Assembly (NCBI GenBank): GCA_963735035.1
Contig: CAVTJJ010000004.1
Coordinates: forward strand, 32,001 to 96,000
Direction: 5' to 3'
Length of the DNA: 64,000 nt
From: an uncultured candidate division Zixibacteria bacterium
GTDB lineage: Bacteria; Zixibacteria; MSB-5A5; GN15; FEB-12
The notes under the pieces are model-generated. The model did no database searches. It was given only the letters and a program-made list of their open reading frames with translations, and was not told the DNA's origin. The position numbers and the translations under genes are program-made. Below are positions 1 through 64,000 of this stretch, piece after piece; within the stretch, counting starts at the first letter, position 1, and each line of letters begins with the position of its first letter.

Positions 1-41
1 GTGAGGGTTGGTTTGCCGGAGAGCTGTAAGGGCTGTATGTT

Positions 42-452
42 CTAATTGAGGAGGAGCCTGTGTAGTTTAGGCTCTAAGCGATTGATAGACTTGGTCTCAC
101 ATTCCCAAATCGTGATTATTCGCCAACCAGATTTGCGCAGCAGTGCCCTCTTGGCTTTGTCACGGGCGACGTTTGACATCCGCTTTTGCCGCCAAAAACG
201 TGCGTTAGTTCGTGGAACGACCCTCCCGTACCGGCAACGATGCATGTGCCAAAAACACCCATGAACGAAAATGACCGTATTCAGTCTTGCAAGGACTAAG
301 TCAGGCTTTCCAGGCAAATCTTCTCGATGGAGTCGAAACCTCAATCCCATCCTGTGAACAAGGGACCGCACAACTATTTCAGGTTTTGTGTTCTTGCTGC
401 GAATAGCAACCATGTTACGATGGCGCTGTTCAGGGCTCAGAACATCTGGCAT
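42..452 (-). CDS. vsr: Very short patch repair (G:T mismatch) endonuclease
   Basis: MPDVLSPEQRHRNMVAIRSKNTKPE, DLPGKPD, FVHGCFWH and IWEC are Vsr family motifs. Confidence 0.95.
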   Translation of the reverse strand: MPDVLSPEQRHRNMVAIRSKNTKPEIVVRSLVHRMGLRFRLHREDLPGKPDLVLARLNTVIFVHGCFWHMHRCRYGRVVPRTNARFWRQKRMSNVARDKAKRALLRKSGWRIITIWECETKSINRLEPKLHRLLLN

Positions 453-1500
453 TCAAGCCCCCAGAGTCTGTCTAACAGATTGAATGAAGCGATCCACCGT
501 GAAGAAATCCATGTTGCTGTTTGTTGGGTATCCTTCTTGGAGTGGCTCTGGCACAATTAGAATTACACGCGCTTCGTACATCTCGTCCAACTGCTTAGTG
601 GAAATACCTCTCTGCGTCGTCAGAATGTGTTTTACATCGATGCGACGCGCTTCATTAAGTACCTGCCGCCACCGATCCTTGCAAGTCCTTTTGATTCCGA
701 CCATTATGAGCTTGTCTGTAGGATAGTGTGGATCGTCATATTCCTTCTTTCCTGGTATGATAATGTCCGGCTTGCCGTCGACGTTAGGTCGGACATCAAA
801 TGGAATAGCGGATTTCCGCAAGACGTGTTCTACATGATTCTCAAGCGATCTGCCCGCTCGTGACTTCCGTCGATTCATAATCGTACCAGCAGACTCCAGA
901 AAATCATCCACCGATTTGAAAAGACGTTGAATTTCATTCTGGCAAAGCAAACGTTCGGCCATTCTGAATAGCCGATATTCGGCATTAACAAGTTGGATAA
1001 GTTGTACATCGGGCCCGTCATCGCTGAACTGCCGAACACAATTGGTCACCGCGTCTAGCGTCTTGCGAGAAAACTCCGCTGTAGACGGAAAAGTCTCTAG
1101 TGTAGCAGCAAAAGCCCTGAAGTGGCGATCAAGACATTCATCTGTGTCTTCCTCGATCGTGGTCTCAGCTGGATAGATGGCCCACGAGTCAAGTATTTCG
1201 ACTCCAAGTGCCGCCTGGACGTCCTCGATATCATCTTCTATGTCAAGCACGTACGCACTGAACGTTGCCTTCCCCGTGCGTATAAGTACTAGTAAATCGC
1301 CGATATTCCCAGCCGTCAAGTACGGAAAATCCTTGCCGAACCGAGTTAGGCGGTATTCGCTGCGAGTGAGCTTGCCATACCACTTGATCCGTGAGTCAGT
1401 CACCCGCCCGTCCTGCCAAGTGATAGCTACTGCATCCTCGTGATTAACTCCCTTTTCGGGCTTAAGCTCCGTGAAGAATTGCCAAGCCGGCTTCTCGAAG
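453..1500 (-). pseudogene. EcoRII-like type II restriction endonuclease, apparently 5'-truncated
   Basis: C-terminal NRRKSRAGRSLE, KPD and KRTCKDRWRQ catalytic motifs, plus N-domain WQDG...SEYRLTRFG. No start codon: the nuclease-like sequence begins abruptly at a REP-like repeat (~1501). Confidence 0.8.
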
Positions 1501-1578
1501 GTTGTGTCAGTGCCTGCCCCCGACTTGATCGAGATGCCCCGTCCTCGCCGACGGCGAGGGCGGGGGTGTGACCTGACA
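1501..1578. repeat. REP-like palindromic element (GTTGTGTCAG...CTGACAC family)
   Basis: Same ends as elements at ~55122-55173, 55197-55253, 46395-46453, 63737-63795 and 63828-63884; internal hairpins. Confidence 0.75.
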
Positions 1579-1579
1579 C

Positions 1580-2959
1580 TTGTCGGTTCGTACACACAAA
1601 TATCCCCAGCGAGACCGCCAGCCCCGGAAAGATCGGCTGGAGACCGAACCAGTAGTCGCCCGACGAGCCCATATACTGCGAGAGCGACCAGACCAGCGCC
1701 ACCCCGCCCGACAGGACCACCGACGCCAGCGCCCACTCGCGACGGCATGCGGCGGTTCCCCACGAACGCCGTGAACACGGGGATCAGCAGCGCCGGGGTG
1801 CCGATCGATCCGAACACATACCAGATTTCTATCACCGAGCGAAATACCAGCGCCAGCACGATCGCCAGGCCCATCGTGACCACCAGCCCTATATGCGTGA
1901 ACCGGGTGACCTGGTCTTCGCCAATAATTCCGAGACGGCGCAGGATGTCGTTGCCGAAAGTCGATGCCGCTATGAACGCGTAGGAGTCGACCGTCGACAT
2001 GACCGTGGCCAGCATCGCCAGAAGGAACAGCCCAAACAGTCCCGGCGGGAGTTCCTGCGCGCCCAGAACCGGAAACGCCGCCACCGGGTCGGCCAGATTG
2101 GGGAGCAGCGCCCGGGCGTACAGACCGCACGACGTGGTCATAAAATCGAATACCGCCCAGCACAGGATTGATAAGTAGATGCCGTTCACTGGCGACCTTT
2201 CTCGGTACGCGCCGCGTAGCAACGCTGGTAGAAGCCGGCTCGATCAGGGTCGACAGCGCGATGACATACCAGACGGCCACGTACCAGCCGGAGCGCCCGC
2301 CGTTCCAGGTGAGATGAGTCGCCGGAAGGTGTGCTTCCAGAAACGATAGTCCGCCGTAACGCGACACCAGCACGATAACCAGTACCGCGAAGCCGAGAAA
2401 CATGAGCACGAACTGCAGGATATCGGTTCGTATCACCGACTTGAATCCACCCATGTACAGGTAGACTCCGGACAAGAAGCGTGCCGAGCACCACACCGAC
2501 CCAGTACGGCCAGCCGAACAATTGCTCGGCCATGACTCCCAGCATGAGGACATAGGCGGTCGGGACCGTCATGGCGAATATGACCATCGCACCCACCGCG
2601 GCGGTCCGGTCGCCGTAGGCATGAGCGAGACGATCCGGGATAGTCAACGCCTCGGACTGGCGCGCCTTCTTCGCGAGGTATAAGGCAAACAGAAACGCCG
2701 CCAGATAGTACGGGACACCGAACACGAGCCAGTTCGAGAGACCGTAGCGATAGCTGTACTCGCTGATGCCTAAGATACCCCCGTACCAGGTGGACACCAG
2801 CGACGCCACAAACGCCGGCAGGGTGAGCATCCGCCCCCCGAGGATGACTTCGGCGGCGGGGCTGTTCTTCCCCAGCCGACGGAAGAACCCGACCCCCATC
2901 TGCGCGATGAGGTACGCGACCACGAGGCTGTAATCAATGAAGCTCATATGCAGTTTCAA
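1580..2959 (-). CDS. Sodium:solute symporter (SSS family), frameshifted; 3' end uncertain
   Basis: Continuous SSS protein split over four ORF-track frames (SLVSTWYGG, YMGGFKSVIRTDILQF, FYQRCYAA, LATVMSTVDS); at least 3 indels. Confidence 0.85.
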
Positions 2960-2979
2960 CGTGTCGAAACCTACAATCT

Positions 2980-3380
2980 TTGGATGCCCCGGTTAAACCG
3001 GGGCATGCAGTGAGGCCGCTGTCATTCACGTGCCCGGCAGATGTCCACATCTGCCAGACTCGTACACAAAACATCCTTAGGTGGCCCACCCGTTTGCGGG
3101 CGGGGAAACACATCCACTCACCGGACCAGTACCCCACCCAACGGGTGGGTTGCTAATCTCGACGGGGCGTAAGCCCCGTCAGAGGTCGGGGGCCTATGAC
3201 CAATGCGCTCGGAAGATTCAAATCACTCACCGTTGGCAAACCGTTAGATTAGGTCATCCTTCCGAAAACGAGTATCAAGTCTTCTGCCACCATCGCCGCA
3301 CTTGCCGCCAGTTTCTTTCATTCTGTCGCACACCTCATGGGCACCCGTCTTCACGGGGGTGACGGAACCCGCGGTTCCGT
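2980..3380. repeat. Cluster of REP-like hairpins
   Basis: GGATGCCCCGGTTAAACCGGGGCAT, GTGCCCGGCAGATGTCCACATCTGCC (3030-3055), GACGGGGCGTAAGCCCCGTC, GACGGAACCCGCGGTTCCGTC. Confidence 0.75.
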
Positions 3381-3389
3381 CTCGCTCCA

Positions 3390-5913
3390 CTATAACATCT
3401 CCAACTGCACCTGGCCCCAGAATGACCGCTCCGGCGCCACAAAATACTCCGCCCAGCCGTGGATCGACATGCTATCCGTCATCGTAGTAGTAGTTGCCAC
3501 CGTATCCTGAAGCTTCGTACTTCTTGTCACCCATGTTGTCCACCCTCAACGCCATCGTAATTTCCCAATGCAGAAATCAGGAATCGCATACTGATAACGA
3601 CAGCGATGAAACCACATATGGATCGAGCGACAGATTTCTATGTTCAGCAGGTCCATGTAATGACGTCCCACCAGACGAATTCTGTTCGTCACTCGCCAAT
3701 TACCACGCTCGTAGTCAGTGATCGAGATTCCCGACATAATCCGGGAAATTGACCAGCGTCTTATTCTTGTAGTCTTACTGCCCGGCTCGCCCAATCACGT
3801 GTCCAGAGTGTGTCGTACGCGATAGTTCGACCGAGCCGTATTTTTTACAAAATACTTAACGCGATTGTAGTTGTACGCGAAATTGGAACTGAACTTCAGC
3901 GAGGCGTTCGGCTTAACCGTGGCGCTAAGCTCTATTCCCGAATGCACCGAGCGCCCGGCATTGGTCGTGATCAACAAACCGGTGTTCGGATTGACGCCAC
4001 CTTCCGGGATAATCTCATTGCGGAAATCCATCCAGAACAGATTGCCCTCGAGGGCCAATTTGTCGGTGCGGTACCGGGAACCCAATTCGAAATCATACAC
4101 CCGCTCGTCTTTCATCAGCGGCTTACCAAACTTGTATACGGTGGAGTCGGCGTTGACGCTCTTGATCTGGAGTGACGGGAGAATCGTGGGGTCACCGGCG
4201 TCATAGATAGACGCGTCGGTCGGCGTCCGCGATGACACGGCGAAATTGGTGAACAGATCGATCTTCGGGGTCAAGTTGTAAGTAGCGCCGATCCGGGGCG
4301 AGAAGAACAGCCAATCAAGCTTGTAGTCATAATTGTGAAACGCCCACATGGGTACCTGATCGAAAGCATATCGCTGGAACCTCACCTGGGCCGTTACCTG
4401 CGATGACAACCGCTCGGTCCACTTGCTGTGCGTCTGCGCAAAGAGCGAACCGACCCATTTCTTGCCGAAGTATTGATAATACTTATGCTGCGGCTGAAGC
4501 TGCCCGCCTATATGCTGCGCCCAGACCACCTGGCCCCAGTGATTCGATTCGAAGTAATAGAATGACCCTCCCAATCGGTGCGTATGCCTCCCTCGCTCCA
4601 GAGTCAGGGTCGGATTCCATCCCCACTGATTCTTGTACACCCACTGCTGACGCACCAGATCGCCGGATTCGTATGGACGGTCAGTAGTCGGGTTGATGTC
4701 GACGAACAACGAATCGATATTATAGTCATAGTACGAGCTGCCAGCCTTGTACTGCTCGTAGAACCCTTTTCCCCGAATATAATAGAGCGTATTGGCCAAA
4801 GTCGTCCGGTCATTGATCTGCCAGGTGTTGTGCAGATGATAATGCGGCTGATTGAAGTTGTCGGTCTCATTGGGGTAGGTCAAGCACGTTGCTGCGCCGG
4901 TTGGCGTTGATCGCTTCCCGTGTCGCGCCCCAATAAGCCAGATGCATTTTCATCGGGCCGCCGTAGACGTACAGCTCGGTCGTCATGTGGGCGTCGAGCC
5001 GGGCCACTGAAAAGGCGTACGCCCATCCCTCGTACCAACTGTTCTCGCGATATCCGCCGGTCTTCTGTTTGGAGAAACGGCCGCCGAACTGCCAGCGTCC
5101 GTCGACCAACCCGGATGAATATTCCAGACTCTGCTTGTAGATGTCCGAGAGAAATGCCCCGCGATGCAGATACTCACCGTAGCCAGAGGTCAGTTTAGTG
5201 TACCTGCCCCGAGAAAGCGCACTGGTAGCGACATTGATCGTTCCGCCGAATGACGCGTCACCATAGAGCGAGTTCCCCACCCCGCGTTGAATCTGGATGT
5301 CATCGATGTTCGCCCCGAAATCGGGCAGGTCGACAAAGTAGGTCGCCTGATCTTCGGGGTCATTGAGTGGCACCCCGTTGATGTAGGTCGAGATGCGTTG
5401 ATCATCGAACCCGCGAATGCTGGCATACGAATAACCGAGCGACGCACCGCCGTCGGTGTAAGTAAGCACGTTGGGGGTGGTCTCCAGAAGAAGCGGGAAC
5501 TCGCCGACCGTGTAATCACGCTTGATGTCTTTCGAAGAGAGATCGTCGAAAGCGATCGGCGTTATGCCTTCCTGGGCCCGTTCGCCCCGCACCAGGACAT
5601 CGGTCCCTCGGTAATATTGTTCCTGCAGCACTATTGTGGACGGAACATAACCAACGTTGAATTGGCGCGAGTAATAACCGACCGATGAGACGGTCAGCCG
5701 TGTTACCACTTCCTGACCGACAGGAACCGCCAGGTCCAGGACAAAATAGCCGTCGGTCTTGCTTACTGTGCCCACCGACGGGTTATTGGCGACGACTGAA
5801 GCCGACGGAATCCCGCGGCCTTGCGAGTCGACGATCCAACCTCTGATTTGATCGCCTCGGGCGACCCCCGCGCACAGCGACAGGGCGACCACGAAACTGG
5901 TTGTGAATCTCAT
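3390..5913 (-). CDS. TonB-dependent receptor, probably thiamine/precursor uptake (multiple frameshifts)
   Basis: Signal peptide, plug motifs (SIRGFDDQRISTYINGVPLNDPED, IQRGVGNSLYG), beta-barrel, C-terminal RVDNMGDKKYE...APERSFWGQVQLEML*. Indel near 4875 and several in 3470-3840. Lies downstream of a TPP riboswitch. Confidence 0.85.
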
Positions 5914-6007
5914 GACAGTACCTCTACCAAACACGGGTTTAGTAAGATTCCGTCCTGAGTCGATAGGTATGTCCGCGGTATGCGGACCGGTCGATGTAAC
6001 CACATCT

Positions 6008-6088
6008 CCGTTTCCCTACGCCGGTATTACCCGGATCAGGTCGAGGGGGTATGTTCTCAGCCGGTGTCAGTTACGGCACCCCCAACGG
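6008..6088 (-). ncRNA. TPP (thi-box) riboswitch
   Basis: Minus strand reads CCGTTGGGGGTGCC...GGCTGAGAACATACCCCCTCGACCTGATCCGGGTAATACCGGCGTAGGGAAACGG, with the canonical CTGAGA, ACCTGAT, GTAAT and GCGTAGGGA motifs and P1 pairing. Confidence 0.95.
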
Positions 6089-6217
6089 GATCTGCTTGCC
6101 GGAAGTATATACGGACGTGTTAACGCAGAGCGCAAGTGGGTTTTGAGTTGACGTGTTACGCTTGTCGTGGCACATTGTGGCAAGGTAAAGCCGCACCAAA
6201 GCAGGAGAGGCGTCGAC

Positions 6218-6724
6218 ATGAACGGACAGCTACCGGAACAGAGCCAGCCTCAAGGTGTTGTTCTGCAATCATCACCACGAACCAAGTTCCCAATAGGTCT
6301 GCTGCTTGTTATTGCGTTCACCGGGTTGAGCATCCTGTTGCTACTCAGCTGCCTGGCGAACCCCAGATTCATCGTTGGCACCCACATAGTCACGGGCACA
6401 CCGGTAGTTGTTTACGTGCTCGCTGAACTAGGGCTCAATGTCACTCTGTTTATCTGGCTACTCCAACGAAAATACCGTGGGCGTATTCTCGGTATCGCCC
6501 TCAACTCGTACTATGTCCTGTGGACGATTGTCGATTCTCTCATTATTGTCTTTCGTACCGAGGAATTCGTGAAAGCCAACGATCTACTTGCTCAGGGGCC
6601 CTCAAATACGATGTCGCCTGGAGTTACACTGGCTCTCAAGGCTGTGGTTGCCGTGGTGTGTCTGGTCATGAATGGGGCCGTCGTCGCGTATCTAATCACC
6701 AGAAAGCGCCACTTCAAAGAGTGA
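6218..6724 (+). CDS. Hypothetical membrane protein (~4 TM)
   Basis: GGAGAGG RBS before ATG 6218; four hydrophobic segments. Confidence 0.75.
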   Translation: MNGQLPEQSQPQGVVLQSSPRTKFPIGLLLVIAFTGLSILLLLSCLANPRFIVGTHIVTGTPVVVYVLAELGLNVTLFIWLLQRKYRGRILGIALNSYYVLWTIVDSLIIVFRTEEFVKANDLLAQGPSNTMSPGVTLALKAVVAVVCLVMNGAVVAYLITRKRHFKE

Positions 6725-6864
6725 TCTTGGTATCAGTACTTCGCACCTCTCCGCACTCCACTGTTCAAAATCTGAACAACCTTGCATAATGGCCCAAATG
6801 CTCAAGAGGCTGCACTGTAACAAGTTGCTGTTCCTACAGTTAGATGTGCGGTCGTTTCCCGGAA

Positions 6865-6880
6865 AGGCACGAGGTTTGCT
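6865..6880 (+). promoter_or_regulatory. Sigma54 (-24/-12) promoter
   Basis: AGGCACGAGGTTTGCT = GG-N10-GC, near-consensus TGGCACG-N4-TTGCW; palindrome TGTTCA-N5-TGAACA at 6762-6778 upstream. Confidence 0.75.
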
Positions 6881-6890
6881 GTATACCTAG

Positions 6891-6962
6891 ACTGACTTTG
6901 TTGGGCAACCAGTCCCAGCACTGTTAGACCTTGCCCCCGACTGACCACCGGGGGCTTTTTTT
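6891..6962 (+). ncRNA. Putative sigma54-dependent small RNA
   Basis: Lies between the sigma54 promoter and an intrinsic terminator; internal hairpin TGTTGGG/CCCAGCA; no ATG ORF. Confidence 0.6.
6933..6962 (+). terminator. Rho-independent terminator
   Basis: GCCCCCG-loop-CGGGGGC followed by T7. Confidence 0.85.
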
Positions 6963-7400
6963 GTCGGTCTGGGGTAGTCTGAACGGCGTCAACCTGGTGT
7001 CGGGTTGCGCGCTCAATTGGTCCTCGCGCGTAACCCGACCTACAGGTTCACTCTTCGCGGTTTTGTATATACGAAGCACCTTAACCTGTCTTGCCCCGCT
7101 TCAGGCGGGGCACCCATCTTCGAGCCGTCAGGGCCGCCGAGGCGGGCCGCCCACATTCTTAGTCACCCTGAGATACGCCTGCCCTGAGCTCGCCGAAGAG
7201 TCGAAGGGTGACGCCAATCTCGCTAACCCGGCTTCGACAAGCTCAGCCTGACTTGTTCTTCTGGCCCTCAGACGTTTCTGCCTTACGGCCGGTTCAATTG
7301 GACCGGTGTCGGGCAGAGACGCCCGACACCACTCGGTTCGACCGCCCACCACAGTATTGTATTGACGCTCCCCTACGCCACCCGCTAGATTCGCGATTCT

Positions 7401-9398
7401 ATGAAAGCTATGAAGGGCATCGTCTACGTAGGCGCGGTCGTGCTGTTTGGCGTCCTCGCCTACTTCGCATACCAGACACTCCGCGTCAAGAGCATCCCCG
7501 AGCGCCTGGCCGACATTATTCACATCGAAGACACCCGTCAGCCGGTCGACCGGCTGGAAGACTACCTCAACGACGATTCGGCGCGGGTCCGCTGCTACGC
7601 CGCGATGGCTATAGGTAGGATCGGAGCTGAGAACGCCGGGAAGCTGCTCATGGGGCATCTGACCGACTCGTCTCTTGATGTCGCCCGGACGGCTGCGTTC
7701 GCTATCGGTCTGACCGGCCAGAACCAGTGGGCCTCGTCGCTCGCCGACACCGCCCGCTCGCTCCCGTCCACTGTCGCCGCCCGCGCCATAAAATCGGCCG
7801 GACGGCTTGCTGACAGCACCATGACCCCGGTACACAACAAACTGGCCGGATATCTGGCCGATGCCTCCCCTGAAGTGCGAGAGGCGGCCTGTCTGGCGCT
7901 CTTCTACGCGCGAGCCAAAGCGACGGCCGAGGCGATTATCCCGGTGCTCGACCGCGAATTGGACCCCGGGGTGCAGAAAGCCGGGCTATTCGCGCTGGCG
8001 AGGCTGGGAGTCACGTCAGCGGGATCAGTCTATTCCAAATACCAGGCCGACCCTGACCCCGAAGTCCGAATGCTGGCCGTACAGGGGCTGGCGAAGGCCA
8101 ACATCTCCGACAAAGTCCGGCTGATTGCTCTGTCACTAAACGACGCCGACAACCGGGTGACCGCCCAGGCTATCGCGTCACTTCAAATTACCGCCGACTC
8201 CGGAGCCACTTATTATCTCGCCCGCAAGTTAGAAACGCAGGCCGATGAAAAATTAACGGTCGCCCTCCTCGGCGCCTTGCGGGCCCTTCGCAGCGACAAA
8301 GGTGTCGCCACCGCCGAAATGCATGTGAGTTCCGGGCTCAGAGAAAATGTTGTCGCGGCGGCTATCGGCTACCTCGCCGTAATCAAACAAGATCGAATCG
8401 TTCCGGTGATCGATTCCCTACTCAACACCAAGCCGCCGGCGCGGGTGCGGGTTGCCTGTGCGGACGCGTTCGCCGAGATCCACAACGCCTCGGTGATACC
8501 GCGTTTGGCCATGCTGTTCAAAGACGAAGACCCGATTGTGCGCGGCGCGGCTTTCGGACACCTGGTTGCAATCGATTCTACCCAGGTCGACTTGTACATC
8601 AAGATCGCGCTGGCCGATCCGGACAAGATGCCGATCGTCCTCGCGCTAGATCAAATCGGCCAGCGCAAACTGACCGGCTATCTTCCCCAGGTACAGAAAT
8701 TGATGGGCCGCGCCAAGGATCTCGACCTCGACATCCGACGCTCCCTGATCGACGTTGTCAGTAAGTATGTGGACACTCTCGGCACCGACAGCGCTCTGTC
8801 CGAGCTGGTTATCGAAGGGCTGAAGGACCCCGAATATATCGTTCGCCGTCAGGCCAATGATCTCTTCCGCGAGAAATTCGGCCACGACCGCTCCAACATG
8901 GTTGTACCGGCGGAGACCCGTATCACCGAGAAGCAGCTTCAGAAAGTAATGGCTGATACTTCCGGCCATCCAACGGCGCTGATTCAAACCAATCGCGGTG
9001 AAATAGAAATCGAGTTGTTGCCCGATGTCGCCCCATTGACCGTGCTGAATTTTATCGACCTGGCCCGCTCCGGTTTCTACGACGGGTTGAGTTTCCATCG
9101 GGTGGTACCCAATTTCGTAGTACAGGGTGGTTGTCCCCGGGGGGACGGCTGGGGCGGCCCGCCTTACTATATCCGATGTGAATACTCCGACGTTCCTTTC
9201 GAGCGCGGCACAGTCGGCATAGCGACGTCGGGCCACGACACCGGCGGCTCGCAATTCTTCATCTGTCATTCGCCGCAGCCGCATCTCGATGCCCGCTATA
9301 CCGTATTCGGTCAGGTACTCTCCGGAATGGATGTGGTCGATCAGATCGTAGTGGGTGATATCATTCAGAAGATCATTATCAATGAGAGTGGAAAATGA
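7401..9398 (+). CDS. HEAT-repeat protein with C-terminal cyclophilin-type peptidyl-prolyl isomerase
   Basis: N-terminal TM anchor, HEAT repeats, then GFYDGLSFHRVVPNFVVQGG, GGSQFFI and HLDARYTVFG. Confidence 0.92.
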   Translation: MKAMKGIVYVGAVVLFGVLAYFAYQTLRVKSIPERLADIIHIEDTRQPVDRLEDYLNDDSARVRCYAAMAIGRIGAENAGKLLMGHLTDSSLDVARTAAFAIGLTGQNQWASSLADTARSLPSTVAARAIKSAGRLADSTMTPVHNKLAGYLADASPEVREAACLALFYARAKATAEAIIPVLDRELDPGVQKAGLFALARLGVTSAGSVYSKYQADPDPEVRMLAVQGLAKANISDKVRLIALSLNDADNRVTAQAIASLQITADSGATYYLARKLETQADEKLTVALLGALRALRSDKGVATAEMHVSSGLRENVVAAAIGYLAVIKQDRIVPVIDSLLNTKPPARVRVACADAFAEIHNASVIPRLAMLFKDEDPIVRGAAFGHLVAIDSTQVDLYIKIALADPDKMPIVLALDQIGQRKLTGYLPQVQKLMGRAKDLDLDIRRSLIDVVSKYVDTLGTDSALSELVIEGLKDPEYIVRRQANDLFREKFGHDRSNMVVPAETRITEKQLQKVMADTSGHPTALIQTNRGEIEIELLPDVAPLTVLNFIDLARSGFYDGLSFHRVVPNFVVQGGCPRGDGWGGPPYYIRCEYSDVPFERGTVGIATSGHDTGGSQFFICHSPQPHLDARYTVFGQVLSGMDVVDQIVVGDIIQKIIINESGK

Positions 9399-10210
9399 AT
9401 CTCTTCAGAGTTCTGTTGTGTGTCATGCTGTTAGGCCTGGCGGCCGTTTCTGCCTCAGCCCAAACCGCCGCCGGTGGGATTGACCCCGAAGCACTGATCG
9501 AGCGCATCCTGGCAGTCGACAAGGTCCAGCGTGACCGGGTGAAGGATGTTTCTTTCGATGCCGAATATATCGAGCGCGAAGATATCGGCAATGGCGAATC
9601 GAAAGAGAAGGTCCGGTTCGAAAAGGAAGTCTTCATCAAGTATCTCCCGGACACTGCCTGGTACGCTGAGCGATACCTGGCCTTTTACGCTGAAGGCCAG
9701 TTGAAGAGTGACAGCGAGCTCAAGACCGAGGCGGCGGATCGTATGGAGAAGAAGAAACGCCGCAGCGCGCGCGACATCTCCTTCCCGATGCTCAAGCCGT
9801 TCTATGCTGCGGAGCGCGCCCTTTACGAAATTTCGTATGTCGGTATCGCCGACCAGCGCTTCGACGACCGTGTCTGCCATCAATTTCGGGTCTCGGCCAA
9901 GGAACCGTCCGACAGCCTTATCAACGGCGACTTCTACTTTGAAGCCGAGAATTTCCATCTGGTGCGAGTCGATTTTACGCCGTCGAAACTAGTCAAGCGA
10001 ATGATGTTCAAGCTCAAGTCGCTCGATATGAGCATCGCCTACGGACCAAACTCGGACGACATCTGGCTGCCCCGGCAGTTCGACATCCACGGCAAAGGCA
10101 AGGCGATGTTCTTTATCGGTGTGGACTTCGCCGGCACTGAATATTATCGCAAACCGCGGATCAATACCGGTCTGGCGGATTCGATCTTTGAGGAAAGCCA
10201 TGGCAACTGA
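9395..10210 (+). CDS. Hypothetical secreted protein
   Basis: Signal peptide (ASA-Q); ATGA overlap with the upstream gene. Confidence 0.8.
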
Positions 10211-10703
10211 CAGAGGTTTTCGAGAACATGTTGTCCGGGTGAATGTCCCCGACGGCATGAACGTTATTTTCGGCCAGTCCCATTTCATCAAGACGACCGA
10301 GGATCTCTATGAGACACTCGTCTGTTCGTCGACCACTCTCAAGTTCGGTATCGCCTTCTGCGAGGCGTCCGGCAAGCGATTGATTCGCACCGACGGCAAC
10401 GACCCGGAAATGATCGAGCTGGCGGAGAAGTCGGCTTACGATATCGGCTGCGGGCACGCTTTCTTTGTCTACTTGCGCGGCGGCTTTCCTATCAATGTCC
10501 TGGGCCGGATAAGAAATCTCGACGAAGTCTGCTCGATATATTGCGCTACCGCCAACCCGCTTCAAGTTATCGTGGCCGAAACCGACCTCGGGCGCGGCGT
10601 GCTGGGAGTAATCGACGGCCAGACGCCCCTCGGAATTGAGGGCGACGACGACAAGCAGGAGCGCCTGCAGTTTCTCCGAAAGATCGGTTACAAACGCGGC
10701 TGA
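10200..10703 (+). CDS. Adenosine-specific kinase family protein (DUF355-like)
   Basis: [38 protein letters not shown] and [10 protein letters not shown] motifs. Confidence 0.88.
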
Positions 10704-10898
10704 AACAGCTTTCCGGCGATTGGCCTGAAACAAGGAAATCAATGCAAGTCTGAGGTTAGAAAACCCCATGCTGTAATCCTTGCGCTATGGTAATTTCGAA
10801 CTATCTTGTCGCGACTGAAAGGCAACTTTGATTGGTACCGGACAGCTTGTCGCGGGTACCAAATGCAGCAACTTGAAACAGAAAGATGAACTTACATT

Positions 10899-11102
10899 AT
10901 GCGTTTTGAATTGGAACGATCTGAAACCGAGAAACTGATTGTCGAAAGCAGTGAATACAAAGGTATGGACCTGGTATCGCTGCGGATATATTTCCTGAGC
11001 AAGGAAGAAGAGTGGCTGCCCACCAAGAAGGGTGTCACGTTCCGTCGGGAGCAGCTCGACGAAGTTCTCGGTTTCCTGACTCAGATCAAAGCCGAAAAGT
11101 AG
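10899..11102 (+). CDS. PC4/YdbC-like ssDNA-binding protein
   Basis: EYKGMDLVSLRIYF...WLPTKKGVTF PC4 signature. Confidence 0.85.
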   Translation: MRFELERSETEKLIVESSEYKGMDLVSLRIYFLSKEEEWLPTKKGVTFRREQLDEVLGFLTQIKAEK

Positions 11103-11113
11103 CGCAACAATTA

Positions 11114-11174
11114 GTAGGACAGGTTTGTCTTCAAACCTGCCATTGTTGGCGGGTTTGAAGCAGACCCGCCCTAC
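11114..11174. repeat. GTAG-type REP doublet (REPIN-like)
   Basis: GTAGGACAGGTTTGTCTTCAAACCTGCC and its inverted copy GGCGGGTTTGAAGCAGACCCGCCCTAC. Confidence 0.8.
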
Positions 11175-11272
11175 AAGATAACGAGTTCGCGTGTTGTCAG
11201 GTTCTTTGTAGGTCGGCGTTTCCGAGGCGCGAGCGTAGCGAGCGACGAGAAAACCCGACATCCGCTTACTAG

Positions 11273-12118
11273 TTGAATGTCCCGACCGTGCTCAACTTCA
11301 CCACCAACAAGAAACGCCTGCTCCAACATTTCCAAAGGGACCCGGTCCTCTTCGCCTATCATATCGGCGACCTCGACGACTTCTACTTCGGCGACTGCTT
11401 CTGGCCGTCGGTCGCAAACGACCGGAGCGGCCTTGACGATGTCCTGTTGACTTACACCGGCGGTGACACCCCCACACTGTTGGCGTTCGGCCTGAGTGAC
11501 CGTTTCGTCGATTTATTGCGTAACTACTTGCCGCTAGCGCCACGCCGGTTCTTCTGTCATTTCCAGAAATCGCACCGAGAGCTCTTCCGCGAGTTCTGCA
11601 AGGAAACTCCGCTCGGGACGCATTTGAAGATGAAACTGGACGAGAAGCTGTTCGCGGATTCTGGTAGGTCGGGACCCTTGTGCCTGCTCGCCGAGGCGAC
11701 GTCCCGACGGTGTCCGCAGAACGACGCCCCCATCCGCCTTGATTCATCGTATGAACCAGCTCTCCGCAAACTCTACTCAGCCGCCTATCCCGCAAACTAC
11801 TTCGTGCCTAAGATGCTTCAGACCGGCAAGTATTACGGATATATGGATCGTGGCTCGATAACAGCCGTCGCCGGAGTACACGTGGTTTCAGATGAACATC
11901 GTATCGCCGTGCTGGGCAATATCACCACCCACCCTGAATACCGCGGTCGAGGTTTGGCGACCGAGTTGACGCGAGTGTTGACCGCTGAGCTGGTAGCTGA
12001 GGGAAAGATGGTCTGCCTGAATGTGAAGGCGGACAACGCGGCCGCGATCGCCTGTTATGGCAAACTCGGCTTCGTCCCGGTGCATGAATACGAAGAGGCG
12101 CTATTTGAGTTGAGGTAG
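11273..12118 (+). CDS. GNAT family acetyltransferase
   Basis: LGNITTHPEYRGRGLA acetyl-CoA motif; NAAAIACYGKLGF. Confidence 0.9.
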   Translation: MNVPTVLNFTTNKKRLLQHFQRDPVLFAYHIGDLDDFYFGDCFWPSVANDRSGLDDVLLTYTGGDTPTLLAFGLSDRFVDLLRNYLPLAPRRFFCHFQKSHRELFREFCKETPLGTHLKMKLDEKLFADSGRSGPLCLLAEATSRRCPQNDAPIRLDSSYEPALRKLYSAAYPANYFVPKMLQTGKYYGYMDRGSITAVAGVHVVSDEHRIAVLGNITTHPEYRGRGLATELTRVLTAELVAEGKMVCLNVKADNAAAIACYGKLGFVPVHEYEEALFELR

Positions 12119-12160
12119 CCTTCGTAGCGCGGGATCGTTGCGCGGGATCCCTGCGACAGC

Positions 12161-12280
12161 CTTGCCCCGCTTCCCTATTCTGTCTTGCCCCCGCTTCCCC
12201 AATCTGTCTTGCCCCGCTTCCCTAATCTGTCTTGCCCCGCTTCCCCAATCTGTCTTGCCCCGCTTCAGGCGGGGCACCCA
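12161..12280. repeat. 23-bp tandem repeat x4 ending in a REP-like hairpin
   Basis: CTTGCCCCGCTTCCCYAWTCTGT units at 12161, 12184, 12208 and 12231, then TGCCCCGCTTCAGGCGGGGCACCCA (also present at ~7087-7116). Confidence 0.9.
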
Positions 12281-12482
12281 TCTGCAGTTGTAGATCGAAA
12301 CCAGGCCGCTTCGGACGTTTTCGAGATCCCGATTTGTGTTGGTGCCCTAGCCAGGTGCCCCAGCGCTTGCGCTGGGCACTATTAAGACAAAACCCCTCGA
12401 CCATTTTGGTCGGGGGGTCCTGCCGATCTTCAGGATAGCAGAATCATCCCCCGTGGCGGCGGGAGGATTCTGCCGTGCAAGC

Positions 12483-13520
12483 CTACAGCTCTTTCCAGAT
12501 GAATGTGTACCAGCGGCTGGTCAACACTCCGCCGATATTGGCGTAGTAGCTTTCAATCTTCATCTTGTACACCTTGCCGTTCACCTTCACAAGGTACACG
12601 TAGTCCTTGGAAAGCATCCTGTGCAACGGCTCTCCGGTGTAGTTGTACCAGTCTGAGAAGACCGAGGAAGAACCATCTGGCACCATCGACGGTCCGGTCG
12701 GCTGTGCTGTGTACTCGTCAATGTTAGTCGAGTCGGTAAGTGTGGCGTACGCATCAAAAGCAGCGGCGACTCCAGGGCCGTGCGGGCCCGAGTTAAGCAT
12801 GACGTCGTAAGCTGAGAAAGCGATGTCCCAGTCGGTCGAGGTGCTCGGATCTGTCGGGGATACCGTTGAACCGGAGGAGAAATCAAAATATGCCGTGCCG
12901 CTTTCTACAACGACCGACGCCGTTGACGTTGTTCCGCTCAAGTCTTTGGAGTTGGCAGTGGGTTGATAATAGTAGGTCAGATAGACGGTTCCCATATCCG
13001 GTGGCTGGGCGGCGCCAACCAGGGAGTCAATCCGGAATTTGATATAGTTGTCACCTTCGGCGTCAACCATAGAATAGACATGCTTCGTCGGCAGCATCAG
13101 GTGATCCGGTGGTCCCGTATAGATGTACCAGTCATCCACGGCGAAGCTGATTCCATCTGCTTGCCATGATATTCCGGCAGTATCTGCTAATACGATGCTG
13201 TCGAAATCAACCGTGTCGAGGTTATGCCCCGTCGCATTCCCGCCGTCAGTGGTCGACGTGCCACCGTCAAGCTTGATCGTCGCAATCCTGAACGCTATGT
13301 CCCAGCTCGAACTGGTGGTGTCTTTCGTAGTGAACGAGAACCCTTTGAAAACAGTTGCATTGTTCGCGTCCAATGTCGTGCGCCAGAAACCGCTGTCGTT
13401 CCAGGTTGTGGTCACCACATTGGCCGGTCCGTTATCTTTCGGCTTGACCGGGTTATCGTCCGAGCAGCCGATTATCGCCGCCAGCGACACGATAATTGCT
13501 AATGCGAAAAGTCTCTTCAT
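12483..13520 (-). CDS. HmuY-like lipoprotein with two tandem domains
   Basis: Lipobox IIG-C; duplicated WDIAF and WY.YTG.P.H.ML motifs; K(F/M)(R/K)I.S strands. Confidence 0.8.
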   Translation of the reverse strand: MKRLFALAIIVSLAAIIGCSDDNPVKPKDNGPANVVTTTWNDSGFWRTTLDANNATVFKGFSFTTKDTTSSSWDIAFRIATIKLDGGTSTTDGGNATGHNLDTVDFDSIVLADTAGISWQADGISFAVDDWYIYTGPPDHLMLPTKHVYSMVDAEGDNYIKFRIDSLVGAAQPPDMGTVYLTYYYQPTANSKDLSGTTSTASVVVESGTAYFDFSSGSTVSPTDPSTSTDWDIAFSAYDVMLNSGPHGPGVAAAFDAYATLTDSTNIDEYTAQPTGPSMVPDGSSSVFSDWYNYTGEPLHRMLSKDYVYLVKVNGKVYKMKIESYYANIGGVLTSRWYTFIWKEL

Positions 13521-13548
13521 CTATCAATCCTCCAAATAGTGTTATATA

Positions 13549-15762
13549 TCAATTGCTTACAGACCAATCATATTTTATCCCGGCGTACAGACTGCGTCCG
13601 GGCCAGTAGCCGTAGCGCAGATTCACTTGATCCAGGAGATTTTCCAGCCGCACATAGGCTTCAAGTCCGCCGATCTTCTTGAACACATTCAAATTGAGCG
13701 TCGCCCGCGCCCGCGCCCACTCGTCAGGAGTCCCTTCATTGCCGCCCGTGTTCGTGCGCGGTACGAATAGTTTGCGCGATTGATAGGTACCCCAGAACGT
13801 GCCACCGATCCCCAGCTTGTCATAGAAGCCGCTCAATGAAAACTTCAAGGTGTGCGAAGGACGGTTCGTCAACGGCTGACCTGTGCTCAAATTCAGGCTC
13901 TTCAGGTAGTCGTAGGAAAACGAGATGTCAACATTCTGTGACAGCCTCACTCGTGATTCCCATTCGATACCTTGCGTAGTGGCACGTTCAATGTTCTGGT
14001 ATACATAGATACCGCGATAATATTTCGTAGAGCTTCCGATCATGATGAAGTCAATCAGGTCGTTCAGATGATTATAGAAGTATGTGATGCGATGCATACC
14101 GATTGTACCGTATGAAAACTCGGCCGAAATCGAGGCATTAAGCGAGTTCTCATCTTTGAGAGGTCGGTACGTGAGGTGCCCCGCTCGCGCCAGGCTATCG
14201 GCATTGTCAACCAGGCCGCCATATACTACATATCCTGCGGCCGTGTGATCGAACGTAAAGTACTGTTCCTTGATCGACGGCGCCCGGAAACCATAACCGG
14301 TGAAACCACGCAGCTTGACCTGTTCACTTGGCTGATACATGATATTGATCGATGGATTGGTCTTGCCGCCGAACGAGCTGTGATGTTCGTAGCGCACTCC
14401 GGGGAGAAAAGTCCATTTCTTGAAAGGACTGTACTCATACTGAAGATAAGCGTCGCCCGCCTCATCAGCCTTCTTCTCCTGGGCAAGGTCGCTCGACTTC
14501 AAATCCTGATAGTTGTAATCGAATCCATAAGTGGCGACATGGTTCTGGCCGATCACATAATTTGAGCTGTACGAGGTTTGTAGGAACACGTCTTTTGTCT
14601 TCGACGTATCCACCCACGTACCAAACTCACGCTCTACCTTGTTCCATTGATGGTCATAGTAGCTGCCGTAGAACCGCAGGTTCATTGAGTACTTGTCGCC
14701 GGAGAGATAGTCGAGGTTCATAGAGCCGTCGTAACGGTCATTGAATTCGGCGTCATCGTAAACCATCAAGACGGGTTCGGACTCGGATTCCACCCAATTG
14801 CGGTCCTCGTTCATCCACCGCCCCGATCCGGTCACGCTCCAGCGGTCGGTCAGTTTGTAGCGAAGTTTGCCGTCAAGGTTGACCCGGTCGATAGCGTCCC
14901 CACCGTTAGTATGCGGTGTGGACTTGTCCAGATCGAAACCGTCCGTGTGGTAGTATTTCGCTCCCCCGCTTGCTCCCCACTTGTTATTGCTCAATTCGAG
15001 CGCCAGTTCAGGATTGAAAGTCCCGTAGGCCCCGTAATCGGTGCGTAGATTAGCGCTCCTGGTGTGATTCTGGATCTTCTTCGTGATGATATTGATCACG
15101 CCGCCCATGGCGTCGGAACCGTACAGGGTCGACCCGGTCCCTTTGATAATCTCAATCTTGTCTACATTAGACAGCGAGAACTGACCGAGGTCCAACCCGC
15201 CGTTCACCCGGCCCACCGCCCGCTCACCGTCGATAAGTACCAGAATTCTGTCACCTTCGACCCCTCTGATAATTGCCCCCTTGCCGGAGAGATCATCATT
15301 AATGGCGACACCTATCGAAGACGACAGCGCTTCGTCCACCGTGGTCGCGCCGGTCCGCTGGAAGTCACGCTGTGTAACTACTTCGGTTTGCACCGGGACA
15401 TTCTTCAACAAGTGCGGCGAGCGCGTGCCGGTGACAACCACATCTTCGAGTACCCACGGTCGGGGTATAAGCGTAACATCCAAAAACGTCGTGTCCTTCA
15501 CGACCATTTTCAACGTATCGCTGAGGTCATAGGTTACATGGGACACTACCAGACGGTAAGTGCTGTCGGGCAGATTCTTGAATTCGTACTCGCCGTGACG
15601 TGACGATTCAATGACCGTATCCAGTTCTACGATCTGGACATTGGCTCCCCAGATCGGATTACCTGTCTCGGAATCAATTACGCGGCCTCTAAGAGTCCCC
15701 GCGTTTGCGGAAATCACTACAAATGAGCTTGCAATCAGGGTCAGATATATCAATGGACGCAT
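13549..15762 (-). CDS. TonB-dependent receptor (HmuR/CirA-like)
   Basis: VVVTGTRS TonB box, IEIIKGTGSTLYGSDAMGGVINIIT plug motif, GFRAPS, C-terminal ENLLD...GRSLYAGIKYDW. Confidence 0.93.
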   Translation of the reverse strand: MRPLIYLTLIASSFVVISANAGTLRGRVIDSETGNPIWGANVQIVELDTVIESSRHGEYEFKNLPDSTYRLVVSHVTYDLSDTLKMVVKDTTFLDVTLIPRPWVLEDVVVTGTRSPHLLKNVPVQTEVVTQRDFQRTGATTVDEALSSSIGVAINDDLSGKGAIIRGVEGDRILVLIDGERAVGRVNGGLDLGQFSLSNVDKIEIIKGTGSTLYGSDAMGGVINIITKKIQNHTRSANLRTDYGAYGTFNPELALELSNNKWGASGGAKYYHTDGFDLDKSTPHTNGGDAIDRVNLDGKLRYKLTDRWSVTGSGRWMNEDRNWVESESEPVLMVYDDAEFNDRYDGSMNLDYLSGDKYSMNLRFYGSYYDHQWNKVEREFGTWVDTSKTKDVFLQTSYSSNYVIGQNHVATYGFDYNYQDLKSSDLAQEKKADEAGDAYLQYEYSPFKKWTFLPGVRYEHHSSFGGKTNPSINIMYQPSEQVKLRGFTGYGFRAPSIKEQYFTFDHTAAGYVVYGGLVDNADSLARAGHLTYRPLKDENSLNASISAEFSYGTIGMHRITYFYNHLNDLIDFIMIGSSTKYYRGIYVYQNIERATTQGIEWESRVRLSQNVDISFSYDYLKSLNLSTGQPLTNRPSHTLKFSLSGFYDKLGIGGTFWGTYQSRKLFVPRTNTGGNEGTPDEWARARATLNLNVFKKIGGLEAYVRLENLLDQVNLRYGYWPGRSLYAGIKYDWSVSN

Positions 15763-15821
15763 CGGAAAACCTTTTAACTCCAGTTCATCGGTCGGCCATT
15801 ATAGATCATTTAGGGGTTGTT

Positions 15822-15873
15822 TTGTCATGATTCTGTCACGCCCAATAATATTTTCTTGTCATAGGAATGTCAT
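15822..15873 (+). promoter_or_regulatory. Tandem TGTCAY direct repeats (OmpR/PhoB-type operator-like)
   Basis: TTGTCAT 15822, CTGTCAC 15833, TTGTCAT 15856, ATGTCAT 15867: two pairs at 11-bp spacing. Confidence 0.55.
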
Positions 15874-16105
15874 GAACCACAATTGCTTAAATAGCAACCA
15901 CGTGGGCTGGTGCGGTCTTATATGAATTGATAGAAGCTGATGAATATATGAGGGAACGGTTAAATGGACTAGAGCGAGAATAAACAACGTGCCCGGCAGA
16001 TGCCCACATCTGCCGGCTCGTATTGATGCCGCAGAATCGAGATCGCCGCGCTACGACGCCCCGCTTGGCGGGTCATCTCTCCCCGCAATGACCAGGTTAC
16101 ATGGA

Positions 16106-17047
16106 CTAGCGCGAGAATTTCCGCGCGGCGCGTTCCATCTTCGGACTGGACAGCTTCTGGAGCTCGCGGCGAAGTCTGACAATGGCTTGCTCATCCAGGC
16201 GCGCCAGCTTGCGGGCGAATGACCCGGACTCGATTTCTCGGAACAGCCGTTCCATTTCAGTCCGGGCACTGCGATTGATAATCCGCGGCCCGGCGATCGA
16301 TGAGCCGAATCGCGCTGCCGGTGAAATCCGCTCCAACATCCCGACGACACCATGCTTCTTGATAAGCGCGACGATGAGATCGAGCTGATAAGCAACTTCC
16401 AGCCAGGCGTTCTCAGCTTTCCAGCCATGTTTGACAAGCGTAGCGAATCCCGACTTGATGAGCATCGCCAACCCGCCGCAGAGCACCGCCTGTTCGCCGA
16501 ACAGATCCCCCACCGCTTCCTGCGCGAAACTGGTCTTAATCAGGTTCTTCTTTCGCACACCGATCCCGTCGGCCAGAGAAAGGGCTGTCGACGTTGCCTT
16601 GCCGCTCCGATTCTTCGCCACACCGTAGAACGCTGAAAGGGATCGATCTCCGAGATATGCCTCGCGTACCGCCCGACCCGGGGCGTGAGGCGCCACGAGG
16701 ATGACATCGCACCCGGTCGGCGGAGTCAGCAGCCCAAAATGGACCGAAGTGCTGTGCAGGAACCAGAGGGTCGCCTTATTCTTGAGCGACGGTTCTATAC
16801 TGCGCTGGAAGACTCGCGCATGAAGGTGATCCGGGAAAGCGAAACAGACAATGTCCGCTTGTTCGACCGCCGCCGGGATCGTGTTGACCGTCACCCGGTC
16901 GACCCTGGCTTTTCGTCTCGATTTCGACTTAGGCCTAAGGCCGACCGTTACCTCGAACCCGGAATCGCGCAGGTTCTGGGCGATGGCCCGCCCCTGTGAG
17001 CCATAGCCGATAACCGCCACCGATTTAGCTTTCCGCGAGCGCGTCAT
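16106..17047 (-). CDS. ilvC: Ketol-acid reductoisomerase
   Basis: VAVIGYGSQG, NLRDSG, DLFGEQAVLCGG. Confidence 0.95.
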   Translation of the reverse strand: MTRSRKAKSVAVIGYGSQGRAIAQNLRDSGFEVTVGLRPKSKSRRKARVDRVTVNTIPAAVEQADIVCFAFPDHLHARVFQRSIEPSLKNKATLWFLHSTSVHFGLLTPPTGCDVILVAPHAPGRAVREAYLGDRSLSAFYGVAKNRSGKATSTALSLADGIGVRKKNLIKTSFAQEAVGDLFGEQAVLCGGLAMLIKSGFATLVKHGWKAENAWLEVAYQLDLIVALIKKHGVVGMLERISPAARFGSSIAGPRIINRSARTEMERLFREIESGSFARKLARLDEQAIVRLRRELQKLSSPKMERAARKFSR

Positions 17048-17095
17048 AGCCGTAATATACGCATCGGATCACCGACCGCAACCTGTTGGAATACC

Positions 17096-17983
17096 ATGGA
17101 CGCCTATCATCAGCAGATGCTCGATCTGGTCCGGGCCGCCCTTTGCGAGGATATCGGCCCCGGCGATATTACCTCACTGGCCTGCCTTCAGCCGGAACGG
17201 ATCAAAGCGGAGATAATCGCCAAGTCCGACGGAATCGTTTCGGGGATTGAGCCGGTCATGCTCGTCTTTCATCTGGTCGATTCGGCTATTCGGGTGCAGT
17301 TTTCCAAGCGCGACGGGGATAGATTCAGCCGGGGCGACCGTATTGCTGAAATCGACGGTTTCAACCAGCCCATTATGACCGGCGAGCGGACAGCGCTCAA
17401 TTTCCTGGGTCATCTAAGTGGTATCGCCACTATTACCGGACAGTTTGTAGAGCAACTGAACGGCACCAACTGCCGCATTCTCGATACCCGCAAGACCACC
17501 CCGGGGCAACGTCTGTTGGAAAAGCGGGCCGTTCTCCACGGTGGGGGTACCAATCACCGGATCGGGCTGTTCGACATGGTGCTGATAAAAGACAACCATA
17601 TCGCCGCCGCCGGGTCGATCAGCCAGGCCGTGGAGCTGACGCGTGAGTATCTTCACACGGTCGAGTGCCGCCAGCATTTTGGCCCCACTGGTCAGATTCA
17701 GGTCGAGGTCGAAGTAACCAATGAGGCTGAACTGAGAGAAGCGCTCGCTGCGGGCGTCGACCGTCTCCTGCTCGACAACCAGACTCCCGAATCGCTGGCC
17801 CGTCTGGTAGCGATGGCCCGTCAGTTGAATCCGAAAGTACAGTTGGAGGCGTCCGGCAATGTCACGCTGGACAATGTTACCGCCATTGCCGCCACCGGGG
17901 TTGATTTTATTTCGTCGGGCGCACTTACCCATTCCGCCCCGAATTCCGACTTCTCGCTTCGCGTAGTGAGCCAGACCAAATGA
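17096..17983 (+). CDS. nadC: Nicotinate-nucleotide pyrophosphorylase (quinolinate PRTase)
   Basis: LDTRKTTPG, NHRIGLFD, IKDNH, LLDN, EASG. Confidence 0.96.
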   Translation: MDAYHQQMLDLVRAALCEDIGPGDITSLACLQPERIKAEIIAKSDGIVSGIEPVMLVFHLVDSAIRVQFSKRDGDRFSRGDRIAEIDGFNQPIMTGERTALNFLGHLSGIATITGQFVEQLNGTNCRILDTRKTTPGQRLLEKRAVLHGGGTNHRIGLFDMVLIKDNHIAAAGSISQAVELTREYLHTVECRQHFGPTGQIQVEVEVTNEAELREALAAGVDRLLLDNQTPESLARLVAMARQLNPKVQLEASGNVTLDNVTAIAATGVDFISSGALTHSAPNSDFSLRVVSQTK

Positions 17984-18975
17984 CCCAGACTGAGCTCGAA
18001 ATACTGACTGACCTGGCTATCGCCGTGCTACGCAAGCGGCCGGGGCAGTATCTCACTCGCGAAAAGCTAGCGGCACGACTCAAAACCAATCTGACCACAC
18101 TCGATCGGGTTTTCAAACAAGCAGCGCTCTGGGAATACAAGCTCCGCTCTCACACGTCCAAAGGTGTCAAGTTTGTCGCGGCCCCCGATCTGTTGACCGC
18201 CGCCGAAATTCGACACGGCCTGAAAGCCCGCTGCCTCGGACAAACAATCCACGCCTACCGAAGTGTCAAATCAACCAACGACCTGGCGGCCAAGCTCGCC
18301 GATGAAGGCGCAGCCGAGGGAGCGATAGTCACGTCCGAAAAGCAAACCCGCGGACGTGGTAGGCTCGGACGCCATTGGTTCTCCCCGCCCAAAACGGGCA
18401 TCTACCTTTCGATCATTCTCCGCCCTGAGTTTCCGCCCGAGGACGCCCCCGGCCTCTCGGTAATGACCGCCCTGGCGCTCGCCGACACGATCGCCCACTG
18501 GTGCCCCGGTTTGGTGCAGATCAAATGGCCTAACGATATCTGGATCAACGGCCGCAAGACCGCCGGAATCTTGACCGAACTCTCGGCTGAACGGGAGAAG
18601 ATCAATCATGTGATCGTCGGGGTCGGCATTAATGTCAATCACACCGCGAGCGATTTCCCGGACGATCTTCGCACCGCTGCGACTTCGCTCCGTCGCGAAT
18701 TGCGCCGCAAAGTGAACCGCCTGGAGCTGTTGCGTCTCTTCCTGCTCAATTTCGAGCGCGAGTACGAGAAGTACCGAAGATACCGGCTAAAGAAATCGCT
18801 CTCGAAAGTACGCAAGTACTCCGCGCTGATCGGGCGGGAGATAACGCTTCAGTCGGGCCAGGTTCGAATGACGGGTTTCGTGAAAGACATCGATTCTTCT
18901 GGCGCTCTGATTCTTCAGACCGTCACCGGCCCCGAAACGATCACCGCCGGCGAAGTGACAGTAGTGAAACAATAA
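17980..18975 (+). CDS. birA: Biotin--acetyl-CoA-carboxylase ligase with N-terminal HTH-like region
   Basis: STND, QTRGRGRLGR, KWPNDI, GVGINVN. Confidence 0.95.
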   Translation: MTQTELEILTDLAIAVLRKRPGQYLTREKLAARLKTNLTTLDRVFKQAALWEYKLRSHTSKGVKFVAAPDLLTAAEIRHGLKARCLGQTIHAYRSVKSTNDLAAKLADEGAAEGAIVTSEKQTRGRGRLGRHWFSPPKTGIYLSIILRPEFPPEDAPGLSVMTALALADTIAHWCPGLVQIKWPNDIWINGRKTAGILTELSAEREKINHVIVGVGINVNHTASDFPDDLRTAATSLRRELRRKVNRLELLRLFLLNFEREYEKYRRYRLKKSLSKVRKYSALIGREITLQSGQVRMTGFVKDIDSSGALILQTVTGPETITAGEVTVVKQ

Positions 18976-19022
18976 CCACCGGCATATTGCCCTCGCGCCC
19001 GCTTTTCCGTACCCTTCCCCTC

Positions 19023-19392
19023 ATGTACAACGACACCGTCATGGACCATTTCCAGAACCCGCGCCACACCGGCGAAATGCCGGACGCAGACGGGGTCGGC
19101 GAGGTCGGCAATCCCGCCTGCGGTGATGTCATGCGGTTGTACATCAAAGTGCGCGACAACCGGCTGGCCGATATCCGCTGTCAGGTGTTCGGCTGCGCGG
19201 CCGCGATCGCTTCTGCTTCGGCCGCCTCCGAGATGGTCATAGGCAAGTCGCTGGACGAGGCGGCTCGAACTCACCCGCGACCAGGTGGCAACTTATCTGA
19301 ACGGTCTCCCCGAACGCAAGATGGCCTGCTCCAATCTCGCCCCGGACGCCATCCGCGCCGCGATTGAAAACTACCGCGCCAAACAGGTGTGA
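19023..19392 (+). CDS. iscU: IscU/NifU-like Fe-S scaffold (one extra base at ~19263)
   Basis: DHFQNPR, GNPACGDVM and FGCAAAIAS; the shifted frame continues LELTRDQVATYLNGLPERKMACSNLA...QV*. Confidence 0.9.
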
Positions 19393-19395
19393 CCC

Positions 19396-20250
19396 ATGCC
19401 CGAACTGCCGGAAGTTGAAACCGTCGTCCGCGGCCTCAGACCGCTTCTGCTCGGGCGCATCTTCGCGCGGGCGCGGTCGTATGCGCCCCCCAGCTCGGTC
19501 GTCGTGAGCAGAACGTTAGGCAAACAGAAGCTGGAGCGGATTCTCCCCGGCCACACAGTCGAGAGCATCAACCGCCGGGGGAAGAATATCCTCATATCCC
19601 TCTCCGGTGACCTGACGCTTTGGATCCATCTGAAAATGACCGGAAAGCTGCTCACGAAACCGGCGGATGAACCACGCGATAAGCATGACTTGCTGCTGTT
19701 CGATTTCGAACCTGATGCCACCCACTCCCACACCGATCATATCCGTTTCAACGACTACCGTCGTTTCGGCCGCGTGCGTTTGTACCGTAACGACGAACTC
19801 TGGCAGCAAAAGGGTCTGATTGAATTGGGCCCGGAGCCGCTGGAAATTACCGCCTCGGATTTCGTTTCGCTCTGTCAGTCACGCTCACGCATGATCAAAC
19901 CGGCTTTGCTCGATCAGAGTTTTCTCGCCGGCGTGGGCAACATCTACGCCGACGAATCGCTACATCTCAGTCGCATTCATCCCGCCCGTCTGACTTCGTC
20001 AATTCGCGAACCCAAGCTCACCAACCTGCACAAGAACCTGCAGGCAATACTTCGTCGCTCGATCAAGCTTATGGGCACAACTGTCATCAGTTACGCCGGG
20101 GTGGACGGTTCCAGCGGATCGTTTCAGAAAATGCTTACTGTCTATGGACGCGAGGGTGAACCGTGCGGTTTCTGCGGTGCGAAAATTGTCCGCCGTAAGC
20201 TGGGATCCCGCTCCGCTCATTTCTGCCCCCACTGCCAGCGTGAGCGGTAA
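19396..20250 (+). CDS. mutM: Formamidopyrimidine-DNA glycosylase
   Basis: MPELPEVETV, HLKMTG, AGVGNIYADE, C-terminal C4 zinc finger. Confidence 0.97.
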   Translation: MPELPEVETVVRGLRPLLLGRIFARARSYAPPSSVVVSRTLGKQKLERILPGHTVESINRRGKNILISLSGDLTLWIHLKMTGKLLTKPADEPRDKHDLLLFDFEPDATHSHTDHIRFNDYRRFGRVRLYRNDELWQQKGLIELGPEPLEITASDFVSLCQSRSRMIKPALLDQSFLAGVGNIYADESLHLSRIHPARLTSSIREPKLTNLHKNLQAILRRSIKLMGTTVISYAGVDGSSGSFQKMLTVYGREGEPCGFCGAKIVRRKLGSRSAHFCPHCQRER

Positions 20251-20271
20251 ACGATTTTGATGTGATTCTTC

Positions 20272-20985
20272 GTAGGGCGGGTCCGCTTCGAACCCGCCAC
20301 TACCGGTGCCCCAGCGCTTGCGCTGGGATCTTCGTAGGTCGGGATGCTTGTCATCCCGACATCGTACGACGGCCGCTAGGCCGTCATACCTGCGGAGGCA
20401 GGTACCCAGTCAGGCTCGCTGTACAGAACTGCAGCATAGTCTTTGTGTCGATTGATAGAAGGCTCTTTCATACAATCCACTATTTTGACCTGCCATCTTG
20501 ACTGGGTTCCCGCCTTCGCGGGAATGACGGAACCTTCGGTTCCGTTTCTTACTACATCGTCCCCCCATTGCGTGGGGTAACTGAACATATCGGCATATTG
20601 ACGTACCCGATCCGCCGGTTTGTAATGTGGGCGGCAAAGCCTGCCCCCGACTTGATCGGGGGGCCTCGTCTGCCCCTTCTTCGTGGTGGATTGTAAGTAG
20701 GTCAGGCGGACTTGACGCCTGACATTCCGCGTCCAATTAAGAAACGGGACGCCCGTCCCGTCATCCTGGCGGAAGCCAAGACCCAGTTGTGAATGCTATA
20801 TCAATGGGGTCTTGCCTGACATTCCCTTCGCTATGAATGTTTGAACATTGGCATTTGTGCCCGTTCCAACAGAACTGGGCCCCGGTTTACACCGGGGTGA
20901 CAGAGCTTGCCATGCTTCGACAGGCTCAGCATGACTTTGCGGTGGCAGAACCACCCGCCCGTGGGGCGGGGGTTCTGCCCTACGA
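20272..20985. repeat. Large cluster of REP/RPE-like elements between convergent genes
   Basis: GTAG hairpins (20272, 20334, 20697) and ~150-bp bipartite elements 20381-20530 and 20758-20902. Confidence 0.8.
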
Positions 20986-21005
20986 AAGAATACAGCCATC
21001 AGTGA

Positions 21006-22046
21006 TTACAACCGCTGGCCGGTCTCGGAATCGAAATAGAGAAGGCTTTCAGGATTGACTGCGAAGCGCGCGGTAGCTCCCGGTTCGGGCGGCTGAACCG
21101 GCCCGTGTGTCGACAGTATTTGCTGACCCCGGAAATCGAGCGTAACTACGTAGTGATCGCCGAGGTACTCGGTACCAACTACGCTAGCTTCGAACGGCCC
21201 CTGCTCTGACAGTTCAACCGCCTCAGCACGAATACCAATATCAACCGAGTGTCGATCTTCTATTGAAGCAGGCGATGGCGTCCCGAACGGTTCAACTCTG
21301 CCGTTATCGACCACACCCGGGATCATGTTGATCTTCGGCGTACCGATGAACTCGGCCACGAACCGACTCGCCGGCGCGCGATAGAGTTCTTCTGGGGTGT
21401 CCAACTGCATCAGGCGACCCTTGTGTAAGAGCGCGATCCGATCAGCCATGGTGAGGGCCTCGGTTTGATCGTGAGTGACATGAATCATCGGGCGGCCGAG
21501 CCGCCGCTGCAACGCCACAATCTCCTGCCGCATGCGCACGCGAAGTTCGGCGTCGAGGTTGGATAATGGCTCGTCGAGCAGAAACAAAGCGGGTTCGCGG
21601 ATAATGGCCCGCCCGAGCGCCACCCTCTGACGTTGCCCACCCGAAAGCTGTGCGGGTCGGCTTTTCAAGCGCTCACCCAGGTCAAGCATCTGCGCTACTT
21701 GGGCCACGCGGCTGGCAATTTCTGTCTTATTAACCTTGGCCACTTTCAGAGGGAAGGCCAGATTCTCAGCGACGGTCATATGTGGATACAACGAGTAATT
21801 CTGAAAGACCAGCGCCACGTTTCGTTCGCGCGGACGAAGCTGCTCTACCTGTCGTCCCCCTATGTGAATCTCCCCTTGGTCTGCTTCCTCGAGCCCGGCG
21901 ATCAGGCGAAGCACGGTCGACTTGCCGCATCCGGACGGCCCCAGCAACACGAGCAACTCCCGTTCGCCCAGGTCGAACGAGATATTGTCCAGCACCTGAA
22001 GGTCGCCAAACCGTTTGCTGAGGTTCTTGATTGTCAGTCCGGCCAA
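21006..22046 (-). CDS. MalK/UgpC-type ABC transporter ATP-binding subunit
   Basis: GPSGCGKST, VFQNYSLYPHM, LSGGQRQR, LDEPLSNLD, TOBE tail. Confidence 0.93.
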   Translation of the reverse strand: MAGLTIKNLSKRFGDLQVLDNISFDLGERELLVLLGPSGCGKSTVLRLIAGLEEADQGEIHIGGRQVEQLRPRERNVALVFQNYSLYPHMTVAENLAFPLKVAKVNKTEIASRVAQVAQMLDLGERLKSRPAQLSGGQRQRVALGRAIIREPALFLLDEPLSNLDAELRVRMRQEIVALQRRLGRPMIHVTHDQTEALTMADRIALLHKGRLMQLDTPEELYRAPASRFVAEFIGTPKINMIPGVVDNGRVEPFGTPSPASIEDRHSVDIGIRAEAVELSEQGPFEASVVGTEYLGDHYVVTLDFRGQQILSTHGPVQPPEPGATARFAVNPESLLYFDSETGQRL

Positions 22047-22048
22047 GA

Positions 22049-23176
22049 TTACTCCTCTGCTACGCCACCGCCGCTGACCCGAAATCGTCGCGCCTCGGCC
22101 ATCAGCATGTCCGGCGGTTCGACTGCGGTCGTAAGAAATAGCTGACCGACATCGCCGAAACTTTCCACCAGACGCGCCGTGCGATCCGGGTCGAGCTCAG
22201 CGAAAATTTCATCGAGCAACAACAACGGGGGTTCGCCGTGCTTTGCTCTCAGTATTTCGTAAACGGCCAGTTTCAATGCCACCGCCGCCGCCCGCCATTG
22301 TCCCTGCGATCCGTGCGTGCGTGCCGGAAAATCGCAGATCGTGAAATTGATCTCGTCCCGGTGGGGACCGACCAGACATATCTGGGCGGCTCGTTCCCGG
22401 TCGGCATTTTTCGCCAGCGCCGCCTCAAACACAGCCACGACGGCGCGCTCATCGCTTTCAGCCACATTGAAAGTCACCCGCGGCGCATACTCAACCAGAA
22501 GTTTCTCGCCACCGCTGATGCGTTCATACGCCCGCCCGGCGCGTACGGCCAGTTCCCTCAGAAAGACAGCCCGTCGAAGCATGATCTTGGTTCCCAGGCT
22601 GACCAGCAGCGGGTCAAATGGCGATGGATCCATTTCCTTCTTTAGCGCCGCATTCTTCTGAGCCAAGGCTTTTTGATAATCGGTCAGGTCGGCCAGATAG
22701 GTAGCGGTCAGTTGAGAAAGATACAGGTCGAGGAAGAGGCGTCGGGTCGATGGCGGTCCTGATAGTATCTCGCTGTCTTCCGGTCCGGCCGCGACCAGAT
22801 TGTGCAACTCAAACAGTTCCGATGCCCGCGCAGGCGCCGAATCAATGGTTATTCGTTTTCGTCCCCCGCGCTGGTAGGCCACCGCCACGGTGCGACGTCC
22901 GGCCGGAGTGTCCAGCGTGCCCTCCAACCGATAGTGCTCAGCCGTCTCGCGCACCAGCACTGCATCGAGCGCCCCGCGCTGAGAGCGTCCCAGGCAAACT
23001 GTGAAGATCGCCTCAAGCAGGTTGGTCTTCCCGGAGCCGTTGGCGCCGTAGAATACATTGACCCGTGGCCCGAAGGCTACGCGCCCCTCTATCAGGTTGC
23101 GAAAATTCGTAATGGCCAGGGAGACTATCGGCATATTACTGGATAAGCAAAAATGGCAGATGCTATCATCTGCCAT
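22049..23176 (-). CDS. recF: DNA replication/repair protein RecF (start may be the downstream MPIV)
   Basis: GANGSGKTNLLEAI, GPHRD, GSQGQ, LLLDEIFAELD. Confidence 0.95.
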   Translation of the reverse strand: MADDSICHFCLSSNMPIVSLAITNFRNLIEGRVAFGPRVNVFYGANGSGKTNLLEAIFTVCLGRSQRGALDAVLVRETAEHYRLEGTLDTPAGRRTVAVAYQRGGRKRITIDSAPARASELFELHNLVAAGPEDSEILSGPPSTRRLFLDLYLSQLTATYLADLTDYQKALAQKNAALKKEMDPSPFDPLLVSLGTKIMLRRAVFLRELAVRAGRAYERISGGEKLLVEYAPRVTFNVAESDERAVVAVFEAALAKNADRERAAQICLVGPHRDEINFTICDFPARTHGSQGQWRAAAVALKLAVYEILRAKHGEPPLLLLDEIFAELDPDRTARLVESFGDVGQLFLTTAVEPPDMLMAEARRFRVSGGGVAEE

Positions 23177-23198
23177 TCATACGCTGATTCTTACAATC

Positions 23199-24311
23199 TT
23201 ACTCCGCGAGTCTGAGCGGCATCACCAGGCAGAGAAAATCATCTTTGGATATTTCCGGGCTGTACATCAACCCGGCCGAGACCGGACTGGAAAATTCGAA
23301 AGTCACCTCGTCACCCGGCATCCGTGACAAAATATCGGTGATGTAGGTCGCGTTGTAGCCGATCTCCACCGGCTCGCCCTGGTAGTCACAGTCGATCACT
23401 TCCATACCTTCGCCGCCAAGGTCGGCATTGCTCGTAGAAAGGGTCAGGGAGCCTTTCTTGACACCGAATTTTACCTGGTGTGTCAATGTATTCGAAAGTA
23501 TCGAAACGCGCCGTACCGCGCCGCCAAGGTCTTCCTTGGACACACGCAAGGTCTTGTCGCTATTCTGCGGGATTACTTGCTCGAAATTGGGATACGGGCC
23601 ATCGATCAGACGCGATGTCAGCACATACTCGCCGAGATTGAAAATGATATTATTATCCCCAAAGATAATGCCAACCTCGCGGTTCTGACCCTCGGTGAAT
23701 TTGGGGATTAGATTCAGCACTTTAGGCGGGATAATAATATCCTCGCTCATACCCTTCAACTTCTTGTTCTCAACCGCGACCTTAGCCAGTCGGTGACCAT
23801 CGGTGGCAACCATCTGCATTTTGTCGCCTTTGGTCTGCCAGAGCACACCATTCAAGGCTGGTCGAGTCTCGTCGTTGGAGCAGGCAAAAGTAGTTTTGCG
23901 TACCATTGACGCCAGGCTGCTGGCTTCGATCTTGATTTCCTTCTTCGTATTAACAGCTGGTAACTTGGGGAAATCATCGGGTGATACAGAAGCGATCTTA
24001 TAGGAGCCTTTAGCAATTCGGACTTCCACCCGAGAATTGACCGACTCGATGGTTATATCCGTCTCGGGGAGTTCACGCACGATATCAAAGAGGATTCTCG
24101 CCGGAAGAGCCGCCGAACCTTTCTTTGTGACCTCACACTCCACACCGCCGGTGATGGAAATATCCAAATCGGTGGCGGATATTTTTAGTTTACCCTCGAG
24201 AGCTTCCACGAGCACGTTGGTCAGAATCGGCAGGGTTGATTTACTGGGCACCACCTGCAACACGGATTGCAGACAGGCCGCTAATTTGGATTTTGGAAGC
24301 GTGAACTTCAT
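23199..24311 (-). CDS. dnaN: DNA polymerase III beta clamp
   Basis: LPILTNVL, ATDLD, VATDGHRL, SRLIDGPYPN, VMPLR. Confidence 0.97.
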   Translation of the reverse strand: MKFTLPKSKLAACLQSVLQVVPSKSTLPILTNVLVEALEGKLKISATDLDISITGGVECEVTKKGSAALPARILFDIVRELPETDITIESVNSRVEVRIAKGSYKIASVSPDDFPKLPAVNTKKEIKIEASSLASMVRKTTFACSNDETRPALNGVLWQTKGDKMQMVATDGHRLAKVAVENKKLKGMSEDIIIPPKVLNLIPKFTEGQNREVGIIFGDNNIIFNLGEYVLTSRLIDGPYPNFEQVIPQNSDKTLRVSKEDLGGAVRRVSILSNTLTHQVKFGVKKGSLTLSTSNADLGGEGMEVIDCDYQGEPVEIGYNATYITDILSRMPGDEVTFEFSSPVSAGLMYSPEISKDDFLCLVMPLRLAE

Positions 24312-24359
24312 AAGTCGCGAATCTCCATCAAAGCGATTATCAACAGACCTCTACAATAA

Positions 24360-24605
24360 CTAGCCTATATATATATATCAAGTAGTAGTAGTAGGTGTTG
24401 TTGATATGTTGGTAAAGCCGTATATGCCGGTCATTCCCGGAGGGAAGCCTATGAACAAGACGGTATTGTGCGATACGTACGACTGGAATGCTGTCAACAA
24501 CGGTTGTGGGCCACTATCACATCTATACACAGACGCTCCCCAGTGAGAGCCTAAATGGCCAACAATCGCAGTTTCACACAAGCTATACATAGTAGTTGTC
24601 AACAA
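24360..24605 (-). other. oriC unwinding region: DnaA boxes, DnaA-trios and AT run
   Basis: Minus strand TTACCAACA-TATCAACA-ACAC-CTACTACTACTAC-TTG-ATATATATATATA, plus further degenerate boxes (TGTCAACA) between dnaA and dnaN. Confidence 0.85.
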
Positions 24606-24609
24606 GCTA

Positions 24610-25968
24610 TCAATATAGGAGCGCCGCCGATATCCTGTCAATTCTTTCCCGGAAACCGGCATCACGGGCCATACGCGAAGCTACTTTGTCGCAGGCGTGA
24701 ATCACGGTCGTATGGTCACGCCCACCAAAACGATCACCTATCGCCTTCAGGGAGCTATCCGTCAAAGTCCGGGCCAGGTACATCGCGACCTGCCGCGCCA
24801 GCGCAATATCAGCCGTCTTCTTCTTGGCGACCATCATCTGAGGGTCGACACTGAAATACTCGGCACTTTTAGTCTGGATTGCGTCGATCGTAATATGCTT
24901 GTGTGTCCCGGCCGCGGAGTCGGTAAGCAGGCGCCTCGCGAGATCAAGACATACCGGTTCTCGCTTCAATGAAGCGTAGGCCAACAGACGGTTGAGCGCA
25001 CCCTCGAGTTCGCGGACATTGGTAGTAATCCGGTCGGCGATAAAAGTAACCACCGTGTCCTCGAGTTGGACACCCTCAGATTCAAGTTTTTTGTAGAGGA
25101 TCGCGGTCCGGTTCTCCAGGTCAGGCGCCTGAAGATCGGTTACCAGACCCCACGAGAAACGAGACAAGAGGCGTTCTTCCAATCCTTTGATGTCTTTTGG
25201 TGACCGATCAGAGGTCAGCACAATCTGTTTGCCGCTCTGGTGAAGGGCATTGAAAGTATGGAAGAACTGCTCCTGGGTACCTTCCTTGCCGGCAAAGAAC
25301 TGGATGTCGTCAATCAGGAGCACGTCAACATCGCGGTAGTACCGGGTAAAATCCGCAATAGAACGATCAGAAATGGCGGCAATAAAATCCGACGTGAACT
25401 TCTCCGAGGTCGCGTACATGACCCGCTTGGACGGGTAGGTTTCGAGGATCTGGTGACCGATCGACTGAACAATATGTGTCTTCCCCAGCCCCGTACCGCC
25501 GTAGATGTACAGCGGGTTGTACTTGGTCATCCCAGGGCCTTCGGCCACCGCCTGGGAGGCCGCACAGGCAAACTGATTGAAATCACCCACCACCAGCGAA
25601 TCGAAACGGTAGCGCCCGTTCATATTGTGATTGGTGTTGGGCTTGGCGGGCCAGCCAACCGGCGCCGGCGTGGCAGCATCCAGAGGCAACCTGGCCTGCT
25701 CTTCCTCTTCGGGAAGAGAGCTGATCACATAGATAATTTTCTGCTGGCGTCCGAGTACTTCCTGAAAGGCCTCAGCTACCAATTCACGGTAGTGCTCGTC
25801 AATCCAGTCCGCGACGAACTGATTGGGAACGAGAATTTTGAATTCGCCGTTCCCGGTCGGTTCGCCCCGTGTCGGTTTGAGCCAGGTATTGTAAGACTGT
25901 TGCTTGAGACGTTTGGAGATATAGTCCAAACAGTCTCTCCATTGCTGAGAGTTGTTCGCATTTGACAT
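24610..25968 (-). CDS. dnaA: Chromosomal replication initiator DnaA
   Basis: YNPLYIYGGTGLGKTH, LLIDDIQF, QEQFFHTFN, NVRELEG, FGGRDHTTVIHA. Confidence 0.98.
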   Translation of the reverse strand: MSNANNSQQWRDCLDYISKRLKQQSYNTWLKPTRGEPTGNGEFKILVPNQFVADWIDEHYRELVAEAFQEVLGRQQKIIYVISSLPEEEEQARLPLDAATPAPVGWPAKPNTNHNMNGRYRFDSLVVGDFNQFACAASQAVAEGPGMTKYNPLYIYGGTGLGKTHIVQSIGHQILETYPSKRVMYATSEKFTSDFIAAISDRSIADFTRYYRDVDVLLIDDIQFFAGKEGTQEQFFHTFNALHQSGKQIVLTSDRSPKDIKGLEERLLSRFSWGLVTDLQAPDLENRTAILYKKLESEGVQLEDTVVTFIADRITTNVRELEGALNRLLAYASLKREPVCLDLARRLLTDSAAGTHKHITIDAIQTKSAEYFSVDPQMMVAKKKTADIALARQVAMYLARTLTDSSLKAIGDRFGGRDHTTVIHACDKVASRMARDAGFRERIDRISAALLY

Positions 25969-25994
25969 TCAGTCGGCATCCCCACGATCTGAAA

Positions 25995-26365
25995 ATAACT
26001 ATCCACATCCACACAATGGTCTAAATTGTTTAGCGATCACCGCCTGCAAAGGCCGCGTCGCCCCTAATCCACATCTTGTTCACAGTGTTTTGCACATCCC
26101 GTGAAAGGGAACGAATCCAAGCGTTGGAAACCGATCCACTGACAAAACGACACTCAAACCACATCTCAAAGTCTCAACATCAGGGGAGTGAACAAGTCGC
26201 GTACGATTGATAATCTTCGCGCGTCGAAGCGTCAACCGATCACGTGAAAAAAAAGTGGAAAATCCGAAGCGGTTGTTTGACCGTCTGTTAGAGCGGTGAT
26301 TTTGTGGACAACCCTGAGACGCTTCTCAGTATCGTTGTGCATATATATTCGAGTTATCCACAGCG
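25995..26365. promoter_or_regulatory. DnaA-box cluster upstream of dnaA (second part of oriC / autoregulation)
   Basis: TTATCCACA 26354-26362, TGTGGACAA 26303-26311, CTATCCACA, TAATCCACA, TTGTTCACA. Confidence 0.8.
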
Positions 26366-26382
26366 ATAATGATGGCAAGGGC

Positions 26383-27447
26383 TTATCGTGACCCTGTCGC
26401 CTCTACGCGCCGGGCGATCTCTGCGAACACGGCCATTTCTTTTTCGGTTCCTTCACAGGATACCGGATGTCCCGAATCAGCACCTTCGCGGATCGACGTT
26501 AGCAGCGGAATCTCTCCGAGCAATTCCACACCGAGCGTCTTCGCCAGATTCTTGCCGCCATCTTTGCCGAAAATATAGTCGCGATGGCCGTCGGTTTCAT
26601 AGTAGGCCATGTTTTCGATCACGCCTATCACTTTCAGATTGGTGCGCTCGGCTAATTTGGCCACTCGTCCGGCCACGTGAGTCGCGGTAGCCTGTGGCGT
26701 AGTTACCACAATAAGCTCGGCCGAGGGAATCGACTGTGCGATAGTGAGAGTAACATCCCCGGTTCCGGGAGGAAGATCGAGGAAAAGATAGTCAAGTTCG
26801 TCCCAGATGACATCGTTAATGAATTGATTGACAGCCTTATGCAAAAGCGGTCCGCGCCAAATCACCGGTTCGTCCTCACCGATGAAGAATCCCATCGAGA
26901 CGACCTGAAGATTATCCCCACGCCGGAGCGGCACCATCTTGTCATCGATAACGGTTGGTTGACCGGATAGACCAAGCATGCGCGGGATTGAGAAGCCGTA
27001 GACATCGGCGTCGAGCAATCCGACTTTCTTGCCCATCTTCGCCAGCGCCGCCGCCAGATTGGCAGTGACTGTCGATTTGCCTACCCCGCCCTTGCCGGAA
27101 GACACAGCGATGAACCGCTTGGCGTACTTGACGATGGATGCGGTCTTGCCCGGCTTGGCGCTCCCCATGCCGAGCTTCTCGCGAAGACGCATGCGTTCCT
27201 CGTCGGTCATGACATCGAACTGGACATTGACCGCCTCGACCCCTGGGATGAGCATCACACCGTTGGTGACATCATCGGTGATCTTGGCTTTGAGCGGACA
27301 GCCGGGGACAGTGAGGGCGATACCGACATCGACCTTGCCGCCGTTGATCTTGACATAGCGGATCATATCGAGTTCGGTGAGGGGTTTTTTCAGCTCAGGG
27401 TCGTTTATGCCACTAAGCACATGTAGTACAGCTTGTTCAGTCAGCAT
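26383..27447 (-). CDS. mrp: Mrp/ApbC/NBP35 Fe-S cluster carrier ATPase
   Basis: N-terminal DPEL...GCP domain; SGKGGVGKST, DADVYG, WRGP, DLPPGTGD, IENM. Confidence 0.93.
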   Translation of the reverse strand: MLTEQAVLHVLSGINDPELKKPLTELDMIRYVKINGGKVDVGIALTVPGCPLKAKITDDVTNGVMLIPGVEAVNVQFDVMTDEERMRLREKLGMGSAKPGKTASIVKYAKRFIAVSSGKGGVGKSTVTANLAAALAKMGKKVGLLDADVYGFSIPRMLGLSGQPTVIDDKMVPLRRGDNLQVVSMGFFIGEDEPVIWRGPLLHKAVNQFINDVIWDELDYLFLDLPPGTGDVTLTIAQSIPSAELIVVTTPQATATHVAGRVAKLAERTNLKVIGVIENMAYYETDGHRDYIFGKDGGKNLAKTLGVELLGEIPLLTSIREGADSGHPVSCEGTEKEMAVFAEIARRVEATGSR

Positions 27448-27787
27448 ATCGGTCTCCGGCCGGTGTGGCCTGGGTAGTGTACCAGGCAGGTTATTCTGTC
27501 GGCGCGCCAATATAGACGCTAAAGGGGCAACGTGAAAGGGTGAAAATAGTTCCGGGGGGGGGGGCGACCGGATCGCCTCTTGTAGGGCGGGTCCGCCTTC
27601 GCCTGCTCCCCTAGGCGAGATCCCGCTAAAGGTAGCCAACAAGAGTGCCCGGCAGATGTCCACATCTGCCGACGAATCTTCGTCCTCCCTCTCTCTGTCT
27701 TGCCTCGGCTTGACCGGGGAACCCAAGGGTGTGCCCGCACCCTAGCCATTGATCGACAGGGTTCCACCCCTGTCGCGATTAGAACAG

Positions 27788-27816
27788 TTGACGGGAGCGC
27801 CATACGGGGTTACTAT
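27788..27816 (+). promoter_or_regulatory. Sigma70-type promoter for the KAP NTPase
   Basis: TTGACG-17 bp-TACTAT. Confidence 0.6.
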
Positions 27817-27968
27817 GGTGTGAAGCAACTTAATGCCGCCAGCCGCCTGGGTGGGACACTCCCAAGTGACCATTGCAGATAGGGTACGGGACCCCGCCGC
27901 CACTCGTGAACCAGCTGGCACAGTAGCGACCGGTGTTCGAAGATAACGCCGGAGGGGATGCTCCTGAT

Positions 27969-30282
27969 ATGTTCAAGTCTGAAGTCCCAATAACGAAATC
28001 TGCTGAAGACATCTTGGGGCGAACAGCGTACGCCCGAAGGCTAGCAGAATCAATAACACAATGGGAATGCAAGGATAGCCTTGTCATTGGTTTGTATGGA
28101 ACGTGGGGTGCTGGGAAGTCTTCTGTCATCAACCTTGTCAAGGAGCATCTCGCGTCATTGCCGGTCGGGAAGTCACCCACTCTGATAGAGTTCAACCCTT
28201 GGATGGTTTCCGGCCAAAGCCAATTGCTGACTCACTTCTTCGAACAGATTGCGTCCGAGTTGGCCATCCTGAAGCAAGAAGCGGAGGATCAGGAGACGGC
28301 TGCCAAGCTCCGGCAATACGCAGCCCTTCTTCTGTCGTTGCCAGAGAAGCCCGACATTGAGAGCGCCCTGAAGGGAGTACTAGCTACGGGAGGCTTTGCG
28401 AGCTTGGTCGGCGGCGTATTGCTCGACAAAATAACAGCCAGCCCCTGGGGCATGGGCTTGGTCGTTCTCGGAATAACTCTGATGCTGCTGAGATTTTACG
28501 GCGGACTCTTGCAGACCATTGCTCTCTATTTTGAAAGCCGTGCGACTGCGAAGAGGAAATCAATCGCGGCGAAGAAACAAGAGATCGTGGACGCCCTGAA
28601 GTCACGAAGCCACAAGCTGCTCGTCATTTTGGATGATATTGACAGGCTTAACGAGGTTGAAGTGAAGGAGCTTATGCGGTTAGTGAAGGTTAACAGTGAC
28701 TTCCCTCAGACGGTGTACTTACTGGCTTGTGATCGGATGATTGTCGAGAAGCATCTTGAAGATGTCGCCAAATCTATAAGCGGCCGCGATTACCTAGTAG
28801 AAGGTGGTCCAAGTCAGCTTCGATTTGCCGCAAACCAGTCGCTGGAGGATTGAGAAATACTTGTTTGGGCAACTTGATGAAACGCTAGACCGACTTCCGC
28901 GGGGATGGCAAAAGTACTTTGACTCATATCGTTGGGCTAACCTCTATCATTCAGGATTCAAGAACTTCTTCCCGACTATCCGGAGCATTAAGCGATATGT
29001 CAACAGCCTTGCTTTTCACCTATCTATGATCGAGAAGCAGGGAGTCCTAGAAGCGAATCCCATTGATTTCATGGCCATAGAGTGTATCCGAGTGTTCTGC
29101 CCTGAGTTCTATCACTTCATAAGACGAAACAAGGAGTTGTTTACTCACATTGATTCTGATTCTATGGATCAGTACGAACACCGCCGACGTGACGAACGCT
29201 TGCGCTTGCTAAAGGAGGAACTAAGCAAGGTGCCGGGGGCCTTGAGCGCAGGTGTAAGTGAGATGGTCAGATGGACATTCCCCGGCACCTTAGATGGCAC
29301 TATATATGGTCCAACTTGGATATCAACTTGGAACAAAGGCCTGATGGCCCGGTCTCCCCAATACTTCGACGTATATTTTTCTCTTGCTCCGGGGGGTGAT
29401 GAGGGAGCGCTCTCCCAATATGATCTCGTTCAGCTTCTTAGTGCAACTCAAGACCCTACTAGATTTCAAGAACTTCTACGACAACACATTCAGCGCGGAA
29501 CGATTCGCTCTGTCCTCGAACGGCTTCAGGACTATACTTCAGGGGAAGAGTCAATTTCCGATGGGAGCATTGGCACTGTTATTCTCAGCCTATTCAACGT
29601 GTCGGATGAACTCCCGACTAATGAGGAATCGTTTTTTGACGTCGGTGCCTCCATGGATGTTATGCGTATCTTACATCAACTCGGGAAGCGTGTTGGCGAC
29701 GCGAATAAGTACAAGGACCTAGTTCTCCCAGCGGTACGTGCCACGGCCGCCTTGGGCGGCGCTGTTGAGTTCGTTTCGCTGGAGACGCCGCGAGCTGAAA
29801 ACCGCGATGCTCAATACACAATCCCGAATGACTCTATCGGCGAATTCCAGGCCGCTTGCGTTGAGAAGATCAGAGAATTCGAGCAGCAAGGGGGACTGTA
29901 CAACCACACTCGACTTGTGTACATCCTCTACAGATGGAAAGAATGGTCAAAAGACGATGAATGCAGAAGGTCCATCGAGAAGTACACGTCGTCGGATGAG
30001 AGACTCCTGGACTTTCTGGGCAAGTTCATGCATGACCAAAGAAGTCAGACAATAGGAGAATATGCTATCCGCAAAGAGCGGCAGTACAATTTCAGGAGTC
30101 TATCAGACCTGTATGATCTCAGGGTGGTTAAGGAACGCCTAGAGAACATTCGACGCTCGAACAGGGCATTTGAAGAAGAGAACGCGGAGCTATTTCGTCT
30201 GTTTTTCGAGGGAATCGATGCAGCTATCCATCAACAGGAAAGAGATGCATCGAAACAACAGCCTCAGGGTTTACTGGAATAG
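27969..30282 (+). CDS. KAP-family P-loop NTPase with TM insert (frameshift ~28798)
   Basis: GLYGTWGAGKSS, FNPW, two TM helices, ILDDIDRL, DYL(EK)VVQVSFDLP split by an indel, TIRSIKRYVN. Confidence 0.88.
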
Positions 30283-30361
30283 CATTACCTCAGCGCAATT
30301 CGCGGTCCAAGCCTTGGTGCCGGGTACACAAATCACTATAAGAGGCCGTGTTGCAGTTCTC

Positions 30362-30916
30362 TCACCCCGCCAGCTCAGGCGGCTTCCCGTCTCCCGCGCC
30401 CGGCAGGTCGTCCGGGTCGAGGCTGCGTTTCTGGAAGAACATCATCAGGAGCAGAAACACAATTCCGCATGTGATCGCGGAGTCGGCCACATTAAACGTC
30501 CAGAAACGGTCCAACTGGAACGGGCCGATTGAGATATCGAAAAAGTCCATATCGATAAAATCCACCACACTGCCGAGACGGATCCGGTCTATCAGATTGC
30601 CAATCGCCCCACCCGCTATGCCGGCTAAGGGCATGGACACGAGCATCACATGACGGTTCTTGTAGATGTAGTAGCAGACAAACGGAAGCACCACGAGCGA
30701 CATGACGAGGTAGTACACCGACGGCCCCACCCGGGTGCCCATGGCGCCGCCCTCGTTGTAGACCAGGGTCCACATCAGAAAATCCCCCAGGACATGCACA
30801 GAGGGTTGTCCGCTTAGCGCGGACACCGCCCAGAGCTTGGTGATCTGATCGGCGATCACGACTATCGCCACTACTGTCAGCGGCCCGATGAGTTTCTTAG
30901 CTGGGTTCCCGGCCAG
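30362..30916 (-). CDS. lspA: Lipoprotein signal peptidase II (start uncertain)
   Basis: DQITK, NEGGAMG, GAIGNLIDR, VVDFID, FNVADSAI. Confidence 0.93.
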   Translation of the reverse strand: MAGNPAKKLIGPLTVVAIVVIADQITKLWAVSALSGQPSVHVLGDFLMWTLVYNEGGAMGTRVGPSVYYLVMSLVVLPFVCYYIYKNRHVMLVSMPLAGIAGGAIGNLIDRIRLGSVVDFIDMDFFDISIGPFQLDRFWTFNVADSAITCGIVFLLLMMFFQKRSLDPDDLPGAGDGKPPELAG

Positions 30917-31286
30917 ATTTCTTTTCCTCTTCGGCCGATTTGCACTGGATGCACAGGCGGGCATGCGGCACCGCGGTCAGTCGCGGTATCTGGATCTGTT
31001 TGCCGCAAGTCTCGCACTTGCCATAGCTGCCGTCTTCGACCCGCCGCAGAGCCTCATCGATATGATACAACAAACGGCGGCTCTTGGAGCCCTGAGCGAA
31101 AGCCATCTCCCGTTCCATGTTGTCCGTACCCTGGTCGGCCATGTGGTAGGAGTAATGGGTGAGATCGCCGGTCGATTCCTTGATAGTAGTGCCGTGGGAC
31201 TCCTCGATAAGACCCATTTCTTCCTGCAGGGCGCGGCGTTTTTCCAACAGTAGCTTCTTAAATTTATCGAGGTCGCTCTGACGCAT
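30897..31286 (-). CDS. DksA/TraR-family C4 zinc-finger protein
   Basis: HMADQGTD, IDEALRR, YGKCETCG...RL...LCIQC. Confidence 0.9.
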   Translation of the reverse strand: MRQSDLDKFKKLLLEKRRALQEEMGLIEESHGTTIKESTGDLTHYSYHMADQGTDNMEREMAFAQGSKSRRLLYHIDEALRRVEDGSYGKCETCGKQIQIPRLTAVPHARLCIQCKSAEEEKKSGREPS

Positions 31287-31299
31287 GCGTACCTCCGTC

Positions 31300-34200
31300 T
31301 CAGATTTTGGCCACCTCGATGGCGGCCTTTTCACCATTAATGTCCCATTCCACGGCCTTAGTCAAGTTTTCACCTGACACAAATTCGAGGCTGTGGGCCA
31401 GGGTTTCGTGCTGTATGAAACTGCCGTGGCGGTCGGCCGCCTGGCGTAGTCGCTCGGTGGAACTAATCTTGATGCGGATATTGTCGGTCACTTCGAATCC
31501 GGAACTCTTGCGCATATTCTGGACTTTGTTGACGATCTCCCGCGCAAACCCTTCGTCCCGAAGCTCTTCGTCGATACGGGTATCGAGCGCAATCATGACC
31601 GGACCGTCGGACTCGACCGCCATGCCTTCTTTCTCGGTGCGGATCACGTCGACATGCTCAGGCGCGAGAACCGGTTTCGACGGCAACGAGTCAATCGTAA
31701 GCGTACCCGACGAAGCAAACTCGGCCACTTTGGAGCTCGGCAACTGTGTGACAAACGCGGCCGCCACTTTGACATCGCCGCCCAGTTTCGGGCCGGCCGT
31801 CTTGAAATTCAACTTGGCGCTGTAAGTAACGTATTGATCGAGATTTTCGGCCGGGGCGACTTCCTTGACATTCAGTTCGTCGCGAATAATCCCTAGATAC
31901 GGCTCGAGCTTGGCGAACGCGTTCTTGCCGGGCGCCGAGACCATCATCCTGGCCAGTGGCTGACGTACTTTGAGATTCTTGCGGGTGCGCGCCGCCCGAC
32001 CGAGCTGTACGAGTTTCTCCACCAGCCCCATCGAATCTTCCAACTCGCTGTCGATCAAAGACTCGTCCGCTTTCGGATACTCCATCATGTGCACCGAGAG
32101 CGGCAGGCCGTGCTCGGTCCGTTTCTCGCCGTTCAGTTCCAGCCAGAAGAATTCGGCCATCATCGGGCTGATCGGCGCCGAGAGCCGACACACCCCTTCA
32201 AGCGTTCGCCAGAGTGTCAGATAGGCGCGCATCTTCGACGGATCATCACCTTTGGCCCAGAACCGGCGGCGGTTGTTGCGCACATACCAGTTGGACAGTT
32301 CCTCGATCACGAAATTCTGAATCGCCCTGACCGGACGCGTGATCTCGTAGGCATCAAGACTGCGCGCTGTGTCTTTGACGAGTGAGTTGTATCGGGAGAC
32401 AATCCAACGGTCGAACGTATCCGGCTCACCCGCGCGGGCTTCCAAGAACTGCTCGACCGTCTGCCCGGCTTCATGGGCGCGGTCGAGGATGTTGTCGATA
32501 TTGGCGTAGATTGCGAAGAAACTATACGTATTGCGCAGGGTGTCGTAATACTTGCGGATGACTTCCTGCAAACCGTCAAGATCAAATTTCGTCGGCACAC
32601 AGAGGCCGGAATTCGACACCAGATACCAGCGGACCGGGTCGGCGCCGTACTTGTCGATCGTAGTAAACGGATCGACCACGTTCCCTTTGTGCTTGGACAT
32701 CTTCTTGCCGTCTTTGTCCAGCACGAATTCGAGCACGACCACATTCTTGAACGGGGCCTTGTCGAACATCATGGTCGAGATCGCCAACAGTGAGTAGAAC
32801 CAGCCACGGGTCTGATCGACCGCCTCGGAGATGAAATCGGCCGGGTACTTCTCCTCGAAAACTTCTTTGTTCTCAAAGGGATAGTGCCACTGGGCGTACG
32901 GCATCGCGCCGGAATCAAACCAGACGTCGATCAGTTCTGGTACGCGGGTCATCGTAGAGCCGCACTCGCACTTCAGCTTGACTCCGTCCACCATGGGGCG
33001 GTGCAGATCGATATCGTCCGGGCAGGCCACCGCTTCTTTCTTGAGCTGGGCGACTGAGCCGACCGCTCTCAGCTTGTTGCACCCGGGTTCGTCGCATACC
33101 CAGATCGGCAGCGGCGTGCCCCAGAACCGTTCGCGCGACAGCGCCCAATCGACATTGTTCTCGAGCCAATCGAGCATGCGGCCGGTGCGGATTTCGTCCG
33201 GCACCCAGTTGATCGCGTTGTTATTCTTGATCAACTGCTCCCGGAACTGGGTGGTCCGGATATACCAGGATTCGCGCGCGATATAGATCAGCGGCGAATC
33301 GCACCGCCAGCAGAACGGGTAGTTATGTTCATACAGCTCTTTCTTGTAGAGCTGGCCCGATTTCTTCAAGTCAGCGAGAATGACCGGATCGGCATCCTTT
33401 GACGAACAACCCGGCGTACTTGCCGCCTTCACCGTTTTTGAACAGGCCGTTCGCTTCAATTGCCTGCAGGACCGGAAGATTGTTCTTGAGGCCGATCTCG
33501 TAGTCGTCCGCGCCGAACCCTGGCGCGATGTGGACAATCCCGGTGCCGTCGTCAAGCGTGACAAACTCACCGTTGATGACATAGAACGCTTTGTCAGCCT
33601 GGTCCTTGTAGAAATCAAACAGGGGGATATATTTCCGCCCGACAAAGTCTGCGCCTTTGTGACGGTCGAGCACTTCAACTTCTTCCCCGAGCACCCGCAT
33701 GACTAGCGCTTCGGCCATCACCAGCTTTTCATCGTGGTGAAGCACCGTCACATAGTCGGCGTCTGCTTTCATGCAGAGGGCGGCGTTCGACGGGAGCGTC
33801 CACGGAGTCGTTGTCCAGACTAAGTAGCTGAAATCGGCGTCGGCGGCTTTGACTTTGACGAATACCGACGGGTCCTTGGTCATCGCGTATCCCTGCGCTA
33901 CCTCGTGCGACGAGATCGCGGTGCCGCAACGGGGGCAGAACGGGACGGTCTTGTGGCCCTTGTAGATGACTCCGCGGTCGAACAGGTCTTTGAGGATGTA
34001 CCAGACCGACTCGATGTATTCATTCTTGAGGGTGATATAGGCGTCGTCGAGATCGAGCCAGTAGCCGATCCGTCGGGTGATGACATTCCAGTCGGCGAGG
34101 TACTTGAAGACCGACTCGCGGCATTTCTGGTTGAACGCGGCGATACCGTATTCGACCACCTGGGCTTTGCGTTCGAATCCGAGCTGTTTTTCGACCTCGA

Positions 34201-34483
34201 TTTCGACCGGCAGACCGTGGGTATCCCAGCCACCTTTGCGGTCGACCCGGAAGCCGTTCATCGCTTTGTAGCGGCAGACGAGGTCTTTGACAGCGCGTGA
34301 TACTACATGGTGGATGCCGGGGCGGCCGTTGGCGGTGGGGGGGCCTTCGTAGAAGACGAAGTGCGGCTTGTGCTTAGCGGCGTCCTGGTATTTGTGGTAG
34401 ACCTGCTGTTCATCCCAGAAGGCGAGGATTTTTTCCTCGGCGGCGGGGAGTGAGAAGTTGTCTTTGAGCGGGTCGAATCTCAT
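31300..34483 (-). CDS. ileS: Isoleucyl-tRNA synthetase, IleRS2 type (one extra base at ~33398)
   Basis: EGPPTANGRPGIHH, GWDTHGLP, WTTTPWTLP, DWALSRERFWGTP, DQTRGWF, KMSKH, IleRS2 tail (EGFAREIVNKVQNMRK). Confidence 0.96.
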
Positions 34484-34728
34484 TGGGCTGCTTTCTGCTA
34501 CAGCCGCACAATGTACTCGCCCTCCCCCCGGTTGTAAAGATTTTTCACCGCGTCGTGACCCCCCGCTCCCTACTCCGGGGTGGCGCACCCGCTTGCGGGT
34601 GGGGTTTAGGTGGTGCCCCAGCGCTCGCGCTGGGATGCAAGTCAGGCTGAGCTCCGCTTGCCCTGAGCTTGCCGAAGGGTCGAAGCCGGGTTCACGAAAG
34701 AACCGTCTTTCCCCGGCTTGACCAGGGC

Positions 34729-35762
34729 TGGATTCACATTTGAAGTGCAACAGTTCGCGCCAAAAGAACTCGGCTGGAGTGAGGAAGTCCAGACATTTTC
34801 TGGGGGTGTTGTTGTAGTGCTGGAAGAGATGTGTGAACTGTTTCCGGGTGAGCTTGGTCAGGTCGGTATGGCGAGGCAGTACTCGTCGGAGGCGACCGAT
34901 TCCATTTTCAACGCCACCTTTCTGCCATGGTGAGTAGGTGTTACAGAAGTAGGTCTCGATACCATGGTCATGGAGTTGGTAGTGTTGGCCGAACTCGGGG
35001 CCGTTATCGAAGGTGATGGTTTGTCGCCAGGCGTGCGGCAAGGGTGCCAGGAGAGTGCACATGGCCTTAGCAACCGAGGCGGCATCTTTGGCCGGCAGCT
35101 TAACCCCCATCATCAGGCGTGAGCGCCGCTCATGAAGGACAAGGACGCTCTGATCAGGTATTCGGAAGTTCATGAGATCACCTTCCCAGTGTCCTGGTGT
35201 TTTCCGGCTCTTGGCGCTCTTCGGCCGCGCGGAGATAGGGCACCGCAGGGCTATAGACGACGTCGACCGACCTCTCTTGCACCCTCGCCAGCTACGTCTG
35301 GCTCGGCCACGGATCAGTAAGTACCGCCAAGTGTAATCCTTAGTACGGGCGATCTGCGCGTAGATAAACCGGTAGATCGTTTCGTAGGAAATCACCTTCC
35401 GGCCCATCTCCACGGCCAGCCTTCCCGCGACCAACTCCGGAGACAAACCATTAGCTAGTCCCATCACTACCATGTCGCGCAGTTCTGGACGGCGATCCAA
35501 TTTGGAGCCGGTCCAACGCCGGGCACGGCTCTGGTCGTTGGCATAGGCGGGCAGGTAACCGCTTTGTCGGCTGCGATTTCGCGTTATCTCCCGAGCAATG
35601 GACGATGGCGCGCGATCCAAAGCTGCCGCAATTTGCCGAATCGAGCGCCCCGAGCCACATAAGCGGGCAATCTCACACCGCTCTTCAAGACTGATCTGTG
35701 CATATGTTCGTTCCATGACAACACCTTTAACAGGTGTTGCACTTCGTTTGTGAACTTAGGAG
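34729..35762 (-). mobile_element. IS30-family insertion sequence
   Basis: Imperfect terminal IRs GATTCACATTTGAAGTGCAACA (34731-34752) and TGTTGCACTTCGTTTGTGAACT (35735-35756) around a transposase; exact ends approximate. Confidence 0.88.
34730..35716 (-). CDS. IS30-family DDE transposase (no stop codon inside the element)
   Basis: HTH SIRQIAAALDRAPSSIAREITRN, GHWEGD, TITFDNGPEF, PWQKGGVEN, NNTPRKCL. Confidence 0.92.
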
Positions 35763-35794
35763 GGGCATCCAAGAATTGTCGGGGTGCAAATGAT

Positions 35795-35954
35795 ACGGGG
35801 TGCCAGCCCCGTCATCCCGACGAAAGTCGGGACCCAGTTGTGTTGGCAGAAGGTCAGGCGCTAATGTCATCCCCATACTCTCGAACGAAGCTTTCAATAT
35901 CAGATTTCCGCACTTACGATCATAACTGGGCCCCGGTTTTCACCGGGGTGACGG
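35795..35954. repeat. ~160-bp bipartite palindromic element, copy 1
   Basis: CCGTCATCCCGACGAAAGTCGGGACCCAGTT...AACTGGGCCCCGGTTTTCACCGGGGTGACGG; highly similar to 38499-38658. Confidence 0.85.
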
Positions 35955-36083
35955 CCTCACGGCCGTCGACACATAGTGGCATGAGGTAGGTAGGTCGGGT
36001 TCACGAGACGTGCGCGAAGCGCACGTCGAGCAACCCGACACTGGCCCTACCAAGTCGTCCTGAGCCTGTCGAAGGATGAGCTG

Positions 36084-37253
36084 CTAGGCATTCTCTCCTT
36101 CGTCTTTCGGCGGGTCCTCGGCGGTGAGAGCGATGAAATCAGAGTCATTCCAGTAGGCTTTGAAGTCCTCATCCTTCTTGGCTGCCTTCTTAAGCTTGGC
36201 GTTGTAAACGAAGGCCTCCTTGAGAGCAGCCAGTGCACGATCCTTATTGCCCTTTAGGGCCATGGCGCATGCCACGTTGTATTGGTAGTCTTTACGGTCT
36301 GGAGCCAATCTAATCGCCAGTGTGGAATTCCTTATAGCATCATTCAAGGTGCTTGGTTCGCCGGTTGCGCGAAAGATGCTGGCAAGGCTTGCCGCCCAGT
36401 TTGCGAACGCAGCTGCATTCATAGAGTTGATGTCCGTAACGCGCTCCCAGTACTTAACCGCTTCTTCGTTTTTCTGCAATTCACTGTAAGAGTGAGCCGT
36501 TGCAAAGAGAACATCTTCATCATCCTGTGAATCTTTCAGGATATGGAGCAACTCTCCTAGCGCCTTCTCGAAACGCTCCAAACGATAATAGTTCAAGCCC
36601 ATGTTACGGCGCAGTGCCGAAGGAATGATGTCGTCCGGCAGTCCCGCCACCTTGAGATCAAAACGCAAGCGTTCGTACAAATCGACGGCCTTTGTGGCGT
36701 CGGCCTCTTCAATCAGTTTGATCCGATCTTCGAATGGTTCGGGCTTCTTGGTGTCACTGCTAGCTGGAGCGACCGCGTCGGCAACCCTTGCCGAAGAATC
36801 GGCTTCTTTCATTTGTCGTGCAAGCTGCCCGTAGTCCGTTTGGGCCGATTGTACGATTTTGTCCATGACCGCACGCTGGTCTCTGATCTTCTCAATTTCT
36901 CGATCCACCGTCTCGTGGGCCTTGTATGCTGTGAAGCTTGTGTAAGCGCCCATTGCGCCGACGATCAGCAAGAGCAGCCCTATCACTCCGAAGACAATCC
37001 CCATGCTGGAATCCTGGCGGTCTAGGGCATCAAGCGCCTTCTCGTAGAACTCGCCCTTTAGCTCGGCAACTTCCTTCTGAACCGTAGAAGAGCTGTCAAG
37101 GAGGTACGTGGTGTGCTTAAGTGCGTCAGTGTCTTGAACCACCACCGTATCCCGCACGTACACCGTATCCACCTTCTGTGGCGTCTGGCTCGGGGCTGAC
37201 GGCGCAGCGGTTATGATCATCGCAACAAGGAGAACTTGTCTGAGTCCGGGCAT
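36084..37253 (-). CDS. Membrane-anchored TPR protein
   Basis: Signal peptide, TM helix, coiled coil, TPRs, terminal YNVACAMAL...AKKDEDF repeat; GGAGG RBS. Confidence 0.85.
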   Translation of the reverse strand: MPGLRQVLLVAMIITAAPSAPSQTPQKVDTVYVRDTVVVQDTDALKHTTYLLDSSSTVQKEVAELKGEFYEKALDALDRQDSSMGIVFGVIGLLLLIVGAMGAYTSFTAYKAHETVDREIEKIRDQRAVMDKIVQSAQTDYGQLARQMKEADSSARVADAVAPASSDTKKPEPFEDRIKLIEEADATKAVDLYERLRFDLKVAGLPDDIIPSALRRNMGLNYYRLERFEKALGELLHILKDSQDDEDVLFATAHSYSELQKNEEAVKYWERVTDINSMNAAAFANWAASLASIFRATGEPSTLNDAIRNSTLAIRLAPDRKDYQYNVACAMALKGNKDRALAALKEAFVYNAKLKKAAKKDEDFKAYWNDSDFIALTAEDPPKDEGENA

Positions 37254-37535
37254 GGCTGCCCCTCCATAATCAGTTATGAGTGCACGACGTCAAACTACTG
37301 AAAAGAGACCGGTTTGGCAATGGGAATCAGTGAGTGTCTGTCGGGGAAGGCGGCAGATGTGGACATCTGCCGGGCACGGTTTAGGGCGGGCCCTGACGCA
37401 ACGGCAACAGCGGCAGGGGTGGAACCCTGCCGATCAGGTTCTTGTAGGTCAGGCCTACTCGGGGCCTGACATCTTTCTTCCGCAATTGCACACCCGGTCA
37501 GGCGTCAAGGCAGACCTTTTGTTCACAGCAAAAGG

Positions 37536-38180
37536 CTATCGGGGTTTTGGAAACAGGAAACCCAATTCAAACAGCCAGGTGGCTTCGTCGGCGTCTTCGA
37601 CGAAACTCGTGCCTGCACCTAGCATCAGGAGGTTGCCTCCACCAAGATTGAACGACTGCTCAATGCCGACATCCGCCGCGCTGGTGCCACCGTCGGTTTC
37701 AACCTCGCCGCTCAGGAAATCGCCATACGATCCACCCACAGAGAGGACAAGGCGCGTTGCTCCACCTGTCCGCACAGCGAAGTCAAGGCTCCCCCCGACT
37801 GATCCGAAACTGCCGAATGATGACCCGGCGCCGCCACGCGACATCGTGTACGCCTCCACCACTACTGGCATACCTATGAGTATTGAAACTTTGTCAGACT
37901 CGACGACCCTCTTTAGAGGCTTCACTCCCAAGCCGAGGCTGTACAGCGTACGGCCATACGACCCAGGATCAGCCGCAGACATGAAAACTTGGGCGTCGGC
38001 CCAACTGGTCAGCGTCAGTCCGCCGGTGATACTGCCACCGTTGCTGTTCGAGCCGGTTGCATACCCCAAACCAAAGAATGCCGCGGTCTCTTTCGATGAG
38101 ATGAACGCACTCTGGGACCGCGATTCGCCGGCCCAAACCAGGAGCAGCAGTGCCACTAGCAACCACGTTGTTTTCTTCAT
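37536..38180 (-). CDS. Hypothetical secreted protein, probable small outer-membrane beta-barrel
   Basis: Signal peptide, Gly-rich amphipathic strands, C-terminal WLFELGFLF. Confidence 0.7.
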   Translation of the reverse strand: MKKTTWLLVALLLLVWAGESRSQSAFISSKETAAFFGLGYATGSNSNGGSITGGLTLTSWADAQVFMSAADPGSYGRTLYSLGLGVKPLKRVVESDKVSILIGMPVVVEAYTMSRGGAGSSFGSFGSVGGSLDFAVRTGGATRLVLSVGGSYGDFLSGEVETDGGTSAADVGIEQSFNLGGGNLLMLGAGTSFVEDADEATWLFELGFLFPKPR

Positions 38181-38498
38181 GTACCCATCCTACGGTGTAT
38201 AGTTGCTTGAAGAGTAAGCATGACCGAGTTGTCTGTCAATCATATAAGGTGCAGACTGCGTCAGGTCACACTCGCTTGCCCGCCCAAGGCGGACTCGCGA
38301 GCAAGACCCCCGATCAAGTCGGGGGATGACGGAGAGGGAGTCGGGGGATAACAGAGAAAGGGGCAGACGAGGACGTCTGCCGCCCACGAGCGGGTGTGCC
38401 TTTTAGCCGGCAGATGTGGACATCTGCCGGGCACTATTCAGTTCGATCTGCCGGGCACGGTTTAGGGCGGGCCCTGACGCAACCGGCTTATCGATGTT

Positions 38499-38658
38499 AC
38501 GGGGCGCTAGCCCCGTCATCCCGACGGAAGTCGGGACCCAGTTGTGTGGGCGGAAGATCAGACGCTAATGCCATCCCCATACTCTCGAAGGGATCTTTCG
38601 ATATCAGGTTACCATATTTGCGGTCACAACTGGGCCCCGGTTTTCACCGGGGTGACGG
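38499..38658. repeat. ~160-bp bipartite palindromic element, copy 2
   Basis: Direct-orientation homolog of 35795-35954, including the spacer. Confidence 0.85.
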
Positions 38659-38760
38659 AGCTGTTGCTCCGTAATGTTTCATCCCACCATGAATGGTGGG
38701 CCACCCGACCTCAAACCGGCAGATGTGGGCATCTGCCGGGCACGTTTCAAGGGCGCAAGT

Positions 38761-41019
38761 TCACGGGGTGGTCTTCAGGCGCGCCAGGCGGGTGCGGGCG
38801 TCGGTGTATTCTTTCAAGTTCGGGTCGGCGGGGGCCCAGATGCTCAGGAACTTGTCGTACTTCACGATCGCAGAATCGGGATGTCCACTCTCTTCATAGG
38901 CGCGGCCCAGATAATAGTAGAGCTTCGAACTTGTAACGCAGTCCTTGGTGCGCGACTCGGTGTAGTTATTCTCCTGTGCTGCCAGAATCACTGTCGCTCT
39001 ATCCGCCTGTCCGGCCTCAAGCAGCGTTTGTCCTTCCAGGTATCTCGGAAGATAAGTCACGCTCTTCAGTCTGATCGTGGCCGCACTGTCGAAACGTTCG
39101 GCTGCCCCGGCGGCGTTGCCGCGGGCCTGTTCAAGATACCCTTCGGCCAAAAGGCAAGTGAACCTCGATATCTTCGCCGCCTCGATTTCGAGGCATAATT
39201 GCTCGACCACCTGAGCGGCGCTGTCCATTTGTCCGGCCTGAGCGAACGCCCGCGCGAGCGTAATGCGGAAAGTCATCTTGTCGTCGGGTCGCATCTTCAG
39301 AAGATACTGAAGCGAACGGCGTGATTCGGTCAGCGCCGATGAATCCATCGCGAGAAGCATCTGAGCCTTGGCGTTGTACATAACATCCAGCGAGCTCGAC
39401 TTCATCTTGATCGATTTGATACTGTCGGCGACGATAGCCTTATCCATCCAGGTGAGGCCGTCACGATACTGACCTCTGAATACCAGAGCACTGGCTTTGG
39501 CCCAATAGACATTGGCGCAACCGTATCCGACACATGCCGAATCCCACTCGCGGTAAATTTGATCGCTTAGTTCGTACTGTCCGGAGTAGAGATACGCGTA
39601 GTACAATTTGACCTTTGAGGCGTTGAAACCCGGTTCGATCTCTATCGCCTTCGCATAGGCGGCGATTGCCTCGCTCAGGCGACCGTTGCCGGCGAGGATA
39701 TCCCCGCGACTGTCCAACGGGTTCGGTTCACTCGGAGCGATCTTCTGATAATCGTCAAGCGTCCGCAAAGCCTCGTCCAATTGTCCGTTGTTATCATAGG
39801 CATAGGCCAATTGGTTGAAGGACTGGCGGTAAAGCGGATCGAGCGCGAGAGACTTTTCGAAATAGAAGATTGCCCGGCTGTAATCCCGACGATTGAAATA
39901 GTACTGACCCAGAAGGTAGAAGGCATCCTTTTCGTCCGGGTACTTCTCGGTGATCGATTGCAGAATAGTCAGCGTCTGAGTCGTATCCCCCGCCACCTGC
40001 GCCGCCCGCGCCGCGATAAGCATCTGCTCCTTCTTGGTAGCCCGAGCCGAATAGTAGACCGCCTTCTGAATCATCTGGGGGTTGTAGCCGAGCGACAGAT
40101 AGTAATAGGCCATGGCGAAAGCGGTGTCCATGGTTACAGCTTTGTAGAAGAGACCCGTCGCTTCGTCGGTATACATTCGCTGACTAAGCTCAATTCCCTT
40201 GAGATAGTGACGGTACGCTTCCACCGAGTGCGAGGTGACATCGGCTACCTTCGTATCCGATTCCTTCAACGCTTGTTCCGGCAGGCCGAGATCGGTCTTC
40301 AATTGTAGTGAGAGATTGTCCACCACCCCGAAGATTGTCGCGGAGCTGTCCACTGTCGCCGACTGAGTCGCTTCAATTACACCGGACGAAACGTCGAAAA
40401 GCTGAGTAACCAGTCGCTGCTGTGTGCCGTCGGAAACGAGACTCGCGGTCAGCATCCATTTCGCCCCGACATCTTGCGCGACGGCGCCGGCGTTGCTCTG
40501 ATCGATCCGGTTTGGATCGGGAAGGCCAAGGTGTCGGGCGGCGTCATACAACCGCTGCGATGATATCACGCGGAGGAACTGAGATTCGGAGAGATCGGCG
40601 ATCAAAAGGCTGGCGAAAGTCTGTCCGAGCCCGGCCAGTTCGGCCGACTCGGTGGGATTTCCGACATAGAGGATCGCGAGACGGTTTTCTGAGGCGATAG
40701 CTTCCTGAGTGGGGTGGAACTCGAGATGCCAGGGTCGCAATACGAGAATGATCACGGCCGCCGCAATGGCGAGAACGGCCGGCCAGTAATTGCGCCGTTT
40801 CGGTTCGTCTTCGGGCGCCTGGAGTCCCTCGACCAATCCCCTGATCTCCGGGTCGTGCTTGAGCAGTTGCGCCGCCGGCAGAAACTCCTCGGCCTGTCTG
40901 CGGCAGGCGGGACAATCGAGCAGATGCACCTCGAACTCGTCCAACTGGTCGCCTTCGAGCAGGCCCAGTTCGTACGCATGAAGCAGACCGCAAAGATAGT
41001 CTTTGTTCGAGTCGCTCAT
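38761..41019 (-). CDS. ZAS-type anti-sigma factor with TM, TolB/FlgO-like and TPR domains
   Basis: HLLDCPAC zinc motif, TM helix, LAILY...DLSESQFLRVIS, many TPRs; ATGA overlap with the sigma gene. Confidence 0.82.
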   Translation of the reverse strand: MSDSNKDYLCGLLHAYELGLLEGDQLDEFEVHLLDCPACRRQAEEFLPAAQLLKHDPEIRGLVEGLQAPEDEPKRRNYWPAVLAIAAAVIILVLRPWHLEFHPTQEAIASENRLAILYVGNPTESAELAGLGQTFASLLIADLSESQFLRVISSQRLYDAARHLGLPDPNRIDQSNAGAVAQDVGAKWMLTASLVSDGTQQRLVTQLFDVSSGVIEATQSATVDSSATIFGVVDNLSLQLKTDLGLPEQALKESDTKVADVTSHSVEAYRHYLKGIELSQRMYTDEATGLFYKAVTMDTAFAMAYYYLSLGYNPQMIQKAVYYSARATKKEQMLIAARAAQVAGDTTQTLTILQSITEKYPDEKDAFYLLGQYYFNRRDYSRAIFYFEKSLALDPLYRQSFNQLAYAYDNNGQLDEALRTLDDYQKIAPSEPNPLDSRGDILAGNGRLSEAIAAYAKAIEIEPGFNASKVKLYYAYLYSGQYELSDQIYREWDSACVGYGCANVYWAKASALVFRGQYRDGLTWMDKAIVADSIKSIKMKSSSLDVMYNAKAQMLLAMDSSALTESRRSLQYLLKMRPDDKMTFRITLARAFAQAGQMDSAAQVVEQLCLEIEAAKISRFTCLLAEGYLEQARGNAAGAAERFDSAATIRLKSVTYLPRYLEGQTLLEAGQADRATVILAAQENNYTESRTKDCVTSSKLYYYLGRAYEESGHPDSAIVKYDKFLSIWAPADPNLKEYTDARTRLARLKTTP

Positions 41020-41555
41020 GGCTTGACTTCTCCGGTCTCCAGACAATTCTTCAGCATCGTCCGCGCTCGCGAAAGGATAACATGAAGGTTGTTAGGCGTG
41101 ACCGCCATACGCCGGCAGATATCCTGCGTGCCGTATCCCTGGTAACGAAGATTGAGTATCCGGGCGTGTTTCGGGAACACGGCGTAAACCTTTTTCAGGC
41201 ACTCCTTTAACTTCATCTTCAAGTCGGGTTCTGTGACTTGATAGTTATCTGGTAATTCAGCGCCATCGAACTCGGTCTCGCGATTCTTTCGAGTCTGAGC
41301 TCCGCGATAGTGATCGAAAATTTCGTTCTTCAGGATCATATGTGCCCAGCCCGGGAAACGTTCGGGGTCGGCCAGTTGGTCCAGTTTGCTAGTAACTTTA
41401 ACCATGGCCGCCTGGACGGCTTCCTCGGCGTCATTCCAATCCCTAATTCTATGACGGGCGACAATGCGAAAGCTTACATATAGTTGATCGTAGAGCTCCT
41501 TGCGGGCGGAAGGATCGCCGGAAATAGCGCGCTGATATAGTTCTTTAACAGCCAA
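41016..41555 (-). CDS. ECF RNA polymerase sigma factor
   Basis: DAEEAVQ, FPGWAHMILKN (region 2); LRYQGY...ILSRARTML (region 4). Confidence 0.9.
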   Translation of the reverse strand: MAVKELYQRAISGDPSARKELYDQLYVSFRIVARHRIRDWNDAEEAVQAAMVKVTSKLDQLADPERFPGWAHMILKNEIFDHYRGAQTRKNRETEFDGAELPDNYQVTEPDLKMKLKECLKKVYAVFPKHARILNLRYQGYGTQDICRRMAVTPNNLHVILSRARTMLKNCLETGEVKP

Positions 41556-41990
41556 GTGATAGCCCGGGTTACCTTGATCGTATCAACTATTGACGCCAAC
41601 AAGATAGGCGTTCCCCCAACCCCTGGCAAGCAGAGGTTGGTTTCTTGTCGCGTTGCTCCGATCAGCGACTCCCCAGCATGTAAGAAACGGCTCACCGGTC
41701 CGTCATTTCAATTAGGCGGCCGGAATAATCGGCTCCGAACGGAAATAGGGCCGAGAATTCGGCCGAGAGACCCGGTCGATCGAATATCGTGCTGAGGTTA
41801 GTAATATTCCACGCGACGGTGCTGGTCCAAACAAGGTCCGCGCTCGACTGCCTATGAGTCTGTCAGACCGGACACAGCTAGTTCGTCGGGCATTCTCATC
41901 AGGAGGACAAGTGCATCCAAGACAATCTCGAATGTTGGTAATCTTGCTGGTCTTGATCGGCAATTTCTGGTCACCGGCGATGGAGGTGAA

Positions 41991-43805
41991 ATGATGTTAT
42001 CTAGATTTGTCGGAACCATAGGCATTCTCGCGTTAGGCGGGGCAATCCAATTATTCACGGCATCCCCCGCGATGAGTGCATCCCCAAGCGGCATAATAAA
42101 TCCAGTGGTCACATTCAGTTCGTATTTCGGCGGCAACGGCGACGAGTACTGTTCAGGTATCCGAGTGGATGATTCAGGGTATGTCTATCTCGCAACCCAC
42201 ACAACTTCGTCCAACTTCCCGGTGAAGAATGCCGCTTATGGCTATCCGATGGGTTACTACGATGTCACGCTCACGAAGCTGTCACCGAATTGCGACAGCA
42301 TCATCTTCAGCACTTATCTCGGGGGTCGCTCATACGATAATTTTCCGGGTGTAGCCGTGGACCGTTTCGGATGTGCATACGTGGCCGGCCAGACTTATTC
42401 AAACAACTTCCCGAGGCTGAATGCTTACGACGCCACTCTGGGGGGAGCTTGCGATCTCTTCATCACCAAGTTCAATAAAGATGGCACTCTCGCATTTAGC
42501 ACGTACTTCGGTGGATCGGGCGACGAGGAGCATGGCCGGATCGCAGTTGACAGTCTTGGCTGTGTGTACATCGCCGGCAATACGAGATCGTCCAACCTGC
42601 CGGCAATCAACGCCTACGATCCGATTTACAACGGCGGTGACGACGTCTTCCTGGCAAAGTTCTCCGCCGACGGGCAGACTCTACTTTACTGCACCTACCT
42701 TGGCGGCACCGGATACGAAGAGAATCACGTTCTGGCAATCGACAAGGCCGGCTGCGCTTACGTGACCGGTCTGGTCCAGTCTACGGACTACCCCACCACA
42801 CCGGGCGTATTTGGACCGACACTCTTTGGGGGAGGGACGGACGGCTACGTGACAAAGCTATCGGCTGACGGCGGTAGTCTGGTCTATAGCACCTACATCG
42901 GTGGAAGCGCATTCGATGATGGCGTAGGGCTGATCGTCGACGACTCAGGCCACGCCTATGTTTGTTCCGGCACCAGCAGCCCCGACTTCCCTACGGTCAA
43001 TGCCTACGACGCCACTTTCGATGGGCAGGAAGGATTCATAAGCAAGCTGTCCGAAACCGGCGACGCCCTGGAGTATTCGACCTTCATCGGTGGTTCCGGT
43101 GAGTTTGACGCGGTCTCCGACATGGCTCTGGACGATGCCGGCAGGCTGATAGCTCTCTGCTTAGTCAAGTCTGCGGATTTTCCAGTAACGGCGGATGCCT
43201 TTGATCTGACACACAACGGTGATAGAGACGGGGCCCTGGTGATTTTCGACCCGACCGGACAACGGCTCGAGTACTCCACATTTTTTGGCGGAAGCGGCTT
43301 TGAGGAAGAACGCGTTATGGCCATCGGTCCCGACGGCTCGGTATTCGCAACCGGGACCACGAAGTCATTCGACTGGCCAGTGGTGAACGGGATGTACCAA
43401 ACCAACCTTGGCGGCGACGACGTTCCCCTCATTAGATTTGAAAGAGACAGCGATGGTGACGGAGCGGCCGATCGCCTTGACAACTGCCCGGCTATAGCCA
43501 ACCCCGGGCAAGAAGACTCAAACGGTGACGGTGTGGGCGATGCCTGTTGCTGTGTCGGTCGCGTGGGCGACGCGAACGGCGACGGAGCCGACGAGCCTAC
43601 TATCGGTGATGTATCGGTCATGATCGATGCGAAGTTCATTAGCGGGCTTTGTGATGGCATCCTCGGCTGCCCCACAGAAGCGGATATCAATCAATCCGGC
43701 GGCGCTAATCCAATCTGCGATGACATCACGATCGGTGACATCTCGAGACTAATTGACTATCTGTTCATAACCGGCCCATCGCTGGGTCTTCCGGACTGTC
43801 TGTAA
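41991..43805 (+). CDS. Secreted SBBP beta-propeller repeat protein with TSP3 repeat and dockerin-like C-terminus
   Basis: Repeated STYLGG...IAVD..G.AYV.G.T.S.NFP; DSDGDG...DNCP; CCVGRVGDANG...IDYLF. Confidence 0.88.
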   Translation: MMLSRFVGTIGILALGGAIQLFTASPAMSASPSGIINPVVTFSSYFGGNGDEYCSGIRVDDSGYVYLATHTTSSNFPVKNAAYGYPMGYYDVTLTKLSPNCDSIIFSTYLGGRSYDNFPGVAVDRFGCAYVAGQTYSNNFPRLNAYDATLGGACDLFITKFNKDGTLAFSTYFGGSGDEEHGRIAVDSLGCVYIAGNTRSSNLPAINAYDPIYNGGDDVFLAKFSADGQTLLYCTYLGGTGYEENHVLAIDKAGCAYVTGLVQSTDYPTTPGVFGPTLFGGGTDGYVTKLSADGGSLVYSTYIGGSAFDDGVGLIVDDSGHAYVCSGTSSPDFPTVNAYDATFDGQEGFISKLSETGDALEYSTFIGGSGEFDAVSDMALDDAGRLIALCLVKSADFPVTADAFDLTHNGDRDGALVIFDPTGQRLEYSTFFGGSGFEEERVMAIGPDGSVFATGTTKSFDWPVVNGMYQTNLGGDDVPLIRFERDSDGDGAADRLDNCPAIANPGQEDSNGDGVGDACCCVGRVGDANGDGADEPTIGDVSVMIDAKFISGLCDGILGCPTEADINQSGGANPICDDITIGDISRLIDYLFITGPSLGLPDCL

Positions 43806-43838
43806 TTCACTAAGGACCCGACTGGAGGTATTCACATC

Positions 43839-46170
43839 GTGTACTGCTATCGCGACCGCATTCAACCCACCGTCATCATGACCATGGTGATCTTTGTCTT
43901 GTCCGTCAGCTCCCTGTACGCGTCGGGCAGCCTGCTGGCCACGTATCTCGGCGGGAGCAGTAAAGAAGGCTGGCAGTATACCGGCGCCATTGATCTCGCC
44001 GCAGCTCTTGACGGCACGGTGTACGTCATTGGTGTGACGTCGTCCGGCGACTTCCCCGTGACTCCGGGTGCCTACGTCTGTCCGGGTCGGGGGATGGAGG
44101 ACTTCTTCATAGCAAGGTTCAGCCCCGATCTTTCGATTTTGTTGCAGGCAACCGTAATCGGCGGTTCGAACAACGAAACGAACCCGCAGATTGCCCTCAC
44201 GCCGGAAGGCACGGTTTACATAAGTGGCGCCACGCTGTCGACCAACTTTCCCACGACCGTGGGGGCTTATGACCGGACCGCGAGCGCGGCGGCGGACGTG
44301 TTCGTCGCCCGGTTCAACTCCGAGCTCACGACATTGCAGGCGTCCACCCTGCTCGGCGGAAACGGCCACGAGGATTCCGGGGTCCTGGCCATTGACGCTG
44401 ACGGTAATGTGCTTGTCGCCGGGCAGACCAGCGGGGGTCCATCAAATACCTTTCCCACAACCGCGGGGGCGTACGACCGTACCGCTAGTCCCAATTACTC
44501 CGACTTCTTCGTGTCCAAGCTCAACGCCAACCTGACCAACCTGCTGGCGTCGACCTTTTTGGGCGGACGGTACAGCGAGCTCTGGCCGGGTCTGGCCCTG
44601 GACGCCGATGGCAATATCTTTGTCTCGGGCGCCAGCGAATCAGATAACTACCCGTCAACGCCGGGGGCTTACTGCGAAACGTACCATGGCACGCCGCAGC
44701 CTGGAGCATATCTGTGCGACGTCGTCGTGTCGAAACTGACCTCGGACCTCACTACCCTGCTGGCGTCAACGTATGTCGGCACCGATCACTTTGAGGTCGG
44801 CTCCAATACCTGCGTGGACCCGGACGGCAACGTCTTCGTCGCGGGACATACGGACGGCCTGGACTACCCGGTTACCCCGGGAGCCTACGATGGAGTCCAC
44901 AACGGGTCGAACGAATTCGTGGTTACCACTCTGAACAACGACCTGACGAGTATAGTCGCATCCACGTACTTCACTCCGAACGAAGTGGGCTTCATGTATA
45001 GCACGAATCAGGTTTGTGACGAAGGAGGAAATCTGCTGATGGTCGGAAACGGCTGGGCCGATGTTCCCGTCACTTTGGATGCCTACGACGCCACACACAA
45101 CGGCGCCGACGAAACCGGCGACTGCTTCGTGCGGTCGATGACCGGTGACCTGACGACGATGAGCTACGGAAGTTACCTCGGAGGGACGGGAGAGGAGTTT
45201 GATGCAGCCGTGGCGGTAGGCGCTGACGGGGCCTTGTACATCGCCGGATACACCGCGTCGACAGACTTCCCGGTTTCGAGCACGGCTCTTGACGTCTCCT
45301 ACAACGGAGGCGCCGCTGACGCTTTTGTGGCCAGACTGGACAGGCGTCCGCCCTGCTGTGTCGGCCGTGTCGGCGATGCCAACGGGAGCGGCGACGACGA
45401 GCCGAGTATCGGTGATGTATCGGTCATGATCGATGCGAAGTTCATTAGCGGACTTTGTGACGGCATCCTCGGCTGCCCTACAGAAGCGGATATCAATCAA
45501 TCCGGCGGCGCTAATCCAATCTGCGATGATGTCACGATCGGTGACATCTCGAGACTAATTGACTATCTGTTCATAACTGGCCCGCCGCTTGGTCTTCCGG
45601 ACTGTCTTTCGAGCGCCAACTGGCTCGAGATTGCTCCCGGATCGGCGGTGACAATCGACGGTGTCATACAGCCGGGTGAATGGGATGACGCCGCTACCGT
45701 CGGCTTCGGCATCGACGGTGTTGTGAATGTGACGGTATCGGCCAAACACGACGGCACCAGTCTCATGCTTGCCTTCAGGTACACGTTTGTCGGTGTGCCC
45801 GGTCTGGGTATGCCGGAGGTGTTATTCGACACCGATGCCGACCGGAGTGTCGGGCTGCAGACCGATGATTGGTGGTTTCACTTATCGGGGAGCGACTGCG
45901 AAGCTCGTGGAGCCTATGATGTTTACACCGACTGCGCTGTTATCCAACCCGACTGGCAGGCGGTGCCGAATTTCCCGATGACCCCCAACCCGCCCTGCTT
46001 GGATACTTTCGAAATATCAATTCCGTTCAGCAAGATCGGTGTAGCTGTGGGTGACGAGATCGGTCTTGCCTTTCGGATTCTTGTACATGCCTTCATTGAC
46101 CGGCCATTGGCCGCAATCGGCTGTGCCTGACAGCCCGGCGACGTGGGGTCGCGCGATAATCAAGCCGTGA
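43839..46170 (+). CDS. SBBP repeat protein with dockerin-like and DOMON/CBM9-like domains (probable frameshift ~46080)
   Basis: STxLGG/FPTTxGAYD repeats; dockerin-like domain; TIDGVIQPGEWDDA...FEISIPF; shifted frame gives HWPQSAVPDSPATWGRAIIKP* ending at 46170. Confidence 0.82.
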
Positions 46171-46480
46171 GTACGGTAGGTCAGGAGCCCTTAGGCTCCT
46201 GACATTAGCTATTGCCATCCAGTGCGAGCTTTGTAGGTCGGGACCCTTGTGGTCCCGACAATAGATTTGGGTGGTTGGTGTACGTCCTCGTGCGCCAACG
46301 ATAACGTGGTGGACGAGGGCACCCGATCATATCGGGGGCAGGCTCTATCACAAACGGAATCAGATCTACCATGCTGGCAATGGGGAACGTCATGCGTCAG
46401 GTCACACTCGCTCGTCCGCCTGTGGCGGACGCGCGAGCAAGACCTGACGCAACAAACAAAGCGCTGGGGTACCAGAAAGA

Positions 46481-48286
46481 CTACTTCGTCAAACGGTCCA
46501 CCTCGGCCACCTGCTCCGCAAACAGCCTGAGGGTCGCGTCAATCGGCGCCGGCGTGGTCATGTCCACTCCGCAAATCTTCAAGAGTTCGATCGGATAATC
46601 ACTCCCGCCCGCGCGCAGCATCTTCAGATACTTCTCAACCAATCCCTTCTCACCCGCCAGGAAGCGGGTCAGGATCGCCTGCGATGCCGCAAACGACGTC
46701 GCATACTGATAGACATAGAACGAATTGTAGAAATGCGGGATGCGCGACCATTTGAGGGGCGTCAAGTCATCCATCGTGAAATCGGGGCCGTAGTACAATT
46801 GCGTCAACTCGCGCCAGCGGGCGGTCATCATGTCAGGTGACAACGCCCCGCCGTTTTCGATTTCAGTATGGATGTCCAGCTCGAAATGAGCATAAAGCAC
46901 CTGGTTGAAGAAAGTGCCAACCGCGTTATCTATCGCCCGGCTTAGCAAATAGAGCCGCTGTTTGGCATCGGTGGTCTTCTTCAGCAAATATTCCAGCAGG
47001 AGACCCTCGTTCAGTGTCGACGCCACTTCCGCCACGAATATCGAATAGTGCGATTTCGAATACGGTTGCGCCGCACAGGTTAAGTGGCTGTGCATGGCAT
47101 GCCCCAGTTCGTGGGCGAGCGTGAAGAAATTATCCAGGGTGTCATTGTAGTTCATTAGCACGAACGGGTGGACTGTGTAGCTGTGCGAGCTGTAGGCTCC
47201 ACTCCCTTTCCCCTGAGTCTCCCAAACATCCACCCAGCGATGATCGAAAGCATGCCGGAGCTGACGTCCGTATTCATCGCCTAGTGGTGCCGCCGATTCG
47301 ATTACCTGGCGGATGGCGTCGTCGTAGGGCACCTCATAGTCCTGTTCGGGGAACAGAGGACAGAACATGTCGTAACTGTGAATCTGGTTGAGCTTCAATA
47401 ATCGCTTGCGATGTCTGATGTACTCATGCAGGCCGCCGAGATTCTTCTCCGTTGTTTCAAGCAGCGAGCGATAGACTTCGGTGGGAATGTTATTGCCGTC
47501 CAGAGCTCCTTCCAGACAACTGTCGTACTTGCGCGTCTTGGCGTAGAACAGATCGGCGCTTGCCGAAGAAGACAACGATGCCCCGAGCGTGTTGGTGTGG
47601 TCGCGGTACGGTGAATAGAACGCCTCGTGGGTGTCTTTTCGTACGCGTGGGTCCGACGATTCCAGCAGCTTGATCGCACGTTGCTTGGTCAATTGAATTT
47701 CTGTGCCCTGGGCGTCTTTGACGGACGGATACTTGATATCGGCGTCGTCGAGCATCGAGAAGATTGAATCCGGACCACGGGAGACGAGCGAGGACAGCGC
47801 CAGCACTTCCTCGACTTCTTCGGAACGGATATGTTTCTTGGAGCGGATCAACTCCTTGACGTAGAAATCGTATTCATCGGTCCGGGGGAATTGAGTCGCC
47901 ATTGTTTGCAGTTTGGCCTCGTCGATCAGCAGCAATTCCGGCTCCACGAACGAATACGCCGCGCCGGCGTCCGACGAGAGCGACGCGGCCCGGTCAGTGA
48001 GCGCCTGATATTGCGAGACCCGGTTGTCGAGATCTTTGTTGAGGAACGCGTATTGATACAACTGGGAGAGAATCTTCTGGAGTTCGCTCCGGGTATTCAG
48101 ACAGGCGTACATCGTCTGTGGCGACTCGGCGAGTTTGCCCGCGAACTGACGGGCTTGTGCGATCAGACCCTTGACTTTTTGATAGTCGGCCTCCCAGGCG
48201 GCATCATCGGCGTAGAGATCGGCCAGATTCCATTTGTGTTTGTCGGCGATTTCGGCTCGTTGGGGGATATTCTTGAATTCGGGCAT
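46481..48286 (-). CDS. pepF: Oligoendopeptidase F (M3B)
   Basis: GKGSGAYS, TLAHELGHAMH, AEVAST, WSRIPHFY. Confidence 0.95.
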   Translation of the reverse strand: MPEFKNIPQRAEIADKHKWNLADLYADDAAWEADYQKVKGLIAQARQFAGKLAESPQTMYACLNTRSELQKILSQLYQYAFLNKDLDNRVSQYQALTDRAASLSSDAGAAYSFVEPELLLIDEAKLQTMATQFPRTDEYDFYVKELIRSKKHIRSEEVEEVLALSSLVSRGPDSIFSMLDDADIKYPSVKDAQGTEIQLTKQRAIKLLESSDPRVRKDTHEAFYSPYRDHTNTLGASLSSSASADLFYAKTRKYDSCLEGALDGNNIPTEVYRSLLETTEKNLGGLHEYIRHRKRLLKLNQIHSYDMFCPLFPEQDYEVPYDDAIRQVIESAAPLGDEYGRQLRHAFDHRWVDVWETQGKGSGAYSSHSYTVHPFVLMNYNDTLDNFFTLAHELGHAMHSHLTCAAQPYSKSHYSIFVAEVASTLNEGLLLEYLLKKTTDAKQRLYLLSRAIDNAVGTFFNQVLYAHFELDIHTEIENGGALSPDMMTARWRELTQLYYGPDFTMDDLTPLKWSRIPHFYNSFYVYQYATSFAASQAILTRFLAGEKGLVEKYLKMLRAGGSDYPIELLKICGVDMTTPAPIDATLRLFAEQVAEVDRLTK

Positions 48287-48613
48287 AAAGCTCCTCTCGG
48301 GTGTCTAGTCTCTCCGGCAGGCAATATGATAAAGGGAAAGTTCAAATTCCAGAAAGATGTTTTGGCAACTTATCGGAGGTAACCTATTTGCTGAGTGACC
48401 CCGGAGCCTGTCATCGCGAGGCCCGACCGGTCGGGTCCGTGGCGAACTCGTGGGTGGCAGACCTCCTGGTCTGCCCCTTGACGCGGGGCACACGAGGACG
48501 TGTGCCGCCCACGGCAATCCGAGATTGCCGCTCTACGATGTGCCGCCTGGCGGCGGCCATCTCCGCTCGCAATGACGCGGACACAGGCTATTCTTCACGG
48601 TGTCCCGACCGTC

Positions 48614-50365
48614 CTAGGTTTCCTTCCCCTTCCACAATTTCGGGAAATAGTAGCTCAGCAACAGAAACACGGCGCCAAAGCCCATGAACAACAGGACGCG
48701 CCAGATTGTCTCGAGATTGGCCAGATCGACCAGGAATAGCTTGCCCACAACCAGCATCAGCGTGCCGAGTCCGGTCCATCGCAGTGAAGCTAGATTCTTG
48801 CGCAGCGAAACTATCAGCAGGACCGCTCCATAGATACCCCAGGCGATACTCAAGTACCCCTGACCGTTTGCCAGACCGTGAAGCTCGCGCGCCAACCAGG
48901 CGAGAAAGAAAACATGCGTTACCAGACCGTAGGCGAGCCGCGCGTTGGTCGGTCTGGCTTGAATCGCGACAATCGCACCGGCCAGGATGACAGCCAGGTC
49001 GGTCAGGGCGAGGTGATTGAACACCACCGGCCGCAAATGCTCATATTCCAACAGGTGCACCAGCATCCAGATGCCGACCACTAATGCAAGTAAGTTTGCG
49101 CCGCCGAAAACGTAGTAATCTTCAAGACGTCGCGCCAGCAGGTGCAGAGCGAGTGCTTCCATCGCCAGGGCCAAGAACAGAGTATCCCCGTCAAGCAGCA
49201 AGCACAGTGCGATAGTCAGCAGAATTGCCCCGGTTGCAGCAGGAGTATAGGCCAACGGTTTGAAATCATCCCGACTTTGAAGCAGCCAAAACGCAAACCC
49301 GTACAGTAATGCTGCCGCCAACGCTATCCAGCCGAACACATTGTGGGGTGTCAGCGGCCAGGTGGCGGTCGAGGCTCCCAACGCCGCCAACGGTGAGGCC
49401 ACCAAGAGCACGTGCAGATGACTATCAGGATTTCGGCCCGACACAATAGCAGGGGTTTGACCGTTCCGCTTCATGATCTTTCGCACGGTCGGAAGGATTC
49501 CGAAACAAAGCCAGATGAACAGAATTCCACCCTGTATTGCCTTCTGCGCGAAAAAGTGTGCGTCGCCGATCAGGTACCAGGCGTAATCTATCGCGATAGA
49601 CATCACGATCCAACCGCCGACCGCCGACAGCCACAAATGAAAGCGCCACCCCTTGACGAAATAGACCGCGACCGTCCCGGCCAGAATCAAGCAAGTGTAC
49701 ATAACCAATCCGGGGACGCTCCCTGACCCGGAGTAGAGCAAGAATGGCGTACCGAGCCCACCGATCGTCCCGATCAGCGAGAAGAGCGCATCGTCCTGTC
49801 GGAGCGAGATGAAAAAGGCCAGACACGTTATGATCACCATGAGGGCAAATGCGGTCGGATGCGAAATCAGATCGAACAATTGAAACGCCGAGAAGTCGGT
49901 AATGTAGAAAGTCGCGACGCTGCCCCCGAGCAATAACCTTGAGAGATGCAGTCTTTGAGCATATAGGCGCCAGCCAAAGACAAACAATATGATCCCGGTG
50001 CCGATTCCGAAGAAATGCCGTACCGGCGGGGTGATCCAACCCTGATCAATCGAATACTTGAAGGCGAACACTAGTCCGAACAGTAGGAGCCCGATCCCGA
50101 CTCGGCTGAGCCAGAACTCGCTCTTTCGCATGTAGTCAGGAAGTTCGAACCCTGGTCGAGCCGACACCGGAATCGGTCGCACACCTGAGACTGGTGGCTG
50201 TGTCGGGGGTGGTGGTGCCGGGATAGGGGTCTGTCTCGCGGGCTGACCTTGAGGTGCAGAGGTCTGGTCAGGCACGCTGCCCTTGAGCAACTGCTTGATT
50301 TCGGCCAGCTCGCGTTCCAGCCGAGCGACACGATTTTCGAGCGATTCCCTGTCCGGGGTATCCAT
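48614..50365 (-). CDS. DUF2339-like membrane protein
   Basis: N-terminal coiled coil/Pro linker, WLSRVGIGLL, KYSIDQGWI, C-terminal KLFLVDL...RVLLFMGFG. Confidence 0.82.
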   Translation of the reverse strand: MDTPDRESLENRVARLERELAEIKQLLKGSVPDQTSAPQGQPARQTPIPAPPPPTQPPVSGVRPIPVSARPGFELPDYMRKSEFWLSRVGIGLLLFGLVFAFKYSIDQGWITPPVRHFFGIGTGIILFVFGWRLYAQRLHLSRLLLGGSVATFYITDFSAFQLFDLISHPTAFALMVIITCLAFFISLRQDDALFSLIGTIGGLGTPFLLYSGSGSVPGLVMYTCLILAGTVAVYFVKGWRFHLWLSAVGGWIVMSIAIDYAWYLIGDAHFFAQKAIQGGILFIWLCFGILPTVRKIMKRNGQTPAIVSGRNPDSHLHVLLVASPLAALGASTATWPLTPHNVFGWIALAAALLYGFAFWLLQSRDDFKPLAYTPAATGAILLTIALCLLLDGDTLFLALAMEALALHLLARRLEDYYVFGGANLLALVVGIWMLVHLLEYEHLRPVVFNHLALTDLAVILAGAIVAIQARPTNARLAYGLVTHVFFLAWLARELHGLANGQGYLSIAWGIYGAVLLIVSLRKNLASLRWTGLGTLMLVVGKLFLVDLANLETIWRVLLFMGFGAVFLLLSYYFPKLWKGKET

Positions 50366-50406
50366 GTGACACCGCCTCTCGCAAGTTCTGGTGCCCCACC
50401 GCTTGC

Positions 50407-50587
50407 GGCCTGTTGAAAAAGACTGTCTAATCGTCATTGCGAGCGGAGATGGCCCGCCGCTAGGCGGGACAGCGTAGCGCGGCAATCTCAGGCTCGTTGT
50501 GGCAGCGGCATTTGAGATCGCCACGTCTCGCCCGCGAAGCGCGGCCGAGACTCGCGATGACGGGGAAGGGACTTTTTCAACAGGCCC
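50407..50587. mobile_element. MITE-like element with 15-bp terminal inverted repeats and CTTG(C) target duplication
   Basis: GGCCTGTTGAAAAAG (50407-50421) and CTTTTTCAACAGGCC (50572-50586); CTTGC at 50402-50406 and 50588-50592. Confidence 0.8.
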
Positions 50588-50815
50588 CTTGCGGTGGGAT
50601 TAGATTATGACCCGTCGACCACGTTCATACATACTTCTAAGTCGGGTTGGTCATCTGGCGCTTCGCGCCTGATTCCTGAACCCGACCTACCTTGCTACCT
50701 TAGCAGGAAATTTGCGGAACGCCGCCTTCCGGTACAAGCTAAAATAGGCGCACCCGCCCTGGCCAGTCTTCGGGATTGCCTGCCCACATTCGGGATCGAC
50801 TACTTCGTGGGGCCG

Positions 50816-51661
50816 CTACATCTTCTCCACACACCCCGCTATCAGGGCGCGCAATTTCGGCTCAGCCTCGGCGGCTATCTTCAGCACCGACTCAATCGAA
50901 CAGGGATGCATATTGTCGGCCAGACCCATGTCCGTGATAATCGAAAACGCCAGAACCTTCGTCCCCTGATGGTGCGCGGCCATTACTTCCGGGACGGTCG
51001 ACATCCCCACTGCGTCTCCGCCGAGCGTGCGAAACATCCGATACTCCGCCGCCGTCTCGAGATTCGGGCCGCTTACCGCAATGTAAACGCCTTCCTGCAA
51101 CCGCAACTTCTGTTCCAGCGCTACCTGACGCGCGATGTCGAGGTACTTCCGATGATACACTTCGTAGCAGTCCGGGAACCGCAGCCCCCAGGAATCGTCA
51201 TTGTCGCCGATCAGTGGATTACCGGGGAGGAAATTGACATGGTCGGTCATGAGCATGATATCCCCCTCGTGATATTTCGGATTGAGGCCGCCCGCAGCGT
51301 TGGAAGCTATCAGCGAATGGATGCCGAGCTTCTTCATGACTCGGATCGGGAACGCGATCTGACGGAACGAATATCCTTCGTAGTAATGAAACCGCCCCTG
51401 CATGCAGACGACCGGCTTGCCCTTGAGCGTCCCGAACAACAGGCGGCCGTGGTGTGATTCGACAGTAGATGTCGGGAAGTGCGGGATGTCTTCGTATTCG
51501 ACAGCCCCGGCCATCTGGATGCCGTCGACCAACGAGCCGAGTCCGGTGCCGAGAATGATTCCGATTTGGGGTTCGAATTTGATCTGGGCGGTGATATATG
51601 CCACCGCATCGTCGATCTTGGAGTGAATCTCCGGCCAAGTCTGCATTCCATCGTCGTTCAT
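50816..51661 (-). CDS. punA: Purine nucleoside phosphorylase (trimeric type)
   Basis: ILGTGLG, QGRFHYYEG, NAAGG, GPNLETAAE, VGMSTVPE. Confidence 0.93.
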   Translation of the reverse strand: MNDDGMQTWPEIHSKIDDAVAYITAQIKFEPQIGIILGTGLGSLVDGIQMAGAVEYEDIPHFPTSTVESHHGRLLFGTLKGKPVVCMQGRFHYYEGYSFRQIAFPIRVMKKLGIHSLIASNAAGGLNPKYHEGDIMLMTDHVNFLPGNPLIGDNDDSWGLRFPDCYEVYHRKYLDIARQVALEQKLRLQEGVYIAVSGPNLETAAEYRMFRTLGGDAVGMSTVPEVMAAHHQGTKVLAFSIITDMGLADNMHPCSIESVLKIAAEAEPKLRALIAGCVEKM

Positions 51662-52064
51662 AGTCACCTATTCGCTACTCGTTCTCACCCGGCAGATGTG
51701 GACATCTGCCGGGCACATGGGGAAGTCGGCAGATGTGGACCCGCCGAGGCGGGCCGGGCACGCTACGTCTGTTACGTCAGAGCCTGATCCCGATCCGCTT
51801 GTTACAACGGGTCGAGCCACAATTCGCACGTTGCGTCAGAGCCTGCCCCCGACTTGATCGGGGGTCTTGCCGAGTTCGTCCGCCACGCGGACGAATGAGG
51901 TGTGACCTGACGCTCACCATCGTTACGTGTCAGTTCTCACCCCCACTCACTTGAGGTGAGCGGGGGAAGGAACTGACACAACAATCCAGCCGAGCATTAC
52001 GCCTATGCTCGTGGACTGTTCGTACGTATGGCAGAATATATGAGGTCGAAATTGTACGGACAGG

Positions 52065-52113
52065 CAAAAAAAGAAAGAAAAACCGGGCCGGCTTTTGAAT
52101 AGGCCGGTCCGGT
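52065..52113 (-). terminator. Rho-independent terminator after the divIVA-like gene
   Basis: ACCGGGCCGGC/GGCCGGTCCGGT stem with an A-run on the + strand (U-tail on minus). Confidence 0.75.
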
Positions 52114-52138
52114 CTGGAGTGCGAGTGGCGGATATCAG

Positions 52139-53149
52139 CTAACTCTTGGAAGCTTTATTGATTTCTTCTTCGAACCGGGCCGCAACTTCATCCAGTTCCT
52201 TGGCCAGCTTGTCCGGCGAGAGGGGTGTCTTGGAACTGTCTGACATACCGAACCCTTTAGCTTGGCGGTGTAACGCAGCGAATTTATCGGTGGCGTGCTT
52301 GTGGTTGACATCGCCGTTCTTTGCGATAAATCCCGGCGGGATTTCGTCGGCGAGAGAGTTGGTTTCAACGACCTCATTAGCACCCGAAGTGCCGTTCATG
52401 TTTGTTGCGGATTTGTCGAACACCTTGCGGGCAGCCGCCCGCTTGTAGCTTTCCAGCGCTGCGGCCAGTTCCGGGTCGATTGAATCGCCGCTGGTCTGGT
52501 CCTGACCCTGATCCTGTATGACATCTTTCAGTTTCGCCGCCAAATGATCGTCCACCCGCCCGGTGTCGCCGTTTTCGACTTCGTTGTCGACATCTTCGAA
52601 AGCGTCTTCGGTCGACTGATAGGCTGACTCTTCCTGTTCGGAATCAACATCGGTCGAATGGGTGACGTCGAGGTCTTCATCGTGCTCGTTCGAAACGACC
52701 GCGCCGGAATCGACGTCGTCGATCAGATCGAGATGTGACTGAATCAGGCTGCGGATCTTAGTCAGATACGATTTCTTGGTCAGACCCATCCGGGTTATCT
52801 TGGCTTCGATCTCGGAGATCTCTCTCGTGCGGTTGACCACGATCGACTCGGCTTCCTGTCTCGCCTTGGCCAGAAACACTTCCGCTTCCTGCTTGGCGTT
52901 GGTCATGGTCAGGTCGGCGTTGCGGCGGGCGTCGATGGCGGCGTTCTTGATCGTATCCTCGAACTGCTTCAGGCTGGTCACCTGAGAGCGCAGCGATTCG
53001 TTTTCAATCGTCAGCTTGAGGTTGGCCTGCTTGACTTCGTCCAGCGCGGCCGCTACCTGATTAATGAAGCTGTCTACTTCGGCCTTGTCGTATCCGCGCA
53101 TCTGGTTGCGGAACTCGTAGCTGCGGACATCGTTGGGTGAAAGATCCAT
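52139..53149 (-). CDS. DivIVA domain protein with long acidic C-terminal extension
   Basis: LSPNDVRSYEF...RGYDKAEVDSF, coiled coil. Confidence 0.9.
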   Translation of the reverse strand: MDLSPNDVRSYEFRNQMRGYDKAEVDSFINQVAAALDEVKQANLKLTIENESLRSQVTSLKQFEDTIKNAAIDARRNADLTMTNAKQEAEVFLAKARQEAESIVVNRTREISEIEAKITRMGLTKKSYLTKIRSLIQSHLDLIDDVDSGAVVSNEHDEDLDVTHSTDVDSEQEESAYQSTEDAFEDVDNEVENGDTGRVDDHLAAKLKDVIQDQGQDQTSGDSIDPELAAALESYKRAAARKVFDKSATNMNGTSGANEVVETNSLADEIPPGFIAKNGDVNHKHATDKFAALHRQAKGFGMSDSSKTPLSPDKLAKELDEVAARFEEEINKASKS

Positions 53150-53716
53150 GTCAACCCACCTGATAACTGGTTTCCAATTGCGGCTCCGGCTCAAAGCGAC
53201 AGGCGCTTTCAGACCGGTGCCGTTTCAAAACGGTACAATGTTGTTATCGGAATTTCCGCCCGGAAAACTTAGGGGTTTTTGAGGGGGAAGAGCCTTGCCC
53301 GGGAGGGCCGAGTTCAGGTAGGGCGGGTTTGCTTGGCCAGTTCATGCTTGTACGGATATCAACGCGGGCCGCAAGGCCCGTCATGCCCGAGTAGTCGGGC
53401 ACCCATGGCTACACGCGATGGCAGAATTGTTACCGCTGGATAGGAGGCGGGGATTTCGATTGGAACGTTCTTTCTTCCCAAGTATAATTTCGGCAGACAC
53501 CCCCTACCGGAAGCTTAGCCTGATCAAGCTTTTCAACCTCCAGTGGAGCAATCGATATCTGAACATCGTCGACGATCATGGGCCCCCGACGCCTCGGGGG
53601 TGACGGAGATAGGCGTTTTGTGGTTGGCGAACGTCCTCGTGCGCCAACGAGATCGTGGAGGACGGTGACCTCCGATCAGGTGGGGGGCAGGCTCCACCAC
53701 GCACGTCCGAATCACC

Positions 53717-54406
53717 TTAATTCGCCCGGCTGCCGAAAAGCGCCGTGCCGATCCTGATCATGGTCGACCCCTCGGCTATCGCCTCAGGAAAATCGTCGGA
53801 CATACCCATCGACAACGTGTTGAATCCATCGCCGACGTTATCCTTCCCGCGCTCGAAAAGCTCGCGGCAGGTCCGAAAAGCGGCCCGAACCTGCTCCGGA
53901 TCGTCAGTCAACGGTCCAACCGTCATCAGGCCTACCAATCGAAGGGACGGCAGGTCCTGAGTCTCACGGATCAGGTCGGCCGTTTCCCCCGGCGTCACGC
54001 CGCTTTTGCTCGCCTCGCCCGAGCTGTTGACTTCGATCAGACATTCTATCGTTCGCCCGATCTCCCCCGCGCGCCGGCTGATTTCTTCGGCCAGTTTCAG
54101 CGAATCCACCGACTGGATGACATCGAACAGCGCGACCGCTTTGCGGACTTTGTTGGACTGAAGGTGCCCGATAAGGTGAAACCGGGCAATCGGTCCAAGC
54201 GAGGTGATTTTCGGCTCGGCTTCCTGAATCTTGCTCTCGCCGATATCATGTAGCTCGTGCGCGACGGCTTCTTTAATAGTCAACGCGGGGTGGGTCTTGG
54301 TCACCGCTACAATCGTAATCTCGTCGGGATTGCGATTGCAGAGCGCACAGGCTTCGGCAATCCTCCGGCGAAGTTCTATCAGGTTATGGGCAAGGTCGTT
54401 ATTCAT
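53717..54406 (-). CDS. yggS: PLP homeostasis protein (YggS family)
   Basis: VAVTKT, HLIGHLQSNK, LSMGMSDD, GSTMIRIGTALFG. Confidence 0.95.
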   Translation of the reverse strand: MNNDLAHNLIELRRRIAEACALCNRNPDEITIVAVTKTHPALTIKEAVAHELHDIGESKIQEAEPKITSLGPIARFHLIGHLQSNKVRKAVALFDVIQSVDSLKLAEEISRRAGEIGRTIECLIEVNSSGEASKSGVTPGETADLIRETQDLPSLRLVGLMTVGPLTDDPEQVRAAFRTCRELFERGKDNVGDGFNTLSMGMSDDFPEAIAEGSTMIRIGTALFGSRAN

Positions 54407-54587
54407 GGCTTTGGGTATTAAGCTACCCCTGACACAACTGAGCAAGGGAAAAGGAGTCTGGTGCGTTTCAGGATGTCCCGACTGCTATCTCCCACACTTG
54501 ACAACTCCGACTAATTGCGTAGTTTTACGACTTCGGGAACGACCAGGAACGCGCTCCCGAAAATTGAACCGAACCAAAGGACCATCT

Positions 54588-55073
54588 ATGTCGCCCGTTA
54601 GCAGAGAAACCCTCAAAGCCCTGACCACCGGCATCAATTCCGAAATCGCCAGCTACGTGTTCTATCTCGAAGCTTCCAAAATGAAGGCCGCCTCCAAGAT
54701 CAAATCGATTCTCGAAGAATTGGCCCTCGAGGAGAAGAAACACTTTCAGGTGCTGGAACGTCAGCACAATTCGCTTATCAAGAGTGAACAGTGGATTTCG
54801 ATTGCCGATGTGCTCAAGTCGAAAGATCTGCCGGAAATCAGCGAAGACATGAGTTCGGTTCACCGTCAGCTCATCGACGAAGTCCGTAAGACCAGCTCGA
54901 TTGGCGCCATTCTCGATATCGCCTATCGGCTGGAAGTGGAAGCCTTCGAGCTGTTTACCGCGCAGGAAAAGAAGTCCGAGAGCGACGAAGGCCGCCAGAT
55001 CTTCCGCGAACTGGCCAAGTTCGAACAGGGCCACATGCGCAAGATCGAGGACATGCGCAAGCAGCACGCGTGA
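54588..55073 (+). CDS. Ferritin-like/rubrerythrin family protein
   Basis: Paired E..ExxH motifs (LALEEKKH, LAKFEQGH); TTGACA-16-TAGTTT upstream. Confidence 0.88.
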   Translation: MSPVSRETLKALTTGINSEIASYVFYLEASKMKAASKIKSILEELALEEKKHFQVLERQHNSLIKSEQWISIADVLKSKDLPEISEDMSSVHRQLIDEVRKTSSIGAILDIAYRLEVEAFELFTAQEKKSESDEGRQIFRELAKFEQGHMRKIEDMRKQHA

Positions 55074-55345
55074 ACGCCTGGCACCCTGGAAGTTCTTAGC
55101 AGTCGTAATGGGGTAGACAAGGTTGTGTCAGTTCCTGCGCCCCCGATTCCCATCGGGGGCGTGTGAACTGACACCGTTCGATGAGATTGAAACACAGTGT
55201 CAGGTCACATCCCTGGCCCACCTCCGGTGAGCCAGGGACAGGACCTGACACAACCTTCCAACACGAACGAATTCCCAATACAAGCACAAGCGGGCATCAT
55301 TCTTTTTGTTGAGCCCCGCCGCCCCTGAGAGTATAACAGTCTGTC

Positions 55346-56500
55346 ATGAACGCCCGGAATCTGTTAAGCTGGATTGAGTTGTCACGGACCGCCTTGGACC
55401 AAAACGTCCGAAGCCTGGCCCGTCTCGCTGGGCGGCGCAAGATTGCGGTCTCGGTAAAGTCCAACGCTTACGGTCACGGTCTCGCAGACATTATCCCTTA
55501 CCTGAGCGAACGTCCCGAAATCGCTTATGTGACGGTACATTCCCTCGAAGAAGCGGTCTGCTGTCGCGAGTTCGGCTGGGATCGGCGCATCATGGTGCTC
55601 GGTCCGATTTCGCTCGGCGACCTTGAGGCGGTGCTCCAATACGATCTCGAACCGGTGGTATTCAACCGCGAGACTGTCGCGACCCTCGGGAAATTGGCCG
55701 ACCGGCACGAGATTGCGGTCAGGACTCATCTGAAGCTGGAGACCGGGACGAATCGTCAGGGGGTGACCGAAAAGAATCTGGGTCCAATTGCGACTGTTTT
55801 CAAGAGGCATGCCTATCTGAAAAAACCATACGGCGCCAGCATGCATTTCGCCAATATTGAGGATACCACCAACCACGAATACGCCCAGCACCAGTTGGAT
55901 CGTTTCAACCGGATGACGGCTCGTATGAAAGCGCTGGGTATCCCTCCGACGATCCGTCACACCGCCTCGTCGGCCGCACTGATACTGTTTGCAAAAACCA
56001 AGTTCGACCTGGTACGCCCAGGGATAGCCTTCTACGGCCATTGGCCGTCGAAAGAAACATATCTGAGTTACCGACTCGCGGGAGGACGTGATAATATCCT
56101 TAAGCCGGTCCTTAGCTGGCACACTCGGGTCGGCCAAATCAAAGACATCCCGGCCGATTCGTTTATCGGATATGGCTGCACCTATCGCACCACTACCAAA
56201 ACGCGACTGGCCGTGCTGCCGATAGGTTACGCCGACGGTTACGACCGATCCTTGTCAAACCTCGCCTATGTGCTCGTGAAGGGACGGCGGGCCCCGGTCC
56301 GAGGCAGGATCTGCATGAACCTGGCCATGATCGATGTGACCGATACCCCGGGTGTGCGCCTCGAGGATCAGGTGACGCTCATCGGGAACCAGAAAAAAGA
56401 CTCGATCAGCGCCGAGCAACTGGCTTCGTGGGCCGCAACTATCAATTATGAAGTGCTGGCGCGCCTGTCACCTTTCATGCCGCGTATAATGACTAAATAG
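55346..56500 (+). CDS. alr: Alanine racemase
   Basis: VKSNAYGHG, VRPGIAFYG, IGYADGY, GRICMN, TINYE. Confidence 0.95.
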   Translation: MNARNLLSWIELSRTALDQNVRSLARLAGRRKIAVSVKSNAYGHGLADIIPYLSERPEIAYVTVHSLEEAVCCREFGWDRRIMVLGPISLGDLEAVLQYDLEPVVFNRETVATLGKLADRHEIAVRTHLKLETGTNRQGVTEKNLGPIATVFKRHAYLKKPYGASMHFANIEDTTNHEYAQHQLDRFNRMTARMKALGIPPTIRHTASSAALILFAKTKFDLVRPGIAFYGHWPSKETYLSYRLAGGRDNILKPVLSWHTRVGQIKDIPADSFIGYGCTYRTTTKTRLAVLPIGYADGYDRSLSNLAYVLVKGRRAPVRGRICMNLAMIDVTDTPGVRLEDQVTLIGNQKKDSISAEQLASWAATINYEVLARLSPFMPRIMTK

Positions 56501-56629
56501 TTGGTATTTAATGCATTACGACCCCTCGCCTATTGTTTGACGCGCGGGACGAGATTGTGAACAGTGGAACCTTGCTTGAGATTGTTACCGATTTCACTTG
56601 ACACTCCCTGCCCAAAAGGTGTTTATTTC

Positions 56630-56647
56630 TTGTGAACCTTTTCACAT
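56630..56647. promoter_or_regulatory. Rex operator
   Basis: TTGTGAA-CCTT-TTCACAT matches TTGTGAA-N4-TTCACAA; lies downstream of TTGACA (56598) and upstream of rex. Confidence 0.85.
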
Positions 56648-56698
56648 GCGGAGTTATTTGTCTATAACAGGCGGCCAGTGAGCGGACAGAGACAGTAA

Positions 56699-57358
56699 AT
56701 GATCGGCAGAACTCGTAAACGCATATCCGAATCCACGATTCGTCGGCTCTCTATCTACCTCCGGGCCCTTTCGGTCCTTGAAAAGGAAGGGACCAGTACT
56801 GTTTCGTCAAAAGAGCTGGCTCACCGGGAGAAACTCACTCCGGCGCAAGTGCGGAAAGATCTCTCGTTCTTTGGCTCGTTCGGTACGCGCGGCCTTGGTT
56901 ACCCGGTGTCGGAGCTTCGGGAACAGATTTCATCGATTCTTGGCATTGATCGCGCCTGGAGGGTGGGACTTTTCGGGGTAGGGAATATCGGTTCGGCGCT
57001 GGTCAGCTATAAGGAATTCGCCCGCCAGGGTTTTCACATCGTCAAGTTGTTCGACAACGATCAGCGGAAGATCGGCTCCAATCACAAAGGGATTACCATC
57101 TCGGATATCAACAACATGGGGCCCGAAATCAAAGAAGCCGGCATAGAGATGGCGGTCGTTGCCGTCCCAGCCACGGTGGCCCAATACATCGTTGACGATA
57201 TTGTCGCGGCCGGCGTCAAGGCGATCCTCAATTTCGCGCCCGTCAATCTTCGAGTACCCGAGGACGTATATCTTCGAAATGAAAACATGTCGATGGAACT
57301 CGAGTACCTATCGTTCGCTCTCGTGAATCATCACATGGAGAAGCGGCCGAAGATCTGA
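56699..57358 (+). CDS. rex: Redox-sensing transcriptional repressor Rex
   Basis: RRLSIYLR, QVRKDLSFFGSFGTRGLGY, GVGNIG, ILNFAP. Confidence 0.96.
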   Translation: MIGRTRKRISESTIRRLSIYLRALSVLEKEGTSTVSSKELAHREKLTPAQVRKDLSFFGSFGTRGLGYPVSELREQISSILGIDRAWRVGLFGVGNIGSALVSYKEFARQGFHIVKLFDNDQRKIGSNHKGITISDINNMGPEIKEAGIEMAVVAVPATVAQYIVDDIVAAGVKAILNFAPVNLRVPEDVYLRNENMSMELEYLSFALVNHHMEKRPKI

Positions 57359-57385
57359 CAATCAATCAGAGACGCTTTCCTTTTC

Positions 57386-57410
57386 GGCCCGCCCTTGCGG
57401 GTTTTTTTGT
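57386..57410 (+). terminator. Rho-independent terminator after rex
   Basis: GGCCCGC-CCTT-GCGGGTT followed by a T-run. Confidence 0.75.
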
Positions 57411-57586
57411 GCCTACAAGTTGAGCCCGCTGGGCGAGTGGGCATCGCCCCTATACCTATCGGCTCTCCCCTACTATCCGCCGTCGAATATCGTTTTCTAT
57501 CCCACAATGCAACAACACGTTACATGGTCGGCACGACACTTGAGGTCTTTCTGGACGGCAACGTTTACCGAAAGACGGGAGTCAAA

Positions 57587-58150
57587 ATGAAGCCAACCTC
57601 CGCTCTTGTGTTGATTGCCCTGCTGGCCTTGGTGATGCCGGTTTGGGCCGCTGATCCCCCCCCGGCGGCCGTTAACGACGATACCGGCCCGTGGCGGGAG
57701 TATTCTATTGAAGGTGCTCTGACCGAGTTGGAAGTCGATTACGGTCTCTGGCTCGAAACGTCGCTGTCGGGGGTTCAGCCTGAAGTTGACCGGCTCGAGA
57801 AGGCAATGTTGGGACTGGTGAATTATGACATTTATGTCAGCCAGGAGAACGTGCGCTCCCTGGCTAAGGCGGCCGCGGTGAAATCGTGGCAAGTGAAGCA
57901 GGATAGCGTGTCGCAACAAACCGACGAGGCCATGGATCTCCAAATAGCTATCAAGAGTTTGAATGCGAAGGAATCGCTTTACCGGTCTATCAATAAGACC
58001 AAGGCTTTCAGCAACAAGTATCGTCTGCTGGGAGATTACATCAATCTCCTGCGCCGGGAACTGGAGCTGCCGCGTTTGAAACTCGCGACGGAGAAAGTGA
58101 CGAGCCCCTCGCCGAGTAATATTGGCTCGAGCGTTCCGAAACAAAATTAG
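57587..58150 (+). CDS. Hypothetical secreted helical protein
   Basis: GGGAG RBS, signal peptide (VWA-A); 12-bp hairpin at 58196-58226 downstream. Confidence 0.78.
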   Translation: MKPTSALVLIALLALVMPVWAADPPPAAVNDDTGPWREYSIEGALTELEVDYGLWLETSLSGVQPEVDRLEKAMLGLVNYDIYVSQENVRSLAKAAAVKSWQVKQDSVSQQTDEAMDLQIAIKSLNAKESLYRSINKTKAFSNKYRLLGDYINLLRRELELPRLKLATEKVTSPSPSNIGSSVPKQN

Positions 58151-58464
58151 CCCTGAGTCACCCTTCTCCTTGTTTGGTTTGGCTCCCTCCCTGAAGACGC
58201 CGCTGCCGGGATTTGGCAGCGGCGTCGAATAAGAATTCTTGACACACCCACACACCTTCATCATATTACTTCCAAGGAAAATTACATATACCCAGTAGCA
58301 CGATGGGATGGACTGATCGCCTGATCTTGGCGTAACCGCCAGTATCGGATCAGTCTCAGAAACGTTATCAGCAGCGTTCGGAACGCTAGTTCTGAAGGTA
58401 TGCGAGCCGAACCGACTGACAACAGCGAATCTGGTTCATCAAAGGATCAGCCATCCTATAGCGT

Positions 58465-58638
58465 ATGGTGGTGCGGTGGGTGGTTAAGCTTGGGTTCTTC
58501 ATAGCTGCGTGGGCTCTGAACAGTGGGATTGGCTGCGAAGTTTTGTGTAGAAATACTCAATTTGATTGCGAAAACCAGGAGATGACTATGAATTGGTTGG
58601 TCGAGCCATTTGACGAGAGGCAATGGAGGAACAAATGA
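58465..58638 (+). CDS. Putative 57-aa peptide, below the ORF-track cutoff
   Basis: MVVRWVVKLGFFIAAWALNSGIGCEVLCRNTQFDCENQEMTMNWLVEPFDERQWRNK*; stop overlaps the next ATG (ATGA); no clear RBS. Confidence 0.4.
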   Translation: MVVRWVVKLGFFIAAWALNSGIGCEVLCRNTQFDCENQEMTMNWLVEPFDERQWRNK

Positions 58639-59357
58639 CATCAAGAACAACTCGCATTATGTTGGTGGTGTTTGGCGTTTTGGCATACGCAATCTTGGCT
58701 CGCTTCATCCATGTCCGATTTGTCATGTCAACAAACGCAATTGGCGTCACGTCGTCGGATTACTATCTCTTATCTGCGTATGTCGTCTTGTCCGGAGTGT
58801 TATTGGCATACGTTTACAGGAGTGTTGTTGCCAACCGGCTCAACGCACAGGACTGGGGGCTTTCGCTTTCAGGGAGAGCCTGGTTCAGTATCCCGATTCT
58901 CGCCGTAATCCTGGGTGCAGAGTTGTGGGGGCGCAAGACCCAGCTGTCGGTATCGTATTCAGAGGCAATTCTGGCGACGCTATTTCTACTCACGAGTTCG
59001 ATCTTTCTCCGAGCATTCTTGATGCGGTTGATTAGTGAACAATTTCGCCGGAACAAAGTTGTCCCTTGGATTGCCACGATTGTCACAGGGCTCCTATTCA
59101 CTCTGGTACATCGCAATGAGCATGCTACAGTGCTGGCGGATATTGTGTCGAACTGCTTGAGTTCATCGTTTATTCTTACTACCGGAAGTGTGCTGGCCGC
59201 TTTCGTCTATGATGCAGTTCGACTACTGAATCCTCCCATAGAGCAAGCCATTTTCTTGATCCCTCTCTCGGGAATAGTTCTCTACGTGGTTGTGGCAGGG
59301 TTGGCACGCTTTGCAGAACGCAAATCTGGTGACCGACAAAACCGAGGGGAAGCGTGA
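58635..59357 (+). CDS. CPBP/Abi (CAAX protease)-like membrane protein with degenerate catalytic motifs
   Basis: GGAGG RBS; multi-TM; DWGL, SSIFLRAFL (cf. EExxFRG), LLFTLVH, TGSV. Confidence 0.65.
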   Translation: MTSRTTRIMLVVFGVLAYAILARFIHVRFVMSTNAIGVTSSDYYLLSAYVVLSGVLLAYVYRSVVANRLNAQDWGLSLSGRAWFSIPILAVILGAELWGRKTQLSVSYSEAILATLFLLTSSIFLRAFLMRLISEQFRRNKVVPWIATIVTGLLFTLVHRNEHATVLADIVSNCLSSSFILTTGSVLAAFVYDAVRLLNPPIEQAIFLIPLSGIVLYVVVAGLARFAERKSGDRQNRGEA

Positions 59358-59497
59358 CGGTGAGGGTCCAGCGCTCTTCCGGGTGTTCACATGTTCTCCG
59401 ACCCCAGTGAAATCTTAACTCTCCTCGGCCCAACGGGGCTGGGAAAACCACCCTGCAGCACATTATTTCGGGGCTAATTTTGCCGCAGTCCGGATAA
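59354..59497 (+). pseudogene. ABC ATPase N-terminal remnant
   Basis: EILTLLG(P)NGAGKTTLQHIISGLILPQSG* with a 1-bp deletion in Walker A. Confidence 0.7.
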
Positions 59498-59536
59498 CCC
59501 ATCTGCCGATGAGCAGCCGTTCAATTATTCCCCAAT

Positions 59537-62392
59537 TCACTTCAGCACCTGCTTCAGATACTGCCCCGTGTATGACCGGCCGACTTTCGTCAGTTCTTCC
59601 GGTGTGCCCGCCGCAATGATCTGCCCGCCCTCGTCGCCTCCCTCAGGACCGATATCAATCACCCAATCAGCCGTCTTGATCACGTCCATGTTGTGCTCGA
59701 TCACCACGACCGTGTTCCCCCGCTCGACCAATTCATTGAGTACGGTCAGCAGCATGCGGATATCTTCGAAATGAAGCCCGGTGGTCGGCTCATCTAATAT
59801 GTAAAACGTCCGGCCGGTAGCCAGTTTGGACAACTCGGTGGCCAGTTTCACCCGCTGCGCCTCACCTCCCGAAAGTGTGGTCGCCTGCTGGCCGAGATGA
59901 ATGTATCCCAACCCAACGTTCTTTAGGGTGAGCAGCTTGCTCTTGATGCGAGGGATGTTCTCGAAAAATGTCAGCCCCTCGTCAATCGTCATGTCCAGCA
60001 CGTCCGCAATCGACTTTCCCTTGAACGTTACTTCCGATGTTTCCCGGTTGTAACGCTTCCCCTTGCAGACCTCGCAAGGCACGTAGACATCAGGAAGGAA
60101 ATGCATTTCGATCTTGATGATGCCGTCACCCTCGCACGCTTCACACCGTCCCCCTCGCACGTTGAAAGAAAATCGTCCGGGGCCATACCCACGCGCTTTG
60201 GACTCGGGCAGCGACGCATACAGATCGCGGATGTGCGTGAAGACACCGGTGTAGGTAGCAGGATTTGAACGCGGGGTGCGGCCAATCGGCGACTGATCGA
60301 TATCGATCACCTTGTCGATATGTTCGAGCCCCTCGATAGTTTCATACGGTAGCGGTGCCTGACGACTGCCATAGAAGTGCTTGGAGAGAATCGCATAGAG
60401 CGTTTCGTTGATCAGCGACGATTTGCCCGACCCCGACACGCCGGTTATTGCCACCAACACGCCCAACGGCACTTCCACGGTAACTTCTTTCAAATTGTTT
60501 CCAGTCGCGCCGGTGAGCTTGATCAGGTTGCCGTTCGGTTCACGGCGCTCTTTCGGCTTCTCTATCGACCGCGTTCCCGAAAGGTACTGCCCCGTGAGTG
60601 ACTTCTTATTGGCTTTGATATCATCCGGAGTGCCCGAGGCGACTATCTGGCCGCCATGGACACCTGCCCCCGGACCGAGGTCGACAACAAAATCGGCCCG
60701 CTCGATAGTCTCCCGATCATGTTCCACCACGAGGACCGTGTTCCCGATATCGCGCAGTTCGAGCAGCATATTGAGCAGCTTGCCGTTGTCGCGCTGGTGC
60801 AACCCGATCGAAGGTTCGTCCAATATGTAGAGTACACCCACCAGTCGTGATCCTATCTGTGTGGCCAGGCGAATTCGCTGGGCTTCGCCGCCGGAGAGAG
60901 TCGCCGCGGCTCGGCTCAATGTCAGATAGTCGAGCCCGACATCGCACAAGAAACCGAGGCGTTCACGAATTTCCTTCAATATCTGTCGCGCGATAGTCTG
61001 CTGGCGGGAGGTCAGCTTGATGTTCTTGAAGAACCCCGCAGCTTTCTTGATCGACATGTCGGTGACCGAGTCGATAGTCTCGCGATCTATGATCACCGCG
61101 AGGGCTTCGGGTCGAAGTCTCGCACCGTGACACGACGGGCACGGGCTCACCGACATATAATTCTCGATCCACGACCGCACGCCGCTCGATTCGGTTTGTT
61201 TGTAGCGCCGCTCCAGGTGAGGAATTACTCCCTCGAAAGGCGCTTCATATATACCCGAGGCCTTCCCCCGCGCCGAGGCGTGCTCGTACTCGATCTTTAT
61301 GTCTTTCCCCTTGGTGCCGTACAGGACCACTTCCTGCACATCTTTCGGCAGCTTGTTGAACGGGGTCGACAACTTGAATCCGAACGATGCCGCCAGTCCC
61401 TTGATCTGATACCGGTACCAGTTGGCCATCTCGGCGCCGCCCCAGGGATGTATGGCGCCCTCTGAAATCGACAGTTTTGTGTCCGGGACTACCAGGGAGC
61501 GCGTGATTTCCATCTTTTGTCCGAGGCCGTCACACACTTTGCAGGCGCCAAACGGCGAATTGAAGGAGAATAATCGAGGGGTTGGTTCTTCGTAGCTGAT
61601 ATTGCAGTTGAGACAGGCAAACTGCTCGGAGAAGAGAAGGTCCTGCTTATTGATGTTGATCAACACCGTGCCGTTAGACATCCGCAGCGCTGTCTCGACC
61701 GAATCCGCCAGGCGGTTTTTCGACGACGGTTTGACCACCAGCCGGTCAACCACCGCCTCGATCGTATGCTTCTTCTTCTTGTCCAACTCAGTCTCAGGAT
61801 CGGCCTCGACAACTTCGCCATCGATCCGGAGCCGCACAAACCCTTCGCGGATGATCTCCTGAATTATTTCCTTGTGTTCCCCCTTCTTGCCGCGCACGAG
61901 TGGTGCCAACACCATCAAGCGGGATCCTTCGGGGAAACTCAGCACCGAATCGACAATCTGCTCGACCGTCTGTTGCGTGATAGGCTGGCCGCACTGGACA
62001 CAGTGTGGGATGCCGATCCGGGCGAACAGGAGCCGCAGGTAGTCGTAGATTTCGGTGATCGTGCCGACCGTCGAGCGGGGGTTCTTGGGTGTCCCTTTCT
62101 GCTCGATTGAGATCGCCGGCGAGAGCCCTTCGATAAAATCCACGTCCGGCTTTTCCATCAGGCCGAGGAACTGACGGGCATAGGCCGAAAGCGACTCGAC
62201 ATACCGTCGCTGACCTTCGGCATAGATTGTATCAAACGCCAGCGAACTCTTGCCGGAGCCGGACAGGCCGGTGATGACGGTCAGTCGGTTGCGGGGGATA
62301 CGAACTTCTATGTTCTTAAGGTTGTGCTCGCGCGCCCCCTTGACGTAGAGCTCTTCCTGGATTCGTTTATAGCGGGTGTCGTTATTGCTCAT
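59537..62392 (-). CDS. uvrA: Excinuclease ABC subunit A
   Basis: [32 protein letters not shown], two LSGGEAQR signatures, zinc fingers. Confidence 0.98.
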
Positions 62393-62552
62393 AATCTCTT
62401 TCCGTAGGCCAACCCGAAATATAACTCCGTTTGGGTCTGGCGCAAAGGTCGAGCTTGGTTTTCTGTGTCACTTTTTGTCGCATAAGGAAAGAACGACCGT
62501 TGGAACCGAAAGCTGTTGACAATGTTCCGTAGGATAATTACTTGGACCCATT

Positions 62553-63155
62553 ATGCACGACCCGCACCAGGCCTTTTTCGACAATCTCGCCGCCGAGTGG
62601 GATCTCCGCTACACCGCCGAGGATATGGAACGCCTTCTCCACCTGGTTGGCCGCCTGCCGATTACCGCCGGGATGTCAATTCTCGACCTGGGGTGCGGTA
62701 CTGGTGTGTTATTCGATATGCTCCGCCGCCGGGTCGGGCCGCAGGGGCTGATTACCGGGGTCGATTTCTCTATCCGCATGGCGCAGCAGGCCCATCGGAA
62801 CTTCCCCTTCGCCAACGTAAACGTAATCGACGCCGACGCCTCCAGTCTGCCCTTTCACGATTCCTGCTACGATATGATTGTCTCATTTGCCGCCTTCCCG
62901 CATTTCATTCACAAAGACCTGGCTATCAAAGAGGCCGGGCGAGTGCTGAAAGCCGGTGCGCCGCTTTACATTATCCATTTGGCCTCGTCGAAGGAAATAG
63001 CGGCGTTCCATGAGCGAACGGGCGGGCCGATTGAACACGATACTTTGCCGTCGGCCAAGGACTTGCGGCTGCTGTTCACAGAAGCCGGTTTCGACAGCGT
63101 CGAGATTGAAGACCACCCCGGGCTGTTTCTAGCGTGCGCCGTTAACGCTAAATGA
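62553..63155 (+). CDS. Class I SAM-dependent methyltransferase
   Basis: ILDLGCGTG, GVDFS, RVLKAG. Confidence 0.9.
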   Translation: MHDPHQAFFDNLAAEWDLRYTAEDMERLLHLVGRLPITAGMSILDLGCGTGVLFDMLRRRVGPQGLITGVDFSIRMAQQAHRNFPFANVNVIDADASSLPFHDSCYDMIVSFAAFPHFIHKDLAIKEAGRVLKAGAPLYIIHLASSKEIAAFHERTGGPIEHDTLPSAKDLRLLFTEAGFDSVEIEDHPGLFLACAVNAK

Positions 63156-63694
63156 ACGCGTCCTCAGACTCTCAATTTTCTTCCATTTCCAAGACCCGGT
63201 GGGTGACCCAAACGGCCCTCTTTCTGGCCCTTTCAATAGTGTTACCGGTGGGGTTTCACGCTTTCGGGATAGGCGGACGGGTTTTCCTGCCGATGCATTT
63301 CGCGCCGCTTCTGGCCGGATTTCTGGTCGGTCCGTACAGCGGGTTGACAGTCGGTCTGATGTCCCCCCTCATTGGCCACCTGATTACTGGTATGCCGCCA
63401 ACCTACGCAGTGCCGTTGATGTCTCTGGAAATACCGCTCTACGGTTTGGTGGCGGGGTTAGCTTATCGAAAACTCAGACTGAATATCTATATCGCGTTGG
63501 TTGCTGCAATGATTGTCGGGAGGGTGATGTTCGGCCTCGGTTTGTTCGTGCTCGGGATGTTCATGGAACTGCCTTACACGGCGACAATCTTCTTCTCGTC
63601 AGCGGGACCGATCCTGGCCGGTCTTCCGGGGATAATCGCTCAAATTGTGGTCATACCGATTATCGTTGCTGCTGTGCGCCGCGCGCGCGGGTAG
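63152..63694 (+). CDS. ECF transporter S component
   Basis: FLPMHFAPLLAG, TGMPP, AMIVGR, GLPGIIAQ; ATGA overlap with the upstream gene. Confidence 0.85.
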   Translation: MNASSDSQFSSISKTRWVTQTALFLALSIVLPVGFHAFGIGGRVFLPMHFAPLLAGFLVGPYSGLTVGLMSPLIGHLITGMPPTYAVPLMSLEIPLYGLVAGLAYRKLRLNIYIALVAAMIVGRVMFGLGLFVLGMFMELPYTATIFFSSAGPILAGLPGIIAQIVVIPIIVAAVRRARG

Positions 63695-63734
63695 TTCCAT
63701 TATCTCATTCTTGGCATGGGGGCAATACTGATCG

Positions 63735-63935
63735 GGTTGTGTCAGGTCTTGCTCACGCGTCTGCCAAAGGCGGACGCGTGAGCAAGACCTGACGCCTTGC
63801 CGTTCGCCGGAAGGTACCACCTGTCACGCGTCAGGTCACATCCCCGATCCACCTTCGGCAGATCGGGGACAAGACCCGACGCAACGGTCTGTACAGTTGT
63901 TGACACCCCGGCAGATGTGGACATCTGCCGGGCAC
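63735..63935. repeat. REP-like cluster
   Basis: Two GTCAGGTC...GACC(T/C)GACGC elements and a CCCGGCAGATGTGGACATCTGCCGGG palindrome. Confidence 0.8.
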
Positions 63936-64000
63936 TTCTCTAACCTAGCGTCCCCTCAGACCTGAAAGCTCTCCCGCAGGTCGCCGCGGATACCGATCGT

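Follow-up and report, generated by a model that had tools for sequence, protein, structure and literature searches.

A conserved candidate sigma54-dependent small RNA gene in the uncultured phylum Zixibacteria

Introduction

Does a short intergenic module in the genome of an uncultured candidate division Zixibacteria bacterium encode a free-standing small RNA, and would this RNA be transcribed by sigma54-RNA polymerase under the control of a remotely bound activator? The question is raised by a stretch of 64,000 nucleotides of contig CAVTJJ010000004.1, hereafter the window, for which an initial annotation had proposed a stand-alone sigma54-driven small RNA with an enhancer-like palindrome upstream and a terminator of its own. 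Zixibacteria are known only from metagenomes. Here we show, at the level of aligned nucleotides and predicted folds, that four cis elements and a two-hairpin RNA shape are conserved in four deeply diverged genomes. This conservation in distantly related Zixibacteria makes the element a credible new regulatory RNA of the uncultured phylum.

Results

Layout of the element in the window

Direct reading of positions 6300-7600 located each feature of the initial annotation at the coordinates given for it. The element lies between an open reading frame of 185 aa without Pfam match (6167-6724, plus strand) and a gene for a HEAT-repeat/cyclophilin isomerase (7401-9398, plus strand). At its upstream end is a perfect dyad of 17 bp, TGTTCA-N5-TGAACA (TGTTCAAAATCTGAACA, 6762-6778, no strand assigned), which is presumed to be the UAS for an enhancer-binding protein. 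The palindrome had been placed about 90 bp upstream of the promoter, and its centre lies 96 bp from the GG of the -24 element. A TTGCA (6782-6786, plus strand), possibly a further half-site, follows 3 nt 3' of the dyad and is unchanged in all four of the sequences compared below. The near-consensus -24/-12 element claimed at 6865-6880 reads AGGCACGAGGTTTGCT, one mismatch away from TGGCACG-N4-TTGCW; its core, GGCACG-AGGT-TTGCT (6866-6880, plus strand), has the GG-N10-GC arrangement of a sigma54-type promoter.

Counting 12 nt past the C of the -12 GC would put the +1 at about position 6891 and predicts a non-coding transcript of 72 nt (6891-6962, plus strand) with its 3' end within a T-run. Near the predicted 5' terminus is CUGAC (6892-6896, plus strand; YYGAC in 4/4 sequences, with GAC invariant), for which GUUAG at 6923-6927 is a possible pairing partner. 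An inner hairpin, UGUUGGG/CCCAGCA (6899-6920, plus strand), has its arms at 6899-6905 and 6914-6920, as the annotation had described; its sequence varies and its stem is found in every species. Next comes UGUUAGACC (6922-6930, plus strand), identical in all four sequences, of which ACC is unpaired and GUUAG has complements in the 5' end as well as in the terminator loop. Five nucleotides link the GUUAG helix to the intrinsic terminator (6933-6962, plus strand), and the GC hairpin and T-run that had been claimed are seen here as a 7-bp stem (GCCCCCG, 6933-6939; CGGGGGC, 6949-6955) around the 9-nt loop ACUGACCAC, followed by T7 (6956-6962). Across the four sequences the loop is conserved as YURACCAYC. 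A simple consensus terminator scan listed nothing in 6000-8000; it overlooked the terminator at 6933-6962 because it allowed loops of up to 8 nt and the actual loop has 9 nt.

The claim that the RNA encloses no ATG reading frame holds, in that no ATG occurs between 6891 and 6963 and the four sequences share no plus-strand ORF. A small protein on the opposite strand was considered and rejected: the minus-strand frame MV..G.GLT, found in 3/4 sequences, only mirrors conserved nucleotides, and a 1-nt indel leads to a stop in the fourth (L002).

Chance level of the motifs in the window

Within the window, the sigma54 consensus with at most one mismatch is matched once where 0.69 matches are expected, and 49 of 100 shuffled windows contained at least one match. 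The palindrome pattern with at most two mismatches gave two matches, which are the same site read on both strands, for an expectation of 1.15; two or more were obtained in 32/100 shuffles. Judged within the window only, the promoter and dyad matches are thus not beyond chance. The element is raised above chance because its whole arrangement is conserved in three other species.

Homologous elements in related genomes

Genome contigs were searched with an alignment of 32 isomerases. Generic cyclophilin motifs dominated the result, and 80 loci were kept among at least 601 matched stretches. Most of the kept loci (74/80) belong to unrelated organisms, only six being Zixibacteria-like over most of the isomerase; identity to the window protein is 55% for L001, 49% for L002, 48% for L003, 45% for L004, 44% for L038 and 34% for L078. 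The named relatives of the window isomerase are from candidate division Zixibacteria/GN15, and its nearest relatives are proteins of 81% and 79% identity (P0002 and P0003). The window isomerase itself is encoded on a contig of 1.63 Mb.

A single-sequence nhmmer search of the 80 loci (2.43 Mb, both strands) with a 230-nt query (6741-6970) recovered the whole module in three loci, L001, L002 and L038, with E values of 5.3e-9, 1.2e-8 and 7.7e-6, the next best match having E 9.4. As in the window, each copy lies 5' of the HEAT-cyclophilin gene and on the same strand (4/4). Run with filters off, a covariance model (R1) and a profile nhmmer search each detected a single copy per locus, the best other score being 12.7 bits (E 0.68). 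Neither profile nhmmer nor R1 detects an element ahead of the isomerase gene in L004 or L078; in L004 the order is ilvC, 250 nt, isomerase gene, with no element in between. In L003, the roughly 284 nt preceding the isomerase gene contain no element. Given that L003, L004 and L078 are without the element, the family is patchy within the phylum.

The record of L038 is labelled Ignavibacteriales; the named relatives of its isomerase are all Zixibacteria/GN15, 'bacterium' or 'Deferrimicrobium', and none is from Ignavibacteria. Its isomerase ORF (2822-4372) encodes 516 aa, compared with about 663 aa in the relatives, and the best alignments span only 74% of the query, which may reflect an internal deletion or an assembly gap.

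Conservation and geometry of the sequence blocks

The initial annotation had singled out the GG-N10-GC promoter and the terminator as the pair to be looked for in relatives, and both are kept in the same arrangement in 4/4 copies. All conservation and covariation figures given here rest on four sequences, those of the window, L001, L002 and L038. Mean pairwise identity is 83% for the block comprising the dyad (TGTTCAA-N4-TGAACA) and TTGCA, 83% for the promoter block GGCAYG-N4-TTGCT, 100% for the block TGTTAGACC and 78% for the terminator block. The dyad-to-promoter spacer is 33% identical, the stretch from -12 to +1 29%, and the inner hairpin 39%. In the promoter, GGCA.G and TTGCT are invariant and the N4 spacing is fixed in 4/4 sequences. 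A loose -24/-12 regular expression matched 10 times in 1.28 Mb, four of these matches being the promoters of the elements described here. The exact dyad TGTTCAA-N4-TGAACA occurred in 3/80 loci (L001, L002 and L038), each time at the homologous place, and in none of the other 77.

From the dyad centre to the GG the distance is 96, 95, 110 and 103 bp in the window, L001, L002 and L038, respectively; all four lie within the range of roughly 80-150 bp expected for an activator site. They are not in helical phase, which counts against control by sigma54 and an activator. The predicted RNAs are 72, 71, 71 and 77 nt long (same order), with the conserved YYGAC starting at the predicted +1 or +2. Invariant in the RNA are the 5' GAC, CCA-G in the 3' arm of the inner hairpin, UGUUAGACC, and the stem and YURACCAYC loop of the terminator.

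Independence from the neighbouring genes

The upstream neighbours are all different in the four loci: the 185-aa ORF, ilvC, a TonB-dependent receptor with HmuY, and a Na/alanine symporter. Because the upstream gene differs at each locus, the terminator is not a property of that gene, and its assignment as the terminator of an upstream gene is ruled out.

The downstream gene had been described as separate and driven by its own promoter. It starts at 7401, and a sigma70-like promoter, TTGACG-N18-TAGATT, lies in front of it at 7362-7391 (plus strand), outside the RNA; L001 and L038 have TTGACG-N17-TAGATT in the corresponding position. From the terminator to the isomerase start codon the distance is 438, 77, about 1061 and 100 nt in the window, L001, L002 and L038, and in L002 a methyladenine glycosylase gene lies between the element and the isomerase gene. 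A 5' UTR leader would have neither promoter nor gene between itself and the coding sequence; here the sigma70-like promoter and, in L002, the glycosylase gene intervene.

As to the isomerase gene itself, TTGACG-N17/18-TAGATT is only 9-13 nt from the ATG (window, 7362-7403; L001, 9899-9940; L038, 2783-2824), so that its mRNA would be nearly leaderless and without a Shine-Dalgarno sequence.

The DNA between the terminator and the isomerase gene in the window (6964-7400) is full of G+C-rich hairpins, pieces of which recur in the window with up to 97% identity over 37 nt. Related sites are 12155-12283, 34640-34685 and 20914-20937, the first being a head-to-tail array of a unit of about 24 nt, CTGTCTTGCCCCGCTTCCCCAAT, with a hairpin at the end. 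The motif CTTCGACAAGCTCAG, which is related to these repeats, also occurs in L002 (5731-5751). The intergenic repeats look like a REP- or MITE-like family.

RNA folding and pairing

A 76-nt stretch of the window containing the RNA folds with -31.3 kcal/mol (z -4.0), and none of 200 shuffled sequences was as stable; the reverse strand gave z -1.3, with 21/200 shuffles as good. The RNAs of L001, L002 and L038 each fold into a 5' hairpin and a terminator, with z values of -3.4, -6.2 and -3.9.

In the alignment of the terminator stem, 27 of 27 lettered cells pair, one cell is gapped, and all seven pairs are kept. At two of the seven the change is compensatory (C-G to U-A; A-U to G-C). A covariation shuffle control reached the observed score in 29 of 500 shuffles, which is unimpressive. 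The invariant GUUAG has two possible partners. Its helix with the 5' YUGAC pairs in 19 of 20 cells and that with YURAC of the terminator loop in 20 of 20, the latter having the geometry of an H-type pseudoknot whose linkers measure 5, 1 and 3 nt. No pair changes on both sides in either helix, and both are for this reason unproven.

In the thermodynamic ensemble, the 5' stem has a pairing probability of about 1 for the window and L038 and of at most 0.03 for L001 and L002. The ACC of UGUUAGACC is unpaired in all four RNAs (P>=0.97). The terminator loops of the window, L001 and L002 are equally open (P>=0.97). That of L038 is open only at its central UGACC; of its nine motif bases, the first one and the last three are paired. 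In these models the open invariant bases, ACC and loop, are the likeliest contact surface of the RNA.

The initial annotation had recognised no known family. A covariance search against Rfam 15, at gathering and at permissive thresholds (E<=10 for the window; E<=5 for L001, L002 and L038), bears this out: the element matches no family in any of the four sequences, Qrr, GlmY/GlmZ and the riboswitches included.

Search for sigma54 machinery and for targets

Neither an RpoN box nor GAFTGA nor an activator Walker A motif was found in the window or the six Zixibacteria-like loci, which at about 157 kb amounts to weak counter-evidence. Regular-expression scans for the same three motifs over the window and all 80 loci matched only in L009, a Clostridia locus. 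Sigma54-related Pfam domains were found in 0/44 large ORFs of the window, and no activator gene adjoins the RNA gene within about 10 kb. The dyad-promoter spacers contain no IHF consensus at up to one mismatch (0/4). A search of the available literature found no paper in which Zixibacteria or Bacteroidetes are tied to sigma54, rpoN, enhancer-binding proteins or small RNAs.

Sequences complementary to the conserved 9-mers occurred in the window 12 times (8.7 expected) and 5 times (1.5 expected), counts that are near chance and include the element itself. When duplexes of the whole RNA with the starts of the two shared downstream genes were compared with random 100-nt windows, a fraction of 0.05-0.94 of the latter was as good or better. 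The best duplex was that with gene 2 of L038, in the top 5%, the others being mostly at background. Neither comparison yielded a target.

Other features of the window

A TPP riboswitch (5996-6093, minus strand; 73.9 bits, gathering threshold 54.3) lies 5' of a TonB-dependent receptor gene, which is present as two overlapping ORFs, 4867-6003 and 3795-4883. L001 also has a TPP riboswitch (14359-14455, plus strand), which precedes an 861-aa ORF. Several large genes of the window read as two overlapping ORFs, among them those for a sodium:solute symporter (1507-2959), the TonB receptor (3795-6003) and isoleucyl-tRNA synthetase (31300-35716). The N-terminal piece of ileS shares its open frame with an IS30-like transposase (HTH_38 and rve), as the symporter piece does with an EcoRII-like endonuclease. 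The split ORFs might stem from frameshifts introduced by long-read assembly, or the genes might really be disrupted. A dnaA-dnaN-recF cluster is found at 22049-25968 (minus strand), so that the chromosomal origin is probably near.

Discussion

The reading that we consider probable, with a fair margin of doubt, is that the element is a small RNA gene in its own right, which depends on sigma54 and an activator, acts in trans and represents a previously undescribed family of Zixibacteria. What the initial annotation had proposed stands as far as the unit is concerned: dyad, promoter, structured RNA and terminator are kept together in 4/4 copies while the intervening DNA varies. Dependence on sigma54 and an activator of the NtrC family, the start site, expression, and action in trans are what we infer from this unit.

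According to this proposal, an NtrC-type AAA+ enhancer-binding protein would bind the TGTTCAA-N4-TGAACA dyad about 120 bp upstream of the start, touch sigma54-RNA polymerase at GGCAYG-N4-TTGCT, and use ATP for promoter opening. Transcription would run from about 6891 to the terminator (G+C hairpin and U-run, 6933-6962). The predicted product of about 72 nt would consist of a sequence-variable 5' hairpin, the invariant UGUUAGACC, and the terminator with its conserved YURACCAYC loop. It may act in trans on transcripts or on a protein via the single-stranded ACC and the loop, and perhaps via UUAG once the 5' stem opens.

Because the position of the element 5' of the isomerase gene is constant, a cis or read-through link to that gene remains as a minority reading. 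The element might be a cis-acting leader: the HEAT-cyclophilin operon would then have a further promoter, of sigma54 type and conditional, and the terminator would be an attenuator that polymerase passes in response to some signal, to which the choice of partner by GUUAG might contribute. That the element sits on the same strand in front of this gene in 4/4 loci, despite four different upstream neighbours, speaks for such an arrangement, as do the closeness of element and start codon (only 77 nt in L001 and 100 nt in L038) and the two conserved alternative partners of GUUAG. We nevertheless hold it to be unlikely: the isomerase gene's own sigma70-like promoter, conserved in the window, L001 and L038, lies between terminator and start codon; the glycosylase gene of L002 and 438 nt of repeat-rich DNA in the window separate element and gene; the terminator, whose 7-9 pairs are G+C-rich and precede a U-run, is strong and folds without a stem-disrupting alternative; and no riboswitch family matches.

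An RNA that binds or titrates a protein through repeated RACC-containing motifs (the 5' YUGAC, UAGACC and the YURACC loop), rather than pairing with mRNA, is likewise a doubtful alternative. No candidate partner protein is at hand and the motifs are short (4-5 nt); the conserved bases are nonetheless invariant and not covarying, with no double-sided change in either GUUAG helix, and three similar short motifs recur in 4/4 sequences. A precedent for a sigma54-driven RNA is GlmY (PMC3045617). A protein-binding motif and a base-pairing seed would look alike in the present evidence. The view that there is no RNA gene at all, the blocks being sites on the DNA at which other proteins bind, or else an upstream gene's terminator next to a chance -24/-12 look-alike, could appeal to the chance-level promoter and dyad matches within the window and to the fact that no sigma54 or activator gene was seen in the window or the six related loci. 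It is very improbable, given that terminator and promoter occur together at a fixed distance though the upstream gene differs everywhere, that compensatory changes preserve the terminator stem, that the stem of the inner hairpin is maintained despite sequence change, and that the fold signal is strand-specific. An extended version of the trans-acting RNA gene that we favour would make it the first regulatory RNA family of Zixibacteria and an output of an enhancer-binding-protein/sigma54 pathway, with switching of GUUAG between the 5' end and a loop pseudoknot gating the conserved bases, and with a possible tie to the HEAT-cyclophilin operon; taken in all its parts, this version is a quite speculative one that we would not expect to be right.

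For a phylum of this kind, the conserved dyad, promoter and RNA would provide a handle on a signalling pathway, the dyad serving to find the regulon and co-occurrence to nominate the activator. The element would add a new RNA family to covariance-model libraries and a further case of sigma54 activators with sRNA outputs, well outside Proteobacteria. The accepted view of how sigma54-sRNA systems work is left unchanged.

Comparison with known sigma54-driven RNAs

Like the candidate gene, GlmY and GlmZ of Enterobacteriaceae (sigma54 with GlrR/QseF) are stand-alone sRNA genes with a -24/-12 promoter, upstream dyads and a terminator of their own. Three TGTCN10GACA GlrR sites and IHF sites accompany their conserved -24/-12 promoters, and comparison of species shows conservation of the promoter and activator sites, not of the remaining upstream DNA (PMC3045617). 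The element has one TGTTCAA-N4-TGAACA dyad and no IHF consensus, compared with the three activator sites and the IHF sites of GlmY (PMC3045617), a difference that weighs against the favoured reading. It further differs from GlmY/GlmZ in matching no Rfam model and in belonging to a different phylum. Its predicted RNA is about half as long as GlmY, and GlmY reportedly acts as a protein decoy.

The Qrr RNAs of Vibrio (sigma54 with LuxO) are short regulatory RNAs that combine an invariant single-stranded segment with a Rho-independent terminator, a design that the predicted RNA of the element shares. Qrr genes are multi-copy, whereas the element, which has no Rfam match, is found in one copy per stretch examined. 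The LuxO site is TTGCA-N3-TGCAA; the dyad of the element is different, and only an isolated TTGCA lies 3' of it. The consensus of NtrC-type sites is TGCACC-N5-GGTGCA. With these the dyad shares the 17-bp TG-N13-CA geometry and arms of 6-7 bp, but the sequence of the arms differs and the element has a single site, not a pair.

Further afield, NrsZ of Pseudomonas is a small RNA driven by NtrC and sigma54 (PMC4253122), and the sigma54 regulome of Desulfovibrio vulgaris includes four non-coding RNAs (PMC4641369); both papers present sRNA outputs of enhancer-binding proteins as common, notably in free-living bacteria. The element has no homology to NrsZ or to the D. vulgaris RNAs, and no activator gene lies within about 10 kb of it. 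Matching no model, and set apart by another dyad, a smaller RNA and another phylum, the element belongs to none of the known sigma54-driven sRNAs and resembles them in design.
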